From: Patescibacteria group bacterium
GTDB lineage: Bacteria > Patescibacteriota > Gracilibacteria > UBA1369 > 2-02-FULL-48-14
Length of the DNA stretch: 64,000 nucleotides
Assembly (NCBI GenBank): GCA_018816805.1
Contig: JAHIVE010000035.1
Coordinates: forward strand, 37,575-101,574
Direction of reading: 5' to 3'
Part shown: in pieces, positions 1 to 64,000 of the stretch
How the letters are laid out: every line of letters begins with the position of its first letter
How positions within the stretch are numbered: position 1 is the stretch's first letter
Notes under the pieces: generated by a model
The model's input: the letters and a program-made list of their open reading frames with translations, nothing else
What the model was told of the DNA's origin: nothing
Database searches by the model: none
Position numbers and translations under genes: made by a program

Positions 1-523
1 TTGTGTTTTGACTACCTTGCGCACGGATTTCAATTTCCAGATTTTCCGGAAGAGAGGGAAGCGGAGAGACTTTTTCCCCAAAATGGGTACAGAGTGCGAC
101 CGGGTGGCCGGAAATGAAAAATGGCACGTCCATGCCAACTTTGGCGCCGAGTTGCATGAGGGTTTGGTGGGGAATTTTTAGGGCGGCGTGTTTGTTTAGG
201 AAGAGCATGACTGCGGCTGCGTCCGACGAGGCGCCGCCAAGACCGCTGCCTGGTGGGATGTGTTTGGTAATTTGGATTTTGTAGTTGAGGCTTTTGCCGC
301 TGTGGGATTCAAGAATTCGGATAGCTTTTTCAACTGTGTTTTGTTCGTTTTGCGGGAGGGAAGGGCAGTCAATTTGCAGGGTTTGGGCGGGGTTTATTGT
401 GATTTCGTCAAAAGGTTCTTTGAGGCGGGCTATGACGGTTTCTAAAAGATGATATCCGGATGGGTCCTTGCCGTGGATGGCAAGGAAGAGGTTGATTTTG
501 GCGGGGCAGGAGAGGGTGAACAC
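1..523 (-). CDS. ispE: 4-diphosphocytidyl-2-C-methyl-D-erythritol kinase (partial, runs off window start)
   Basis: Manual translation from GTG at 523: MFTLSCPAKINLFLAIHGKDPSGYHLLETV...KHIPPGSGLGGASSDAAA; PAKINL and GHMP-kinase P-loop motifs. Not in the supplied ORF track. Confidence 0.93.
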   Translation of the reverse strand, partial: MFTLSCPAKINLFLAIHGKDPSGYHLLETVIARLKEPFDEITINPAQTLQIDCPSLPQNEQNTVEKAIRILESHSGKSLNYKIQITKHIPPGSGLGGASSDAAAVMLFLNKHAALKIPHQTLMQLGAKVGMDVPFFISGHPVALCTHFGEKVSPLPSLPENLEIEIRAQGSQNT

Positions 524-525
524 GG

Positions 526-840
526 TTATAATTTAAATGAGTCGTATTCTTCTTTGGAGAGTGGCGAGGTGTCTTCTAAGCGAGCCTCCATTCGCTTAAT
601 AAGCTTTCTTCTTGCTGGGGTATCCTCCAACTGGAGCGCTATTTTTTGAAAATGAATAGACCCTTCAAGGCTGTGCCTAAAGTCCAACGGGACTGGCGCA
701 GATGGAGCTCTATAGTATGTTCGGTTGTCTGGGCGGCGTCTATGTCTAAAACGTTCATCTCCAATTGGGCCTGCGTGAGTGCGAGTTGTTTCTGTTTTAG
801 CTTCCTCTGATATCATGTTTGGATTTAATCTGTATGCCAT
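526..840 (-). CDS. hypothetical protein (~104 aa) between ispDF and ispE
   Basis: ORF from ATG 840 (MAYRLNPNMISEE...), overlapping the ispDF stop and ending 2 nt before the ispE start; no recognisable motif. Confidence 0.55.
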   Translation of the reverse strand: MAYRLNPNMISEEAKTETTRTHAGPIGDERFRHRRRPDNRTYYRAPSAPVPLDFRHSLEGSIHFQKIALQLEDTPARRKLIKRMEARLEDTSPLSKEEYDSFKL

Positions 841-1880
841 TTTGAAATTGTTAGTATGCAAGTGCATCTTATGCCTTCGCCGCGGCCGAATGGGGACAGG
901 TCTTCACCGGTCATTACCGCTAAGCTTACGGCATTTTTATGGATTTTCAGGGATTTTGCAATAGAATCCGCTAGTGGAAGCGAAGAAACGCGTGGACTAG
1001 CGCATTCGAGTTGGAGGGAAATGTGTTGGATTTTTATGTTTTTCAGTAGGGGTTTTAGGTAAGCTATGGAGGATTTTTCGCCTTTTTCGCAGAGTGGGTC
1101 TGCAATGGAGGAAAATTCTTTGGCGTTTGCTTGAGCAAGTGCTCTGCCGATTGCGTGAAAAATGACGTCGCCGTCCGAGTTGGCTTTGAGTGCGGGGAGC
1201 TCCGGGATTATGAGGCCACCCAAAGTGAGTTGGCCTTTATTGCTGAAGCGGTGTGAGTCTTCACCAATGAAGTAAGTGGGCCGGAAATCTTCCGGGAAGG
1301 TGATTTTTTTGTTTTGTGGGGAGGCGGGGATGAGTTTTACTCGAGTTTTTGGGAGTAGGGCGGTAGTAAGGTCTGTGGCGTCTTTGGGTGGGTTTGCAGC
1401 TTGAATTAGGTCAAAGCGAGCAGCTTGAGGGGTTTGCATGAGGCGGACTTTTTGGCGGGGAATGGATTTTTCATAGAAACCGTCTTTTTCAAGTGTGATT
1501 GTGTCTATTGCTTGGTGGGAAACGGCGGCGGCGCCGTGCTCTTTGGCGGCTTGAATTACTTGTGTGATTTCTTCTTTTGTGACGAAGGGGTTTGCGGCGC
1601 TTTGGTCAATAATTATGTCTGAGGGGTGCGGCCGAGCGGCAGCGAGGCCGTTTAAAAAAGACTGCATGCGGGTTTCTCCACCGGCGGTGAAAATTGCGTC
1701 TGTGGGGAAAGATGCTTCTTCGCCTTTTGGGACAACTACTATGATACGGTCAATTTCCGGGTGCGTTTGAAATTGTTCGTAGGTTTTTTGCCAGACGGGT
1801 TTGCCACCGAGCAAAGCGAACAATTTATTTTGTCCCGCACGCTTGGATAGGCCTGCTGCTAGGATTATTGCAATATTCAT
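825..1880 (-). CDS. ispDF: bifunctional IspD/IspF (MEP cytidylyltransferase + MECDP synthase)
   Basis: N-terminal LAAGLSKRAGQNK, GGETRMQS, MQTPQ, NKKITFPED (IspD); C-terminal GEDSHRF, SDGDVIFHA, TGEDLSPFGRGEGI (IspF). Confidence 0.9.
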   Translation of the reverse strand: MNIAIILAAGLSKRAGQNKLFALLGGKPVWQKTYEQFQTHPEIDRIIVVVPKGEEASFPTDAIFTAGGETRMQSFLNGLAAARPHPSDIIIDQSAANPFVTKEEITQVIQAAKEHGAAAVSHQAIDTITLEKDGFYEKSIPRQKVRLMQTPQAARFDLIQAANPPKDATDLTTALLPKTRVKLIPASPQNKKITFPEDFRPTYFIGEDSHRFSNKGQLTLGGLIIPELPALKANSDGDVIFHAIGRALAQANAKEFSSIADPLCEKGEKSSIAYLKPLLKNIKIQHISLQLECASPRVSSLPLADSIAKSLKIHKNAVSLAVMTGEDLSPFGRGEGIRCTCILTISKWHTD

Positions 1881-3007
1881 AATAGGTTGCTCCCTCCGGT
1901 CGCGTTAGCCTCGCGATTCTGGTAGTCGCTCGACCTCACTCCTTCTAGTCGTGAGTGTTGAATTCTGTGATGAAGCGAAATGATTTCTTCCAATGTGTTT
2001 GGCGGCTGGGTATAAAGCCATTTTTGAAGGCCGTTTTCAATGAAGTCGTAGATGTCCAAAAAGCCGATTTTGCCCGAGAGAAAGCGTGAAACTGCTATGT
2101 CGTTTAATGCGTTTAGTGCAATTGGGAAGATTGGATTGCCTTTGTGCATAGCGAACCACTTAATTGGGCGGAAAGTTTCGGCGTCCGGGGTGTCAAAAGA
2201 AAGTTCGCTTTTGCGGGTGCGTTTAATTTGCCAAGGGCAAGAAGGTTGCTCCGGGTAATTCAGGGCGTAGGAAATCGGGAGGCGCATGTCGCACTGGGTG
2301 ATGTGCATTTTTGTGGCGCCCGAGTAGGTGTGGATCATAGAATGCACAACGCTTTGGCGGTGAATGACTATTTGAATTTTTGTAATGGGAATATCAAAGA
2401 GGTTTGAAACTTCATAGGCTTCCAGGATTTTGTTTATGAGAGTAGCGCTGTCTATTGAAACTTTTGGACCCATTTGCCAGGTGGGGTGGGCAAGGGCGTC
2501 TTTTGCCGTTACGAATTTTAGATCTTCGCTTTTTTTGCCAAAAAACGGGCCACCACTGCAAGTAAGAGTTGCGGATGCCACATTTTCACGGCCGTGATCA
2601 AAGATTAATTGCCAAATTGCGGATGCTTCAGAATCCAGCGGACGGATTTGTGCGCCGGTTTTTTTTGCAATCATGCAAAGGTGTCTGCCGGCAATTGCCA
2701 GAGATTCTTTGTTTGCGGCCAGCAAAACTTTTCCCGCTTTGACTGTTTGTAAAGAAACCAGAAGACCCTCAAAACCGGGGACGGCGTTTATTACATAGTC
2801 TGCGGGGGCAATCAGGCTGTTTATGGTTTTTTTATCTAAAGGGCCAAGTTGGGATCGGCAATTTGTAGCTTGTTTCTCCAGCAGCTCAGCGTTTTGAAGA
2901 GCAGAAAGTGCGACTACTTCAAATTTGTCGGGGAAAGTTCTGAGAACTTCAAGGCTTTGAGTGCCTATTGATCCAGTAGAACCGAATATTGCGATTTTTT
3001 TTATCAT
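1877..3007 (-). CDS. dxr: 1-deoxy-D-xylulose 5-phosphate reductoisomerase
   Basis: GSTGSIGTQ, ANKESL, PLDSE, SGGPF, HPTWQMGPKVSIDSATLINK motifs. Confidence 0.96.
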   Translation of the reverse strand: MIKKIAIFGSTGSIGTQSLEVLRTFPDKFEVVALSALQNAELLEKQATNCRSQLGPLDKKTINSLIAPADYVINAVPGFEGLLVSLQTVKAGKVLLAANKESLAIAGRHLCMIAKKTGAQIRPLDSEASAIWQLIFDHGRENVASATLTCSGGPFFGKKSEDLKFVTAKDALAHPTWQMGPKVSIDSATLINKILEAYEVSNLFDIPITKIQIVIHRQSVVHSMIHTYSGATKMHITQCDMRLPISYALNYPEQPSCPWQIKRTRKSELSFDTPDAETFRPIKWFAMHKGNPIFPIALNALNDIAVSRFLSGKIGFLDIYDFIENGLQKWLYTQPPNTLEEIISLHHRIQHSRLEGVRSSDYQNREANATGGSNLL

Positions 3008-5529
3008 TGGACTTCCAGAAGGACCAAATCATGGCCGCTGTAAACAATTGGCCAGCCACTATTTTGCAAGAATTCTTCGAATGCGTCACGTTTTTGGATG
3101 TATTCATCATAAAATTCGGAATCTGTGGAAAGTTCCACTCCGCGATGCATGAAAATATGTGTGATTCCTTTTTCTGCAAAAAGTTGTCTGATTTCCTCAA
3201 TTGATTTTTGTTTAATTGCGCAGGAATAGTAGTCCATAAAGTCGTCGTCAATGATGTTTGAGTCCGGTACTGGTAAAAAATATTTGGATTGGGTTCCAAC
3301 TTTGTAAATTATTGGGGCTTTGTTTGTTTTCTTATACTCGTCCAGGATTTGGACGATTTCATAAAATCCGGGATAAAAATCTATCAGAATTGTGTCGTTG
3401 TTATAAAGTCCGACTGAATAAGCGAACATGCGAGCTTCAGCGTAAAATTGATTTCTTAGCAGGAAATTGCCAATTAGGCTTATAACAATAAACACCATGA
3501 GAATGGTTCGCCACCAGATTTCCTTTTTTTCGATTGTGAAAAATAAAAGTATTACTGCTGGAATGAGGATGAATATCCCATACCAGCTAACCCCGCTGCT
3601 AACGAGCATCCAGAGCAGAGCGTAGGCAGCAGTAAAGACAAGCAGAAGGAGGTTTTTGTTGCTTTCTTGAAAGATTTTTTTGGGGAAAAGCAACCAAAAA
3701 GGCGCAATGCCTAAAAATAAAAAGGTGATATCAGAGATAAATGTTCCGAGCTCAGGCGTCATGGTTGTGTTCCATGGAAAGTATATTAATGATAGCAGGC
3801 CTTGGCCGGGGCCGGCATAGCGTTTGTAGTCGGCAAAGAATGCAAAATTTTCTTGGCAGGATTGAACCCGTTCGTATTCGAATTTTATTATATCTTTCTC
3901 ACCAAAAACCAGAGATGAAATTGTGAAATGGCCCGTCTCAACATAATGCCAAATCATCCATGGCAGCATGAAAAGCAATATTATTCCTCCAAAAATGAGA
4001 AACGGTTTCAATTGTTTTATTGCACCTAACGGTTTTTCTTTTTTGATACTGAAAATTGCGCAAAGAATTGCCAAAATTAAGAAGGCAATTGCAAAGGGAG
4101 TTGGATTTAATTTGAAAGCTTGAAGGGTAGCCATTTGACCACCGAAAGCGAAAGCCGACATGAATGCAAAGTACAAACTTGCTGTAAGGTATTTCTTTTG
4201 GGTTTTTAGATAGAAAGCCAAAAGCAAGAGTACCCATACAAATAACAATGCCGTGATTTTTATTGTTACAAGGAAGCCAAAGAGGACTGCCGTAAGAATG
4301 AGGTCGTGTTTTTTGTCTGAATGCAGCCAAGTTTCCAGTGCCAGCATAGCGGCGATGCTTGTTGCCAGAAGTGGAATTTCAATTTTGGTGTCGATCGCGT
4401 AGAAGAACGAGATCATGGGAATGAGCGATAAAAACAAAGTCGCCCAAAGGGAGCTTGACTGTGAAATGAATTTTCTGGCCAGGATATAGAAAAGGGCCAG
4501 CATTAACGTAAAGGATGTGAAAAGTATTGCGTAAGTTCCTTGGAAGGTGTCTACAAAAAGCCAGGAGATGCTCTGCAAATTTGTCCATGCAGTTGGGCCA
4601 ATGCCTTGCGGGAAAAGATTGTCTGTGACCATTAATTTTGCAGCTCGGCCGTAGAGATTTATGTCGTCCCAAGCAATTGGGAATGGGCGAATAGAATCCA
4701 AAAGGCACATTGCCAGCATGACAATAAAGAAACCAAGAATAACAATGGTTTCTTTTTTATTATTTTCTATAGAGATTCTTTCACTCCAGAGAAATTTAAT
4801 TTTGCCCCATATTTGTTTGAAGCTTATGAGAATTGCAAGTGCCAATACTATTAGAAAAGATTTAATTGTATAAGCGCCAGCTAAGTTAAGAGCGAAAATT
4901 GCTACACTAAAAACAGCGGCGCCGGGAAAGAAGCTGATCAGGTGTTGTTCAAGCGTGATTTGCTTTGCTTTTCTAAAAAATATTGCGGTGCCCAGACCTG
5001 CAAAAATTAAGAAAAATATTAGTGCCCCGGAGAAAGTTGCAAGAATATATTTTGAGTAAGAGACCATTGATTCAATAAATTTTGCCTTTTGAAAGGCTGG
5101 CCTGATGCTTTCGGGGAGGTTTTCCGCTATATACTTAGTTTCACGCACAAGCTGATCTTTTTCAAAAAGAACCGTCATGCTTTCTGTGACATCTTCCGGC
5201 TGCACTATTTCAATTTTTGTTCCCTCTCTGACGAGAGTGCCATCAACAAGCCTTGAGAAATCCGAAACTGCGAATTGATAAGTCCCAACAATAAATGTGC
5301 AAAGGAGAATCAGCCCAAATAGCCATTTGATTGTTATTGATTGCTTTTTCTGGCCAATGAAATATATGGCTGTCGACATGGATAAAGCCAAGAAAATGTG
5401 GAAAGCAGCTAACTTCCAAAAAAGGGCTGCATTTTCGTAATATGGATTAATTTTGTAGAAATTGAACGCCACAAAGCTCATAAAAAATATTGCCACCGCA
5501 AACTTCATATAAGTTAGAGCATTTTTCAT
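3004..5529 (-). CDS. large polytopic membrane protein, probable GT-C fold (ArnT/PMT-like) glycosyltransferase
   Basis: Many hydrophobic segments; PIAWDDINLY loop typical of GT-C enzymes; soluble C-terminal domain (GITHIF); 4-nt overlaps with ispG and dxr. Confidence 0.6.
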   Translation of the reverse strand: MKNALTYMKFAVAIFFMSFVAFNFYKINPYYENAALFWKLAAFHIFLALSMSTAIYFIGQKKQSITIKWLFGLILLCTFIVGTYQFAVSDFSRLVDGTLVREGTKIEIVQPEDVTESMTVLFEKDQLVRETKYIAENLPESIRPAFQKAKFIESMVSYSKYILATFSGALIFFLIFAGLGTAIFFRKAKQITLEQHLISFFPGAAVFSVAIFALNLAGAYTIKSFLIVLALAILISFKQIWGKIKFLWSERISIENNKKETIVILGFFIVMLAMCLLDSIRPFPIAWDDINLYGRAAKLMVTDNLFPQGIGPTAWTNLQSISWLFVDTFQGTYAILFTSFTLMLALFYILARKFISQSSSLWATLFLSLIPMISFFYAIDTKIEIPLLATSIAAMLALETWLHSDKKHDLILTAVLFGFLVTIKITALLFVWVLLLLAFYLKTQKKYLTASLYFAFMSAFAFGGQMATLQAFKLNPTPFAIAFLILAILCAIFSIKKEKPLGAIKQLKPFLIFGGIILLFMLPWMIWHYVETGHFTISSLVFGEKDIIKFEYERVQSCQENFAFFADYKRYAGPGQGLLSLIYFPWNTTMTPELGTFISDITFLFLGIAPFWLLFPKKIFQESNKNLLLLVFTAAYALLWMLVSSGVSWYGIFILIPAVILLFFTIEKKEIWWRTILMVFIVISLIGNFLLRNQFYAEARMFAYSVGLYNNDTILIDFYPGFYEIVQILDEYKKTNKAPIIYKVGTQSKYFLPVPDSNIIDDDFMDYYSCAIKQKSIEEIRQLFAEKGITHIFMHRGVELSTDSEFYDEYIQKRDAFEEFLQNSGWPIVYSGHDLVLLEVQ

Positions 5530-6587
5530 GTCTTTTTTTGGATTAAATTGAGAAGTTCCGGGATTAGGCGGTCTTCCGTGACTTTTGCCTTATAAATTTC
5601 GCCTTTGTAGTATAAAACTCCGCAATTTTTCCCGCCAGCAATGGCAAAATCTGCCTCACGCGCTTCACCTATTCCGTTGACCACGCAGCCCATTACAGAG
5701 ACTGTGATGGGTTTGTGGACTCTTGATAGCGCTTTTTCAACTTTTTCAACCAAGGAGGGGAGGTCTATTTCCGTTCTTGCACAGGTTGGGCAGGCAATGA
5801 TGTCCGGTTCTTTTGTGTAAAGGCCAAGCGATTTTAAGATTTGGCGGCAGATTTCCACTTCTTTTTCAACAGTGTCTAGGATGGAGACGCGAATTGTGTC
5901 ACCGATACCTTTTCTGAGAAGCGTGCCGATTCCGATTGCGCTTTTGACTGCGCCCGGCAAAGTTGGGCCGGCTTCAGTGACTCCAAGATGAAGTGGAATG
6001 TCTGTTTGACAGGCAAAACGCTCGTAAGAGTCAATCATTTGGGGGACGCGCGAGCTTTTGAGGGCGACTATGAAGTTGCCGAAGTTCTTGTTTTCAAGGT
6101 AGGAGGACCAGCGGAGGGCGGATTCTACAAGCGCGTCCGGCACGGGACCTTCGTATTTGTCCCAGAGGTCTTTTTCAAGTGAGCCTGCGTTTACGCCTAT
6201 TCGGATTGCAGCTTTTTTTGTTTTTGCCAGCGCAATTACTTTGTCCAGATATGATTTATCATTAAAATTTCCCGGATTGATTCTAATTTTGTCAGCGCCG
6301 TAGTCCAGAGCTGCCACTGCAAGACGGGGGTCAAAATGGATGTCTGCAACCAGGGGAAGGGAGATTTTTTCTTTGATTTCAGGGATTGCCTTTGCAGCTT
6401 CCAGGTTTGGAATGGCAATTCTGATTAAGTCACAACCTTTACCCTCAACGGATTTGATTTCTTCAATAATAGCCTTAGTCGTCTTGGCTTGGCCGGTGAC
6501 CATTGTTTGGATAGCAATTGGATGGTCGGAGCCTATTTTCAGCTTTCCTACCTTGCAAGTTCGGGTTTTTCGTCTTGATGTAGACAT
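5526..6587 (-). CDS. ispG: (E)-4-hydroxy-3-methylbut-2-enyl-diphosphate synthase
   Basis: PLVADIHFD, KIRINPGN, RIGVNAGSL, PLHLGVTEAG, GIGDTIRVS, CPTCAR, VMGCVVNG. Confidence 0.97.
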   Translation of the reverse strand: MSTSRRKTRTCKVGKLKIGSDHPIAIQTMVTGQAKTTKAIIEEIKSVEGKGCDLIRIAIPNLEAAKAIPEIKEKISLPLVADIHFDPRLAVAALDYGADKIRINPGNFNDKSYLDKVIALAKTKKAAIRIGVNAGSLEKDLWDKYEGPVPDALVESALRWSSYLENKNFGNFIVALKSSRVPQMIDSYERFACQTDIPLHLGVTEAGPTLPGAVKSAIGIGTLLRKGIGDTIRVSILDTVEKEVEICRQILKSLGLYTKEPDIIACPTCARTEIDLPSLVEKVEKALSRVHKPITVSVMGCVVNGIGEAREADFAIAGGKNCGVLYYKGEIYKAKVTEDRLIPELLNLIQKKT

Positions 6588-6642
6588 TCGTGATCTAAGA
6601 AGTGGGCATAATGTAGTCGAAAGTTAATATAGATGCAATATC

Positions 6643-6671
6643 TTGACTTCAAGGTTAAAAACACCTAGAAT
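6643..6671 (+). promoter_or_regulatory. sigma70 promoter of infC-rpmI-rplT
   Basis: TTGACT-17 nt-TAGAAT upstream of infC. Confidence 0.7.
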
Positions 6672-6700
6672 GCGGTTTGTCTTTTTCTAACCAAGGATTT

Positions 6701-7210
6701 ATAGCAAAGCGACTCCGGAAAAATGAAGAAATTCGATCTCGCACTGTTCGTTTAATCGGCGATGGTGAGGCCCAGATGGGTATTATGGGAATCGAGAAAG
6801 CACAGGCTTTGGCTAAAGAAAATGGATTCGACCTTGTTGAGGTTTCTCCGAATGCAACTCCGCCTGTTTGCAGGCTAATGGATTATGGGAAGTATCTTTA
6901 CAGGCAAAATAAACAGGATCAAAAGCATAAAGCAAAGCAGAAAAAGCATGAAGTGAAAGGGATTCGTCTGAGTGTACGTACGGATCAGCATGATCTCGAA
7001 GTCAAGATAAAAAGAGCTCGGCGTTTCCTGGAAGAAGGGAATTCGTTGAAAGTCGCCTTGATTTTTAAGGGCCGAGAGGTTACACATTATGACTTGGCAG
7101 TTGAAAAAATGAATAAGATTAAAGAAGACCTAAAGGATGTTGCGAAAGTTGATCAGGAACCAAAAAAGCAAGGGTATAACCTATTTATGATTCTTTCACC
7201 CCTAAAATAA
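6701..7210 (+). CDS. infC: translation initiation factor IF-3 (probable ATA start)
   Basis: NEEIR..VRLIG, DLVEVSPNATPPVCRLMDYGKYLY, KGRE; no ATG near the N-terminus; in-frame ATA at 6701 after AAGGA (TTG at 6677 is the alternative). Confidence 0.95.
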   Translation: MAKRLRKNEEIRSRTVRLIGDGEAQMGIMGIEKAQALAKENGFDLVEVSPNATPPVCRLMDYGKYLYRQNKQDQKHKAKQKKHEVKGIRLSVRTDQHDLEVKIKRARRFLEEGNSLKVALIFKGREVTHYDLAVEKMNKIKEDLKDVAKVDQEPKKQGYNLFMILSPLK

Positions 7211-7398
7211 TGAAGATGAAAACGCACAGCGGAACCAAAAAGCGCGTCACAAAGACGGGTTCCGGTAAGATTCGAATTGAAAAAGGTTCAAAGAGACACC
7301 TTTTGATTAACAAATCCAAAAGGCAGAAAAATCTTGGTGGCAACAAAATGGTTGTTTCGCCAGCAGATGCAAAGAGATTTAAAGCGCTTCTACCTTAA
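7210..7398 (+). CDS. rpmI: 50S ribosomal protein L35
   Basis: MKMKTHSGTKKR...HLLINKS; canonical position between infC and rplT. Confidence 0.95.
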   Translation: MKMKTHSGTKKRVTKTGSGKIRIEKGSKRHLLINKSKRQKNLGGNKMVVSPADAKRFKALLP

Positions 7399-7464
7399 TT
7401 TATTAAGCGTTGGCCCATGGCATGCCTCGCCTATGGCCGCGCACTTTTTTAACCCCCCTATAAA

Positions 7465-7809
7465 ATGCCTAGAGTAAAACGTGGTGTGACGCAAAGACGT
7501 CGACACAACAAGGTTCTCAAAGCTGCAAAGGGATATCGTGGTTCTCGTCACCGCCTTTATAGGCAGGCGAAAAATGCAGTAATGAAAGCAGGCCAACATG
7601 CGTACACTCACAGACGTACGAAAAAGCGCGATTTCAGGCGCCTATGGATTGCCAGACTAAATGCTGCAGTTAGAGCTCACGGAATGTCCTACAGCAGGTT
7701 CATCAACGCTCTTCATGAAAAGAAGATTGCGCTAGACCGAAAGGTTTTAGCTGACATTGCAGTCAACGAGCCTGAGGTTTTTGCAAAGATTGTTGAGGAA
7801 GTGAAATAA
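7465..7809 (+). CDS. rplT: 50S ribosomal protein L20
   Basis: MPRVKRG...AKGYRG...[16 protein letters not shown]...LDRKVLA. Confidence 0.98.
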
Positions 7810-7825
7810 ATTCCATTTTTACACT

Positions 7826-7856
7826 AAAAAACCCCTTCAATGCGAAGGGGTTTTTG
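7826..7856. terminator. bidirectional intrinsic terminator
   Basis: AAAAAACCCCTTC-aatgc-GAAGGGGTTTTT between convergent rplT and the SDR gene. Confidence 0.85.
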
Positions 7857-7872
7857 TTTGTCTGTTATCTTG

Positions 7873-8622
7873 CTAGCTTGCAATCCAGCCGCCATCCACA
7901 ACTAAAGTGTGGCCGGTGACAAAGCTGGCTTCGTCCGAGGCGAGGTAAAGCGCTGCAAAGGCAATGTCTTCCGGTTTGCCGACTCTACCGATTGGAGTTT
8001 GTGCCATGAACATGCTTTTGGTTTTTTTGTCTTTGAGCATGTCTTTTGTCATTTCAGTATTGATAATGCCCGGAGCGATTGAATTGACGTTCACACCGAG
8101 TGGGCCAAGCTCAAGAGCAAGTTCACGGGTAAGATTGACCAGCCCGCCTTTTGAGGCGCAGTAGGCAGAAGTGTTGGCAAATCCGACTTCACCGGCAATT
8201 GAAGCTGTGAAAATAATTTTGCCGTATTTTTTCTTGGTCATGTGGGCTGCAGCCGCCTTGGCACAAAGAAATGCACCTTTCAGGTTGATGTCCAGTACAA
8301 AATCCCAGTCCTTTTCCGCCATTTGAAGAATTGGCTTTTGGACAACCACTCCCGCATTGCTGACCATAATGTCTACTTTCTTGAATTTTTTTACGGTTTT
8401 TTGTACAAGTGCATCGACATCTTTTTTCTTAGAAACGTCGCATTTAACTACGAGTGCTTCACTGCCAAGTGATTTGATTTTTTTTGCAACTTCGTCACAT
8501 TCTTTTGTGTGGCGACTTGTTAAAACTACTTTCGCTCCTTGGCGGGCGAATTCAATAGCAATTGCCGCTCCGATTCCTCTTCCGGAACCCGTGACAATTG
8601 CAACTTTGTCTTTAAGTTTCAT
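7873..8622 (-). CDS. short-chain dehydrogenase/reductase (FabG-like)
   Basis: TGSGRGIG, NAG, YCASK, VDGG motifs; start placed at ATG 8622 (MKLKDKVAIV). Confidence 0.9.
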   Translation of the reverse strand: MKLKDKVAIVTGSGRGIGAAIAIEFARQGAKVVLTSRHTKECDEVAKKIKSLGSEALVVKCDVSKKKDVDALVQKTVKKFKKVDIMVSNAGVVVQKPILQMAEKDWDFVLDINLKGAFLCAKAAAAHMTKKKYGKIIFTASIAGEVGFANTSAYCASKGGLVNLTRELALELGPLGVNVNSIAPGIINTEMTKDMLKDKKTKSMFMAQTPIGRVGKPEDIAFAALYLASDEASFVTGHTLVVDGGWIAS

Positions 8623-8701
8623 GGCGTGTGGGTTAGTTTTCGGAAGGAAGTGTAGCAGAAGCGGCATTTTTCTGCTAGAGTGTTAGCCTGTAATCGACAT
8701 T

Positions 8702-9976
8702 ATGAAAGTCGTTTTTAAGAATAGTGTGAGGAATGTCTTGAGGTCGCTTGCAAAGCGGAAGCTAAAGCGCATCAATCCAAAAGTGATTGGCATAACGGGG
8801 AGCGTTGGAAAAACAAGCGCAAAAGAGGCAATAAGTAGCGTGCTTGAGAGGAATTTCAAGGTTGTGAAGAGTGAGAAAAATTACAATACGGATTTTGGAG
8901 CGATTTTGACTATTTTGGGTTATTCAACTGGATATTCGTCTTTGGGGCGGTGGTTTTGGATATTGTTACGAGCGGGGCTGGATTCGCTTAAAAAACCTGA
9001 GCCTTTTGATGCGCTTGTGATGGAAATGGGGGTGGATAAGCCGGGTGATATGCAGGAGATTTTGAGTGTGATTACACCGGATATTATGGTGTTTTTGAAC
9101 GTGAAGGACGTGCACCGTGGTGAAGGGCAATTCCCAAACAAAGAAGCGATTTTTGAGGAAAAATCCAGGGCGAGTGCGGCGACAAAAAGTGATGGCTGGG
9201 TGATTTTGAATGTGGATGACACTTATGTGAGGCAATTGGCGGATAAACTTCCTGCGTCCACTTTGAAAATTGGGCTTAGCGGGGAGTCTGATATTAGGGC
9301 GACTCACGTTGAAACTACCCCTCATGGACTTTCGTTTGTTTTAAATTATGAAAATAAAGAAATTCCGGTGAAACTGCCGCGGATTTTGGGAGATTGTCAT
9401 GTGACTATTGTGCTGGCTGCAATTGCGGTGGGGTTTGTGAGTGGTATGAATTGGAAGGAAATTGAGGCAGGGTTGCATGAATTTTCTTTGCCGCCCGGAA
9501 GGATGAATAAAATTGAAGGAGTGAATTCGTCTTTGATTGTGGACAGTTCTTACAATGCTTCTCCTGATGCTGTAGAAGAAGCATTGAAGGTTTTGTCTAT
9601 TTTTCAGGGTCGGCGAATTGCGGCACTTGGGACTATGAATGAGCTGGGTGAACTTTCAGAGAGTGCGCATATAAAAATTGGGAAAGAAGCAGCTTTAAGC
9701 GCGGATGTTTTGGTTGCGGTAGGGTCTCATGCGAAGGATATGGCGGAGGGTGCGCACAGAGCCGGCATGTCTGCTTCCATGATTCACCAATTCAGAAATT
9801 CAAAAGATGCCGGGCAATTTTTGAGTGGATTTTTGGAAAGAGGTGATACATTGCTCGTGAAGGGGTCGCAAAATAGAGTGCGAATGGAGCATGTGGTGAA
9901 AATGTGCATGGCTTATCCGGAAGATGCGCGGCAACTTTTGGTGAGACAGGAACCATATTGGCTAACAAAACTGTGA
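8702..9976 (+). CDS. murF: UDP-N-acetylmuramoyl-tripeptide--D-Ala-D-Ala ligase
   Basis: GITGSVGKTSAKE, NYN, EMG, DSSYNASP, LGTMNELG, VKGSQ. Confidence 0.92.
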   Translation: MKVVFKNSVRNVLRSLAKRKLKRINPKVIGITGSVGKTSAKEAISSVLERNFKVVKSEKNYNTDFGAILTILGYSTGYSSLGRWFWILLRAGLDSLKKPEPFDALVMEMGVDKPGDMQEILSVITPDIMVFLNVKDVHRGEGQFPNKEAIFEEKSRASAATKSDGWVILNVDDTYVRQLADKLPASTLKIGLSGESDIRATHVETTPHGLSFVLNYENKEIPVKLPRILGDCHVTIVLAAIAVGFVSGMNWKEIEAGLHEFSLPPGRMNKIEGVNSSLIVDSSYNASPDAVEEALKVLSIFQGRRIAALGTMNELGELSESAHIKIGKEAALSADVLVAVGSHAKDMAEGAHRAGMSASMIHQFRNSKDAGQFLSGFLERGDTLLVKGSQNRVRMEHVVKMCMAYPEDARQLLVRQEPYWLTKL

Positions 9977-9977
9977 A

Positions 9978-10856
9978 ATGTTAATTGGGCACGGGAAAAT
10001 TTGGGATAGGCTTAAGGCAGAGGCGGAACAGGGTCGGCTGCATCACGCTCAACTATTTGTGGGGCCGGAGCACACTGGTAAAACAAAGCTTGCTTTGAAA
10101 TTGGCTTCGTTTATGCAGTGTCCGGATGAGTCGCAGCTGGTTTTGAGAAAGCATGTCACGGAGGGTGTGGACGCGGATACTTTGCTTTTTTTGGATAATG
10201 GTGAGGGGCTTATGATTGAGCAAATTAGGAAAATTGTGGAGCGAACAGGAATGACACATTTGAGGCCGTATTTTGTGGTTGTTATTGAAAATATTGGGCG
10301 AATGAAGCCGGAGGCAATGAATGCACTTTTAAAAACTTTGGAAGAGCCGCCAGATGGTTCTGTATTTTTTTTAACAGCGAATAATGAGGGAGATATTTTG
10401 GAAACGATTCGTTCTCGGTCACGCGTGACTCAATTTGGCACAGTGAATGATTTGGAAATGCTTGCGGCGTGCCGCGTTGAGTCTAATGCCGATGAGCTTG
10501 TGATGTATGCAATGGGGCGCCCGGGCAAGCTGATGCGACTTATTGCTGATTCTGATTATTTAAAAATGCACAGGGAGATGAATCATGTGATTTCGCGGTT
10601 TTTAGAGGATCCGGATACTGGGCGTGCGTTTGAAATTGTTCGCAGTTTTGAAAAAAGTGAGAATTTGCAGGATTTTTTGGACATTTTTTTACATAGAGCA
10701 AGGACAATTGCACTTTCACGTGAGAGCGTAACAAATTTAAGTCATCTTGATTTTACGGTTGTCATGGAGGACATTTTAGGTGTAAAACAGGACGCACGAA
10801 ATAATGTTAACTCGCGACTTTTGCTAGAAAACCTTTTATTACCTTTCACTTCTTAG
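9978..10856 (+). CDS. holB: DNA polymerase III subunit delta'
   Basis: LHHAQLFVGPEHTGKT, MNALLKTLEEP, ETIRSRS. Confidence 0.85.
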   Translation: MLIGHGKIWDRLKAEAEQGRLHHAQLFVGPEHTGKTKLALKLASFMQCPDESQLVLRKHVTEGVDADTLLFLDNGEGLMIEQIRKIVERTGMTHLRPYFVVVIENIGRMKPEAMNALLKTLEEPPDGSVFFLTANNEGDILETIRSRSRVTQFGTVNDLEMLAACRVESNADELVMYAMGRPGKLMRLIADSDYLKMHREMNHVISRFLEDPDTGRAFEIVRSFEKSENLQDFLDIFLHRARTIALSRESVTNLSHLDFTVVMEDILGVKQDARNNVNSRLLLENLLLPFTS

Positions 10857-11606
10857 ATGCTTCCTTTAATTGTATTTATCTCTTCGGTTTTGGTGCTTTT
10901 ATACATTTTTTCGAATCGCTTGATAAAAACGCGGCGAGATATTGAATTTCAAAAGAGTTTGGCGGAGCAGGAGGCGATAGAGGCTCGAGAAATAGCTGAA
11001 GAGGAAGAGCCAATGGAGCAAGAAGAGCCTAGCGAGGAGGTTTCCGGAGGTGCTCTTAGAAGGCTTTTGACAAAAGGGGAAATGCATATGAGCAGACGTG
11101 AGTTTGAGGAGGCTGCGAATTGTTTTTTGGCGGTGATTGATTCGGATGAGTCGCATTTGGATGCACTTAATCATATGGGACTTTTGTCTTTGAAGATTGA
11201 GGATTTTCCATCAGCAGAGCTTTATTTTTCCAAGTTGGTGAATCTAAAAAAAGACCCGGTTTATTTCAGTAATTTAGGGGCGGCTTTGTACAGTCAGTCG
11301 CGACTACTTGAGGCTGCGGAAGCTTATGAAAATGCTATTGCGTTAGATGACAGACGTGCAAACCGCTTGCAGAGTTTGGCGCAGGTTTATCATGAGCTTG
11401 GGGACGGCGAGAAGGCTTTGAAGTATTTTGAGGCGGCAGCGGCTCGAAAGTCAAAGGATAATGATTTGAAGATTATTTTGGCGGAATATTACAGGCAGAT
11501 GGGGCGGGCTGAAGAAGCCTTGGCTGCACTTGAAAAGGTTTTGGAAAGTGACCCTTATAATGACGTGGTGAAGAAGATGGTGAAGGAGGTTAAGGGAGGA
11601 ATGTAA
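10857..11606 (+). CDS. membrane-anchored TPR protein
   Basis: N-terminal TM helix, acidic linker, several TPR-like repeats (NLGAALY...EAAEAYENAIALD). Confidence 0.85.
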   Translation: MLPLIVFISSVLVLLYIFSNRLIKTRRDIEFQKSLAEQEAIEAREIAEEEEPMEQEEPSEEVSGGALRRLLTKGEMHMSRREFEEAANCFLAVIDSDESHLDALNHMGLLSLKIEDFPSAELYFSKLVNLKKDPVYFSNLGAALYSQSRLLEAAEAYENAIALDDRRANRLQSLAQVYHELGDGEKALKYFEAAAARKSKDNDLKIILAEYYRQMGRAEEALAALEKVLESDPYNDVVKKMVKEVKGGM

Positions 11607-11685
11607 TATTTGAACCTGAATGGTTACTTGCATTATTTAGCTAAATGTGGTTAAATGCCTCTCTTTAATTGATTAGGTTGCAAAT

Positions 11686-12540
11686 ATGTTGCAATTCCCG
11701 GAGATTTCAGTTCAAGAAGCTGCAGATATGAAAACTGCATATTATGATGCTTTAGGCTTTGTTTGGGGCAAGGGTGGCTCAATAAGATGTCAGGAGTTGA
11801 ACCAAAAAGACCCTGATGGAGTTGCTTTGGAGGATCTTCGAAAAAATGAGCTGCAGAGAACAAGAGATGCTGTTCGTGATAATTGTATGGTGGTTTTGGT
11901 TGGACCAAGTGGGGCTGGGAAGAGCCATTTGTTGAGGAGTATTGAAAGAGATGGGGCTATGTATTATGAGCTTCCTCATGGCACTTTTGCTTGGCGAAAT
12001 GTTGAGGAATATAGACAGTTAGTATTTGAGGAATTTGGAGAGCTCTCTGCCGGTCAAGAGGGTATTGAAACCGTTGTGCTTGATGAATTGGCGAATGATA
12101 ATGCAAGTGTGAGTCTTGTTCAACAGCAGTTGGATTTGGGTAGACGTGTTGTTGCCGGAGTTGGAGGAATGAGATCTAATGAGTCGAAAATATTTGATAT
12201 GGAATTGGCTTATTATAGAGAAAAACCTGTTTTTGTTGAAATGAGTTACAAGCCGCTAAATGAAATGCAGATTCTTGAGCTAATGATGTCGTTTGTTGGC
12301 CGGGAGTGCTGTCTTGGGCGAATGTCCGAATCTATTTCTCATTTAATGGAGTTCTCCTCTGAATTTCCTGTTGATATAAATGCTGTGAGGGCTTTGACTC
12401 CAATTAATATGCGTGGCAGATGTGATGTGGATGCTTTTAAAGAGCAGACCAGGATTATGAGGAATGAATGTGTTTATAGCAGTGTTCCTTTATGGCCGCT
12501 TTCTTTTATTCGTCTGCACCGAAGGTTTCTTGTCTCTTAG
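11686..12540 (+). CDS. hypothetical P-loop NTPase-like protein
   Basis: VVLVGPSGAGKS (Walker A) and VVLDE (Walker B-like); the rest is unrecognised. Confidence 0.6.
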   Translation: MLQFPEISVQEAADMKTAYYDALGFVWGKGGSIRCQELNQKDPDGVALEDLRKNELQRTRDAVRDNCMVVLVGPSGAGKSHLLRSIERDGAMYYELPHGTFAWRNVEEYRQLVFEEFGELSAGQEGIETVVLDELANDNASVSLVQQQLDLGRRVVAGVGGMRSNESKIFDMELAYYREKPVFVEMSYKPLNEMQILELMMSFVGRECCLGRMSESISHLMEFSSEFPVDINAVRALTPINMRGRCDVDAFKEQTRIMRNECVYSSVPLWPLSFIRLHRRFLVS

Positions 12541-12542
12541 CT

Positions 12543-14327
12543 TTACTCCGTTGCGGGTGTGCCTTCGTAGTATTGGGGTGGGCGGGCTTCATAAGAGGAA
12601 TGGAAGAGTTCCGGTTCTGAGGCGGTGCCGTCTGCGGTGATTATTGTGCGATACCAGTCAACGTCAAAGCCTGTGTGGGCGTATTCTTTGAATTTGCGCT
12701 CACCGGGTGGGAGCTCTGAGGTGTAGGTGATAGAAGGTGTTGAAACTGAGTGGTAGTTGTAACTGTAGGGGCCATCCATTTCGACTTTGCGGCCGTCGTA
12801 AGTGCCGTAAAAGACAAAGTAAGCGGTTTTGCCTTCCGTGTAGCCTTGGATTAGGAGGTAATTTTCAGTGTCGTTGATGAAGCGAAGGTCCGGAAGGGGG
12901 TCGTAGACGGTGGCGTCAAGGCCGTAGCCGTTGGGGTAGGCGTAGTAGGAGACCGCATAAGAGTGGTTTTTGCGGGCGGTAATTGGGAGGCCGGAGTAGA
13001 GGGCTGCGCGGAACATGGTTGAAGAAACTTGGCACATTCCGCCGCCGTATTCTGGTTTGGTGTCATTTCCTTTGATAACGAGTTCGGCGCGGTAGCCGTG
13101 AGCGGCGTCAATTGGGCCCATTCTTGTGGTGAATGAGAATTCTTCACCGGGGGCGATTAGTTGACCGTTAAATGTTGCGATCCCTTGGGTCAAGTTGTGG
13201 ATGCGGTTGACGGTTGAGTCGTAAAAGAGTGAGTAGCCGTAGCCGACCAGGTCCGTGACGCCCTTTTCTTTGAGAGAGTCGGGGACTGTGACGACGGGGT
13301 CTGTTTCAATTATTGGAAGAGTTAGGGTGTCTTCTTCACTGTTTAGAACGTTTTGGAATTCTTGATAGAATGCTGCGCGGTCTATCATGCGGCCGCGGCG
13401 GGCTGAGCCTTCAAAAGCGTATATGCCGTCTTCATTTTCCGTTATTGTTGCGTTGACTGGCTCTGTTTCAACTTCCGTTGCGATTTCTTGGTTTAGGAAG
13501 TCATTTAGGGCGTCTTCAGAGACTTTGTAGGATTCGCCGTCCGGGATTATTAGGTTCAGGTGATCTTTTATAACGACTGTCCATTTTGCTCCGTCAGGAT
13601 CCTGGAGTGTGATTTTTTTGTTAATTATTTGACCAAGTTCGTCAATGTGGGCTTCCAGGTCCTTTGTGGTAAGAGTTGGCTCATGTACAACAAGTGGTAG
13701 CTTTTCTGAAGTTGGCACGTTTAAAGTGCGATGATATTCGTTCAAGGCTTTTAGAATGGCGAGGGTATCAATTTCATAGCCGGTTTGTTCCGGGGAAATT
13801 TTGATTTCGCCGTTTTCAAAGTAGTAGGCGGCTTCTTTGAGAGGTTGTTCAATTTCAGTGTCTGAGTAGGATTCTTTGATGCGGCTTAAGGATACGGTGA
13901 GGGAGGAATGATTTTTTTCACCGAGAATGAAGACGCGAAGACGGTCCACTGCGGGTCTTTTGTCGAAGTCGTTTAGGTAAGTTGTTAAGATGTCCAGGTT
14001 GGTTTGGGGCTGGAATTCACTGATTTGGATTTCTTTTTCTCCGCGGTCAGAGGTCCAGAGAATTTTTTGTTTTTGGAATTCTTTGTCAAGCTGAGTGATC
14101 TGCTCAGAAGCGTGATTGAAGCTTTCAAAAGAGCGGAGCGAGTAATCTTCAATAGTAATTCTATCCAAAAAGGCTGACTCAGGCAGAGCTTGTACTGCAA
14201 AAACCGAGCCGACTTCTGCTGCGAGAACCAGAAGAGAAATGCTCAATGCCAAGCCTCTTGCGAAACGTAGTTTGCGCTTGGCTTTTGCTTTTTTTGTTGT
14301 CTTTGCTGGTTTTTTATTCTTCGTCAT
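12543..14327 (-). CDS. VanW family protein with peptidoglycan-binding repeats
   Basis: NRIHNL, LIAPGEEFSF, GGGMCQVSSTMFRAAL, RKNHSYAVSYY, GLDATVY, DLRFIN; N-terminal TM anchor. Confidence 0.92.
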   Translation of the reverse strand: MTKNKKPAKTTKKAKAKRKLRFARGLALSISLLVLAAEVGSVFAVQALPESAFLDRITIEDYSLRSFESFNHASEQITQLDKEFQKQKILWTSDRGEKEIQISEFQPQTNLDILTTYLNDFDKRPAVDRLRVFILGEKNHSSLTVSLSRIKESYSDTEIEQPLKEAAYYFENGEIKISPEQTGYEIDTLAILKALNEYHRTLNVPTSEKLPLVVHEPTLTTKDLEAHIDELGQIINKKITLQDPDGAKWTVVIKDHLNLIIPDGESYKVSEDALNDFLNQEIATEVETEPVNATITENEDGIYAFEGSARRGRMIDRAAFYQEFQNVLNSEEDTLTLPIIETDPVVTVPDSLKEKGVTDLVGYGYSLFYDSTVNRIHNLTQGIATFNGQLIAPGEEFSFTTRMGPIDAAHGYRAELVIKGNDTKPEYGGGMCQVSSTMFRAALYSGLPITARKNHSYAVSYYAYPNGYGLDATVYDPLPDLRFINDTENYLLIQGYTEGKTAYFVFYGTYDGRKVEMDGPYSYNYHSVSTPSITYTSELPPGERKFKEYAHTGFDVDWYRTIITADGTASEPELFHSSYEARPPQYYEGTPATE

Positions 14328-15508
14328 GACCCTATAAGATCAGGTTTTTGACCTGATGGCAAGATAAATTTGAGGGCGATTGGCGTTATGAAGGTTGTGA
14401 AGAAAGCCATGAAGACCAGAATGGAGAAGATTTCGTGAGTTATTATTCCGGCCTCCAGACCAATTGAGGCAAGGATAAGTTCGACGGCGCCGCGGCCGTT
14501 CATGGCGAAGCCGATGATGGCGGAGGAGCGGAGGCCTTTGCCGGAGAAGTAGGCTGCGGCGCCGGCTCCAACTACTTTGCCGACTAAAGCGCCGAGTAAA
14601 ATCAGTATCAAAAATGCTAAAGTTCCGGGCTCAGAAAAAACTGCAAAATCTACTGCGAATCCAAGTGATACAAAAAAGATAGGACCAAGAAAGCTGTAGG
14701 ACAAGCCAAAAAGTCGGTCTTCGATTTTTTGGAAAATTTTCTCAGAAACAAGCTCTTCTTTAATGAAAAGCCCGGCCATGTAGGCTCCGATTACAAAATG
14801 GATGCCTAGCTTTTCGGCGATAACACCGAAAAGAAGACCGAAAATCAGGGTGAGGGTAAAGGCTTTTCCGCCTGAAGAGCAGAAGAATTTTTTCAGAACC
14901 GGGTTTATTAGTTTTTCGCCAATGAAGATTATTGAGAAAAAGAAAACAATTAGTTTAACAAAGAGTAGGCCAACTTCTGCGGTTGTCATTGTTCCGGCTG
15001 TCGCGATGGTCAAAATTGCGGAAACCAGGATAAAGGCCAAGATGTCGTCTGCAACCGCAGCCACCATGACCAGGTTTTTTATTTCGCTGTTACGGTAGTC
15101 AAAGTCTTTGAAGATTTTGGCGGTGACGGAGATGGCTGTGATGGACATGGCCACACCAATGAAAAGGGCTTGTACGAGGCTTGCATTAAAGAGAAAGCTT
15201 ATACCCGCTCCAAGTCCAAAAGGCAGGACAATGCCGGCAAGAGCAATCAGGAGGCCCAGGCGGGAGGATTCAAGGAGTTTTTTTGGTTCGGTTTCAAGAC
15301 CGGCGTGAAGCATCAGGAAGAAAATTCCCAGTTCCGCTAGGATTTTTACGCTTTCGGTTTCATGGAAGACGCCAAGTAGGGCGGGTCCAAAAATGAGGCC
15401 GGCCAGAAGCTCGCCTAAAATCAGCGGTAATTTTACCGCTCTGAATAGCATACCTGTTGACCAAACCACCACCATTATGAGGAGGAGGTTCTCAATCTCT
15501 ATCGACAT
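14324..15508 (-). CDS. cation:proton antiporter (CPA2 family)
   Basis: GELLAGLIFGP, AGLET, SITAISV, AAVADD, PIFFVSLG, GRGAVEL; about 12 TM helices. Confidence 0.92.
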   Translation of the reverse strand: MSIEIENLLLIMVVVWSTGMLFRAVKLPLILGELLAGLIFGPALLGVFHETESVKILAELGIFFLMLHAGLETEPKKLLESSRLGLLIALAGIVLPFGLGAGISFLFNASLVQALFIGVAMSITAISVTAKIFKDFDYRNSEIKNLVMVAAVADDILAFILVSAILTIATAGTMTTAEVGLLFVKLIVFFFSIIFIGEKLINPVLKKFFCSSGGKAFTLTLIFGLLFGVIAEKLGIHFVIGAYMAGLFIKEELVSEKIFQKIEDRLFGLSYSFLGPIFFVSLGFAVDFAVFSEPGTLAFLILILLGALVGKVVGAGAAAYFSGKGLRSSAIIGFAMNGRGAVELILASIGLEAGIITHEIFSILVFMAFFTTFITPIALKFILPSGQKPDLIGS

Positions 15509-15800
15509 GCTCTTTTTTGGTTACTTCCATTTCATTCGGGATTTCTTTCATCCCGTGGGGTGACTTCTCTTGTTTTGTCTTTTTGCCAAGTAAAAGGCGA
15601 CGAGCCAGCTTGAAAAAGCCACTTGCCGTTTCCTTGCCGAGTTTTGATACTTCTTTAAGGTCGGAGCGGGTTTCTTGTCCTTTTTTTGGCGCGAGTGAAA
15701 TTCCCAAAACGGATCCGATAGCGGTGCCAATAATGGCTCCCATTACAATTCGGTCAATTGCGGAGTCATTAGATTTTTCTTTATTTTTTTTCCTTAGCAT
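15492..15800 (-). CDS. YtxH-domain protein
   Basis: GAIIGTAIGSVLGISLAPKKGQETR signature. Confidence 0.8.
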   Translation of the reverse strand: MLRKKNKEKSNDSAIDRIVMGAIIGTAIGSVLGISLAPKKGQETRSDLKEVSKLGKETASGFFKLARRLLLGKKTKQEKSPHGMKEIPNEMEVTKKEHVDRD

Positions 15801-17319
15801 AGTCAACAGCGTGAATTTCACGAATTAAGTTTACTTTAATAATGCCCGGAAAGGAAAGCTCTTCAGATATTTTTTCTGCAATTGAATCTGCAGCGGGCTG
15901 CATTTGATTGTCTTTAATTTGCTTTTCATCCACTATTACGCGCACTTCACGGCCGGCGGACATTGTGTAAACTTTTTTAATTCCACCGTAGGATTTTGCG
16001 GTTTCTTCAAGCTGTTTGATTCTTTCAAAGTAGTTTGTGACGGATTCTTGGCGAGCACCCGGACGAACTGAAGAGATTGCGTCCGCTGCTTTCACAATGA
16101 AGTCAGCTGGGGAGACGCAAGGCACTTTGTCATGATGGGCGAAGGCCGCATAAACAATTTCTTCCGGGAAATTGTATTTTTCCAGGATTTCCTTGCTGAG
16201 GTCGTCATGTGAGCCGCCAAGGTCATGGTCCACGGCTTTACCAATGTCGTGGTAAAAAGCAGCCAGCATTGCAGTTTGCGAGTCCGAACCAATTTGCTCC
16301 GCGAGTAAACGGGCAATGTGGGCCATTTCAATTGAGTGTTGAAGAACGTTTTGTCCAAAAGAAGTGCGGAAATACATTCTTCCAACAAGGTTTACCAATT
16401 CAGGATCTAGTGTTTTAAAGTCAATGTCCATCATTTGCATGGCTTCTTTGCCTTTGTTGTCGCAGATGCCCATGATTTCTTTTTCAGATTCTTCAACACA
16501 TTCTTTGACCATTGGTGGATCAATTTTGCCGGACTTTGCGCTGCGTTTTTGAAGTCGATTGATGGCGCCTTTTGCAATGTGTCTGCGCAGCAGGTTTACG
16601 CCGCCGACATGAATTTCCATTGGGTCCAAATTGAAAATAATGGAGACCGGCAGGAGGCTTTCAAGATATTGGATGTTTTGGCCACCTTTGCCAATTAGTA
16701 TGCCTTTAAATTTGTCTGATTTGAGGTTTACTGTGGTTGAGTTTTTGTCAACTGAGCTTTGAGTTTGGAGGCGCTGAATTACCGGGCGGAGAACCGCCTT
16801 TGCTTGAATTTGTGCCTCTTCCGTGTATTCTTCAATGTAGCCTTTTGTGCGTGCCTCACGATTTTCTGTGATAACTTCATTCAGTTGTTTTTCAATGTGT
16901 GCTTTGGCTTTTTCTGCCGTGGCGCCCGCGGTTTGGGCAAGGGCGGCTATCATTTTGTCGCTGATTTGCTCGGTGGATTTTTGAAGGTCTTCGACTTGTT
17001 TTTCAACTTGTTTTAGCGAGCCTTCATATGATTTGTTGCGGTGCTCTTTGCGCTCTAAAAGTTCTTCTTTTTGCTTTAGAGTGGATTCAAGGTTTTTTTC
17101 ATGTTCGGCAAAATATTTTTCTTCATCTTGGAGGATTTTTTGGGCGCGAGCGATTTGTTCTTTGCTTTTATGTTTGATCTCGCCGGCTTGTTCTTTGGCT
17201 TTTTGCAAAATGGCTTCATCCGCGGGTGTTTCTTCCATTTTTTCACGAATCATGCTGTAGGAGACGGCGCCGCCGAGTCCCAAACCGATAAGTCCGATGA
17301 TAATATTTACAAACGTCAT
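15781..17319 (-). CDS. rny: ribonuclease Y
   Basis: N-terminal TM, coiled coil, KH (IGKGGQNI), HD (HDIGK, HH, ADAISSVRPGARQES), AGREVRVIV. Confidence 0.92.
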   Translation of the reverse strand: MTFVNIIIGLIGLGLGGAVSYSMIREKMEETPADEAILQKAKEQAGEIKHKSKEQIARAQKILQDEEKYFAEHEKNLESTLKQKEELLERKEHRNKSYEGSLKQVEKQVEDLQKSTEQISDKMIAALAQTAGATAEKAKAHIEKQLNEVITENREARTKGYIEEYTEEAQIQAKAVLRPVIQRLQTQSSVDKNSTTVNLKSDKFKGILIGKGGQNIQYLESLLPVSIIFNLDPMEIHVGGVNLLRRHIAKGAINRLQKRSAKSGKIDPPMVKECVEESEKEIMGICDNKGKEAMQMMDIDFKTLDPELVNLVGRMYFRTSFGQNVLQHSIEMAHIARLLAEQIGSDSQTAMLAAFYHDIGKAVDHDLGGSHDDLSKEILEKYNFPEEIVYAAFAHHDKVPCVSPADFIVKAADAISSVRPGARQESVTNYFERIKQLEETAKSYGGIKKVYTMSAGREVRVIVDEKQIKDNQMQPAADSIAEKISEELSFPGIIKVNLIREIHAVDYAKEKK

Positions 17320-17337
17320 GCTTGGATTCTAACAGAT

Positions 17338-18468
17338 TTAGGGAGAGGTGTATAGGGAGCGCATAATTTCCACTGTCTTCTCAATTTCTTCTTCTGTTGT
17401 GGGGCGGCCGAGGGTGAAACGGATTGAATGGCTGGCTTCTTTGAGTGATTTGCCCATGGCCAGGAGTACGTGAGAAGCTTTTAGCTTTCCAGAAGAGCAG
17501 GCGGCGCCGGCGGAGGCGGCGACGCCTTCAATGTCAAGGCGTTGAACCAGGTTTTCTCCGGTTATTCCGTCTATCTTGAGGTTTAGGAAGTTTGGAAGCC
17601 GAAGGTCCGGGTGGCCGTTTAAGGCTGCACCGGGGAGGGTGAGGAGTTTTGATTGAAGATTGTCCCGGAGGGCGCGGAGGCGCTCTGCTTCCTCTTTGCT
17701 GTGTTCTAGGAATAGGCGCATTGCGGAGGCAAAGCCGACAATTTGAGCGGGACTTTCCGTGCCGCCGCGCATGCGGAATTCCTGGCCGCCACCCATAATT
17801 TGGGGGGTTAGCTGGATTCCTTCACGAATGTATAGAAGGCCGATCCCTTTGGGGCCGTAAACTTTTGAGGCGTTTAGTGTCATGAGGTCGACGCCGAGGT
17901 GAGCGCAGTTTATGTCCAGGTAACCGGGAGCTTGGCAAGCGTCCGTGTGGAAAATGGCACCGCGCTGCCGGACGAGTTTGGCTATTTTTTTGATTGGTTG
18001 GACAGTGCCGACTTCATTGTTCACGTACATAATTGAGACCAGAGTGGTGTCCGGGCGGAGGGCGGCGGCTACTTCTTCCGGGTTTATGATGCCTTCAGGT
18101 GAGGGTTTTATGAGGGTGAGTTCAAAACCGAAATTGTCACGCAAATATTCTGCTGGTTCGAGGATTGCAGCGTGTTCAAAGGCGGAAATTATTATGTGTT
18201 TGCCGCGTTTTTGGTTGGCAAAAGCTGTGCCGAATATAGCGAGATTGCAGGATTCTGTGCCGGAGCCGGTGAAAATTATATTTCGCGGAGAGGCGGCGCC
18301 TAGGGCTTCGACAAAAAAAATACGGGATTCGTCAATTGCCTTGCGGGCTACCTGGCCAAAGCGGTGAACGGAAGATGGGTTGCCAAAATGCTCCGTTAAA
18401 TACGGCCGCATTGACTCGAAAACCTGTGGGGCAAGCGGTGTTGTGGCCGCGTAGTCCAGGTAGATCAT
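17338..18468 (-). CDS. iscS: cysteine desulfurase (IscS/NifS family)
   Basis: YLDYAATTP, FGNPSS, NNEVG, FHTDACQ, KVYGPKGIG, SAGAACSSG. Confidence 0.93.
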   Translation of the reverse strand: MIYLDYAATTPLAPQVFESMRPYLTEHFGNPSSVHRFGQVARKAIDESRIFFVEALGAASPRNIIFTGSGTESCNLAIFGTAFANQKRGKHIIISAFEHAAILEPAEYLRDNFGFELTLIKPSPEGIINPEEVAAALRPDTTLVSIMYVNNEVGTVQPIKKIAKLVRQRGAIFHTDACQAPGYLDINCAHLGVDLMTLNASKVYGPKGIGLLYIREGIQLTPQIMGGGQEFRMRGGTESPAQIVGFASAMRLFLEHSKEEAERLRALRDNLQSKLLTLPGAALNGHPDLRLPNFLNLKIDGITGENLVQRLDIEGVAASAGAACSSGKLKASHVLLAMGKSLKEASHSIRFTLGRPTTEEEIEKTVEIMRSLYTSP

Positions 18469-18785
18469 GATCGAGTTAAAATTTTAAAGTGTTCCCGAAC
18501 TTGATCTTCAAGTTTGTCCACGGCTAAGTCCATGGCTTCATTGATATTGTGTTTCACCACTTTTGTGTTGAATTTGCCGCCGCGCGGTGCGGTGATGTCA
18601 AAAGTGATTTCGTATGCGTTGTGACGCTCATGCCGTTGGATGCGGCAAGCTGCTTTAACCGTGTCAGGGTCAGGGTAGTGAGCTTCCATAAATGGTTTGA
18701 TGCGCTGCATTTTTTCTTCTAAATATTCAAGAAATTTCTTTTTGTCAGTTTCATTCAAGTTTTTGCTGTTTGGTATGATTCGCAT
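18465..18785 (-). CDS. hpf: ribosome hibernation factor (HPF/RaiA family)
   Basis: ~106 aa, YLEEKMQRI...AMDLAVDKLEDQVR pattern. Confidence 0.75.
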   Translation of the reverse strand: MRIIPNSKNLNETDKKKFLEYLEEKMQRIKPFMEAHYPDPDTVKAACRIQRHERHNAYEITFDITAPRGGKFNTKVVKHNINEAMDLAVDKLEDQVREHFKILTRS

Positions 18786-18819
18786 AAATGGAGGGTTAGA
18801 AAATGGATTTTAGATTGTA

Positions 18820-19323
18820 TCATTTTTTCCAAATGATTTCATCCGTTTTTGTGTCAAAATTGATTTTTCTGGCTAGCAGAAACAGAAAATCCGACAAACG
18901 ATTTATATAGGGGAGGCTTGCTGTGGGCAGCGGAGTTACTTTAAGCATTCTGCGCTCCAAGCGTCGGCAGACTGTGCGGGCCAGATTGATTTTTGCGGCA
19001 ATGGGGTGGCCGCCAGGAAGAATGAAATTTTTGAGAGGGGGAAGTTCGGCTTCCAGAGTATTGATCAGCTCATCAAGAGTTTGGAGCGGAAGATGAAAGT
19101 TTTCTTGAGACTTGGAGTTGGCAATAAGGGCACCGAGTTCGTAGAGGTCTCGCTGGATTGAAATTAAAAAATCAGCGTTGTGTTCGCTGGCAATTACACC
19201 AAGGTGGGCGTTTAGTTCATCAATAGTGCCAAGTATTTCAATTATGAAGTTATCTTTTAATACCCTTTCGCCGGAAAAAAGGCTGGTTTCGCCAGTGTCT
19301 CCGGTTTTTGTACTAATGCTCAT
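18820..19323 (-). CDS. pduO: ATP:cob(I)alamin adenosyltransferase (PduO type)
   Basis: STKTGDTGETSL, GTIDELNA, FILPGG, ARTVCRRLER, YINRLSDFLF; start at ATG 19323. Confidence 0.93.
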   Translation of the reverse strand: MSISTKTGDTGETSLFSGERVLKDNFIIEILGTIDELNAHLGVIASEHNADFLISIQRDLYELGALIANSKSQENFHLPLQTLDELINTLEAELPPLKNFILPGGHPIAAKINLARTVCRRLERRMLKVTPLPTASLPYINRLSDFLFLLARKINFDTKTDEIIWKK

Positions 19324-19483
19324 TGCTTGAAAATAAAAGTGCAATCCCAAAAATGATTGCCAGGCCTCCAATACCGGCTTGAATAATTGGTATTGCTGTT
19401 AGTGAGTCTAGCCAGAAATAAATCTGTGGAACCGCAAGAACCAGCCCGCCGAGGATGAGAAGGATGGCTGCAAATTTTTTCAT
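19313..19483 (-). CDS. small 56-aa two-TM membrane protein
   Basis: Manual translation MKKFAAILLILGGLVLAVPQIYFWLDSLTAIPIIQAGIGGLAIIFGIALLFSSNEH*; overlaps the pduO start; below the ORF-track cutoff. Confidence 0.65.
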   Translation of the reverse strand: MKKFAAILLILGGLVLAVPQIYFWLDSLTAIPIIQAGIGGLAIIFGIALLFSSNEH

Positions 19484-19562
19484 TTTGGGAGCGTTAAGTT
19501 CGCTTTTATTTTAGCAATTTTTAATTTAATGTGCGAGTCGGAAACCATTAACCATTCATATT

Positions 19563-19967
19563 ATGAGCGACCAGCAACTTAAAACTCTTATTGAACTTAT
19601 TAACGCCAAGGACGAGCAGCTTAAGGATGCAAAAAAGCATCTTAGAGAGCTTGAGGCGGATGTGCCGATGGATTTGGAAGATTTGCTTTTGTCGCTGAAA
19701 GATCTTAGGGACCAAGTGAAAGAGAAAAAGGAGGAGCACCTTAAAAACCTGCTTGAAAACAATGCTGAATATCCGGAGGTTCGCGAGGAGATTCAGAATT
19801 TAAAGGAGGAAATTGCCAATGCTAAATTGGAGCTTTTTGCGACTGCAGCAAATTTGAGCCGAGAGAAAGGGAATTTGGACCAGACAGTCAACGTTCAAGG
19901 TGCACCTATGCGCTTGCAAACTCAGAGCGAAGTGCAGGTGTTTTTGAATGGGAAGCAGCTGAAGTAG
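19563..19967 (+). CDS. hypothetical coiled-coil protein
   Basis: 134 aa with heptad-rich charged helices and a short beta-like C-terminus. Confidence 0.8.
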   Translation: MSDQQLKTLIELINAKDEQLKDAKKHLRELEADVPMDLEDLLLSLKDLRDQVKEKKEEHLKNLLENNAEYPEVREEIQNLKEEIANAKLELFATAANLSREKGNLDQTVNVQGAPMRLQTQSEVQVFLNGKQLK

Positions 19968-20260
19968 TAAATAGACCCCAGTTTTACCGAAAATTTATCA
20001 AAGAGGTGCTTGACGGAATGACCGACCATCAAAGTTTACATTAAATTTCCGGGCTTTATTGTTTCTGCCCGGGCAGAGATTTTACCTTTCTTTTTGACTT
20101 ATTTAAGCCATTTTATCCTTTATAAAAATTTGGTTTTGTTGTATATGCCAATTTGGTAAGTCGAATTATAAAACATCACTTTCACAGACATTCTTGCACA
20201 TTCAAAAAAAAATGTTGATTTTAACAGGTTGCAGAAAAGGGGCTCTACCTTAATCCTTTT

Positions 20261-20470
20261 TTGGAGGCTCAGTTGGCAGTGGAGCTTGGCTTGGACGGGA
20301 AAAGTAACGAGGAATTAGTTGCTATGCTTGAAGCTGCAAGTGAGCGTGACCTTCAAATGCATCCAAGAAAATATTGGGTGATAGCTTCAAAGTTAGCGGA
20401 AAGGTGTGATGTAATGCGTGAGGGAGGGACAGCTGATCAGTTGTTGGAGGATTTTAAGAAGGATTTTTGA
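20261..20470 (+). CDS. possible small hypothetical protein
   Basis: 69-aa ORF with a TTG start and protein-like composition in an otherwise empty interval. Confidence 0.35.
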   Translation: MEAQLAVELGLDGKSNEELVAMLEAASERDLQMHPRKYWVIASKLAERCDVMREGGTADQLLEDFKKDF

Positions 20471-20619
20471 AGTTAAGCTGCGGCCTTATGGAAAGTGGTG
20501 TCTTTTTTAGGATTCTTATTGACGTTTTTGGCCTTTTTTGGTAGAGTGAATGATAAGAAAGGCCTTATGGGCCGCACCCCAGCTCAAGGCCAACCCGATA
20601 ACTTAAAACGGAAAATGTT

Positions 20620-20847
20620 ATGGCCTCTTTTTTGCTTCTCATAATCATTGTCAGTTTCTCCGCGGCGATGTGCTACGTGAGCATTCGAAGGCTATATAAT
20701 TATATCAATAGGTATCGGATTGAGGAGTCGGTTTATACTTTGCTTTTTGGGGTGGTTAGGCTCAGGCATTTTGTTTGGTTTTATTTTTTTATGGTGGGGG
20801 CGACGAGCGTGATTGGTCTTTATTTAGCTTTTTACTTTTTATTATGA
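20620..20847 (+). CDS. small membrane protein
   Basis: Two hydrophobic segments; ATGA overlap with the next gene. Confidence 0.65.
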   Translation: MASFLLLIIIVSFSAAMCYVSIRRLYNYINRYRIEESVYTLLFGVVRLRHFVWFYFFMVGATSVIGLYLAFYFLL

Positions 20848-21446
20848 CTGAAGGTGTGTCGTTTAAGGGGCAACTTTCAGATGAAGAGGTCATCTGCACT
20901 TTTCGTAAGCATTGGATAAGTGTGTTACCGCGCCTTTCGGCGCTTTTTGTTTTGGTGGTGGTTACAGCGATTGTTATTTTTTTTCTAGGCGACTTGGCGC
21001 GGTTTGCGAAGGAGGAAATTGCAGTGAGGATTGGGGTGATTTTTGGCTTTGTTCTGCTTGTTGGGCTGGTTCACAATCATTTTATGGGAATTTTTCATTA
21101 TTATTTGCGAACTGTGCAAATTACCAGCCTCAGGGTTGTGGATGTGGATAGAAGTATTTATTTTCGCGACTCGAAAGATTCGATTGATCTGGCCAAAATC
21201 CAGGATATTCAAAAACATCAGAATGGGATTTTGGAAAATATTTTGGATTTTGGTTCGTTCAATATCACGCTATCCGGAACGCACACCTCAATGAATATCA
21301 AGCTGGTACCGCATCCGGAGCATTATTATAAAATTATACACAGGGCAAAGCGCGACTATATTCAGCGTCGTCAGGCGGACCGGGTGCTTTCCTCAATTGG
21401 GCAAGAAGCGCCGGATTTTCCCATTCCGGTGCCGGTGGAGGGGTAG
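20844..21446 (+). CDS. membrane protein with bacterial PH (bPH_2)-like domain
   Basis: FRKHW, two TMs, ITSLRVVDVD...IDLAKIQDI...GILENILDFG...VPHP. Confidence 0.8.
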   Translation: MTEGVSFKGQLSDEEVICTFRKHWISVLPRLSALFVLVVVTAIVIFFLGDLARFAKEEIAVRIGVIFGFVLLVGLVHNHFMGIFHYYLRTVQITSLRVVDVDRSIYFRDSKDSIDLAKIQDIQKHQNGILENILDFGSFNITLSGTHTSMNIKLVPHPEHYYKIIHRAKRDYIQRRQADRVLSSIGQEAPDFPIPVPVEG

Positions 21447-21447
21447 G

Positions 21448-21822
21448 TTAGAGGTTTGCTTTTAAGCCAAATCTGTAGTAGCTGGCCGCCTCATCAGATT
21501 CATTTGCCGTGTCTAGTCGAGTTACAATGCAATTATCCAATCCATAGTCTGCTTGGATATTTGAAAATACACATTCGATAAAATTGCAGTTTGAAAAATC
21601 CACGGCTATAAATGCTGACTTTCTGAATAATACATTGTTGAAAGTGCAGTTTTTGAATATTCCGCTACAAAAGTCGCCACCGTAGATTTCACAATTTTCA
21701 AAGACGGTATCAATGAAATCCAGATCCATCAGTGAACTGGCTTCTTTTATAAGAAAAACTCCACTGATTTTGTTGGTGGTTTTTAAGAGGTTGAGGAGGT
21801 CGTCTTCGTTTAAGGTTTGCAT
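21448..21822 (-). CDS. pentapeptide repeat protein
   Basis: Repeated xxFxx/xCxFx units (VFENC, IFKNC, TFNNV, DFSNC, NFIEC). Confidence 0.8.
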   Translation of the reverse strand: MQTLNEDDLLNLLKTTNKISGVFLIKEASSLMDLDFIDTVFENCEIYGGDFCSGIFKNCTFNNVLFRKSAFIAVDFSNCNFIECVFSNIQADYGLDNCIVTRLDTANESDEAASYYRFGLKANL

Positions 21823-21862
21823 GTTGAAGAATTGTAATTTGATGTTAGCAAATATTTTTTCC

Positions 21863-21913
21863 TTGAGCCAGAAGCATTTATTTTGCTAGTGTTGTTCCTT
21901 AGCTCTTTGACAA
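21863..21913 (+). promoter_or_regulatory. putative promoter followed by a boxA-like sequence
   Basis: TTGAGC-18 nt-TAGTGT with extended TG; GCTCTTTGACAA at 21902-21913 resembles rrn boxA (TGCTCTTTAACA). Confidence 0.5.
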
Positions 21914-22000
21914 TTCAATCCGTGATAGTAAATTGTCTATTTGCGTTTAGGCGGTTTACTGTCACTGATTGAAGGTTGCTGAATAAGGAGGAAGGAAGTA

Positions 22001-22315
22001 ATGCCACAGAAATACAAGTTCGGCGAGCATATTGTCGAAGAAGGACAGTGGACTACCTGGCACATGGTCGATGGGTACTGGACGAAATCCCAAAATGATG
22101 GCGTCTGGACCCACAACCTCTTCGCAGATCCCGAGATGGACACCGACAAGAAGCGAGATGCAAACCACATTCACATCAAGTTCCGCCTTCGGCCTGACGG
22201 GACGGAAGAGTTCGTGTGTTGCTCCATCAAGGTAGATCGCATGAACGAGACGAGCAGGAGGAAGATGATCGAGGACGTCAACAGACTGACCGGTCTCAAC
22301 CTCTCCTACAAGTAG
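22001..22315 (+). CDS. hypothetical 104-aa protein enclosed by inverted repeats
   Basis: Strong SD AAGGAGG at 21985-21991; C-ending codon bias unlike neighbours; no recognisable family. Confidence 0.8.
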   Translation: MPQKYKFGEHIVEEGQWTTWHMVDGYWTKSQNDGVWTHNLFADPEMDTDKKRDANHIHIKFRLRPDGTEEFVCCSIKVDRMNETSRRKMIEDVNRLTGLNLSYK

Positions 22316-22347
22316 AAGCCAATAGCAACAACCAGCAATCAGTGACG

Positions 22348-22411
22348 GTGTATCGAGCAGTGATGACTTAAACCATCGTGAGATGAGTGAAGAGTCTGCT
22401 GACCGATATAT
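22348..22411 (+). ncRNA. putative structured RNA domain downstream of the 104-aa ORF
   Basis: Nested pairings GTGTATCG/CGATATAT and AGCAG/CTGCT, plus a CATC-GTGA-GATG GNRA hairpin. Confidence 0.4.
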
Positions 22412-22412
22412 T

Positions 22413-22445
22413 AGGAGGGGAATTAGGTAAAACTGTTCCTCTCCT
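22413..22445. terminator. terminator-like hairpin between convergent genes
   Basis: AGGAGGGGAA...TTCCTCTCCT 10-bp stem; no long U tract. Confidence 0.45.
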
Positions 22446-22454
22446 TCCCAATAA

Positions 22455-22757
22455 TTAAATGTCTTCGATTTCTACTCTGAGTCCGTTTTTTTTCTTGATG
22501 AAATGAATAACAACATTTGCTCTAAACACTATCCAGTTACCATGGACCTCACTTGAATATGGGGAATCATATGGTGGATTATCATTGGCCTCAACTGTTG
22601 CGACAATGTCATCTGCTTTTTGTCCCTCATGATAATAATAAATTGGTTTGTTTTTGTGATCGTGATCTTTAAAAAGGTCACAGCTAATTTTGTAATATTT
22701 CCCATGCCTTTCATAAGTTTTCATTTCACCAATATGCAAATCAAATTTTGTTATCAT
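22455..22757 (-). CDS. hypothetical protein (AT-rich)
   Basis: 100-aa ORF, low GC, in the tRNA-Asp-adjacent variable region. Confidence 0.6.
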   Translation of the reverse strand: MITKFDLHIGEMKTYERHGKYYKISCDLFKDHDHKNKPIYYYHEGQKADDIVATVEANDNPPYDSPYSSEVHGNWIVFRANVVIHFIKKKNGLRVEIEDI

Positions 22758-22771
22758 GTTTTTTATCTCAA

Positions 22772-22912
22772 TTATTTTTCGGGATTTAATCCTATTTCTT
22801 TTGCAATTTCGTGATATTTTTCATCAAAAAGTTCATCAATCAAGGGCGAATCAAGGTCTTTTTGAGATCCTTGTGATGCTCCCGCTCCAAAAATAAATAT
22901 TTTCATGGGCAT
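22772..22912 (-). pseudogene. truncated SIR2-like protein N-terminus
   Basis: MPMKIFIFGAGASQGSQKDLDSPLIDELFDEKYHEIAKEIGLNPEK*; the hhhhGAGAS...P...EL pattern matches the start of SIR2_2 domains but it stops after 46 aa. Confidence 0.55.
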
Positions 22913-22975
22913 GTAAATAAGTAGCTTCCGTTGGTCGCGTTGATTTTTAGTGCACCCTTCTCTTCGCTGCGGGTG

Positions 22976-23052
22976 TGGCGGAATGGACGGGACTCGAACC
23001 CGCGACCTCCTGCGTGACAGGCAGGCGCTCTAACCAACTGAGCTACCACTCC
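22976..23052 (-). tRNA. tRNA-Asp (GTC)
   Basis: GGAGTGGTAGCTCAGTTGGTTAGAGCGCCTGCCTGTCACGCAGGAGGTCGCGGGTTCGAGTCCCGTCCATTCCGCCA; cloverleaf with encoded CCA. Confidence 0.98.
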
Positions 23053-23127
23053 GTAGGGGGGCCGGTTTAGGAATGCGTATATGATTCCAGGTTAGGCCGC
23101 CCATATTTTGCCTAAAAAGGCGGTCGA

Positions 23128-23156
23128 ACTGTAGCAAAGGCGCCTTGGGGATGCAA
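23128..23156 (-). promoter_or_regulatory. sigma70 promoter of tRNA-Asp
   Basis: Minus strand TTGCAT-17 nt-TACAGT with extended TG. Confidence 0.55.
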
Positions 23157-23221
23157 TGTTTTTTTTAAGGGCTTTTTCTTGAGAGAAAAGGGGAAATATG
23201 CTTGCACCTGTCGGGATTTCT

Positions 23222-23243
23222 AATCTCTGCCCGGGCAGAGATT
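23222..23243. repeat. 22-bp perfect palindrome with a second copy at 20064-20083
   Basis: AATCTCTGCCCGGGCAGAGATT; TCTGCCCGGGCAGAGATTTT is identical at 20064-20083 and 23226-23245. Confidence 0.8.
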
Positions 23244-23346
23244 TTGGGTCGTTTTTTGGCTTGTGCAAGCCATTTTCGCTTACAAAAAGCATGCACGGGC
23301 ACACATTTTTATTCGCCTATAAAAAATTCCGTGATAGAATCCTCGC

Positions 23347-24498
23347 ATGCGAATTGGAATTGATGCAAGAATGTACAGCACTGAATTTACGGGCATTGGC
23401 CGCTATGTGTTCGAGCTTGCGCGGAACCTTGCCAAAGTGGACAAAAAAAATGAGTATGTGCTTTTCATGAACAAGCCGGAGTATGACGCTTATGAGCCGC
23501 CGAATAAGCGGTTTTCCAAGGTGCTGGTGAATGCGAAGCATTATTCATATGCGGAGCAGATTAGATACCCTTCCATTCTGAGAAAGGCAAAGTTGGATTT
23601 GATGCATTTTACGCATTTTAATGCGCCTATGTTGTACAGGCGACCTTCGTTGGTTACCATTCATGATTTGACCCTGTCTTTTTTCCCGGGGAAAAAGATG
23701 AATAGCGGGTTTCAGAGGTTTTCTTATAATAAAGTTTTGAGGAGTATTTTGAAGCATTCAAAGAAGATTATTGCGGTTTCCGAGAATACTAAAATGGATT
23801 TGGAGGAGGTGGCGGGAGCTTTCCCTGATAAAATTGAGGTGATTTACGAAGGAGTGAATGAGAATTTTGGGCCGCGCGGGGTGAAGGAAGAGAATGAGGG
23901 GGTGCTGAAAAAATATGGGATTACTAAAAATTATTTGCTGTATACCGGGGTGTGGCGCGGCCATAAGAATTTGGTGAATTTGATTAAGGCTTTTTCAATT
24001 TTGCATCAAGACGAAACTTTTGATGCGCAACTTGTGATCACCGGAGCGGATGATCCGTATTATCCGGAAATTAAGAGGACAGTGAAGGAGCTTGAGCTTG
24101 AAAATAACACGATTTTTACGGGCCTGGTTTCTGAAGAGGAATTAGTGGCGCTGTATCAAGAGGCACGTGTTTTTGTGTTTCCTTCGCTTTATGAAGGATT
24201 TGGCTTGCCACCACTAGAGGCCATGAGGTGCGGAACGCCGGTTGCGGCTTCAAAAACTTCATGCATTCCGGAGGTTTGCGGGGAGGATAATGCTCTTTTC
24301 TTCGACCCTTATGATCCGACTGAAATGGCGGACAGCATAAATAAAATTTGGATAAATGAAGAGCTGAGAGGGGAGCTGAGGGATCGCGGTTTGAAATGGT
24401 CCAAGAAATTTTCTTGGGAGAAAATGGCGGAGAAAACGCTGAGTGTTTACGAGGGGCTGGATATTACAAAGAAGAAAAAACGAAAATCTCGTCGTTAA
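23347..24498 (+). CDS. glycosyltransferase family 4
   Basis: MRIGIDAR...TGIGRY, VTIHDL, HKNL, FPSLYEGFGLPPLEAM, FSWEKMA. Confidence 0.93.
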   Translation: MRIGIDARMYSTEFTGIGRYVFELARNLAKVDKKNEYVLFMNKPEYDAYEPPNKRFSKVLVNAKHYSYAEQIRYPSILRKAKLDLMHFTHFNAPMLYRRPSLVTIHDLTLSFFPGKKMNSGFQRFSYNKVLRSILKHSKKIIAVSENTKMDLEEVAGAFPDKIEVIYEGVNENFGPRGVKEENEGVLKKYGITKNYLLYTGVWRGHKNLVNLIKAFSILHQDETFDAQLVITGADDPYYPEIKRTVKELELENNTIFTGLVSEEELVALYQEARVFVFPSLYEGFGLPPLEAMRCGTPVAASKTSCIPEVCGEDNALFFDPYDPTEMADSINKIWINEELRGELRDRGLKWSKKFSWEKMAEKTLSVYEGLDITKKKKRKSRR

Positions 24499-25906
24499 AG
24501 GATGAGAGCTGACTGAATGATTCGCTTTGAAGGAGAAAGTTAAATTCGGGTTGGAATTCTTTACTGAAGACTACAAGTTTGATGCCGTTTTCGGTTAGGA
24601 AATTTTGAATGTCCTCGGGGTTTGGGTCGTGTCCGTTAAAAGAAGAGCTGGCGATGCGTTTGTTGATGAGCATTTCTTTGGGGAGACCTCCATCCGGGTT
24701 GGGAAAGTGGAAGTAGATGTCCGCGGGAGAGAGTATGCCGTAGGCGTAGGTATTGAAGTTTTCGTGGGACATAAAAAGAATTGCACCGTCAGTTTTGATG
24801 CTTTGAATCCAGGCTATTTGGCTGTCTATGTATGGGTCTACAGTGGATTCGCGCTTTAAGGCCAAAGAAAATTGCGCGACGATGAAGAGAATTGAAATCG
24901 GGATGAAAATTTTCCTGAACGTGAGGCTTTGGGCTTTCAGTGTGAATGGCAGAGTGAGGGCAAAAGATAACCAGAGAAGACCCAAATAGCGGTCTCTTGG
25001 CCAGTTGACCGGGAAAAGCTCAGACCACTGAGGGTAGAGGAAAAAAGCAAAAGTTGTCACTAAAAAAAGTGAAAAGAAAAAATAAATTTGTGGGGGACGT
25101 TTTTTGTTTGTGAAAGGGAGTGTCAGTATCCAAAAAAAGAATGGCACGCCGGAAAGTAGGAATTGAGTGAGGGATAGGTCGAAATAGTTTGAGGGCAGGT
25201 CTGCGGGGAGAGTCCCGAGACCCCATTTGAAGAGGATATGGTTGAATGGGAGGGGGAAATCCAGGCCGATTGCAAAAAGGTGGACCGTTTTTATTGTAAT
25301 TAATGGGATAGCTAAGATGAAAAAAGGGAGGGTTCGTTTTCTTGCGGGCTTCCAAAAAAAAGTGATTGCGCAGGAAAGCAGTATGAAAAATGCTGTCGCG
25401 GAGTGGATGAGGTAGACGAAGAATAGAAAAATTGCGGCCAATAAGGTGGCGTTTTTATGTTGTGAAAAAAGGATGGCGGGGAAAACCGGAAGCAACAAAT
25501 AACCGAAAACTTGAGGCAGAACACTTTCGCCAATCAGATATTCGACAACAAAAAAGCCGCTCATTGCAAAGAAAAAGTAGTAGAAGGTTTCTTTGGGAGT
25601 TTTCAGTTTGTATGTGGCTGCAAAGATTACGGGGCCGACTAACAAGTAGAATGAAATGAAAATCAGGCCCAGGGTTTTTGGTTCAGCAGATGGGAAAAGA
25701 GCTTGGATCGGGGCTGTGAAAAAAGCGAAAGTCAGCGGGTAAATATGGGAAAAGATTTCGCTGTTCGCAAATTTGCCGGCCAGAATATATTTGCCGAGCC
25801 CCCAAAAATAGTAGCCGTCCGTGCCGTAAAACTGAAGTGGCCAGATGAAATTGATTAGAAGCAACGCTGCAATAGTCGCCAAAGAATAGAGCAGGATTTT
25901 TTTCAT
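24464..25906 (-). CDS. polytopic membrane protein, possible GT-C/oligosaccharyltransferase-like
   Basis: GTDGYYF loop after TM1, more than 10 TMs, PRDRY, soluble C-terminus (FLTENGIKLVVF); start at ATG 25906. Confidence 0.55.
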   Translation of the reverse strand: MKKILLYSLATIAALLLINFIWPLQFYGTDGYYFWGLGKYILAGKFANSEIFSHIYPLTFAFFTAPIQALFPSAEPKTLGLIFISFYLLVGPVIFAATYKLKTPKETFYYFFFAMSGFFVVEYLIGESVLPQVFGYLLLPVFPAILFSQHKNATLLAAIFLFFVYLIHSATAFFILLSCAITFFWKPARKRTLPFFILAIPLITIKTVHLFAIGLDFPLPFNHILFKWGLGTLPADLPSNYFDLSLTQFLLSGVPFFFWILTLPFTNKKRPPQIYFFFSLFLVTTFAFFLYPQWSELFPVNWPRDRYLGLLWLSFALTLPFTLKAQSLTFRKIFIPISILFIVAQFSLALKRESTVDPYIDSQIAWIQSIKTDGAILFMSHENFNTYAYGILSPADIYFHFPNPDGGLPKEMLINKRIASSSFNGHDPNPEDIQNFLTENGIKLVVFSKEFQPEFNFLLQSESFSQLSSFNDEIFVFSSL

Positions 25907-27147
25907 GAAAGTTTTTTGTCGCTGTAGAAGTGATAGAAAAGAAGCGGGGAGACAATTAATTCGACAAGGCGGGAAAGGGCAAGGGAGAGTACTGCGCCCC
26001 AAAGGTGGAAAGTTGGGATTAGCACGAGCATGAACGCGATTTTTTGGATTGGAAGTATGGTGTTAAAAATGAAGAGGGCTGTTTTTTTGTAGTGCGATTC
26101 CATGGCGGTCGAGAAGGTTTTGCCGGGCATGAAAAGTAGGGAAATTGCAAGGACTTGGGCGTAGGGAATGGAGTCTTTGTACTGTGGGAAGAAAAATTTG
26201 TAGATCCATGGGCAGACTGCAATAAAGGCAAGGACGGTTAGGGCTGTGATTATTAAAATGTAAACAAAATGGACGGGTATGCGCTTTTTAACTTCCTGTT
26301 CACTTTTGCTGCTGTAGCGCGGGAGAGCTAGCATGAAGATGTTTTTGAGAAGAAATTTGATTTGTTCAGTGATGAGGATGGCAAATGTGTAAATGGCAAG
26401 GGAGCGGAAGTCCAGAAAAAAGCCGATGATGATTTTGTCGCCGTAATGGGAGATTTGCGGTAGAAGTTCGACGAAGCTCATTTGGATGCCGAATTGCAGG
26501 TCTTTTTTAAAGTCGGTGGTTTTGTTTTGCGGAGTTTTTGAGGCAATTAAAAGTGTCCAAAAACCTTTGAGAATAATTTGAGCGCCCAGAAAAACCGCAA
26601 TTAAAATTAAGATGCTCGCATTGAGATACGAGGCTAGGATTAATGCGCCGTTCATTAATACTGTGAGACTGATTGAAATTATCGTGAATGTTTTGAATTT
26701 TTGTTTGCCGCAATAGTAGGCCTTGAAGTAGTTGGAAGCTGAAGCGAATGGCCAAAGGATGGCGGTTATTACAAAAGCCTGAGTCATTTCAATGTCCTTT
26801 TCAAAAACGAGCTCATAAAGGGCTATAATAATTAAAATCAGGCCGCCGAAAGCCGCCCATTTCAGGACTGTTTTGATGGCCGGAATGAAAATAGCGTCTC
26901 TATTTTGTGAAATGGCGGCGGTGATTGCGGTTTGCATTTTGGGCAGTGAGAATGCCGTGATCATTGCCAGTGCCGCTGTGATGAAACTGTAACGACCATA
27001 AGTTTCCGGTGACAGAAAATTGGCAAATGCAAGTGATAAGAGAAAAACCATCACTACGTTAACGCCGTCGTCCAGAAACAGGAAAAAACCGTTTTTTATG
27101 AAGTAATTCAGGTCAATTCCAATTTTCTTGCCCAGTTTTGTAAGCAT
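25903..27147 (-). CDS. Wzx-like oligosaccharide flippase
   Basis: FANFLSPETYGRY, DKIIIGFFL..LAIYTFA, LIPTFHLWGAV; about 12 TMs. Confidence 0.85.
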   Translation of the reverse strand: MLTKLGKKIGIDLNYFIKNGFFLFLDDGVNVVMVFLLSLAFANFLSPETYGRYSFITAALAMITAFSLPKMQTAITAAISQNRDAIFIPAIKTVLKWAAFGGLILIIIALYELVFEKDIEMTQAFVITAILWPFASASNYFKAYYCGKQKFKTFTIISISLTVLMNGALILASYLNASILILIAVFLGAQIILKGFWTLLIASKTPQNKTTDFKKDLQFGIQMSFVELLPQISHYGDKIIIGFFLDFRSLAIYTFAILITEQIKFLLKNIFMLALPRYSSKSEQEVKKRIPVHFVYILIITALTVLAFIAVCPWIYKFFFPQYKDSIPYAQVLAISLLFMPGKTFSTAMESHYKKTALFIFNTILPIQKIAFMLVLIPTFHLWGAVLSLALSRLVELIVSPLLFYHFYSDKKLS

Positions 27148-27189
27148 CTTTTTTGGTGAAGCGTTGTGATTATAGTATATTTATTTTGT

Positions 27190-27525
27190 ATGAGCGAATT
27201 CCAACCATTTCAAAATTGGGTGCCAAAAACCTTGCAGAAATATAAATTAGCGCGGCAGGCTCGTGCGTCATTAATTTGTGAGCGTTTTCGCAAGCTTGTG
27301 CCGGAGATGATTGGTGAGGATTGCGCTGGTGTTGTTCGCCCAAAGAGTTTTAAAGGAGGAACTTTGTATGTTTCCGTACCCTCCAGTAGCTATGCGCAGC
27401 GCGTTTATGTGCATAGGCATGACATCATTATGAAGTTGAATTTGGAGGTTGACAATGATTTTGTACATGATATACGAACAGTAGTTGAAGCCGTTGGCTT
27501 CGCTAATGATTATGACTCCTCTTGA
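27190..27525 (+). CDS. dciA: DciA (DUF721) helicase-loader family protein
   Basis: RPKSFKGGTLYVSVPSSSYAQ...IIMKLN...DIR pattern. Confidence 0.75.
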   Translation: MSEFQPFQNWVPKTLQKYKLARQARASLICERFRKLVPEMIGEDCAGVVRPKSFKGGTLYVSVPSSSYAQRVYVHRHDIIMKLNLEVDNDFVHDIRTVVEAVGFANDYDSS

Positions 27526-27850
27526 ATGCTCGGTACTGAGGGAAATGATAGACCACGCATTGTCTACCAATGATGGTGATCCTCATTTTGACTTGCCTGA
27601 AAATATTCATGCGTATTGTGCGGAACAGCAGGCTCAATGCCTTTTGGTTTTGCAAATAGAATATTCCAGTGAAGCTATGAGGAGGGCTGCGGGACAAGCT
27701 TTGGCGTTTTGGACTGGCGTTTCCGGTAGAGCTGCTGAGGTAACGGGCGGTGGTTATGGTCGGCCTCCATCTATTTATAGAAGGTTTGATTCTCCAGAAG
27801 GCAACCAAATTGATAGTTTTTTAATACATGTTGGTTTTTCTGTGGGTTAA
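27506..27850 (+). CDS. hypothetical protein
   Basis: ORF overlapping the dciA end; no motif. Confidence 0.45.
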   Translation: MIMTPLECSVLREMIDHALSTNDGDPHFDLPENIHAYCAEQQAQCLLVLQIEYSSEAMRRAAGQALAFWTGVSGRAAEVTGGGYGRPPSIYRRFDSPEGNQIDSFLIHVGFSVG

Positions 27851-27877
27851 TTTGAAACAAGTTTTTTTCGCTTGCTC

Positions 27878-27905
27878 TTGACAATTCGTTAAAGCTCACT
27901 AAAAT
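27878..27905 (+). promoter_or_regulatory. sigma70 promoter of rpsP-khpA
   Basis: TTGACA-16 nt-TAAAAT. Confidence 0.7.
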
Positions 27906-27933
27906 CTGTAAGCAATCTTAACCCCCTTTATTT

Positions 27934-28425
27934 GTGCAAGTAATAAGATTAAGTCGAACAGGTCGACGAAACCAACCCGCATTCCGTATTGTTCTCGCTG
28001 AAAAAAGCGCGCCGGTAAATGCAAAATTTCAAGAGGTTTTAGGAATGTATAATGTGAGTGAGGGGAAAAAATTAACTTTTGATGCCGCTCGAATTGAGCA
28101 TTGGGTGAATATGGGGGCAATACCGTCCGATGCCGTGGCTTCTCTTTTGAAGACGGCCGGTGTTCCGGGTATGGAAAAATTTATTGCTCCTCGAAATTTA
28201 CAGAGGAAGAAAAAGAAGGAAGAGGAGGTAAAAGAAGCTCCAAAAGCTCCAGCTGCTGAAGAGGCTGCCCCTGCTGAAGAGGCCGCTCCCGCTGAAGAGG
28301 CCGCTCCTGCTGAAGAAGCTGCCCCTGCTGAAGAAGCTGCCCCTGCTGAAGAGGCCGCTCCCGCTGAAGAAGCTGCCCCTGCTGAAGAGGCCGCTCCCGC
28401 TGAAGAAGAGGAGACAAAAGAATAA
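27934..28425 (+). CDS. rpsP: 30S ribosomal protein S16 with acidic repeat tail
   Basis: IRLSRTGRRNQPAFRIV...LGMYN...IEHWVNMGAIPSDAV; GTG start. Confidence 0.95.
   Translation: MQVIRLSRTGRRNQPAFRIVLAEKSAPVNAKFQEVLGMYNVSEGKKLTFDAARIEHWVNMGAIPSDAVASLLKTAGVPGMEKFIAPRNLQRKKKKEEEVKEAPKAPAAEEAAPAEEAAPAEEAAPAEEAAPAEEAAPAEEAAPAEEAAPAEEAAPAEEEETKE
28255..28407 (+). repeat. 18-bp coding tandem repeat (AEEAAP) x8.5
   Basis: GCTGAAGARGCYGCYCCY repeated from 28255. Confidence 0.95.
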
Positions 28426-28444
28426 TCATTTAACTATTAAAAAA

Positions 28445-28729
28445 ATGGCTAATCCTGATACGACTGAAAGCCCCGCACGTGATTTTATTGAACACGTGGT
28501 TAAGGCGATTGTTGATACTCCAGATGAAGTGGAGGTTACTCAAACTGTTGACGATCTAGGCGTTCTTATTACTTTGAAAGTTGCTAAGAGTGATATGGGA
28601 AAGATTATTGGGAAGAGTGGGCAAACCGCTAAGGCGCTTAGAGTTCTGCTTAGAATGATGGGTGCTAAAAATGATGCAAGGTATAATTTGAAGATTATTG
28701 AGCCGGAAGGCGCTGAAATGGCGGCGTAA
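28445..28729 (+). CDS. khpA: KH-domain RNA-binding protein KhpA
   Basis: VKAIVDTPDEV...DMGKIIGKSGQTAKALR; follows rpsP. Confidence 0.92.
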   Translation: MANPDTTESPARDFIEHVVKAIVDTPDEVEVTQTVDDLGVLITLKVAKSDMGKIIGKSGQTAKALRVLLRMMGAKNDARYNLKIIEPEGAEMAA

Positions 28730-28773
28730 ATTTGTTGCTTCTTAAGGGGGGTTGGTGTAGAATTTTTTCTGCT

Positions 28774-29160
28774 ATGGATTTAATGTCTTATGTATTGACG
28801 GTGACCGAAGGGAGCGTGCTGGATGTGGCTCAGAGTTATGATGCCATTGAGATTATTAATCGTGGGATTGCGTATGCAATTATCATTGCCGGGTTTTTGA
28901 GTGTTGTCTTCATTTTCTTTGGGGGTATTTCTTTTATTCTTTCTGGAGGGCAGGAGGACAAGATTAAGCAGGCCGTTTCGACTATTCGATATGCGATTAT
29001 TGGACTTGTAGTGACTCTTATGGCGGTGGTGATTGTGGGGTTTGTGGGGAAGGCTCTGGGTCTGAATATTATTCAGTACATCAACCTTGGCGAAATATTC
29101 GATATGATTTCTGATCTTACGTCGACTACGGGTGGTGGTGGAGTTGATACGTTACGTTAA
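28774..29160 (+). CDS. CPR-type pilin (TrbC/VirB2-like)
   Basis: AGFLSVVFIFFGGISFILSGGQEDKIKQAVSTIRYAIIGLVV two-helix pilin motif. Confidence 0.8.
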   Translation: MDLMSYVLTVTEGSVLDVAQSYDAIEIINRGIAYAIIIAGFLSVVFIFFGGISFILSGGQEDKIKQAVSTIRYAIIGLVVTLMAVVIVGFVGKALGLNIIQYINLGEIFDMISDLTSTTGGGGVDTLR

Positions 29161-29621
29161 ACGGCAAGTTCCTTACCGTGCTCTGTGAGGGTTTTCCAGT
29201 CGTATGTGAAGCCGAAGTTTTCAATTGCGCGAACGAGCGAACCGTAGATGTACCAAACTGATAAGCGTGGGAACAAAAAGGCGTTGCCGCTTTCCTCAGA
29301 GGGGTTGTAGTTTTCTGCTGCGGGATGGAGCCCTTCCAGCATTACCGGGACTATGCCCGCCATGACAATATCTTTGAGATCCTTTGGTCGTTTGTTGGAG
29401 AAGACAACCCAGATGTCTGCTTCTTCCATGGCTTCTTCAAGAGAAAAAACGTGGGGCAGGGTTTCCGCTCCTTCGCCAATTACTTTTATGCGTGCGTCCA
29501 GTGTTTCAAGGCCGGGCTCTAGCTTTTCCAGTAGAGTTGGGTCTGCATCACGAATGTCCATGATTATGCGCGGAATTCTGACTTTAAGTTTGATTTGTGT
29601 TTTTGGGGACGGTTTTGCCAT
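29157..29621 (-). CDS. hypothetical protein resembling the C-terminal part of glycogen synthase
   Basis: ADIWV...GIVPV...ENYNPSEESGNAFLF...LVRAIENF...WKTL recalls the GlgA C-terminal lobe. Confidence 0.55.
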   Translation of the reverse strand: MAKPSPKTQIKLKVRIPRIIMDIRDADPTLLEKLEPGLETLDARIKVIGEGAETLPHVFSLEEAMEEADIWVVFSNKRPKDLKDIVMAGIVPVMLEGLHPAAENYNPSEESGNAFLFPRLSVWYIYGSLVRAIENFGFTYDWKTLTEHGKELAV

Positions 29622-29755
29622 ATTTTTTGATGGGTTGCTCCTTTCAGTCGCCTTAGCCTCGGCCTTTTGAGGAGGGCCTCCTTCACACTCACGCTTGTTC
29701 GTGTGTGATTAAATAATTATAGCCCATTTTTACGGGTTTGACCAGGGCGTAGGGC

Positions 29756-29783
29756 TTGACGAGGATAGGAATTATGTTAGAGT
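29756..29783 (+). promoter_or_regulatory. sigma70 promoter, leaderless geometry
   Basis: TTGACG-16 nt-TAGAGT (extended TG), ATG 6 nt downstream. Confidence 0.6.
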
Positions 29784-29789
29784 TTCAGC

Positions 29790-30248
29790 ATGGACGAAAA
29801 GCTAGAAATGTTGGGTTATTCAGATGATGCAGGGATTGCCCTGGTTGAACTTGTGGCTGAGCAGGGTATTGATGAAGAGCTTATGGCTAAAATTATTGGA
29901 ATGGATGATGATGAGATTTATCGGATTGCGAACAGATTTAGGGGGAAGGCGGCTACTCTTTTGATGCAGTATATGGAGTATGCCAGAGACTTAGAGAATG
30001 GTTTTCGGTGGAGCGAAGAAAGGTTGGAGGCTTATAATGGTGATATGGAGCGATGCAAAACCTTGCATGCGGCAATGGAAAAATTGAAAGTTGCACTGGG
30101 GCCGGCTAAAAAAGGTGAGGCTGCTTGCAATGCAATTGATAGTGCATTAAATGATCCATTGTGGCTTAAAATGCGGGAAAAGTCTGAGGTTCCACAATTT
30201 CGATTTCTTGCAATTCTTGATTGGGTGAAAAAAATTGGCTTAATATGA
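29790..30248 (+). CDS. hypothetical helical protein
   Basis: 152-aa ORF; similar to the C-terminal half of the next ORF. Confidence 0.7.
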   Translation: MDEKLEMLGYSDDAGIALVELVAEQGIDEELMAKIIGMDDDEIYRIANRFRGKAATLLMQYMEYARDLENGFRWSEERLEAYNGDMERCKTLHAAMEKLKVALGPAKKGEAACNAIDSALNDPLWLKMREKSEVPQFRFLAILDWVKKIGLI

Positions 30249-31093
30249 ATGAAGGGGTAGACAGAAGTGGGGATAGCACGTTGACTCCTGAATTGCAGGA
30301 GGTGGTGGATCGCGCACTGAGAAACAGTCCGCCTTCTATTGTTGCAGAGTTGGATGGGTTGCAGTGGGGAGATTTGCTGAGAATTGCCGTGGATTTGGCC
30401 AGGAGGCTTGATGAATGGACTCGGGATAGGAATCCACATGAAGAATGTGATCCTTTTGAGGTCTATTATTATTTTGAAATCTTAGAGGAAATTGCTGCTG
30501 AATTTAGGTCTAGGGACAGGAATTTGAGTGAAAGTGTGATTGCAAATTTTCAAGGGTCGATAAGCCTCTTTAGTGTGTTTTTTCGTAACTGGGAAAAGTC
30601 CGAGCAAAATAAGGCAGTTAACGCTGCAAATGGGAAGGCAATGGTAATTGTTACGACTGCAATCCAGGAAGGGAAATTTGATGAGGATTTGGTTAGCAGA
30701 GTGTGGGATTTGGATGCGTTGGAAATATATTCACTTGTGCGTCTTTTGAACAGTAGGGCGAAGGCCCGTTTGGATAGAGTGTGGGCAGTTTATGATGAGT
30801 GTTCACGGGGTGGTTGGCCGGATGAAAATCAGTTAGCTCGTTTTGAGGCGGACAAGGCGGCATATTTAAAGTTAAGAGGACTACAGGCTAATTTGTTTGC
30901 TTTGCTTGAAGGAATGGGGGCGGCCCCGGGTATGGAAGAAAGCCTCAGGGATGTTTGTAAAGATTTACTGGCTTCACTGCAGGAAAGAAGGGGTAGGTCG
31001 GCTTGTAATCTTGAGGTTATCAACAATCCAATGGTGAGACTTTTTTCAATGCAGATGAGAAGTTTATTAATGAAAGTTGGAGGCAAGGATTAG
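30245..31093 (+). CDS. hypothetical helical protein
   Basis: ATG 30245 overlaps the upstream stop (ATGA); shares a domain with 29790-30248. Confidence 0.7.
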   Translation: MNEGVDRSGDSTLTPELQEVVDRALRNSPPSIVAELDGLQWGDLLRIAVDLARRLDEWTRDRNPHEECDPFEVYYYFEILEEIAAEFRSRDRNLSESVIANFQGSISLFSVFFRNWEKSEQNKAVNAANGKAMVIVTTAIQEGKFDEDLVSRVWDLDALEIYSLVRLLNSRAKARLDRVWAVYDECSRGGWPDENQLARFEADKAAYLKLRGLQANLFALLEGMGAAPGMEESLRDVCKDLLASLQERRGRSACNLEVINNPMVRLFSMQMRSLLMKVGGKD

Positions 31094-31132
31094 GCGTTTT
31101 ACCGCGGGCGGGAAGACGTGTACACTTTTGGC

Positions 31133-32059
31133 ATGAAAAAGTTTGTGATTATTGACGGAAATGCCATTATTCACAGGTGTTATCATGCTCTGCCAAAGAC
31201 TTTGAAAGCGCCTTCCGGCGAGCTCACGAATGCAGTTTATGGGTTTACGTCCATACTTTTGGGCATTTTGGAGTATGAAAAGCCGGATTATTTGGCGGTG
31301 GCGTGGGATATGAAGGGGCCGACTTTTCGGCATGAGGAAATGGAGTCTTATAAAGCCACTCGGGCTAAAACAGATGATGAGCTTATTGGACAATTTCCGC
31401 TGACTCGCAGCGTTCTTGAGGCAATGGAGATTCCGCAGTTTGGAAAGGAAGGTCTGGAGGCGGACGACTTTTTGGGGATGGTGGCGGCGGATGTGCGGGG
31501 ACATCACAGTGATGTTGCTGTTGTGATTGTGACGGGAGATCAGGATGCGTTTCAGTTGGTTCGTGATGGGGTGACGGTGGTGACGCCGGTGTCCGGGTAT
31601 AAAGAGGTGAAAAGGTATGATAGGGAGGCGGTTAAGGCAAAAATGGGCGTGTGGCCGGAGCAGGTGGCGGACTACAAGGGGCTGTGCGGGGACTCGAGCG
31701 ATAATTTGTTGGGTGTGCCGGGGATTGGGAAGAAGACAGCGACTTCTTTATTGGAAAAGTTTGGGTCGGTTGAGGGGATTTATTCGCGTCTTTCGGAAGT
31801 TATGCCGGAACGGATTCGGAGTCTTTTAAATGAGCATGAGAAAGAGGCGCGGCAATGTAAAAGGATGGCTACAATTTTGTCCAAGGAAGATGGGTTTAGT
31901 GTGGATTTGGGGAAATGCGCGGTGCATGAGTTTTCCATGGATAACGTGAGGGAGCTTTTTGGGCGGATGGCGTTTAGGTCTCTGCTTGGACGGGTGGAAG
32001 TTTTGGACAAAGAGTGGTCAAAAAGGCGAGCGGAGGAAAAGCAGGTGAGTTTGTTTTAG
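31133..32059 (+). CDS. stand-alone 5'-3' exonuclease (PolA N-terminal/FEN-like)
   Basis: IIDGNAIIHRCYHA, TNAVYGF, YKATR, LEADD, TGDQD, GDSSDNLLGVPGIGKKTA; no polymerase domain. Confidence 0.92.
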   Translation: MKKFVIIDGNAIIHRCYHALPKTLKAPSGELTNAVYGFTSILLGILEYEKPDYLAVAWDMKGPTFRHEEMESYKATRAKTDDELIGQFPLTRSVLEAMEIPQFGKEGLEADDFLGMVAADVRGHHSDVAVVIVTGDQDAFQLVRDGVTVVTPVSGYKEVKRYDREAVKAKMGVWPEQVADYKGLCGDSSDNLLGVPGIGKKTATSLLEKFGSVEGIYSRLSEVMPERIRSLLNEHEKEARQCKRMATILSKEDGFSVDLGKCAVHEFSMDNVRELFGRMAFRSLLGRVEVLDKEWSKRRAEEKQVSLF

Positions 32060-32312
32060 GGCTTGCTGCTGTTCAATTTATTTGTTCGGGTGATTTTAGA
32101 CGATTTTGGGCATATGACGGTTTGTAAAAAAAGTCACAGGGAAAGTGGTGATTTTAAACTGGTGGATGGGGCAGAAAACGCGGCTTGCTGCAGCGTCAAA
32201 AGGGTGGGTACATTTTGTGTTCAGGAGGTGCGAAATGCCGCTTTTTTTACAATAAAAGGCTTGCTTGCCTGGTGCTCTTGGGGTAGAGTCGGGACTACCG
32301 TAAAATAAACTT

Positions 32313-33560
32313 ATGCCAAAACATAAAGTAATTGCAGGTCTGGACGTTGGAAATTCGAAAATTAGGACAGTAATTGCAGTAATGGACGAGCAGAGTTCAA
32401 CTCCAAATATTTTGGGGGTTGGAGTGTCGCCTTCAGGCGGACTTAGAAAGGGTGCTGTGATTGATGTGGAGGAGACTGTGAGAAATATTTCATCCGCGCT
32501 TGAGGATGCTGAAAGGATGGCCGGAGAACCGGTTCATCATGTGTTTTTGGGGATTGGCGGGTCACACATTTCGTCGCAAGATAGCAAGGGTGTGATTGCC
32601 ATTTCACACAGTGGGAATGAAATTATTGAGGATGATGTGGACAGGGTTTTGGAGGCGGCGCAGGCAGTTGCAATTCCGAGCAACAGAAGGATTCTGAGGA
32701 TTATTCCAAAGTCGTTTACCGTTGATGAACAGAGCGGAATTAAGTATCCGGTTGGAATGACAGGGATTCGGCTTGAGGTTTTGGCGCATTTGGTGACAGG
32801 ATTGGTTCCGGCGGTGAAGAACATTGAAAAATGTGTGCATCAGGCTGGAGTGGACATAAATGACATTATTCCGGCTGGTTTGGCGGCGAGCGAGGCCGTG
32901 CTCACCAAGCGTCAGAAAGAGCTTGGGGCTTTGGTGGTTGATATTGGTTGTGGAGGAACGAATGTGGCAGTTTTTGAAGAGGGGACGGTTTTGCACACAG
33001 CTTCTCTTCCGATTGGAGGGGAGAATGTGACGAACGACATTGCAATTGGGCTTAGAACTTCAATTGACACGGCTGAGAAGATTAAAATTGATTATGGAAC
33101 TTGTATGCCGGAGGATGTGCATGATAGGGAGACTATTGACCTTTCGCTCATGAGCAAGATTGACACTGCGACTGTTTCCAAGAAGCAGTTGGCGCAAGTG
33201 ATCCAGGCCAGATATCATGAAATTTTTGTGATGGTGAAGGCTGAAATGGCCAAGATCCAAAGAGATGGAATGCTTCCTGCGGGGGCAATTTTGACCGGAG
33301 CGGCCGTTAAGATGCCGGGCGTGATTGATTTGGCTCGGGAGGTTTTGAATTTGCCGGTGCAGATTGGTTTTCCAACTAATTATGAAGGTGTTGTAGACAA
33401 GATTGAAGACCCGGCTTATGCAACGCCAATTGGACTAGCTATTTGGGGATCCAGGTTTCAGGGTGACAGCTACTCTGGAATGAGACTGGACCTCAAAGGT
33501 TTCTCAATGGACAAAATGACCCAAGGACTCAAGAACTGGGTCCGTGGACTATTACCTTAG
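32313..33560 (+). CDS. ftsA: cell division protein FtsA
   Basis: [42 protein letters not shown]. Confidence 0.97.
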
Positions 33561-33604
33561 ATTTTATTGCCGCTTTAGCGGCTTCCCCTAACCCCCCTTC
33601 GCTT

Positions 33605-34843
33605 ATGGCAGCAAGCGACAACAAAAAAAACGACGACAGTCTTAAAAATCTTTTTTCTTCTTCCAGCGCAAAACGGCGCAATTTTGAAGTAACACCTGAT
33701 GTTTCGCCGGTTGCGCGAATTAAAGTTATTGGTGTTGGAGGAGGAGGAGGCAATGCTTTGAACCGAATGGTTCGCTCAAATATTCAAGGAATTGAATTTA
33801 TTGCGGTTAACACAGATGCGCAGGCTCTTTATCATAATGAGGCTTCGATCAAAATCAATATTGGTAAGGCAACTACGCGTGGACTTGGAGCCGGAAGTCA
33901 TCCGGAAGTGGGGAAACAGGCGGCTGAAGAGTCGAGCGAGGAAATTAAGCAGGCGATTGATGGAGCCGATATGGTTTTCATTACTTGCGGACTTGGAGGA
34001 GGAACCGGGACCGGCGCTTCTCCTGTGATTGCGGAGATTGCGCGTGATCTTGGAATTTTGACGGTTGGAGTTGTTACCAAGCCGTTTTCATTTGAGGGAC
34101 ATCGCAGAAAAACGCAAGCGGAAGAAGGGCTTGAAAACTTGAAGAATAAAGTTGATACGCTGATTACAATTCCAAATGACAAAATTTTGTCTTTGATTGA
34201 TAAAAAGACTCCTCTGACGGAGGCGTTTACGGTTGTGGATGATGTACTCCGGCAAGGTGTGCAGGGTATTTCAGACTTGATTACCGTGCATGGAATGATC
34301 AACGTGGACTTTGCGGATGTTCGCGCAATTATGGAAAATGCCGGATCCGCTTTGATGGGAATCGGATATGGGGCCGGCGAGCAACGCGCTACTGAGGCTG
34401 CTCGTGCGGCTATTGAAAGCCCTCTGCTTGAGCTTGATATTCAAGGCGCGAAAGGCATTTTGTTCAATATTACCGGAGGAACAGACCTTTCAATGTTTGA
34501 GGTGGATGAAGCTGCGCGAATTATTACTGAGGCGGCTGATCCTGAAGCAAACATTATTTTTGGATCTGTTGTGAACGACTCTTACACCGGTGAGATCAAA
34601 ATTACCGTGGTTGCCACCGGATTCGATGATCACAAGAGGTCTATCAATATTGCCAGGCCGCTTGGCGACATGAGAGGGTATCATCATAGGTCAGTTGCTC
34701 CGGCACCGGCGCCATCTGCTCCTCAACATTCGCTTTCAATGGATGACGAAAGGCCTATTAGCACACCTCAAATGCCGGCGGCTGAAGATGGTGGCAGTGA
34801 ATATGATATTCCGGCGTTTATTCGTCAGAAAATGCAGAAGTAA
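33605..34843 (+). CDS. ftsZ: cell division protein FtsZ
   Basis: [27 protein letters not shown]-terminal DIPAFIR. Confidence 0.99.
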
Positions 34844-35438
34844 AGACTCTTAGTGCTTGCAAAAGACAACCTTTGCGATTCTTTGTTTCTTCAATGATTA
34901 GGTCTGGTTTTTTGGTGGTGACCGGAGGTTCAATTGTCCCTGTAGATGCGGGTGGTTCGCTGAGGTAGATTTTTCCTAAATGACCCAGGAGGTTATTTGC
35001 GTCTTCATTGGTGAGGACGTCTGGATATCTTATTTCCTCTGCCTCTCCGTTTGCAAAATAGAGACATATGGAGTAATTGCATGCGCCCCGTGGGTCGATT
35101 TCCGATGAAATATCAGCTTTCACGCATTGCTGGCCGCTAGGGAGTTCATACGGGCTGGCAAATGTGGCGACAAGTAGCTGGTTTTCTACTTTTCTTCCGT
35201 CCGGGGTTTTGCTGGTTTCTTTTTTTAATTTTCCCTCATCTTGTTGATATGTATGGGCGCTTCGCATTCCTGCATGCTCAAGCATTATACCGTTTTTTTG
35301 AAAAGCTGCTCTGCTGTCTTCGCGCTTGGCTGCTCTCATAAGTTCTGAGACCTGCCTGACGGCGTATCTTCGTTCTGTAAATCCTGGGGTTTCGTTAAGC
35401 ATAGACCTCAATATATTCCGGGATCTTGGCTTGGACAA
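34818..35438 (-). CDS. hypothetical protein
   Basis: 206-aa ORF convergent with ftsZ; start uncertain (TTG 35438 or ATG 35402). Confidence 0.6.
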
Positions 35439-35453
35439 GTTGATTTTGTGTGT

Positions 35454-35837
35454 TTATGCCGTGGGACCGTCTTTGGCGGGAAGCTGAGAAGCGGGGACTT
35501 TGTCTTCATTATGTCCGTCAACTTCAAGGGGTTCTTGAAGGGGTCCGAGCACCACGTTTAATGCTTTTGCAATTTGTTCTCTTGTGGCGTCTGATCTGAC
35601 TTTTAAGACCATGTCCCGGCCTGCAAGGCGGCTTTCCGTGTCAATTTGTACCGGCTGGATGTGCTTTGTTTCCGGAGTCAAAGGCACAGCCGCAATGTTT
35701 TCTTTTAATTTTTTCAGGGCTGGATTGTTTTCAGGACTTGATCCGGTTTCTTGTTCAACTTGCTTGAATGCGGCGTCTACTTCCGGGAAAACTTTTGCGG
35801 TTTCAAGTAATTCTGGTTTTTGTAGGTCGTCTTGCAT
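35454..35837 (-). CDS. hypothetical protein
   Basis: 127-aa ORF with protein-like composition. Confidence 0.65.
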   Translation of the reverse strand: MQDDLQKPELLETAKVFPEVDAAFKQVEQETGSSPENNPALKKLKENIAAVPLTPETKHIQPVQIDTESRLAGRDMVLKVRSDATREQIAKALNVVLGPLQEPLEVDGHNEDKVPASQLPAKDGPTA

Positions 35838-35933
35838 TTTTTATTGTTAAATCTTGTTATTATACCTTATTTCTAGGTCTGCGTAAAGGGGGTTTGGGGG
35901 GCTCAGGGCGTGTTTTTTTTGTAAAATATGCGC

Positions 35934-36929
35934 ATGGAAGTTAGATTTTTAAAACCGACGGATGCGAAAATGCTTGAGGAATTTGTCGTAGAGCATCCTG
36001 ACGGCTTTATTGAGCAGACTTGGGCGTGGGGAGAGCTGCAGACTACTGTACCGGGAAGGGTGGCGTTTTATGTGTGGGGAGTTTTTGAAGATTCGCGACT
36101 GGTTGGGTCTATGTTGGTGATTCGGCAGCATATGGCCATGGATAAGTGCTGGCTTTGGTGTCCGCGCGGGCCTCTTTTGCCGGAAAAAGATAGAAGCAAG
36201 GTGTGGAATTTGCTTAAGCAGGAAGTTAGCGCTATTGCCAGGAAGGAAGGGGACGTGTATTTGAGGATTGAGCCGGGAGCAAGAGAGGGTGATGATTGGC
36301 CTGTAAAGGGTGCTTATACAAAAGATAGGTATGTGCCGGGGGAAACTATGATGATTGATTTAACTAGGGAAGAGGAGTCAATTAGAGCTCAAATGACGCA
36401 AAAGGGGCGCTACAACATAAAACAGGCGGTGAAGGCGGGGGTTTATGTGGTGAAGTCGGATATGACAGATTTTAGGGATTTTTGGGATATGATGGAGGAG
36501 ACGGCGGAGAGAGATGGGTTTCATTTGCATTCAAGGAATTTTTACGAGTCTTTTTATGATATTTTGGGCAACAAAGTGCATGTTTATTTGGCAAAAATTG
36601 ACAAGGAGACTGTGGCGGGGATGTTCGGGGTTGGGTTTGGGGATACTTTTGTTTATTATTTTGGGGCGTCTTCTGATTCGCACAGGAAGGCGTATGCGCC
36701 GTATGCGCTGCAGTGGTTTGCCATTGAGTCCGCCAAAAGACATGGTTATAAATGGTATGATTTTTTGGGTGTTGCTCCGGAGGGAGATGAGCGGCATTCT
36801 TTGGCGGGTGTGACGCAGTTTAAGTCGCGGTTTGGGGGAAGGCGGGTAAAATATAAAGAAGCCTCCGTGTTGGTGTTTAAACCGTTTTGGTGGATAGCAG
36901 TGAAGTTGGCGAAAGCGAGGGTTCGCTAA
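35934..36929 (+). CDS. FemAB/FemX family peptidoglycan bridge aminoacyltransferase
   Basis: EQTWAWGE, CPRGP, RIEP, IDLT, RYNIKQA, YYFGAS, YDFLGV, GVTQFKSRFGG. Confidence 0.9.
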   Translation: MEVRFLKPTDAKMLEEFVVEHPDGFIEQTWAWGELQTTVPGRVAFYVWGVFEDSRLVGSMLVIRQHMAMDKCWLWCPRGPLLPEKDRSKVWNLLKQEVSAIARKEGDVYLRIEPGAREGDDWPVKGAYTKDRYVPGETMMIDLTREEESIRAQMTQKGRYNIKQAVKAGVYVVKSDMTDFRDFWDMMEETAERDGFHLHSRNFYESFYDILGNKVHVYLAKIDKETVAGMFGVGFGDTFVYYFGASSDSHRKAYAPYALQWFAIESAKRHGYKWYDFLGVAPEGDERHSLAGVTQFKSRFGGRRVKYKEASVLVFKPFWWIAVKLAKARVR

Positions 36930-37189
36930 AGCTTTTCAAGAAGTGATTTAATCCATTCGACAGGTGCCACCAGGCAGCCTTGCGGATTTTCATTTCTAAG
37001 GAGTGCGGCTCTGGGTATGTATTCAGATTCAGGTGCTGGGTCCGGTGATTTGGCGAATTGTACGGTTTTTAGATTTGGTGGAACCGGGGGTGGGCCTGGG
37101 ACGTGAGATCTGTCAGGAGAGCCTTGGTTGGTTTCTATGTCGTCCTCTCCAAGGTAGTCAAAGAGGGTTTCGTTTCTGGGCTCTGCCAT
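36926..37189 (-). CDS. hypothetical proline-rich protein
   Basis: 87-aa ORF directly after the def stop. Confidence 0.55.
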   Translation of the reverse strand: MAEPRNETLFDYLGEDDIETNQGSPDRSHVPGPPPVPPNLKTVQFAKSPDPAPESEYIPRAALLRNENPQGCLVAPVEWIKSLLEKL

Positions 37190-37684
37190 TTAAATGTTGG
37201 TAACGTTTTCTGTGTTGTTTTCTTTGATGTTTTTGGCCTTGTCTATGAAGAGAATGCCGTCCAGGTGGTCAATTTCATGTTGGACTACGCGGGCGTTGAA
37301 GTCTTCAAGTTCGATTGTGTGGGTTTTCCCGTTGAAGTCTGTGAAGCTTACGGTTATTTCCTTTGCGCGCTTTACTTGACCCCAGGTTTTGGGGAGGGAA
37401 AGGCAGCCTTCTTCTCCCAATACTGCTTTGTCTGATTTTTCTAAAATGGCCGGGTTGAGCATGGGCACGTAGGCTTCGTCTTTTTCTCCGGGGTTTAGGG
37501 TGCAAACAATTAAGCGAATGTTGCGGCCAACCTGCGGAGCTGCAAGACCGACCCCTTTTTCTGCAAGCATTGTGCGAACCATATCCAAAGCAAACATTCT
37601 GAGCTCTCCTGTGATTTTCTCAACAGGGGCTGAGACTGTTCTTAGGATTTTGTTGTCGGTGCCGGTTTCAACATGAAGCGTCAT
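37190..37684 (-). CDS. def: peptide deformylase
   Basis: GVGLAAPQVG, EGCLS, QHEIDHLDG. Confidence 0.97.
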   Translation of the reverse strand: MTLHVETGTDNKILRTVSAPVEKITGELRMFALDMVRTMLAEKGVGLAAPQVGRNIRLIVCTLNPGEKDEAYVPMLNPAILEKSDKAVLGEEGCLSLPKTWGQVKRAKEITVSFTDFNGKTHTIELEDFNARVVQHEIDHLDGILFIDKAKNIKENNTENVTNI

Positions 37685-37763
37685 CGGGTTCAGTTTAATT
37701 TATTTAGGGTGATATTGTGCCTTGTTGGGGATGTTTTGTCAAGGGGGCGGCAGGTTGGGCAGC

Positions 37764-38849
37764 TTATTTTTCCTGCCGGAGGCTCGCCTCAATAAATTCG
37801 TCCAGGTTGCCGTCCAGGACGTCGTCAATTTGGGAGGTTTCGTGGTTGGTGCGGTGGTCCTTGACCATTTGGTAAGGCTGCATTACGTAAGAGCGGATTT
37901 GGTTCCCCCAGGAGTGCTGAGTGTGTTCGCCGCGGACCGAGGAGATGTTTTCAAGGTGGTGTTGTTCTTGCAGTGACACCAGTTTTGCTTTGAGTCGGGC
38001 GAGGGCTTGTTGTTTGTTTTGGAGTTGGGAGCGTTCGCTTTGGCAGGTGATTACCAGGCCAGTGGGTTTGTGCGTTAGGCGAACGGCCGAGTCCGCTGTG
38101 TTGACGGATTGGCCGCCGGCGCCGGAGGAGCGGAAAACGTCCCACTCAATGTCTTCTTCTTTGATTTCGACTTCTTCTTCCGGGATTTGGGGCGTGACTT
38201 CAACTAGTGCGAATGAGGTTTCACGGGTGGATTTTTGGGCGAAAGGGGAGATGCGAACCAGGCGGTGGACACCGTTTTCGTGCTTTAAGTAGCCATATGC
38301 GAATGGGCCGGAGACCAAGTAGGAGGCGGACTTTATACCGGCTTCGGCGCCGGGGGTTTTGTCCAGCTCTTCTGTACGCCAGCCGCGTTTTTCGGCAAAG
38401 CGGAGGTACATGCGCATTAGCATTTCAGCGAAATCCTGTGCGTCCGTACCTCCGGTGCCGGCGTGGAACGAAATTATGGCGCTGTTTGTGTCGTAAGGAC
38501 CTGCAAGGTAGAGTTCAATGTTAAGTTTGGCGTGGGTTTTCTCTAGTTCGTCTATGGTGCGGGTGACGTCTTGGATCGAGTCGGCGTCAGCTTCGTCTAT
38601 CATTTCAAGTAGTTCAACGGTGTCTTTAATGTCAAATTGGAGCTTCTCCCATTCTTCAATTGTTTGGCGAAGGTGGCCGGCTTTCTGGGAAACTTGTTGA
38701 GCTTTTTCGTTGTCGTCCCAAAAGTTTGGTTCGCTCATTTGGGCGTCCATCTCGGTGAGTCGGGCTTTTTTGGCTGGGAGATCAAGGTGAGTGACCGACT
38801 TTTCGGTTTCGCTTTGAAGAAGGTCGAGGCGTTCAGAGAGTTCTTGCAT
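37764..38849 (-). CDS. prfB: peptide chain release factor 2 (continuous frame)
   Basis: GTGGTDAQDF, GVHRLVRISPF (SPF anticodon), GAGGQ, WGNQIRSYV. Confidence 0.96.
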   Translation of the reverse strand: MQELSERLDLLQSETEKSVTHLDLPAKKARLTEMDAQMSEPNFWDDNEKAQQVSQKAGHLRQTIEEWEKLQFDIKDTVELLEMIDEADADSIQDVTRTIDELEKTHAKLNIELYLAGPYDTNSAIISFHAGTGGTDAQDFAEMLMRMYLRFAEKRGWRTEELDKTPGAEAGIKSASYLVSGPFAYGYLKHENGVHRLVRISPFAQKSTRETSFALVEVTPQIPEEEVEIKEEDIEWDVFRSSGAGGQSVNTADSAVRLTHKPTGLVITCQSERSQLQNKQQALARLKAKLVSLQEQHHLENISSVRGEHTQHSWGNQIRSYVMQPYQMVKDHRTNHETSQIDDVLDGNLDEFIEASLRQEK

Positions 38850-38945
38850 GCGCAAAGATTGCCTGAAAAAAAGGGTGAATGCAATTTGGATTCTTTGGGG
38901 GTGGAGACTTTCGGGTTTGCGGTAATTGGTTTAGAATGTCTGCCG

Positions 38946-40439
38946 ATGAGTACTGCAAAAAAAATCCTTTCGAACACGTTGGTGCAGATGCTGGGACGGG
39001 CGACGATGGCCGTGACAAGCGTGGTGATTTTGAAGGCCATTTCGAATTTTCTCTCTGTTGAAGGGTATGGAATGTACACGGCTATTTATGAATTTCTGGC
39101 GTTTTTTGGGATTGTTGCGGATTTGGGGCTGTTTACAATTGCGGTCCGCGAGATGGGCAAGGGGAAGCGGGACAGAAATTTTGTGGCTGGGAATATTTTA
39201 GGTATGCGAATGATGATGGCGGTTATTGCTATGAGTTTAGCGGTGATCAGTGCATTTTTAATTCCAAAATATCAGGAAACTTATATTCCGGTTGGTGTTG
39301 CGATTGCGTCTATGGCGGTGTTTTTGTCCATTATGCATGGGACAGTTTCCAGCGTTTTGCAGGTTGAGCTCAAAATGGAGCGAGCTACAATTGGGATTGT
39401 TGGAGGAAAGATTTTGTCGCTTGTGTGGATGCTTTCCGTGATTTTTTACTTTTATGCGGATGAGCCGGGAGCGCAGGCGTTTTATCAGCTTTTGGTTGCG
39501 GGGGTTGTGGGAAATTTGTTCGCGTTTTTGTATACGCTGAGGTATGCGCTGAAGTATGCGCGGATAAGGCCGCAGTTTGATAAAGCTTACTGGAGGGAAA
39601 TTATGGTGACGGCGGTGCCTTATGGGGCGGCTCTTGTTTTGAATATGGTTTATTTTAGGATCGACTCAATTATGCTTTTGTTTATGAAGGGGCCAGCGGA
39701 GGTGGGGCTTTATGGCGTGCCAATGCGAATTTTGGAGATTTTGTCTGTGATTCCGGTTTATTTTATGAACAGTGTACTGCCGGTTTTGTCCAAGGCTATG
39801 AATGAGGGGAGTGCGCGGGTTAAGCGGATGCTGCAGCTTTCGTTCGACTTTTTGTTTATGGCGGCGTTTCCAATGGTGGTTGGTCTGTGGATTTTGGCGT
39901 ATCCAATCATTTTTTTGATTTCGGCGCCGGACTTTTTGAGCAATTTGAGCATTGGCTACTACGGGTCTGATATTGCAATGAAAATTTTGGTGGGCGCAAT
40001 GTTCTTTTCTTTTATGAACAGTCTGTTTACGTATTCTTTGGTGGCCGTGAATAAGCAGTCTCACCTTTTGTGGATTAACGGGAGTGCGGCGGCGCTGAAC
40101 GTGGTGGCGAATTTGATTGTAATCCCGGAATGGGGCTTCCGTGGGGCGGCCGCTACAAGTGTTTTCACGGAGGCGTATATTTTACTTTTGGCCTGGCTGG
40201 TTGCGCGGAGGTTTGTTGAGTTTAGGTTGAATTTTTGGCCGTTTTTGAAGTCGGCGGTGGCAGCGCTATTGATGGGCTTGGTTGTGTGGTATTTGAAAGA
40301 CCCAACCTATGAACTTTGGGGACTTGAGAACTTAAATGTGCTGCTTTTGGCGGCAGTGGGAGCCGTGGTTTACGGCTTATTGCTGCTTGGAATGCGGGCT
40401 GTGCCGGAGGAGTTTATGGGGAAATTGAGGCGGTCTTGA
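38946..40439 (+). CDS. polysaccharide flippase (Wzx/MOP family)
   Basis: KILSNT, GYGMY, ADLGL, YFRIDSIML, EVGLYG, NLIVIPEWGFRGAA; start at ATG 38946. Confidence 0.88.
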   Translation: MSTAKKILSNTLVQMLGRATMAVTSVVILKAISNFLSVEGYGMYTAIYEFLAFFGIVADLGLFTIAVREMGKGKRDRNFVAGNILGMRMMMAVIAMSLAVISAFLIPKYQETYIPVGVAIASMAVFLSIMHGTVSSVLQVELKMERATIGIVGGKILSLVWMLSVIFYFYADEPGAQAFYQLLVAGVVGNLFAFLYTLRYALKYARIRPQFDKAYWREIMVTAVPYGAALVLNMVYFRIDSIMLLFMKGPAEVGLYGVPMRILEILSVIPVYFMNSVLPVLSKAMNEGSARVKRMLQLSFDFLFMAAFPMVVGLWILAYPIIFLISAPDFLSNLSIGYYGSDIAMKILVGAMFFSFMNSLFTYSLVAVNKQSHLLWINGSAAALNVVANLIVIPEWGFRGAAATSVFTEAYILLLAWLVARRFVEFRLNFWPFLKSAVAALLMGLVVWYLKDPTYELWGLENLNVLLLAAVGAVVYGLLLLGMRAVPEEFMGKLRRS

Positions 40440-40470
40440 CGCGAAAGCCCGTGTATGGATTAATTTATGC

Positions 40471-40788
40471 ATGGAAAAAGGAACGGTTCTTGGCTTCGAC
40501 CAAACAAAAAGGCGCTATCCATTGCCTGAAGGGGGTGGCGACGGGGTTTTGGTTGATTTCTCGAGGTATGTGTTTGAAGAAGGCGTTAAGGGCGTGCTTA
40601 AGAGAGAAAATGGTGAATGGGTATTTTTTGTTGGGGAAGGCGGGCCCAGGCTCAGGGTTGCGAAGGATGCCGGGGGACTTTCTCCGGATTTTTTGCAGTT
40701 AATTGAAGGTCAGCAGTGCGGGGCGTGGATTTCCCGTGATACTGAAGAAGGCGACTATGTCGCCTTCCAGGTTTGGGCTAGTTTGTAG
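40471..40788 (+). CDS. hypothetical protein
   Basis: 105-aa beta-rich ORF. Confidence 0.55.
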   Translation: MEKGTVLGFDQTKRRYPLPEGGGDGVLVDFSRYVFEEGVKGVLKRENGEWVFFVGEGGPRLRVAKDAGGLSPDFLQLIEGQQCGAWISRDTEEGDYVAFQVWASL

Positions 40789-40794
40789 CTTGAT

Positions 40795-41925
40795 TTATTT
40801 GTTTTCTGATTCTAGGGGCTGAGCCGTTTGTGCAGCGTTGTTTTGTTGCGAGCAAGAATATAAAGCTGCTCCTCCAAGAACTACGGCTGTTGCTCCCGTG
40901 GCAAGTCCCATTGCGGCTAGTGCGCCAATAAGTTGTGCTCTGATTTCTCTTGCTGCTTGACCGCGAAGTGCTGACCTTCTTGTGACTTTTTTATCTGGAG
41001 TCCAGGTGGCTCTTCTTTCGGGGGTTCGTGAAGGAGTTTGCGGCTTTTCAGAGATTTCTCTTGGCTCTGTGGTTTCTTTAGCGGCTACTTGAGCTATTGC
41101 AGCGCGAGCTTGTCCATTGAGGCGGGCCTGCATTTCCCTGGGCTGAAGCCACTCAGTTTGGCCAGGTTTGCCTAAAACTACGACTGGCGCTTCAAGAGGA
41201 TTTGCAACTCTTGCTCGTTTTGCAAGTTCTGCGAGAGCTTTTGGGTCTCTGGGTGCTTGATGCCATTCTGTTGGTGGGCCGGAAAATGCCGGGCCATTGT
41301 CAAATTGGATTGGAAGTTTAGGACGTGGCGGTGTAGCTACAGGACTGTCTGTTGGGTCTTCGGGCATTGTTCGTTCTTCAACTTGAGACGGAGTGTGCCT
41401 TGATTGATCTTTTTCAAGCTGAACAAGGACAGCGTCACATGTGTCAAAGAAAATCCTGGGAAATTTTATTTCAATCTCGCTCCTTAGGTCTAATTTTGCA
41501 TCTCCAAAGGGGTTTTTGCCGGTTATTCGTTCTTCAAAATGTGCGTTTACCTTTTCCATGAGAGACTCTATGAACTGAATCATTCTATGGTCGTTTAAAA
41601 CAAGTTTTGCAAAAACCTCAGCCGGGGTGAGGCTCGAATGTTCTAGCGTTTGAGCTGAAGAATTGATTACGTCAGTCACTCGAATGTCTGCTAGAATTTG
41701 TGAAATTGTGGAATGAAAGGCTTCGAGTAAGTGGTCGTAATATTGGTTGTCGACCGAGCTTTCCTCGTCTAATTCAAGAGGGTTGCTGGGAAGGCCGTTA
41801 ACTGCGTTGATTAGGCGCCTTAAGCTGATTGTTGAGTTTCTGGATGATGATATTGCGGTTCTGACAATTTGAATTAAAGCGTTTCTGGCTAGATGAGCTT
41901 CTGGTGTTCGTTGTGTTTCGGCCAT
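40795..41925 (-). CDS. hypothetical protein with C-terminal TM anchor
   Basis: Helical N-domain, Pro-rich linker, hydrophobic Gly/Ala helix near the C-terminus. Confidence 0.7.
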   Translation of the reverse strand: MAETQRTPEAHLARNALIQIVRTAISSSRNSTISLRRLINAVNGLPSNPLELDEESSVDNQYYDHLLEAFHSTISQILADIRVTDVINSSAQTLEHSSLTPAEVFAKLVLNDHRMIQFIESLMEKVNAHFEERITGKNPFGDAKLDLRSEIEIKFPRIFFDTCDAVLVQLEKDQSRHTPSQVEERTMPEDPTDSPVATPPRPKLPIQFDNGPAFSGPPTEWHQAPRDPKALAELAKRARVANPLEAPVVVLGKPGQTEWLQPREMQARLNGQARAAIAQVAAKETTEPREISEKPQTPSRTPERRATWTPDKKVTRRSALRGQAAREIRAQLIGALAAMGLATGATAVVLGGAALYSCSQQNNAAQTAQPLESENK

Positions 41926-42008
41926 TTTGTTGATTAATGATAGTGTTTGCTAAACAACATAGATACAAAAAAGTTGCACTTTATGTTTGGAGTGGGATTA
42001 TGTGCTTT

Positions 42009-43283
42009 TTATGCGGTTTTGTCAAGGTTCTTGACGAGTTGGCGGAAGGTTTCGCCGCGGACTTTGTAATTTTCGAACTGGTCTAAGGAGGCGCAGGCGG
42101 GGGAGAGGAGTACGACTTCATCCGGGCGGGCGTGCTTTTTGAGGTAGGCGAAGGCGCCTTGGAGAGAATGGACGTGGATGAATTTGTCGGGGTCGTTGAT
42201 TGAGGAGGCGAGGCGTGTGGCAGTTTGGCCAATGAGCAGGACTTTTTTTAGATTTTTGGCGGTTACGACTGCGCGGCCCCAGTCTGTGAAGTCTGAATGT
42301 TTTTCACTGCCGCCGGCTATTAAGTAGAGGGGCTCTTGGAATGCTTTGATGGCCGCAATTGAGGTTTCCGGGGTGGTTGAGAAAGAGTCGTTGAAATATT
42401 GGACCCCCTGATGGGTGGCTACGAACTCTAGGCGATGCGGGAGACCGGTGAACTCGCGTAGGGTTTTTTTGATGGTTTGGGGTTTGACGTTTAGGAGCGT
42501 TGCTGCGAGAGCTGCGGGGAGAACGTTTTCAAGGTTGTGGGCGCCGCGGAGGGCGACGTCTTTGGTGGTGGCAACCTGCTTGCTTAGGACTATTATTTTG
42601 TCATTGTCCAGGTGGGCGCCCTCAACGGGATCTATGGTTGAGTAGTAGAGTTTTTCGCCCGCGCCGAGCTTGGCGAAGGCGCGGGAGCCTTCGTAGTCAC
42701 CGTTTAGGATTGCAAAATCTTCTGCCAGCTGATGACTGACAATAGATTTTTTGGCGTCGTGGTAGGCTTCAACGCTGGGATGATAGTCCAGATGGTCTGA
42801 GGTGGTGTTGAGGACAATTGCAATGTGCGGGCTTTGCGGCAGATCTTCCAGTTGAAAGGAGGAAAGTTCAAGGACGACGAGGCTTTCTTGCGTTAGGTCG
42901 TCAAGGAAATCCAAGGGCGGGTCTCCAATATTGCCGCCAAGGTGGGCGCGGTGGCCTTCGTTTTTCAAAATTTTGTAGAGGAGGGTTGAGGTGGTGCCTT
43001 TTCCTTTTGTGCCCGTGACGCCGATAATGGGGCAGGGGCAGTGTTCGAAAAAGTAGCGCGTAACAGAATTGAGGCGGCTGAGGGAGGCTTGGATTTCAGG
43101 GCGGTCAAAGCGGATGCCGGGGGAGCGGAAAATTGTGTCAAAGGGGGTGAGGTCTTTGAAGGCAGCGGGGTCGTCTTTTTCATCAAGAACGGTTACTTTG
43201 TAGCCGTGTTTTTTGAGGTAGGCTTCTGCGGATTTGCCTTCAATGCCGTGGCCGAGAATGGCGATGTGTAAATTTTTTCCCAT
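42009..43283 (-). CDS. murD: UDP-N-acetylmuramoyl-L-alanine--D-glutamate ligase
   Basis: RSPGI, GVTGTKGKGTT, GGNIG, ELSSFQL, DHLDYH, GLPHRLE, LLSPACAS. Confidence 0.96.
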   Translation of the reverse strand: MGKNLHIAILGHGIEGKSAEAYLKKHGYKVTVLDEKDDPAAFKDLTPFDTIFRSPGIRFDRPEIQASLSRLNSVTRYFFEHCPCPIIGVTGTKGKGTTSTLLYKILKNEGHRAHLGGNIGDPPLDFLDDLTQESLVVLELSSFQLEDLPQSPHIAIVLNTTSDHLDYHPSVEAYHDAKKSIVSHQLAEDFAILNGDYEGSRAFAKLGAGEKLYYSTIDPVEGAHLDNDKIIVLSKQVATTKDVALRGAHNLENVLPAALAATLLNVKPQTIKKTLREFTGLPHRLEFVATHQGVQYFNDSFSTTPETSIAAIKAFQEPLYLIAGGSEKHSDFTDWGRAVVTAKNLKKVLLIGQTATRLASSINDPDKFIHVHSLQGAFAYLKKHARPDEVVLLSPACASLDQFENYKVRGETFRQLVKNLDKTA

Positions 43284-43321
43284 GTGCTTTGCTGCCCGGA
43301 TTCTATCACAAAAATTGCTGA

Positions 43322-44041
43322 TTATTTAGAGTCTAGTTCGGTAAGTTTGTTGAAAAGCATTTCAAGTGCGGCGTCGACGGCCATTTGTGGATTTTCGAAG
43401 GCATGCTGTGAGTCTTCGTTTGCAATAATTGCAAAGCTGTTCTTTCTCTGTCCTTTCCAGGGGTCACAGGCAATAAGATAACCGCTGTACCAGACGTCTT
43501 CCTCATTTTTGCGGTTAAATAAAATGCTCACTTCTGCGGGTTGGTCGTTGCAGTCACGATCAAGGCCATAGTGGCGATCAAGCTTGCTTATGAGGACAAA
43601 AGATGTGGTTTCTTTGCCGTCTTTTGTTTTAATAAATTGCCAATTGTTTATGGTGGAAACGAGCGGCTGAGATGCGTTGAAGCTCAGGCCCTCTGTTAAC
43701 GGCGGTACCAATACATTATTTCCAAAGGCAAGTCCTGCTCCAAGTGTAGCCGTGCCCAAAGCGCCTGTACCCAAGCCTGCTGCTCCAGAAAGCAAAGCTG
43801 CAAAAGCGGCTTTTTTTAGTGAAATTGTTCGCGGAGGCGTTGGTTCTTGTGCTTCAATTATTCGTTTTGCGCCAACAATTTCTCCGGCAACAAGGTCTTG
43901 CGGCGACTGAGCGTCCAGCGCAGCTCCGTCTCTGCCGGTTTTAATAGTCTCTTCTTCATGGGCTTCAGTTCCCCAGCCGGGGTCGTTGAAATCTACTTTT
44001 TTATCGGAAGCGTTTAAGTCGATTGTGGGTTTTTTTGGCAT
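43322..44041 (-). CDS. hypothetical single-TM protein
   Basis: Disordered N-terminus, Gly/Ala-rich TM, small C-terminal domain with two Cys. Confidence 0.7.
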   Translation of the reverse strand: MPKKPTIDLNASDKKVDFNDPGWGTEAHEEETIKTGRDGAALDAQSPQDLVAGEIVGAKRIIEAQEPTPPRTISLKKAAFAALLSGAAGLGTGALGTATLGAGLAFGNNVLVPPLTEGLSFNASQPLVSTINNWQFIKTKDGKETTSFVLISKLDRHYGLDRDCNDQPAEVSILFNRKNEEDVWYSGYLIACDPWKGQRKNSFAIIANEDSQHAFENPQMAVDAALEMLFNKLTELDSK

Positions 44042-44256
44042 CGTTTAGTGGGAAAAGTATGGCTAGGTTGCCAATTGGGCTGCCTTTTGTCAAGCTGCTC
44101 ATGCTATTTACATCAGGTTTGGGTTTTGCTATACTTATTGTGAGGTAGAAAAAACGAGGGAAGAAGACAAATTAACTAATTAATGATAAAACGAAGAAAA
44201 TTCGACCAAAAATAACCTGTTCGCCAAAAAAGGCGGGCTTTTAACAATAAAAAAAT

Positions 44257-46149
44257 ATGAACAGTAAAATGGATAAATTATCGAAGTGGCTCAAATCAAC
44301 CGTGCAGGGCGGGGATACTGCTCCACTAGAGGCTAAGAAGCCCGAAAACAAACCTACAAATAAACCTTATAAAAAGCCGTACAAAAAGCCTCAAAAACAA
44401 CAGGGGTCGCATGGAAAAAACAAACCACAGCAGAGGGGGAGAAAGCAGCCTTCGACAAGTAGGAAGCCGTCATTTATGCCGGTACACCGCAATGTTCTCA
44501 GGGTAATCCCAATTGGCGGGCTTGAAGAGGTGGGGAAGAACTCAATGGTTCTTGAATATGAGGAAGATATTTTGGTGATTGATATGGGATTTCAGTTTCC
44601 GGAAGATGAGATGCTTGGAGTGGATTATGTGGTGCCGGACGTGAAGTATCTCACGGAGCGAAAGGACCGAATTAAGGCAATTGTGATTACGCATGGGCAT
44701 ATGGACCACATTGGTGGCCTGCCATATGTTCTTCCGGACCTTGGATTCCCGGATGTTTATGCGCCAAGACTGGCGGCCGGTCTGATTGAGCGGATTTTGG
44801 GTGAGCATAAGATGCTGAAACGAGTGAATTTGAAGGTTATTGATGACAAGCAGGTTTACCGGTTTGGGGTGTTTGAACTGGAGTATTTCCACGTAAATCA
44901 TTCAATTCCGGACTCAAAGGGGCTCACCGTGAGCACGCCGGACGGCTCCAGAATTGTGCATACCGGCGACTTTAAATTTGATTTTACTCCGGCGGATGGT
45001 GTGCCTTCTGATATTGGGAAAATTACTTCCATTGGAAAGAGGGGTGTGAACGTGCTGTTTTCTGATAGTACAAATGCGACCAAGCCGGGACACACGCTGT
45101 CCGAGCGGGTGGTTGCGGAAAGTTTGAGTAGTGCAATTGAGGATGCGGAGGGGCGAATTGTTATTGCTTCGTTCTCTTCTTTGATTGGACGAATTCAGCA
45201 AATTATTGATTTTGCGGCTGAGCATGGTCGGAAGGTTTTCTTTTCCGGTCGCAGCATGATTCAGAATGTGGAAATTGCCAGGCGACTTGGGTTTATGAGG
45301 TTTACGGACAGTCTTGTTCGGCCAATTCAAGAAGTAAATAATTTTGCTCCAAACCAGGTTTTGGTGATTACGACCGGCAGCCAAGGTGAGCCTATGGCGG
45401 CTTTGTCACGCATGGCGAATGACAGCCATGCACAGGTAAAAATCCAGAAAGGCGACACTGTTGTTGTGAGCGCTTCTCCAATAATGGGGAACGAGATGGC
45501 GGTTGCGTTTTTGGTGGATAAATTGGCGCGACTGGGGGCGCGAGTGATTCATAATGCAATTATGGATATTCACACTTCCGGGCACGGGAACCAGGAGGAT
45601 TTGAAGATGATGATGAGCCTTGTTCGTCCGGACCATTTGGTGCCAATTCATGGAAATTACTACATGAGGTCTGCGCATGCGGAGCTTGGGCGGCAGATGG
45701 GGCTTACAGATTCTAACGTGCATTTGATGGATAACGGGAATGTTATTGAGGTTCGAAAAGGCGCGGTTTCGTTCAAGAAAGAGGATATTAAGGTTAAGTA
45801 TGTGGTTGTGGACGGGCATGGAGTGGGAGATCTTGGTTCGCAGGTTTTGAAGGACCGCGAGGCTATGGCAGAGAATGGCGTGGTGACGATTTTGTTTAAG
45901 GTTCGCGGGAAAAAGATGGTTGGGAATCCGGTTGTGATTACGAACGGATTTGTATACCAGAAAGAAACCGAGAAGATTGTGGCGGAAATTGAGCGTGAAG
46001 CGCGGAAGGCGTTTAATGATTTTCATAAGACGCGGCCGGCCGGGAAAACGGGAGATCTTGAGCGGCACATTAAAAGTGCGGTTTTGGGATATATTGTGAG
46101 GCGGCTGGACAGAAGGCCGCTGGTTTCTCCGCACATGGTGAGGGTGTGA
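44257..46149 (+). CDS. rnj: ribonuclease J
   Basis: GGLEEVGKN, THGHMDHIGG, HTGDFK, DSTNA, TGSQGEP, HTSGH, PIHG; basic disordered N-terminal extension. Confidence 0.97.
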   Translation: MNSKMDKLSKWLKSTVQGGDTAPLEAKKPENKPTNKPYKKPYKKPQKQQGSHGKNKPQQRGRKQPSTSRKPSFMPVHRNVLRVIPIGGLEEVGKNSMVLEYEEDILVIDMGFQFPEDEMLGVDYVVPDVKYLTERKDRIKAIVITHGHMDHIGGLPYVLPDLGFPDVYAPRLAAGLIERILGEHKMLKRVNLKVIDDKQVYRFGVFELEYFHVNHSIPDSKGLTVSTPDGSRIVHTGDFKFDFTPADGVPSDIGKITSIGKRGVNVLFSDSTNATKPGHTLSERVVAESLSSAIEDAEGRIVIASFSSLIGRIQQIIDFAAEHGRKVFFSGRSMIQNVEIARRLGFMRFTDSLVRPIQEVNNFAPNQVLVITTGSQGEPMAALSRMANDSHAQVKIQKGDTVVVSASPIMGNEMAVAFLVDKLARLGARVIHNAIMDIHTSGHGNQEDLKMMMSLVRPDHLVPIHGNYYMRSAHAELGRQMGLTDSNVHLMDNGNVIEVRKGAVSFKKEDIKVKYVVVDGHGVGDLGSQVLKDREAMAENGVVTILFKVRGKKMVGNPVVITNGFVYQKETEKIVAEIEREARKAFNDFHKTRPAGKTGDLERHIKSAVLGYIVRRLDRRPLVSPHMVRV

Positions 46150-46544
46150 AAAATGTGCAAAACCTTGGCAACCATTGTGCAAAGTTTTTGACAAAGTTTT
46201 GCACGACCAAAATTTGGGGGGGCGGTGAGAAGCGGACAATTTGCGGTGTGGTTTTTGCGGGGCGGGGATGATTTTAGTGGAAAAATTGTTTGGTGTGCAC
46301 GTGTTTTGCACTGTGTCTACACTGTTTGCACGAGTTTTGCACAACGGTGCGTCTCAACGGGTTAAAGTTTTGCACAATTGTTTTTGTTCTTCCTGATGAA
46401 ATTAGCTTAGAAAGTATATTTTGCCATAAAAAATATGTGGTTTTTGCGGCTAAAAGGGGGTGGTTGGCAAGATGGTACTAATAACAACTACTCTTTTTAT
46501 ATATTTATTATCTATTAATAAAAAACGCGTGGACATGTGTAAAA
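46145..46544. other. DnaA-box cluster with AT-rich segment (oriC-like)
   Basis: Five TTWTNCACA matches (46145, 46154, 46335, 46368, 46536), several 1-2 mismatch boxes, and an AT-rich run at ~46494-46525 upstream of dnaN. Confidence 0.7.
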
Positions 46545-46592
46545 AAATTTGATTCCATTAAGGAAGATTTCTTCGCTTTAAAAACACAAAAT

Positions 46593-47696
46593 ATGAAACT
46601 TTCTTGTTCACAGAATGACCTTTCTTCGGCACTTTCAGTTGTTAACAGAGCCGTTTCACAAAATAACACTTTGCCGGTTTTGAACAATATTTTACTTAGG
46701 GCTGAAAAAGGAAGACTTTCTTTAAGTTCAACGAATTTGGAGATTGCAATTAATGCAACAATTGAAGCTAATATTAAAACGGAAGGATCAATAACTGTTC
46801 CTGCAAAGACCATTAATTCTTATGTTCCGCTTTTGAAAGATGAATCGGTTGGGCTTTCGCTCAAAGGAGAAACCACTCTTGAGATTGAATCATTGGGGTC
46901 TGACACAAAAATGAAAGGAATTCCAAGCGAAGAGTTTCCGAGCCTGCCAAAAATTGAAGGAGCTCAAAGTTTCTTTTTGCCGGCCGCTGCACTTAAGGAT
47001 GCAATTGAACAGGTTGCATTTTCGGCATCAACAAATATTTCAAGACCGGTTTTGACAGGCGTTTTGTGGAAAATTGATGGTGACAAAATGAGGCTAGTCG
47101 CGACCGATTCATATAGACTTTCTGAAAAAACTTTGGTTTTTGAGAAGGACACGGGAGTTAAAATGGAAATGATTGTTCCTTCTCGCACTACGCAGGAGCT
47201 TGCAAAGATTTTAGCGGGCAGCGAAGAGAAAGAATTGGAGGTTTTAGCCAGCAAGAATCAGGTTATGTTTAAAATTGGTGGAATTGAGGTTATTTCTAGG
47301 TTGATTGACGGAAACTATCCGGACTATGAGAAGATATTGCCGGAAAGTTCTAAGGTTGTTGCTAATCTGAAGGCGGATGATTTTGCGTTGGCACTAAAAA
47401 AAGTTTTGGTGATTGTTAAAGAAAACAACAACAGCGTTAGGATTAGGGTTTCAGGAGACAAGCTTATGATTTTGAGTGACGAAACACAGGTTGGGGAAGG
47501 TAATGTGGAGTTGGCTTTAGGCTCAAAAAGTGGGGAGGCGGAAGTTGCTCTAAACGCACAATATTTGGTGGATGTTTTGGGACACATTGGGGGGGCGGAA
47601 GTAAATTTTGGCTTGAATGATGGCCTGTCACCTGTTATGGTTGTGCCTGCAACTTCAGAAGATTATGTGCATATCATTATGCCGCTGAAGATTTAA
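46593..47696 (+). CDS. dnaN: DNA polymerase III beta clamp
   Basis: LPVLNNILL, STNLE, SRPVLTGV, VATDSYRL, SRLIDGNYPDY, IMPLK. Confidence 0.98.
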   Translation: MKLSCSQNDLSSALSVVNRAVSQNNTLPVLNNILLRAEKGRLSLSSTNLEIAINATIEANIKTEGSITVPAKTINSYVPLLKDESVGLSLKGETTLEIESLGSDTKMKGIPSEEFPSLPKIEGAQSFFLPAAALKDAIEQVAFSASTNISRPVLTGVLWKIDGDKMRLVATDSYRLSEKTLVFEKDTGVKMEMIVPSRTTQELAKILAGSEEKELEVLASKNQVMFKIGGIEVISRLIDGNYPDYEKILPESSKVVANLKADDFALALKKVLVIVKENNNSVRIRVSGDKLMILSDETQVGEGNVELALGSKSGEAEVALNAQYLVDVLGHIGGAEVNFGLNDGLSPVMVVPATSEDYVHIIMPLKI

Positions 47697-47703
47697 TATT
47701 TTG

Positions 47704-47870
47704 AGGACCCTATTAAACGGGGCCCTCGCAAAATAAAAATGAACCTTTTGACCAACTGCTTCGTTAAGACTTCTCAACGTATCTCGTTTGATACGCTTTC
47801 GTCTTCTTGCCCTGTAGTTGGCCAAAATATTTTATTTTTATTAAAACCCGACCCCGTTTAATAGGGTCCT
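47704..47870. mobile_element. 167-nt palindromic element (MITE-like or structured ncRNA)
   Basis: Perfect 19-bp terminal inverted repeat AGGACCCTATTAAACGGGG / CCCCGTTTAATAGGGTCCT plus four nested internal stems. Confidence 0.6.
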
Positions 47871-47875
47871 TTTTT

Positions 47876-50800
47876 GTGAAAGATTGTAGACATCTTATTA
47901 CGCTCTTCCCTCAAGGGCAGAATCTTGCGGTGGTAGAGCAGTTTGGAAGAGACGGGTACACGTCTGTTTCTGGCAGCGGAAATTATTCCTCAAAGGCTTT
48001 TTTGGTGGCTGATATTTTAAGAGACTCTAAAGAAATAAATAATGTTATTTGGATCTGTTCGAACCATGCTGAAAAGGAGCACGTTGAGAGGGCTATTTCA
48101 CTTTGGGGGGATACGCAGGTTTATGATTTTGAATATGAAGAAAACCCACTTCACGACAAAGAGATTAATCACAAAAACAGAGTACGAATTATGGAGCTTA
48201 TTAGCTTGGTTGCAAACAAAAGCAAGTCCACTTTTTTTACAATAGAATACAGGGATCTTTTTAGAGCTTACCCCAATTTGCTTGATGTTGAGCGTGGAAA
48301 AATTACTGTCAAAATTGGTGATGAAATTGACCCGGTTCCGTTTTTTGAAAGACTTATTGAGGTGGAATATGAGGCTTCAATGGACGCATATGTTGAAAAA
48401 GGGCAGTATTTCAGGCTGGGTGATGTTCTTACTATTTGGCCCGTCAACAGTGATTTCCCCCTTAGGCTTGAGATTGGTTTTGATAAAGTTGAGAAGATTT
48501 CTTTGTTTGATCAGGCCGAAAAGAAAGATATTCATGAAATTGATGCTATTGAAATTTACCCAATTTCTACTGGACAGTGGGCAACTTCGCTCTTGAGTTA
48601 TTTTGGGCAGGACTCCTTGGTTATTGATGACGAATTGGAGTATCCGGATTCTGAGGCAGAGGAGTTTGAAAAAGCAATGAGCCACCGAGATCCGCAGTCC
48701 AGATATTTGGAGTTTAGGTCTTTTATGGAGGAGACGCCGTATCATCATCACCTCCATTATCTTTCGATCTTGAAATACCACAGCCCTGCTGATTTTGTTT
48801 CTGATCTTAGGGATAAGGTGACGCAAGATTGGCGAGTGATGATTTTTAGCAAGCACGTGGAAAAATACAAAGGCCTTTTGGACGATAAAAATATAAGCCA
48901 CGAGGTTTGGGAAAAAGGAGGCAGCGTGAAGGGAGATGGGGTAACGATTTTTAAAGTTGAACAAGAAGAGGTTTTTCCACAAAACTTTCAGAATCCCGCC
49001 CTGAAGTTTGCTGTTTTGTCTGATCGGGATATTGGTGGTTTTGGCGAAGAGCAGCAGAAGAGGCCAGAGCACCAGAAAGTTTATTTGGACTTTTTGACGG
49101 GACTTAAGGTTGGTGACTTTGTTGTTCATTCCGACCACGGGATCGGGCAGTTTTTAGGTTTGGATAAACGCACAATTGATGAAGTAACGCGTGAGTATTT
49201 GAAAATTGGCTATGCGGAAAATGACAAGCTTTTTGTGCCGATTGATCAGGCAGACAAGGTTTCAAAATTTATTGGGGCCGGCGACAGGGCGCCAAAGTTG
49301 ACGCGACTGGGCAGCGCGGAATGGAATACAATGCAGACTCGCGTTAAGAAGGAAACTGAGAAAATTGCCAAAGAACTTCTGGAGCTTTATGCGGAGCGAG
49401 AGCAGTCAAAGGGTTACAAATATTCAGAAGACAGCACTTCCATGCTTAAATTTGAGGAAGACTTTGTTTATGAGGAAACTCCCGGACAGCTAAGGGCAAT
49501 TTTGGACGTAAAGCGCGACATGGAACAAAAGAAACCAATGGACAGGCTTGTTTGTGGTGACGTTGGATTTGGGAAAACAGAGGTTGCAATGCGTGCGGCG
49601 TTTAAGGCAGCTCAAGACCAAAAACAGGTTGCAATTGTTGCGCCAATTACAATCTTGGCAGATCAACATTATAAAAGCTTTGTAAAAAGGATGGAGAACC
49701 ATGATGTTAGGATTGAGATGCTTAGCAGGTTTAGGTCCGGGGCTGAGCAGAAAAAGATTTTAAAGAAGCTTGAGAGGGGAGAAATTGACATCATTATTGG
49801 AACCCATAGGCTTTTACAGCCGGATGTCCATTTTAAAGATTTGGGGCTGGTTATTATTGATGAAGAGCAGCGATTTGGTGTCAAACAAAAGGAAAAGCTT
49901 AAGGAAATGAGGACTGAAGTTGACATTTTGACTTTGACAGCCACGCCCATTCCGCGAACTTTGAACATCTCTTTGCATGGGCTTAGGGACATTACAACGA
50001 TTACCACGCCGCCGCCCGGTAGACTGCCAGTTGTGACGGAAGTTAGGCGGTTTTCTTTGGGGCTTATTAAAACGGTAATTGAAAAGGAGCTTGAGAGAGG
50101 TGGCCAGATCTATTTTTTACACAATCGTGTCCAGACAATTGAAGATATGGCGGCAAAATTGCGCAGTTTGATTCCAAAGGCGAAGTTTGTGGTGACTCAC
50201 GGAAAGCTCCGGCCGGACGAGCTGGAGAAGAGGATTTTGGCGTTTAAAAACAAGGAATACGACGTTTTGGTGAGTTCGACGATCATTGAAAACGGAATTG
50301 ATTTGGCGAACGCGAACACTTTGATTGTGAATAATGCGGAGAGGTTCGGGCTTGCACAGTTGTATCAATTGCGGGGGCGAGTCGGACGGTCAAAAACGCA
50401 GGCGTACGCGTACTTTTTGTACCACATGAAGAGACTTCCGCTCGACGCGAAAAAACGTCTGAGAGCGATTGTTGAGGCGTCTGAATTGGGCGCAGGATTC
50501 CAGATTGCCATGAAGGATTTGGAAATTAGAGGCGCGGGGGATATTTTGGGCGCGAATCAATCCGGAGCTATCAATGTGGTTGGAGTTTCGCACTTTGTGA
50601 GGATGTTGAATCAGGCGGTGGACGCAATGAAGGCGGGAAGGAAAATTGAGAAGGAGGAAGGCGTGCCGGAAGTTACAATTGAGATTCCGCTTCCCGCTTA
50701 TATTCCGGATGAATATATTGTGTCGTCCAAGGAGAAAATTTCCGTTTACCAGAAATTGGCGTCTGCGGATACCAGCGAATATTTGGTCGAACTTAAGAAG

Positions 50801-51148
50801 GAGCTTTTGGAAGATTATGGGAAGATGCCGGAGGAGGTTGCGAATTTGTTCAGGGTTTTGGACATCAAGTTGCACGCCAAGAAGGCGGGAGTGTCTAACG
50901 TGAAGGCTGAGAATGTCCACTCGCAAGAGGACAGGCAGATTGTGCTGCAAGTGACAGGGCGGGTTAAGCCGGCGAATATTATGTCGCTTTTGGACTACAA
51001 TGATGCGTGGCAAATTAGCGGCTCTAAGCTGAAAATTACGTTTGAGAAATTGGGCTTGAACTGGGTGGAAGAGCTCAGGAAGTCTTTGGTGGCGCTGGGG
51101 AAGAAGATCAAGAATATGCCCGGGGAGGAGGCGGAGAAAGAGGGTTAG
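47876..51148 (+). CDS. mfd: transcription-repair coupling factor
   Basis: GDFVVHSDHGIG (RID), DRLVCGDVGFGKTEVA, DEEQRFG, TATPIPRTL, QLRGRVGRS, DLEIRGAG; start placed at GTG 47876. Confidence 0.97.
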   Translation: MKDCRHLITLFPQGQNLAVVEQFGRDGYTSVSGSGNYSSKAFLVADILRDSKEINNVIWICSNHAEKEHVERAISLWGDTQVYDFEYEENPLHDKEINHKNRVRIMELISLVANKSKSTFFTIEYRDLFRAYPNLLDVERGKITVKIGDEIDPVPFFERLIEVEYEASMDAYVEKGQYFRLGDVLTIWPVNSDFPLRLEIGFDKVEKISLFDQAEKKDIHEIDAIEIYPISTGQWATSLLSYFGQDSLVIDDELEYPDSEAEEFEKAMSHRDPQSRYLEFRSFMEETPYHHHLHYLSILKYHSPADFVSDLRDKVTQDWRVMIFSKHVEKYKGLLDDKNISHEVWEKGGSVKGDGVTIFKVEQEEVFPQNFQNPALKFAVLSDRDIGGFGEEQQKRPEHQKVYLDFLTGLKVGDFVVHSDHGIGQFLGLDKRTIDEVTREYLKIGYAENDKLFVPIDQADKVSKFIGAGDRAPKLTRLGSAEWNTMQTRVKKETEKIAKELLELYAEREQSKGYKYSEDSTSMLKFEEDFVYEETPGQLRAILDVKRDMEQKKPMDRLVCGDVGFGKTEVAMRAAFKAAQDQKQVAIVAPITILADQHYKSFVKRMENHDVRIEMLSRFRSGAEQKKILKKLERGEIDIIIGTHRLLQPDVHFKDLGLVIIDEEQRFGVKQKEKLKEMRTEVDILTLTATPIPRTLNISLHGLRDITTITTPPPGRLPVVTEVRRFSLGLIKTVIEKELERGGQIYFLHNRVQTIEDMAAKLRSLIPKAKFVVTHGKLRPDELEKRILAFKNKEYDVLVSSTIIENGIDLANANTLIVNNAERFGLAQLYQLRGRVGRSKTQAYAYFLYHMKRLPLDAKKRLRAIVEASELGAGFQIAMKDLEIRGAGDILGANQSGAINVVGVSHFVRMLNQAVDAMKAGRKIEKEEGVPEVTIEIPLPAYIPDEYIVSSKEKISVYQKLASADTSEYLVELKKELLEDYGKMPEEVANLFRVLDIKLHAKKAGVSNVKAENVHSQEDRQIVLQVTGRVKPANIMSLLDYNDAWQISGSKLKITFEKLGLNWVEELRKSLVALGKKIKNMPGEEAEKEG

Positions 51149-51432
51149 CCTTCTTCTTTTTTGCCGATTATTTTTTTAGCTGAAGAGATGAGCGAGTTCA
51201 GGTCTTTTGCGGGATTTATGTTTAAGTCAATTATGCCGGTTACGCCTTTTTGAAACGCATTTTCAATGAAATTGTTCTCATTTTCCAGGTTGATGCGGAC
51301 GCGGGCCAAGTCCTCTGAGGAGAGGGTTTTTACGAACTCGCGGATCCCCGGTTTTTTGCTTTCTTCAAGCGCAGTTGATCGGTCGATCAGGGAGAGAACG
51401 ACCCCGAGCTCATTTTGGTTTTCGTTTGCCAT
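51145..51432 (-). CDS. hypothetical protein
   Basis: 95-aa helical ORF convergent with mfd. Confidence 0.65.
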   Translation of the reverse strand: MANENQNELGVVLSLIDRSTALEESKKPGIREFVKTLSSEDLARVRINLENENNFIENAFQKGVTGIIDLNINPAKDLNSLISSAKKIIGKKEEG

Positions 51433-51501
51433 ACATCTAACTCAAAATAATCTGTTAATTATAGCAGAAAATGAGCAAAAAGGCAACGGCTATAGTGGGT
51501 T

Positions 51502-51787
51502 TTATTCTTTATCCTCCAGAGTCTGTATAAGCGCTTTATGAAAAGGAGAGCCAGAAGGAAGGCGGAAGGGCCCATCCTCTTTGTCATCAGTCAACAGGCG
51601 GCTAAAGTAATTGATTGTATCATCAAGAAGGAATCGAGCTTCGAGCTCCTCTCTAATTTTCTAATCGACAGCCAGAAGATAGTCAGGATCTTCTGCATTT
51701 AGCCCCTCAAAGACCAGGAATTCTAAAACCCCAGCCGTCCCCACTTCTCTGGAGCCGTGTTGGGTTCCTTCGCTAGTTTTGCGAATA
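51502..51787 (-). pseudogene. possible gene remnant with one internal TAG
   Basis: Frame reads ...GVLEFLVFEGLNAEDPDYLLAVD*KIREELEARFLLDDTINYFSRLL...QTLEDKE*; TAG at 51661-51663. Confidence 0.3.
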
Positions 51788-51962
51788 TTTTAAATCTTAA
51801 GAAATCATAGGCTTCACCACGTATTTTGTATTGTACGCCATTTTTACTTGGATTATTTGTATAAATATTTTACCCCAAGTGTTTCCAAGCTATTGAACCA
51901 TTACGGCTCTATTGATGAAAAGAGAGATGCGTGTTATTAATATTATGATTTAATCATAGGTT

Positions 51963-52271
51963 ATGGCAGATGGTGGTATTCCAAATGAATACAGAAGATA
52001 TTTATCGCCAACAACTCTAAAAAAACTAGCAGAGGCGTGGCCAAACTTGGACGCTCAGGTACAGGCTGCAATTTTGGAAGTGCTAAAGCAGGGTAAGGAT
52101 TTTGACAAAACCCTGCTGGAATTTGCGATGAGAGACAAGGATTTTGAGCAAAAATTGAGCAGAAAAACTCAAGAGGCAAAAAGAAAATTTATAAATAAAT
52201 TAGAGGAGAAGGATAAGGAAGATGATGGCTCAAATCTTGACGATTTATTGGAGAAAATTAAACCTCAATAA
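51963..52271 (+). CDS. hypothetical helical protein
   Basis: 102-aa ORF ending 2 nt before the large gene; likely co-transcribed. Confidence 0.75.
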   Translation: MADGGIPNEYRRYLSPTTLKKLAEAWPNLDAQVQAAILEVLKQGKDFDKTLLEFAMRDKDFEQKLSRKTQEAKRKFINKLEEKDKEDDGSNLDDLLEKIKPQ

Positions 52272-52273
52272 TA

Positions 52274-55200
52274 ATGGCTTTTGAACAAATAAAATTCGAA
52301 GGTAACAACGAAAAGAAACCCAGCAATGAGGAGCTTAAAAGCCAAGAGCAGAAAATTGCGGACCTTCAGGGGAAGCTGGAAAACAATGAAAAGTGGGCTC
52401 AGAAAATAGAGAGTAAGCTGGGTGGTTCTCAAGGAGCAGCGGAGCTACAGAACGAGATCAATGATTTTGTTGCGCTGGCTGCAATTGGGCAGCTTAGTGG
52501 TTCGCTTAAGGAATATAATGTCCAAAGTTTTGATACTGATACGGAGTCGGGCTTGGATATGCTTGAATATTCACGATTTACAGCGGTTTTGGATACCGCT
52601 GTTGATAGGCTGATTATGCTTGGTGGCATGGAGGAGCTTAGAACTTCCGGGGAAGAGGCTGAAGACACGGGGATGCTTTCAAGTCCGGACAAATATATGG
52701 CTGGGAATTGTGATTTTCAGGAATGGGTTTTGCGTGACGAAAAGGGACAAAGTTGGACAACTTATGCTTCCGAAAAGCTGGGGATTATGTCTGAAGAAGA
52801 TTTAAATGCCATTGCGCAGGAATCTTTCAACCTTACCTCTTTAAGCGATTACGGTGACCTGACGCTTTTGATGGTGAAAGAGCTCGGTGAGGGAGTTGAG
52901 GATACTTTGAGAATGATTGGAAATGTGAATGCTGCCGTCATTCTGCTTCCTCGGTACGCAACTTATAGAGCAAAAAGATTTTCTGATGATCCGGCTACCG
53001 TTGCAGATGCTGAGCTTAAAATTGAACAATTGGTTGAGGAAAATCCGGCGCTTGCACTTCCCGAAATTCTTGGCGACAAAGGCGGGCAAATGTTAAAGCA
53101 ATTGGCGTCTATGGTTGTTTCAGGAAAGAAGGGTGATATTGCAATGTTGGCTGTTACCATTGCCGGAATGCTGGCAGGTGGTGCGGGTGCTTCTAAGGTG
53201 TTTGGAAAGATGAAGGGACTGAGTAAAGTTTCAAAGGCGGGAAGAGTCGCTGAAACCGTAGCGGAGGCCAAATCCGGTGCTCGGCTTCTTGCTGCGACCG
53301 AAAAAGTTTCTGGAGAGGCTGCTGAAGCAGCCGGTAGGACGGCCGGAAAAGCGGCTGGTGCTGCCGCAGAAGCTGCTAGTGCAGCAGCGAAACCTGCTAT
53401 GGCGAGTGCTTTTGGGCCTGAAGTGGTGAATTTATTTGCTGAGAATCAGGGAGCACTAAAGAGGCTGAAAACCTTAAAGGCTTCAATTAATAAACTTACC
53501 GGACAAGCTGATAAAGTTGATGAAGTACGTCGACTTAAGGCTATGGCTGCTTCTGAAAGGGGGCGGCTTAAAGCTGCGGGGTTTGATAACATTGATGAGG
53601 CCTTGAAAATTCTTGATGAGTATGAGATTCCAAAAGCCAAGCCAGCTCCAAAACCTAAAGCACCAGAGGCTCCGGGAGCAAGACCACCAAAATCACCCGA
53701 GGCAATGGCTGCTTTCAAGGAGGCGGTGATGAATTTCAAAGATGATATTAGAGAATTAATGGAGATGAGAAAGGCGTTTAAAAATATTACAAAAAATAAT
53801 CCAACTTTTGTGCCAGGCACACCAGCCAGTAGGGTGTTCAAAGGGCTTATGGATGACATGAAGGCGCTTTCGGACAAACTGATTAAAAATGGGATTGATG
53901 ATTTTGATGAAGCTATTCGGTTGGTGGATGAGGCGGACAAGTTGGCTGAAGTGCAAAGAGTTATTTTGGGGCAGAAAGACATGCTGACTGAATTGATTCA
54001 AACTCGAAGGTCAATTGAAAAATTAGCCGGGAAAACGGATCCAAAGAGCTTAAAAAGGCTTGAGACCTTGCAAGAGTTGGAAAGCCTTAGGGTAAGAGAC
54101 TTGAAAGCAAACGGGATATTGGACGTGGACGCGGCGATGAATATGCTTGCTGACATGGAGAAGATGGCCGAAGCGAGCAAGTTGCAACAACTCACAAAAC
54201 TTGTTTCTGAACACAGCGATGACCTTCAAGAATTACTTGAAACAAGGAAGAAAATCCAATCGGCTCAAGGGCCGGCAAAGGATTTATTTCAGGCTTCTGA
54301 AAAAGCCATGGTCGATAAGCTCAAAGCGGCCGGCATTGATGATGTCGACAAAGCTTTGAGCATGCTGGATGATTTGAAGAAAACCAGTGCTGCTGCCGAA
54401 GGAGCTACTGCTGCTGCTGCGGAGAGCGTTGCTGCTGTGGCTGAAGGTGCCGTGGCTGAGACAGCTCTTGCGGTAGTGCCAAAAACTGCTGAAGAAGCAG
54501 TAGCGGTCTTGAAAGAGACCACCATTCCACCTATGAGCAGACTCCAGCTTATTTCTTATGCGGAGAACATGCTAGAGGTGAAAAAAGCCGTCAGAGCGGG
54601 TATAGATCCTTCGCCTAATACCATGTTGGCTTTGAGAGGGGCGGGATTAACGGAAGATGTGCTTGATGTTACAGCAGTGTTTGCCGCTAATGCTCCTGAT
54701 GTTGTAGTTGGAAATTCTCTCTTGAAAGGATTGATTCCTCTCACGGCAGTTATTGCTGCAATGTGTGTTTTAGAAGAGAAGGGCGAGGACGCACTTGCTT
54801 CTGAAGTTCAGGAAATGCCAGAAGTTCAGGAGGAAGGCGCGAGGGAGAGTGCGGATGAAGGTGATAATGAGGCGCCAGTCGCTCCAGAGAAAAAACAAGG
54901 AGGGTTTACAGAAAAATTGAGTACTTCGCCAGATAGTTTCTATAAGATGGAAGAAGTTGACGGCAAGACTAAAATTACAATGATACTTCCCACGGCTGAG
55001 GCTGTGAGAGACAGCAGAATTCAGCAGTTTGTTGGTCCTGATGGCATTGCAATGAAACTTGAAAATCCAGATGAATATCAAATTGTTTCAGGTGGGAAAG
55101 AGTACAATTGGGATAAAGAAGCCGGAACTTGGAAGAATGCAGAGGGACGACTGAGGATATTTAATGGTACGGAATTAACAGTTGAAAAGAAAGTGGCTGA

Positions 55201-55621
55201 ACCTGGAGCTAAACAGGAAGAAGCGGCGCCTAACAGCGAGGCTGGTGAAAAACCTGCGGAGCTTGGAATTTCACCTGATGAAATTACTGAACAGAGCACT
55301 CAACAGTTGTTAGACATGTTGTCTCAAAACTGGAAATTTGTTTTCCCACACAAGTCGTTCAATAAAAATAATTTGTTAAAGAAATTTCAGAAAAAATATC
55401 CTGAAGCAGAAGGTTTTAAATTGGGGGCTTGGAAAGTTGAAGACGCTCAGTTGATCCTTAGCTTCTCTATAAAAAATAAAAACGGCACTGTTGAAAATAG
55501 ACAATATTCGGTTCCGGCCGGGAACCTTGATGGTGTTTATGATATTAGCACTGGGGACGGGGCAGATGCCGTGAAAGCAATGATGAAAGCGCTGGAGGAC
55601 AAGGACAATTTGGGTAGTTGA
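52274..55621 (+). CDS. large 1115-aa protein with internal ~73-aa helical repeats
   Basis: Long ORF; four LKxxGxxDxDxA motifs; hydrophobic Gly/Ala helix near aa 290. Confidence 0.85.
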   Translation: MAFEQIKFEGNNEKKPSNEELKSQEQKIADLQGKLENNEKWAQKIESKLGGSQGAAELQNEINDFVALAAIGQLSGSLKEYNVQSFDTDTESGLDMLEYSRFTAVLDTAVDRLIMLGGMEELRTSGEEAEDTGMLSSPDKYMAGNCDFQEWVLRDEKGQSWTTYASEKLGIMSEEDLNAIAQESFNLTSLSDYGDLTLLMVKELGEGVEDTLRMIGNVNAAVILLPRYATYRAKRFSDDPATVADAELKIEQLVEENPALALPEILGDKGGQMLKQLASMVVSGKKGDIAMLAVTIAGMLAGGAGASKVFGKMKGLSKVSKAGRVAETVAEAKSGARLLAATEKVSGEAAEAAGRTAGKAAGAAAEAASAAAKPAMASAFGPEVVNLFAENQGALKRLKTLKASINKLTGQADKVDEVRRLKAMAASERGRLKAAGFDNIDEALKILDEYEIPKAKPAPKPKAPEAPGARPPKSPEAMAAFKEAVMNFKDDIRELMEMRKAFKNITKNNPTFVPGTPASRVFKGLMDDMKALSDKLIKNGIDDFDEAIRLVDEADKLAEVQRVILGQKDMLTELIQTRRSIEKLAGKTDPKSLKRLETLQELESLRVRDLKANGILDVDAAMNMLADMEKMAEASKLQQLTKLVSEHSDDLQELLETRKKIQSAQGPAKDLFQASEKAMVDKLKAAGIDDVDKALSMLDDLKKTSAAAEGATAAAAESVAAVAEGAVAETALAVVPKTAEEAVAVLKETTIPPMSRLQLISYAENMLEVKKAVRAGIDPSPNTMLALRGAGLTEDVLDVTAVFAANAPDVVVGNSLLKGLIPLTAVIAAMCVLEEKGEDALASEVQEMPEVQEEGARESADEGDNEAPVAPEKKQGGFTEKLSTSPDSFYKMEEVDGKTKITMILPTAEAVRDSRIQQFVGPDGIAMKLENPDEYQIVSGGKEYNWDKEAGTWKNAEGRLRIFNGTELTVEKKVAEPGAKQEEAAPNSEAGEKPAELGISPDEITEQSTQQLLDMLSQNWKFVFPHKSFNKNNLLKKFQKKYPEAEGFKLGAWKVEDAQLILSFSIKNKNGTVENRQYSVPAGNLDGVYDISTGDGADAVKAMMKALEDKDNLGS

Positions 55622-55625
55622 TGTG

Positions 55626-56282
55626 CTACTTTAGGAGTTCGTTCGTGAATTCAATGATTTTTTGTTGTAGTTCTTCGTCTGAAGCTCCTTCAAGAGACTG
55701 GCTTCTTTGGGTTTTTGGGTTGTAAACAAAGGCGGTGCGCTTGCTTGAACCGGGGAAGCGTGGGAAAACGTCAACATCTATTGCGCCCGATACGGGACGT
55801 ATTTCGAGTATTTTTTTCACTGCTTCGGTGCCTAGCTCAGCTTCCATTTGTTGATACATTTCTTGTTCCTCGTTAGATAATGGCTCGGGTGCGATTTCCT
55901 CATAGAAAATGCGAAGGCGCGTTTGCATTGTGTTTTCGGGGTCGCTAGATACATTCATGTCAACGTAGTTAACGTCATAGCCTTTGTCGGCGTAGTAATC
56001 GCCAATTGATGCAGCAATTTCCGTTGCGACGTTTATATCAGTTTTGAGGTCGTCAATTTTAGCAGTTTGCTGTCTTAATAAATTTCCGAATTGTTGAGCT
56101 GCTTTTGTGATTTGGGGGTCTTGATTCCGGGGAGACTTAAGTGGATTTGCTTTTTCAGACGAATGGACGGTTTGCGGCAGATTGGGCATTTGTGTGTCCA
56201 CTCTGAGGTTAGCAATTGCGAACGCGCCGGCAATTGACAGGGCGGCTGCTCCAGAAATTTCTAGAATATGTTTTCTCTTCAT
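55626..56282 (-). CDS. hypothetical exported/membrane-anchored protein
   Basis: N-terminal basic + hydrophobic segment (MKRKHILEISGAAALSIAGAFAIA). Confidence 0.7.
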   Translation of the reverse strand: MKRKHILEISGAAALSIAGAFAIANLRVDTQMPNLPQTVHSSEKANPLKSPRNQDPQITKAAQQFGNLLRQQTAKIDDLKTDINVATEIAASIGDYYADKGYDVNYVDMNVSSDPENTMQTRLRIFYEEIAPEPLSNEEQEMYQQMEAELGTEAVKKILEIRPVSGAIDVDVFPRFPGSSKRTAFVYNPKTQRSQSLEGASDEELQQKIIEFTNELLK

Positions 56283-56312
56283 AAAATTAGGTTGGACGCT
56301 ATTTTAGAAGAC

Positions 56313-56341
56313 TTGACCTGACCTGTCAATGTTGTTATAAT
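56313..56341 (+). promoter_or_regulatory. sigma70 promoter of ssrA
   Basis: TTGACC-17 nt-TATAAT with extended TG; boxA-like CACTTTGAAAA at 56349-56359. Confidence 0.8.
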
Positions 56342-56362
56342 AACCGGGCACTTTGAAAACGT

Positions 56363-56786
56363 GGGGATGAATGAAGGTTTCGACAGAAAGATTCGAATTC
56401 AATTGTTTGCTTTCAGGTGGTTGTCCAGTCCCACCTCAATCCGTCCTGGACAAATTTAAGTGCTAAACCACTTGCTAAGTTACGTGATGCTCTTCGCATG
56501 GAAGAAGCTTCGGCTTTCGCTCCTGTATTTGCATAAACGGGCTTGATGTCCTGCCATTTTGCGGGACCCGCTCACCGGTCTAGATTTCGTAAGCCGATTG
56601 AGTGTCATTTACGAGATGTAGGTGATTTGCTGCTGGCAGGCTGGCAATGATCCCAAATTTTGGTCTGCTCGCGGCGACTGTTTTTGTCGCTTCTTTATGG
56701 GCGTCGCGCAACTAGAAGTGACTATGAAAGTAGAGAGCGATTCAATTCCTTTTTGGACGCGGGTTCGACTCCCGCCATCTCCACCA
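56363..56786 (+). ncRNA. ssrA: transfer-messenger RNA
   Basis: 5' GGGGATGAA..GGTTTCGAC; 3' GACGCGGGTTCGACTCCCGCCATCTCCACCA; tag frame 56462-56536 (A)AKPLAKLRDALRMEEASAFAPVFA*. Confidence 0.95.
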
Positions 56787-56791
56787 AAAAC

Positions 56792-58519
56792 CTATTGCCT
56801 TACCGCGCTTGCGGTGCCGCTACAATTTATTGTGTAAATTTGACCGTCGATCAGGGCGCTGCCGTTTAAGTTTGCGATGGCGTTAAGTTTTGCTAAGCTT
56901 CCTTCAAGATAAAATTGGTAATTTATTATGCCGTACATAGTGACTGAGTAATTTTCGCCTTGGGAATTGTATTGCTGGATTTCAGTTCCTATGCCGTCAT
57001 TATTTATGCTGAAAGTTGTGCCGTCGTCATTTCCAACGCTGTTGCTTACCGTAATTGTGGTGTTTACCGGGAATACCGTTGGCATGCCGGGAAGATCCGT
57101 GGAGCAGTAAACGGTTGTGGAAATTGGGTAAGCGCCGTCCCATTTAGCGGCTGATGGGTTTTCAGCAGACGGTTCGGCTTCAAATTCTATTATTGGAAGT
57201 AAGTTTTCCGTTGGGCAGCCGGAATTTCCGCCCATGAATCTGCCGCCGGAGTAGGTTAAGTAGTCCCAGCAGGTTTGCTGGCCGAAGTCGGCAGAGTTGT
57301 ATTTGTATTCGCAAGTGTAGCCGAATTCAGTTGTGGGGAGACCGGTTTTGACGGTTCCCGCGCCGCCGACTATGCCGCCTTTGCTGGTGCATTCGTCATA
57401 AAATGCTTGGACTGTGGGTGAAAGTTTGCCGCTTTGGTCAGGCTCACCAAGGGTTATGCCCGTACCTAAAATACTTTGGACATTTTGCCAAGAATTGTTC
57501 CATGCGTCTTTTGCGCTTTCGTCGCCGTTTATATAATTTATGGCCGTGGTGGCGACTTCATTTGTCGCCTGAACGGTTTCTTGCACACACCAAACGCCGC
57601 CTTTGTTTTCACCTGTGCCAATTGGGCCGGTTGAGACGCCGCCGGCGCCCATGCAAACGTCTTCCGTGCCGAGGTTTTTGGCAACTTCGTTCATTAAAGA
57701 GGTTTGGATGAGGAGTTTGGCTGCGATATATTTCATGGTCTCGGTGTCGTTTCTTTGGATTGCAGTATCACCAAATTCTTTGAGTTCAGCGATCATATTT
57801 ATGCTTGCTTTCAGCACTTCTTCGGCTTCTTTTTTGCTGAGTTTTATTTGGTAATCGTCGCTACGGGAGGGGAGGGCTGACCAGCTTTCAGGGTCTTTTG
57901 TCGCCTCGGAAATATCTTTCCCTCTTTGAACGATAGTTTCTTTGTAGGCGGTGAGTTCTTTGGGGACGGAAATTGTTTCAAGACGGTCGGTTACGAGGCC
58001 GGACATAATTTGGATTTTTTGCATTTGCTCGGGGCTTGAGGGGTTTTTGTCGCCCTGAATTTTTACGGCTTCCAGTTCAGCCAGGTTGTTTTGGAGGAGG
58101 GTTATCGATTCTGAGAAATTCTCGTTGTATTTCGGGGCAGTTTTGATGACCAAATATGTTGTTCCGGAGCCGACAACAACGACCGCGAAAAAAACGGAAG
58201 CGAAAATTACGTGATGGGACAGAAGTTTTATGAAGTCGATGGCGCTTAAAAACATTACGATTAAAAATGCCACTGCGAACAGAATAAACAAAGTGCCACC
58301 GGCGCCGTAAAGTGCGTTTTGAGCGGATTCCGACATGGAGGGGCTTGTAGCCGCGATTACTATTAAGACGCCCCCAATTATGGCTAAGGCACTGCCTATC
58401 ATTGTTGTCCAAAATTGGAAAAGGCCCTGTTTGCGTAAGTTTGTAGGAATTTGTTTGCCGCAATGAGGGCAAAAACGGGCAACGTGAGAGGACATTTTAT
58501 TGCAATTTGGGCAGATCAC
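56792..58519 (-). CDS. zinc-ribbon membrane protein with large Cys-containing external domain
   Basis: CPNC...FCPHCG N-terminus, three TMs, helical then beta-rich region with paired Cys; GTG start. Confidence 0.8.
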   Translation of the reverse strand: MICPNCNKMSSHVARFCPHCGKQIPTNLRKQGLFQFWTTMIGSALAIIGGVLIVIAATSPSMSESAQNALYGAGGTLFILFAVAFLIVMFLSAIDFIKLLSHHVIFASVFFAVVVVGSGTTYLVIKTAPKYNENFSESITLLQNNLAELEAVKIQGDKNPSSPEQMQKIQIMSGLVTDRLETISVPKELTAYKETIVQRGKDISEATKDPESWSALPSRSDDYQIKLSKKEAEEVLKASINMIAELKEFGDTAIQRNDTETMKYIAAKLLIQTSLMNEVAKNLGTEDVCMGAGGVSTGPIGTGENKGGVWCVQETVQATNEVATTAINYINGDESAKDAWNNSWQNVQSILGTGITLGEPDQSGKLSPTVQAFYDECTSKGGIVGGAGTVKTGLPTTEFGYTCEYKYNSADFGQQTCWDYLTYSGGRFMGGNSGCPTENLLPIIEFEAEPSAENPSAAKWDGAYPISTTVYCSTDLPGMPTVFPVNTTITVSNSVGNDDGTTFSINNDGIGTEIQQYNSQGENYSVTMYGIINYQFYLEGSLAKLNAIANLNGSALIDGQIYTINCSGTASAVRQ

Positions 58520-58675
58520 GTGGAGAGGGATAGATATAAAACAAGAGCTATAATATCATTTTAAAAAAATACAAGCACCCCTGTGTTTTATGTTCTGGAT
58601 CACGCTTTTTTCGCTTTCTTTTGCTTCTTTTCAACATCGTTTTTCTGAGGCGATCGAAGGTGTTATAGTGGAGGC

Positions 58676-59446
58676 ATGAATGTGCAAAAAAAATATAGAG
58701 TGAGCTTGAGGTTGTATTTGCTTTTATTGGCAGCGTGTATTTCAAGTACTGCATTTTTTGTGCCAAGCGCAATGATGCTTAGGCCCCAGATTTTCAACGG
58801 AAGTGTTTTGCCGATTGAGGCACAGTTTGCAATTTTGGTTGGTCAAGCGTCCGTGTTTTTTGCGGTGATTATTTATTTGGGGATGTTTTTGGGAAGAAGA
58901 GTTAGATTGGGAGCACCGATTTTGGAGAGACTATTAAAAGGAAAAAAAGTTAGCGAATGGGTTAAAAAGACAGCGTGGCTGTCTGCGATGTTTGGGGCGG
59001 CGGTTGCCTTTGGGCTGTTTGGTCTGGATTTTGCTTTTGCGGAAAGTAGCGGCTTGCAGAGTTATTCGGGCGTTTTACCCCTTTGGCAAGGGGTTGGGGC
59101 GGCTCTTTACGGGGCGGTGTGCGAGGAAGTTATGGTGAGACTTTTTTTAATGACTTTAATTGCGTATGTGGCCATGAAAGTTAAGTCGAAAAAGAAAAGG
59201 CCGACGGATGTGGGAGTTTGGGTTGCGATTGTGCTTTCGGCGGGGATTTTTGGGGGACTTCAGCTGCTTGGGCTACAGGGGAGCTTGGATTTGAACGGGG
59301 CGGTGGTGACAAGAGAGATTGCAATGAGTGTATCTGCCGGGGCGGTTTTTGGGTGGTTGTATTGGAAAAAAGGGTTTGAAGCAGCGATGCTTGCGCATTT
59401 GATTGCGAGCTTGATTTTGTTTGTTGTGCCGGCACTGGTGAATTAG
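58676..59446 (+). CDS. CPBP (CAAX/Abi) family intramembrane protein
   Basis: EEVMVR motif 1, FGWLYWKKG..AAMLAH motifs 3-4; multiple TMs. Confidence 0.85.
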   Translation: MNVQKKYRVSLRLYLLLLAACISSTAFFVPSAMMLRPQIFNGSVLPIEAQFAILVGQASVFFAVIIYLGMFLGRRVRLGAPILERLLKGKKVSEWVKKTAWLSAMFGAAVAFGLFGLDFAFAESSGLQSYSGVLPLWQGVGAALYGAVCEEVMVRLFLMTLIAYVAMKVKSKKKRPTDVGVWVAIVLSAGIFGGLQLLGLQGSLDLNGAVVTREIAMSVSAGAVFGWLYWKKGFEAAMLAHLIASLILFVVPALVN

Positions 59447-60888
59447 TACGTGTAGTTACTGCAGAATTTTTTGGCATTGCCTTCAACAACTTTGTTGACT
59501 TGGGCTTCACAGAAGGCGAAGTCCTGTTTTGCGGTGGGAACCGTACTTAGGAAGTCCAAAATGTTTTGGTCCGTTTCTAATGCTTTGAGGTCATCAATGT
59601 AGGTGTCCGGCATTGTGAGAGCTATATCCAGGCGCATTTTCGGTGAAGATTGTTCGTAAAGTTTGAGCAGAGTTTGCGGGGACTTGGGTCCGAGTGAATT
59701 CACCCAAAGCTTATCTATTTTGTATTCCAGGTCGCTTTCGTACGATGCGATGCGATTGATGTGGCTTTTGAGTGCGATTTGTTCGAAATTGAAAATGTTG
59801 AGCGTAATGGCCACTAGCAGCAGAAGGGTTGCTGCGCCGAGGTTGATTTTTTTGTAGTTTGCAAGGTACTCGCTCGGTTTTTTGTTGAAAAAGAAGTTTT
59901 GGAGGTAGGCGAGCAGGAGTGCGAGTGAAAAGAAAATCGCGAAAATGACAAGGAATCTTTCATAGGTGAAGCCGTATTGGCCTATGCGCTGATTGATTGC
60001 TGAAAGTGCCACAATGTCCAGAACGAAAACTTCCAGAAACGCGGTGCATTGGACCATTGAGAGGGCTTTTTGAAATTTGGCGTTTTTGATGTTCGGGAGG
60101 AGGTTTGTGGTGAAAAACGTCAAAATGAAAATTCCGGCTGAGAGCCCTAAAAACAGGGGAACGGTGTGGCCGGTTGAGAGCACTTTGGCGAAATGTTGAG
60201 GTACCAGCGCGATGATGTAGACAAGCAAAAAAGCAGCATAAAGAGTGAGGAAGATCGAGCTTATGTAGGAAAGGATTTTTTGAGCGCTTAGAAATTCTGC
60301 TTGTTTTGTGAGGGGCTTTTCAAAGTTGTAGCTCAGCGCGAGAGAGATGAGGGCAACCGAGCAGTAGCCGGTAATAACGAGAGGCTCTATGATATGTGGT
60401 GGAATTTGAACTCCGGTGACATAAAGAAGGCCCGTGAAAAGGGCGGCGGAAACGGTCAGGGCAAAAATGAAAACCGCGAAAGCAATGAGAACCTCGGATA
60501 ATTTTCGGATGTAGAGGTTGAAAGCGTCGGGGGCTTGTTTAAGCTCTTTTTCCGAGACTCCGATTGTGAAAAAGCCTATCAATAAAGGCACAAGTGCGAC
60601 AAAGGTGACGAGCATTGAGTCCGAATATGCAGTGCCTCGATCCAGGAAATTGGACCAAGTCAGAAAGCCGAAAAAGAAGAGCAGGGACGCCGTGAGCAGG
60701 GGAATATTTTTGACTTTTCTATATGCGGTCAGGATGAAAACGGCGAGTCCTGTAAATGCGATTGCTACCAGAAGCGTGCCGTCAATATTTAGCTCCGGGC
60801 GCGGGTCGTGGAGGAAATTATATTCGCCAAAACCGACCGCAGTGCCGATTAGAGCGGCCCAAATTAGCAGTTGTATAGTTTTTTTCAT
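59443..60888 (-). CDS. DUF4153/DUF4173-like membrane protein
   Basis: About 12 TMs; RIGQYGFTYER motif; start at ATG 60888. Confidence 0.7.
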   Translation of the reverse strand: MKKTIQLLIWAALIGTAVGFGEYNFLHDPRPELNIDGTLLVAIAFTGLAVFILTAYRKVKNIPLLTASLLFFFGFLTWSNFLDRGTAYSDSMLVTFVALVPLLIGFFTIGVSEKELKQAPDAFNLYIRKLSEVLIAFAVFIFALTVSAALFTGLLYVTGVQIPPHIIEPLVITGYCSVALISLALSYNFEKPLTKQAEFLSAQKILSYISSIFLTLYAAFLLVYIIALVPQHFAKVLSTGHTVPLFLGLSAGIFILTFFTTNLLPNIKNAKFQKALSMVQCTAFLEVFVLDIVALSAINQRIGQYGFTYERFLVIFAIFFSLALLLAYLQNFFFNKKPSEYLANYKKINLGAATLLLLVAITLNIFNFEQIALKSHINRIASYESDLEYKIDKLWVNSLGPKSPQTLLKLYEQSSPKMRLDIALTMPDTYIDDLKALETDQNILDFLSTVPTAKQDFAFCEAQVNKVVEGNAKKFCSNYTY

Positions 60889-60994
60889 AATAATTGCGGG
60901 ATAAGTGCTCAACAGTGTAGCGCTTATTGCGTGGAAAGTGAAGAGAGGTGGCATGAAAATTTTGCAAATAATGCATGAAATTTTGCGGTTTTAC

Positions 60995-61024
60995 TTGCAT
61001 GGCCGAGCGAAAACAGGTTAAAAT
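60995..61024 (+). promoter_or_regulatory. putative sigma70 promoter of ddl
   Basis: TTGCAT-18 nt-TAAAAT. Confidence 0.45.
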
Positions 61025-61051
61025 GAGCCCGTTATAAATTTGTAAAAAATT

Positions 61052-63409
61052 ATGAAAATCGCATTACTTTGCGGCGGGCCATCGTTGGAGAGAGGGATAT
61101 CGCTTAATTCTGCGCGTAGTGTTGCGGATCATTTGGGTGGGGACGGGATAGAAATTGTTCCGATTTATTTTGACCATAAGAAGCGGGCTTATCATGTTTC
61201 GCCTTCTCAACTTTATTCGAATACGCCGAGTGATTTTGATTTTAAGCTTAAGAAGACGGCAAAATATTTGAGTAAGACGGCTCTTTCAAAGATTTTAAAA
61301 ACCGTTGATTTGGCGTTTCCGGTAATGCACGGGCAATTTGGTGAGGACGGGACAATTCAACGTTTTTTGGGAAGACTGCAGGTGCCGTATGTGGGAAGCG
61401 GCGTTGAAGCATGCAAACGGTGCTTTGATAAATTTGAGGCGAATGAGTTTATTAAGTCTAAGGGGTTTTATACGCTGCCGTCTGCGGTTTTGAAGATTCA
61501 CACAAATGATCATAAGGAGATTTTAGAAGCGTTTTTTGAAAAACATAAAGTGAAGAGGGCGGTTGTGAAACCGGCTACGGGCGGGAGCAGTATTGGGGTT
61601 TTTTCGGTTAAGTCGGCAGAGGAGGCTTTGGAGAAAGTCAGGGTTTTGTTCTCAAAACGGATGGATACGCGGGTTGTTTTGGAGCCGTTTTGCGATGGAA
61701 CAGAATTCACGGTGATTATTTTGCAAAACAGGTTCGGAATGCCGGTCGCGGTGATGCCGACGGAGATTGAGACAGACTACGAGGGAAATCAGATTTTTGA
61801 TTATAGGAAAAAATATTTGCCAACGCGGCAGGTCACGTATCATTGTCCGCCGAGGTTTGATAATTCGACGATTGAAAAAATTCAAGTGCAGGCGGAGCAG
61901 CTTTTTACGGTGCTGGGGATGCGGGATTTTGCGCGTTTTGACGGGTGGCTTTTGCCTGACGGGAAGATTTGGTTTTCTGACTTTAATCCAATAAGCGGGA
62001 TGGAGCAGAACAGCTTTTTGTTTCAGCAGGCCGCGAGAGTTGGGCTTTCACACAGGGATTTACTCAGATTTATTGTTGGAAATGCAGCGGAAAGAAACGG
62101 GCTTAAGTTCCCGGAAGCGCGTGCAAATAAAAAGAGGCAGAAAAAAGTGAATGTTTTATTTGGCGGGTCGACGAGTGAAAGGCAGGTTTCACTTATGAGC
62201 GGGACGAATGCGTGGCTGAAGCTGAGGCGAAGCGAGAAGTATTCGCCAAAGCCGTTTTTGTTGGACATGGAGGAGAATGTTTGGGAAGTGCCGTATGCGT
62301 TGACGTTGAATCATACGGTGGAGGAGGTTCAGGCGAATTTGGAGAATGCGGAGGATGACGAAATGCGCTTAAAATGGCTTGAGGCGAAGGTGAAAATGCG
62401 GCTGGCTTTGCCGGATGAGGCTTTTACAGAGAAGTTTTTTGTGCCAAAGAAAATGTCGCTTGAGGAATTTATTGCAGAGTCTCGATTCGTTTTTATAGGT
62501 TTGCACGGGGGGGTTGGGGAAAACGGTACTTTGCAAGGTATGTTGAAGCGGGCCGGTGTGAAATTTAACGGATCCGGAGAAAAAGCGTCCGAGATTTGTA
62601 TGGATAAATATGTGACAGGGGAGAAACTGAAGGGCATGGAGAGCGAAGGGATTTTTGTAGCACCAAAAAAAAGCATTGCTTTGTATGAATTTCCGGCGGA
62701 TTTGGAGAAATTTTGGCAGGAGTGTATTTCAGAGCTTGGGTCTAAAACCTTAATTGTTAAGCCGCAAGACGAGGGATGTTCGTCGGGGATTGTTCGCCTT
62801 AGATCTGCGAAGGATTTGGAGAAATATTTGAAGCTTTCGAGAAAGGGAGCTCCTTCTATTCCAATGGGGACTTTTGAGGGACAGAAGTCGATTATTGAGA
62901 TGCCGTTGGATCCTATTGCGCGGGTTATCTTAGAGCGGTTTATAGAAGTTGATGCGATTTGCGTGAAGGGAGACCGCTTGAAATGGAAGAAGAAGGACGG
63001 ATGGATTGAAGTGACGGTTGGGCTTCTTTCGGATAAGGATGGAGGGGCGATTCGGGCTTTGTCACCGAGTTTGACGGTGGCGGAAGGCAGTGTTTTGAGT
63101 GTGGAGGAAAAGTTTCAGGGTGGGACCGGGATCAACATTACTCCACCGAGTGAGGATATTGTTGCGCCGGCGGTTTTGAAGCGCGTTAAGGTGTCGATTG
63201 AGAAAGTTGCAGACAGGTTGGGTTTGGCCGGGTATGCGCGGGTGGATGCTTTTATGAATGTGGATAATGGTGACATTATTGTGATCGAGGTGAACACGGC
63301 GCCCGCTTTGACGCCTTCAACTGTGTTATTTCACCAGGCTTTGGCTGAAAAGCCGCCTATTTATCCGCTTTCGCTGCTTGAGAAACTGATTGAGAATAAG
63401 GGATATTAA
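61052..63409 (+). CDS. ddl: tandem-duplicated D-alanine--D-alanine ligase
   Basis: Two ATP-grasp Ddl units: GGPSLERGISL..MHGQFGEDG..KPATGGSSIG..DFNPISGM, then GGSTSERQVSL..LHGGVGENG..KPQDEGCSSG..EVNTAPALT. Confidence 0.9.
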   Translation: MKIALLCGGPSLERGISLNSARSVADHLGGDGIEIVPIYFDHKKRAYHVSPSQLYSNTPSDFDFKLKKTAKYLSKTALSKILKTVDLAFPVMHGQFGEDGTIQRFLGRLQVPYVGSGVEACKRCFDKFEANEFIKSKGFYTLPSAVLKIHTNDHKEILEAFFEKHKVKRAVVKPATGGSSIGVFSVKSAEEALEKVRVLFSKRMDTRVVLEPFCDGTEFTVIILQNRFGMPVAVMPTEIETDYEGNQIFDYRKKYLPTRQVTYHCPPRFDNSTIEKIQVQAEQLFTVLGMRDFARFDGWLLPDGKIWFSDFNPISGMEQNSFLFQQAARVGLSHRDLLRFIVGNAAERNGLKFPEARANKKRQKKVNVLFGGSTSERQVSLMSGTNAWLKLRRSEKYSPKPFLLDMEENVWEVPYALTLNHTVEEVQANLENAEDDEMRLKWLEAKVKMRLALPDEAFTEKFFVPKKMSLEEFIAESRFVFIGLHGGVGENGTLQGMLKRAGVKFNGSGEKASEICMDKYVTGEKLKGMESEGIFVAPKKSIALYEFPADLEKFWQECISELGSKTLIVKPQDEGCSSGIVRLRSAKDLEKYLKLSRKGAPSIPMGTFEGQKSIIEMPLDPIARVILERFIEVDAICVKGDRLKWKKKDGWIEVTVGLLSDKDGGAIRALSPSLTVAEGSVLSVEEKFQGGTGINITPPSEDIVAPAVLKRVKVSIEKVADRLGLAGYARVDAFMNVDNGDIIVIEVNTAPALTPSTVLFHQALAEKPPIYPLSLLEKLIENKGY

Positions 63410-64000
63410 TTTGCGTTGTCTCTATCTGTGCCAATTGATTCGAGAATGAGCCGACCAAAAGCTATACCTAGAGCTTGAACTGCGTCTGTTCCGGACCCCA
63501 AATAATGGGATTCGACATCATGGCCGCTTAATTCAATGGCTTCATGACCATATTCGTGTCCTTGGACTGATGCATATGTGCTTATGAACAGGCCGCATCT
63601 AGAGTGGTTGTTTGAATCAAGACTGTCACAGATGTCACCTAAGAAGGTGTTTGGAGCGTAGGAGTATTCACAATCTTTGCCCTCTTTATCACATGAGAAA
63701 TTACATGCTTTTTCCAGGCCTTGGATTGCTTTGAATTGGTTTGGGTCACTTATATCAATCCCGAGATCTGCTAACCACATGTTGCATTCGTGAGCTGCTA
63801 GAAAAGTTGGGCCTTCGGTATTCAAAATAATTCTTCCGCTGCCGCCAATCCCCATAACTTCAACATTTTCGTCATCTTCATGATAAGGCACTAGGTATTT
63901 TGTTCTGATGCCACATTCAGTGGGGGTAATTTCTATTGTTTCTTTCAGCTCATTTTCACTGCACTCAGGCACGTCCCATTTTGGTTCGCCCGGCTCATGT
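63406..64000 (-). CDS. Cys-rich hypothetical protein with HExxH motif (partial; frame open to window end)
   Basis: No stop upstream of GTG 63972 within the window; GHEYGHE near the C-terminus; eight Cys in the visible part. Confidence 0.6.
   Translation of the reverse strand, partial: HEPGEPKWDVPECSENELKETIEITPTECGIRTKYLVPYHEDDENVEVMGIGGSGRIILNTEGPTFLAAHECNMWLADLGIDISDPNQFKAIQGLEKACNFSCDKEGKDCEYSYAPNTFLGDICDSLDSNNHSRCGLFISTYASVQGHEYGHEAIELSGHDVESHYLGSGTDAVQALGIAFGRLILESIGTDRDNAN

Follow-up and report, generated by a model that had tools for sequence, protein, structure and literature searches.

In the 64,000-nucleotide stretch of patescibacterial DNA analysed here (the window), a gene for a small His-rich protein is surrounded by RNA elements conserved in its relatives: a 5′ hairpin, a helix that joins the two untranslated regions and encloses the ORF, and a structured 3′ UTR domain. 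All three covary in homologues and none has a match in Rfam, which bears out the proposal of an undescribed RNA-controlled unit made in a preliminary description of this DNA. Hairpin and helix claim the same strand, and a sequence resembling the boxA of rRNA leaders precedes both; judging from this layout, an mRNA design with paired ends and rRNA-like leader probably sets the lifetime of the message and the timing of its reading. The RNA alignments throughout comprise 6 to 13 related sequences. The features are as follows:

21448..21822, minus strand: gene for a pentapeptide-repeat protein of 124 aa, divergent neighbour (Pfam matches)
21864..21893, plus strand: candidate weak promoter TTGAGC-18-TAGTGT (found by eye, below the scan threshold)
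21902..21912, plus strand: boxA-like element GCTCTTTGACA, 10 of 11 positions of GYTCTTTAANA
21914..21973, plus strand: 5′ hairpin, core 21922-21939/21948-21965 (folding and covariation)
21958..21981, plus strand: 5′ strand of the long-range helix, 21 of 24 positions paired (covariation and locus-specific complementarity)
21985..21991, plus strand: Shine-Dalgarno sequence (SD) AAGGAGG, 9 nt ahead of the ATG at 22001
22001..22315, plus strand: small gene, 104 aa
22326..22349, plus strand: 3′ strand of the long-range helix, beginning 11 nt past the stop codon (same basis)
22349..22413, plus strand: 3′ UTR domain of three helices, P1 to P3 (folding and covariation)
22349-22355/22404-22410 and 22358-22361/22398-22401, plus strand: P1 of the 3′ UTR domain
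22365-22369/22392-22396, plus strand: P2 of the 3′ UTR domain
22372-22388, plus strand: P3, a hairpin of the 3′ UTR domain
22413..22445, plus strand: terminal hairpin, −17.5 kcal/mol, z −2.54, aligning with terminators of relatives

The small gene and its divergent neighbour

On the evidence of its homologues and composition, the 104-aa ORF is a real gene and belongs to a rare, unnamed family of small (about 100 aa) His-rich proteins. A phmmer search at E ≤ 0.001 gave 36 proteins, the query counted among them; H38, L40, H56, H58 and K60 are invariant in the 32 aligned sequences, and GC content at codon positions 1, 2 and 3 (0.49/0.34/0.74) is of the coding type. The protein is hydrophilic (GRAVY −0.97, highest 19-aa hydropathy window −0.13, with no hydrophobic window) and contains a basic segment, NRRxLIExIN. 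Searches against Pfam, NCBIfam, PHROGs, PADLOC and PDB sequences produced zero matches, ESM Atlas gave no usable one, a word-index search returned the query alone, and no relative was found in viral contigs, phage records or plasmid records. The bearers of the gene are tiny groundwater bacteria.

Three conjectures about the coding sequence were discarded. The high GC3 is not taken as a mark of high expression, the values for EF-Tu and EF-G being 0.35 and 0.34; codon usage of the ORF falls at the 57.8th percentile of similarity to that of these two genes. Simple recent transfer was dropped because GC3 of the ORF exceeds that of the pentapeptide neighbour in 12 of 12 loci. Comparison of 14 other GC3-rich ORFs with Pfam left eight without a match and assigned six, including a radical SAM protein, a tRNA synthetase, a polysaccharide-synthesis protein, an integrase and a TrmB-type regulator. 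Additional structure within the ORF was set aside as weak (mean z −0.99 versus synonymous shuffles, −0.59 in the window).

The neighbouring gene on the minus strand matches the pentapeptide-repeat families PF13576 (27.1 bits, cut-off 27) and PF00805 (25.8 bits, cut-off 20.2). Such a gene stands beside the small ORF in the window and in 12 further loci with Pfam matches, 13 of 15 in all; of the other two, L026 was left unscanned and the contig of L028 ends 44 nt upstream of the ORF. The pair is mostly divergent rather than arranged as an operon, and the two-gene module sits in changing neighbourhoods. Its occurrence is patchy: within the own family 1 of 28 genomes has it, within the order of the related genome G455 11 of 204, and within a sample of the class 3 of 401. 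Homologues of the pentapeptide-repeat protein are encoded in 3 of 27 own-family genomes, with different neighbours at both loci that were read (L066 and L068). Literature searches on pentapeptide repeat proteins in Patescibacteria, and on pentapeptide repeats combined with a small protein, toxin-antitoxin or DNA mimic, gave no relevant earlier description.

Covarying RNA elements around the ORF

The 5′ hairpin proposed earlier pairs at 18 of 18 positions of its core, four of the pairs being G·U, and in its extended form (21914-21973) reaches −31.8 kcal/mol (z −10.35; 0 of 200 shuffles fold as well), while the minus strand of the same region attains only −16.7 kcal/mol. The subgroup of the window (six loci) is characterised by a G·U-rich hairpin of 22-26 bp. 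Across six loci 97.0% of 132 alignment cells are paired, with compensatory changes in 9 of 22 pairs; none of 500 shuffles reached the percentage paired, the pairs or cells with double change or the covariation score, and one of 500 reached the count of further pair types. No counts were taken from the full-length alignment A9, in which the hairpins of L021 and L023 are misplaced. G·U pairs occupy 25 of the 132 cells, and their largely one-directional bias, considered for a time, was dropped at 14 versus 11 (both summed by hand). With the covariance model built from the leader (R1), the plus strand yields 63.7 bits and the minus strand 21.

The long-range arm, said to pair with the region beyond the stop codon, does so at 21 of 24 positions (20 Watson-Crick pairs and one G·U), and its gapless 15-bp core is matched by 1 of 300 dinucleotide shuffles of both UTRs. 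Among six aligned loci 86.1% of 101 cells are paired and 8 of 17 pairs contain double changes; slid controls gave 32-45% paired, and the observed value was reached by 0 of 265 derangements. A second measure is the duplex energy between cognate UTRs, which in seven independent lineages sums to −207.5 as compared to −116.9 ± 8.4 (minimum −140.0) in 1854 derangements, none of which reached the cognate sum; the helix sequences are thus locus-specific in the seven lineages. The best gapless helix of the window and of loci L014, L027 and L030 lies at −27 to −44 from the start codon and +10 to +24 after the stop codon. Across loci the 5′ strand ends 3-20 nt before the SD and the 3′ strand is found about 10-25 nt past the stop, and since a 5′ UTR strand upstream of the SD pairs with sequence past the stop codon, the ORF, as far as pairing and covariation tell, is enclosed in a closed panhandle. 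In most other loci the long-range pairing consists of 7-10 bp segments with internal loops. Distant family members possess the panhandle and lack the boxA.

Hairpin and panhandle overlap at 21958-21965, as had been noticed, and because this segment is common to both, the two folds exclude each other. The claim of mutual exclusion extends to the relatives: the 3′ arm of the hairpin is the 5′ strand of the panhandle in all six subgroup loci. Most pairs of the overlap are invariant, so that covariation within it is thin. Predicted energies favour the hairpin, and the full-length minimum free energy fold of the window contains eight long-range pairs, rising to 19 only once the 5′ arm is blocked.

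The ORF is preceded by the strong SD that the preliminary description had reported, and the further RNA domain it placed behind the ORF is likewise real in terms of folding (22349-22413, −22.7 kcal/mol, z −4.92) and is kept in relatives. No other RNA part is conserved as widely as this 3′ domain, which follows the 3′ strand of the panhandle directly. Its alignment of 12 loci has 79.0% of 262 cells paired versus 64.3% in shuffles, with P3 paired at 100%, and double changes in 51 cells versus 23.6 expected; 0 of 500 shuffles reached the percentage paired, the number of double-change cells or the covariation score. Weaker measures are the pairs with double change and the further pair types, reached by 23 and 65 of 500 shuffles, respectively. 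The unpaired stretches nAAG and RGCRAAAG are conserved as well.

For the terminal hairpin the earlier claim stands in part. The hairpin itself is present and aligns with the T-run-bearing GGGGGCAA..TTGCCCCC terminators of relatives; the window's copy lacks a following T run and was not picked up by the terminator scan. The specific complementarity of its 3′ arm to the SD fell away: pairing energies of cognate combinations in six loci average −11.2 (computed by hand from six values) versus −10.5 for non-cognate ones, and the complementarity is of a generic purine/pyrimidine kind.

Both covariance models match only this gene in the own genome and 150 sampled genomes each, with the exception of one weak 26-bit hit; the model of the 3′ domain (R2) scores 54.4 bits at the window and has no second match in the own genome. 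Since the models match nothing else in these genomes, we are dealing with a gene-specific mRNA architecture rather than a reusable or mobile scaffold, and the suggested mobile RNA element carrying different ORFs was abandoned. Rfam models reached their threshold in the whole window only for tmRNA and one tRNA located elsewhere; within 21700-22600 the best match was 20.7 bits against a threshold of 150. Conserved elements on the minus strand, as would be expected of an antisense RNA, were not seen, both RNA models being far weaker there.

The boxA-like element and candidate promoters

The boxA-like element noticed earlier matches the consensus GYTCTTTAANA, formulated for gamma-proteobacteria (PMC5725501), at 10 of 11 positions by eye. 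Compared by eye to the same gamma-proteobacterial consensus, relatives score 11 of 11 (L014 and L016), 10 of 11 (L021 and L023) and 9 of 11 (L020). The own genome has no assembled 16S gene, and comparison was made with the leaders of relatives: the 16S leaders of the related genomes G455 and G579 carry the same element, positions 21902-21920 being identical by eye to the boxA region of the G455 leader at 16 of 19 positions, and L021 shares CTTTAACATT with the 16S leader of its own genome. Both the consensus match and the leaders of the two related genomes lend support to the boxA reading. In G579 the 16S processing stem begins inside boxA, an arrangement on which the Nus tethering model is built (PMC4807359). 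The pattern occurs six times in the genome of the window, the window's copy being the sole intergenic-looking one; the other five look by eye like coding DNA.

For the promoter named in the preliminary description there are two candidates. The weak TTGAGC-18-TAGTGT would leave 8 nt (21894-21901) between its −10 element and boxA; the comparable gap is 11 nt in L023 (TTGTAA-18-TATAGT) and also 11 nt in the 16S leader of G455. The only consensus match in the scan, TTGACA at 21907 with a 16-nt spacer and TAAATT ending at 21934 (10 of 12), would put the start site within the hairpin, and boxA would then not be transcribed. In distant loci CTTGACA at the equivalent place is clearly a −35 box, its −10 box standing at a distance of 16-19 nt, and promoter spacers of distant members contain runs of G7-G9. 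The other five loci of the subgroup have no −10 box at a suitable distance from the motif.

Of the machinery, NusB, RNase III (directly after nusB), RNase J and RNase Y are all encoded in the own genome. The RNA-binding domain of Rho was not found in this genome, which is 89.66% complete, and for this reason classic antitermination may have no role here. A literature search on boxA in the candidate phyla radiation gave no relevant description.

A proposed paired-end mRNA and its alternatives

With moderate confidence we favour reading the transcript as an mRNA of rRNA style, assisted by Nus factors, closed, protected from nucleases and with hairpin and panhandle as alternative folds. The segment 21864-22449 would then be the transcription unit of the His-rich protein, its mRNA built like a small rRNA precursor and its product working together with the pentapeptide-repeat neighbour. 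Transcription would begin just upstream of boxA, which NusB and S10 would bind, tethering the leader to the polymerase as proposed for rRNA. The hairpin would fold first, holding the 5′ strand of the panhandle, until emergence of the 3′ partner allows strand exchange to close the panhandle. The closed form would keep RNase J and RNase Y away from the 5′ region and bring the 3′ domain beside the ribosome-binding site; because it both hides the 5′ region and so places the 3′ domain, the balance between hairpin and panhandle would set message stability as well as translation. In a bolder and rather doubtful version, the mRNA has adopted the logic of rRNA maturation, with the boxA-recruited Nus complex chaperoning the UTR-UTR helix and thereby delivering the 3′ domain to the ribosome-binding site, and the switch exerting on/off control over a small protein that works alongside a DNA-mimic pentapeptide partner.

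Four other explanations were weighed against this paired-end reading. An unlikely one assumes a silent message of the toxin type, in which the small protein is harmful (acting, for example, on a DNA-bound target such as gyrase), the pentapeptide-repeat protein is protective and the mRNA is inert until processed or refolded, as for hok or aapA1. A 5′ hairpin together with 5′-3′ pairing fits the architecture of aapA1 (PMC5416894), protection of gyrase is a reviewed role of pentapeptide-repeat proteins (PMC10886550), a ParE-like toxin of Citrobacter koseri is regulated by a boxA (PMC5725501), the two genes form a self-contained module of patchy distribution in changing neighbourhoods, and the G7-G9 runs of the distant promoter spacers hint at on/off control. 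However, the protein of 104 aa is hydrophilic, sequestration of the SD is not conserved (the long-range helix stops upstream of it and its pairing with the terminator is unspecific), no antisense partner is visible, and the hairpin is predicted as the stable rather than the metastable state; PADLOC gave no match and the two genes mostly do not form an operon. On the grounds of size, hydropathy and the lack of a conserved SD sequestration or a visible antisense partner, membership among type I toxins, entertained in the preliminary description, is therefore not upheld. Less likely is an operator in the 3′ UTR, where the 3′ domain binds the encoded protein or another factor; since the panhandle carries the domain next to the ribosome-binding site, such binding would feed back on translation. 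It is consistent with the wide conservation of the domain (12 loci, P3 fully paired, conserved nAAG and RGCRAAAG), with its position abutting the 3′ strand of the panhandle, the 5′ strand of which stops 3-20 nt short of the SD, and with the basic NRRxLIExIN segment of the protein. Searches gave the protein no family, fold or solved relative, and nothing points to RNA binding by it.

Still more doubtful is rRNA-like processing, in which RNase III cuts the panhandle, the hairpin or both, leaving a stable mRNA, trimmed and paired at its ends, while the 3′ domain is released as an RNA of its own. In its favour the helix of the window is paired at 21 of 24 positions, the hairpin reaches 18-26 bp, the RNase III gene directly follows nusB, and the 16S precursor of a related genome likewise has boxA beside the upstream arm of a long processing stem. 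Substrates of RNase III usually span roughly two helical turns, whereas the long-range pairing in most other loci consists of 7-10 bp segments with internal loops and is shorter than that. Finally, the inverted repeats might be operator or promoter elements of a divergent intergenic region, with the boxA-like motif merely a −35 box. The TTGACA-16-TAAATT site (10 of 12) does overlap the motif and the 5′ arm of the hairpin, and in distant loci a good −10 box accompanies CTTGACA as the −35 box. Such a purely DNA-level function is nonetheless highly improbable: 25 of 132 hairpin cells are G·U, which would be mismatched in DNA and likewise on the opposite strand; the minus strand is inferior in folding energy (−16.7 versus −31.8 kcal/mol) and model score (21 versus 63.7 bits); the sequence pairing with the shared arm is found past the ORF, at a distance of 344 nt, and covaries; and a −10 box at the right distance is missing in the other five subgroup loci.

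Several known systems share parts of the architecture. The boxA-like element of the window shares its sequence type with the 16S leader boxA of related genomes and stands upstream of the 5′ arm of a helix enclosing the product, the partner arm following the product; as in the rRNA processing stem, a long-range helix is formed from product-flanking sequences, and NusB and RNase III are encoded in the host. In contrast to rRNA, the product here is a translated ORF with a strong SD, boxA is separated from the upstream arm by a competing hairpin, the helix does not attain the length of the rRNA stem and in most loci is interrupted, and distant members have no boxA. The mRNAs of suhB and of the C. 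koseri ParE-like toxin resemble the present one in having a consensus-type boxA in the leader of a protein gene, and there boxA, which was sought within 50 nt of the start codon, is described as repressing translation and promoting Rho termination (PMC5725501); here, by contrast, the putative boxA lies about 90 nt upstream with the hairpin in between, and Rho was not found in the genome.

[quoted passage not shown] It resembles the present case in an ORF of the size of a small abundant protein, a strong SD and paired UTRs, the host here having both RNase J and RNase Y; it differs in that pairing here covaries across lineages and competes with a local hairpin, with a boxA before and a 3′ domain after. 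Pairing of 5′ and 3′ UTRs is also described for the icaR mRNA of Staphylococcus aureus (PMC3868564). There, as here, the two pairing partners belong to one mRNA. The icaR 3′ UTR reportedly pairs with the SD region itself, whereas the conserved helix here is located upstream of the SD, and the complementarity between SD and terminator shows no locus specificity. Alternative folds governed by a 5′ hairpin and long-distance 5′-3′ pairing are described for the short aapA1 mRNA (PMC5416894), and the same fold-governing pairing for the type I toxin mRNAs hok/Sok and aapA1/IsoA1 (PMC6733600). Both features and the predicted alternative folds recur here, but a small hydrophobic peptide and conserved occlusion of the SD do not, no antisense RNA was found, and predictions do not make the hairpin a metastable one.

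Pairing between the UTRs of bacterial mRNAs is known from few single-organism cases, and here it is accompanied by covariation across several lineages; further features beside the pairing itself are a boxA of rRNA type, a competing hairpin and a dedicated 3′ UTR domain. If the bolder version of the proposal is true, the mRNA would parallel, in bacteria, the closed-loop and 3′ enhancer designs found in mRNAs of eukaryotes and viruses. How boxA complexes unite distant RNA segments is a hard question to approach on rRNA itself, and if Nus tethering operates here, the short transcript would allow a direct test of it. For Patescibacteria, where most small genes are without assigned role, a new small-protein family is defined, together with a conserved partnership between the small His-rich protein and a pentapeptide-repeat protein.

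A small histidine-rich gene and its pentapeptide-repeat partner

The hairpin, long-range arms, strong ribosome-binding site and small ORF reported in the preliminary description are present in the sequence as described and go far beyond chance:

21922-21939 / 21948-21965, plus strand: core of 5′ hairpin, 18/18 positions paired, 4 of them G.U
21958-21981 / 22326-22349, plus strand: long-range helix, 21/24 positions paired
21985-21991, plus strand: Shine-Dalgarno sequence AAGGAGG, read from the sequence
22001-22315, plus strand: ORF of 104 aa, preceded by this strong Shine-Dalgarno sequence

GC content at codon positions 1, 2 and 3 of the ORF (0.49, 0.34 and 0.74) has a coding pattern, and exhaustive phmmer search revealed 36 proteins at E ≤ 0.001 with the query counted in (7 at E ≤ 1e-10); word-index search with the same protein recovered the query alone. 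Five residues (H38, L40, H56, H58 and K60) are invariant in 32 aligned family members, and the motifs DEPNPDxNHxHxK and VLCSVKxDGxRxxNRRxLIExINxxTGLxLxY[RK] recur. No member rises above noise in Pfam, PHROGs or NCBIfam, the profile of the small protein retrieves no solved structure at E ≤ 10, and source annotations of the family are absent or read “hypothetical protein”. PADLOC gave no match for seven of the eight module proteins scanned and one weak match (E 0.013) for the eighth. Judged by these sequence features, the ORF is genuine, and its protein family has no name. In 12 of 12 loci its GC fraction at third codon positions (0.45-0.75) exceeds that of the adjacent pentapeptide gene (0.24-0.42). 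Since this trait is family-wide, it is not explained by simple recent transfer; host high-expression codon usage was ruled out by codon-usage comparison, and a weak link to extra folding within the ORF was noticed. One idea is that AU-rich cleavage sites would be avoided in a long-lived message.

The cassette is single-copy in its own genome (1.18 Mb, 51 contigs, 89.66% complete), and the small protein was found in none of the other 27 genomes of the family. Within a sample of 401 genomes of the phylum it was found in two, i.e., this genome and one weak case, within the order of G455, a further Patescibacteria genome, in 11 of 204, and within the class sample of G455 in 3 of 401, while search with DNA of the unit in 60 relatives yielded nothing above chance-level words. 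Related loci were collected by metagenome scan (L014 and L015), genome scan (L016 and L017) and order search. A pentapeptide-repeat gene of about 110 aa adjoins the small ORF in 13 of 15 loci, the other two being L026, which was unscanned, and L028, where the contig stops 44 nt upstream of the ORF. These neighbors, mostly divergent and in some loci on the same strand, form a well-conserved subfamily (mean column identity 47%), and the remaining neighbors vary by locus (RuvB, PGK, metallo-beta-lactamase-fold protein, TsaD, and others). Locus L014 carries a second pentapeptide-repeat gene (1228-1542) and, after it, an ORF whose 81-aa product is distantly related to the small protein (1624-1869; hhalign probability 81.8%), and this pair is read as a tandem second module. 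Thus, the constancy of the partner, the variability of other neighbors and the second pair in L014 define the unit as a two-gene module. Longer pentapeptide homologues (141-143 aa) occur beside unrelated ORFs and without the small protein in two genomes of the same family (L066 in G012 and L068 in G023).

Covarying elements at both ends of the message

The extended 5′ hairpin (21914-21973) folds at -31.8 kcal/mol (z -10.35, equalled by 0/200 shuffles), and its opposite strand at -16.7 kcal/mol only. UTRs were aligned across both ends for the window, L014, L016, L020, L021 and L023, the subgroup in which 97.0% of 132 hairpin cells (one locus by one pair) are paired and 9/22 pairs have compensatory changes. 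None of 500 shuffles matches the percentage paired, double-change counts or covariation score, one reaches the further pair types, and slid controls give 36-47% paired. On the window, the leader covariance model R1 gives 63.7 bits for the plus and 21 bits for the minus strand, so that the conserved element, as far as folding and covariation indicate, is a plus-strand RNA.

The 15-bp gapless core of the long-range helix is equalled by 1/300 shuffles, and the region 21890-22460 as a whole folds at -186.8 kcal/mol (z -3.95). Of 101 cells in the six-locus alignment, 86.1% are paired, with both-side changes in 8/17 pairs, as compared with 32-45% paired in slid controls; none of 265 derangements of the 3′ rows attains the observed value. 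Distant loci form an equivalent helix from quite different sequences (e.g., TTGTGCCGGA/TCCGGCACAA in L030 and TGTGTGGGAG/TTCCCACGCA in L027), the pairing there seeming to begin within a few nt of the predicted start site. For seven independent lineages, duplex energies of cognate 5′ and 3′ UTRs total -207.5 versus a mean of -116.9 ± 8.4 and a minimum of -140.0 in 1854 derangements.

Further downstream, a 3′ domain composed of stems P1, P2 and P3 and conserved joining stretches nAAG and RGCRAAAG is alignable in 12 loci, where 79.0% of 262 cells are paired (64.3% in shuffles), P3 reaching 100% with compensatory changes in 5/6 of its pairs. Double changes occupy 51 cells versus 23.6 expected; the percentage paired, double-change cells and covariation score are reached by 0/500 shuffles, pairs with double change by 23/500 and further pair types by 65/500. 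R2, the covariance model of this domain, scores 54.4 bits on the window. Thus, all three elements covary in relatives, as the preliminary description had suggested checking; panhandle and 3′ domain are the universal trait. A terminator hairpin comes after the 3′ domain, its window copy lacking a T run. Six nt from it stops a convergent 100-aa ORF (22455-22757, minus strand), for which Pfam and PADLOC gave no match and of which the other loci showed no counterpart. At a distance of 530 nt downstream, the cassette is followed by a tRNA gene (22979-23052, minus strand), a tRNA-like sequence was noticed by eye downstream of the L025 cassette, and a tmRNA gene is located elsewhere in the window (56363-56786, plus strand).

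In alignment A4 the 3′ arm of the hairpin occupies columns 71-92 and the 5′ strand of the long-range helix occupies columns 82-99, an overlap shared by all six loci; therefore, mutual exclusion of the two structures, proposed initially for the window, is a conserved property. The full-length minimum free energy fold of the window retains 8 long-range pairs, and 19 once the 5′ arm is blocked, predicted energies thereby favoring the hairpin.

Rfam search at the cassette returned nothing at gathering thresholds, and its best hit at E ≤ 10 has 20.7 bits versus a threshold of 150. Neither R1 nor R2 has a second site in the own genome. In 150 sampled genomes of the order of G455, R1 found the four known loci only; R2, likewise in 150 genomes, found known loci only, besides one 26-bit match. 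In the genomes searched, the RNA architecture is specific to this one gene, and the earlier suggestion of a scaffold with different ORFs or a mobile RNA element gains no ground.

The boxA-like motif and the start of transcription

Matches to the published gamma-proteobacterial consensus GYTCTTTAANA (PMC5725501, whose supplementary boxA tables might bear on this consensus) were scored by eye. The 16S leaders compared belong to two cassette-bearing related genomes, G455 and G579, the own genome being without assembled 16S.

Consensus positions matched by boxA and boxA-like motifs
Window, GCTCTTTGACA: 10/11 (gamma-proteobacterial consensus)
L014 and L016: 11/11 each
L021 and L023: 10/11 each
L020: 9/11
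16S leader of G455, GTTCTTTAACA: 11/11
16S leader of G579, GTCCTTTAACA: 10/11

Positions 21902-21920 agree with the G455 leader in 16 of 19 nucleotides, and L021 has CTTTAACATT in common with the 16S leader of the genome it comes from. In the rRNA operon of G579 (L031, 1380-1420 / 3035-3075) boxA contains the beginning of the 16S processing stem, whose pairing with the 3′ flank spans about 33 nt, the layout underlying the Nus tethering and chaperone model as outlined in PMC4807359. In the own genome the RNase III gene comes immediately after nusB (contig C30, 45712-46522, outside the window).

The motif might nevertheless be part of a promoter and not boxA: consensus scan places TTGACA at 21907 and, after a 16-nt spacer, TAAATT, this promoter overlying the motif, and in distant loci CTTGACA is clearly the -35 box. 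Initiation within the hairpin fits poorly with the many window-specific compensatory changes, and since these keep the 5′ arm paired, transcription is taken to start upstream of 21914. In the distant members L025, L026, L024 and L030, TTGACA...TAnnnT promoters lie 74-101 nt before the small ORF, and their spacers (19, 16, 10 and 17 nt, respectively) contain G7-G9; the pattern resembles slipped-strand phase variation of the promoter, unless the G runs are assembly errors at homopolymers.

Possible closure of the message

The favored reading is that the mRNA would be closed by the panhandle and hence protected from nucleases. In the window's subgroup, boxA and Nus factors together with the hairpin may guide or gate co-transcriptional closure. 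As the hairpin is energetically favored, full closure would then need an extra factor, candidates being protein binding, hairpin cleavage and kinetics. The window contains genes for RNase J (44500-46134, plus strand, 581 bits) and for a second RNase Y-like protein (15793-17232, minus strand; 398 bits, under the family cut-off of 454), the full RNase Y gene being on contig C43; the search for a Rho RNA-binding domain in the own genome (89.66% complete) was negative. Rival explanations are excision by RNase III, a 3′ UTR operator for autoregulation, or a silent message of toxin type, against whose product the pentapeptide protein would protect. Membership among type I toxins is rejected: with a GRAVY of -0.97 the small protein is hydrophilic, and it contains no hydrophobic window. 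What stands of the initial interpretation is a gene unit under RNA control that is undescribed and has genuine parallels to rRNA; the mobile-scaffold and type I toxin parts are dropped. No description of the cassette was found in the literature, supplementary files of the cited papers aside. Messages with paired 5′ and 3′ UTRs and boxA-led mRNAs are known kinds, and the cassette mRNA shares the UTR pairing and, in the window's subgroup, may bear the boxA-like motif in its leader; what is new is the RNA domain and the protein family, combined with 5′/3′ UTR pairing and a putative boxA-led leader.
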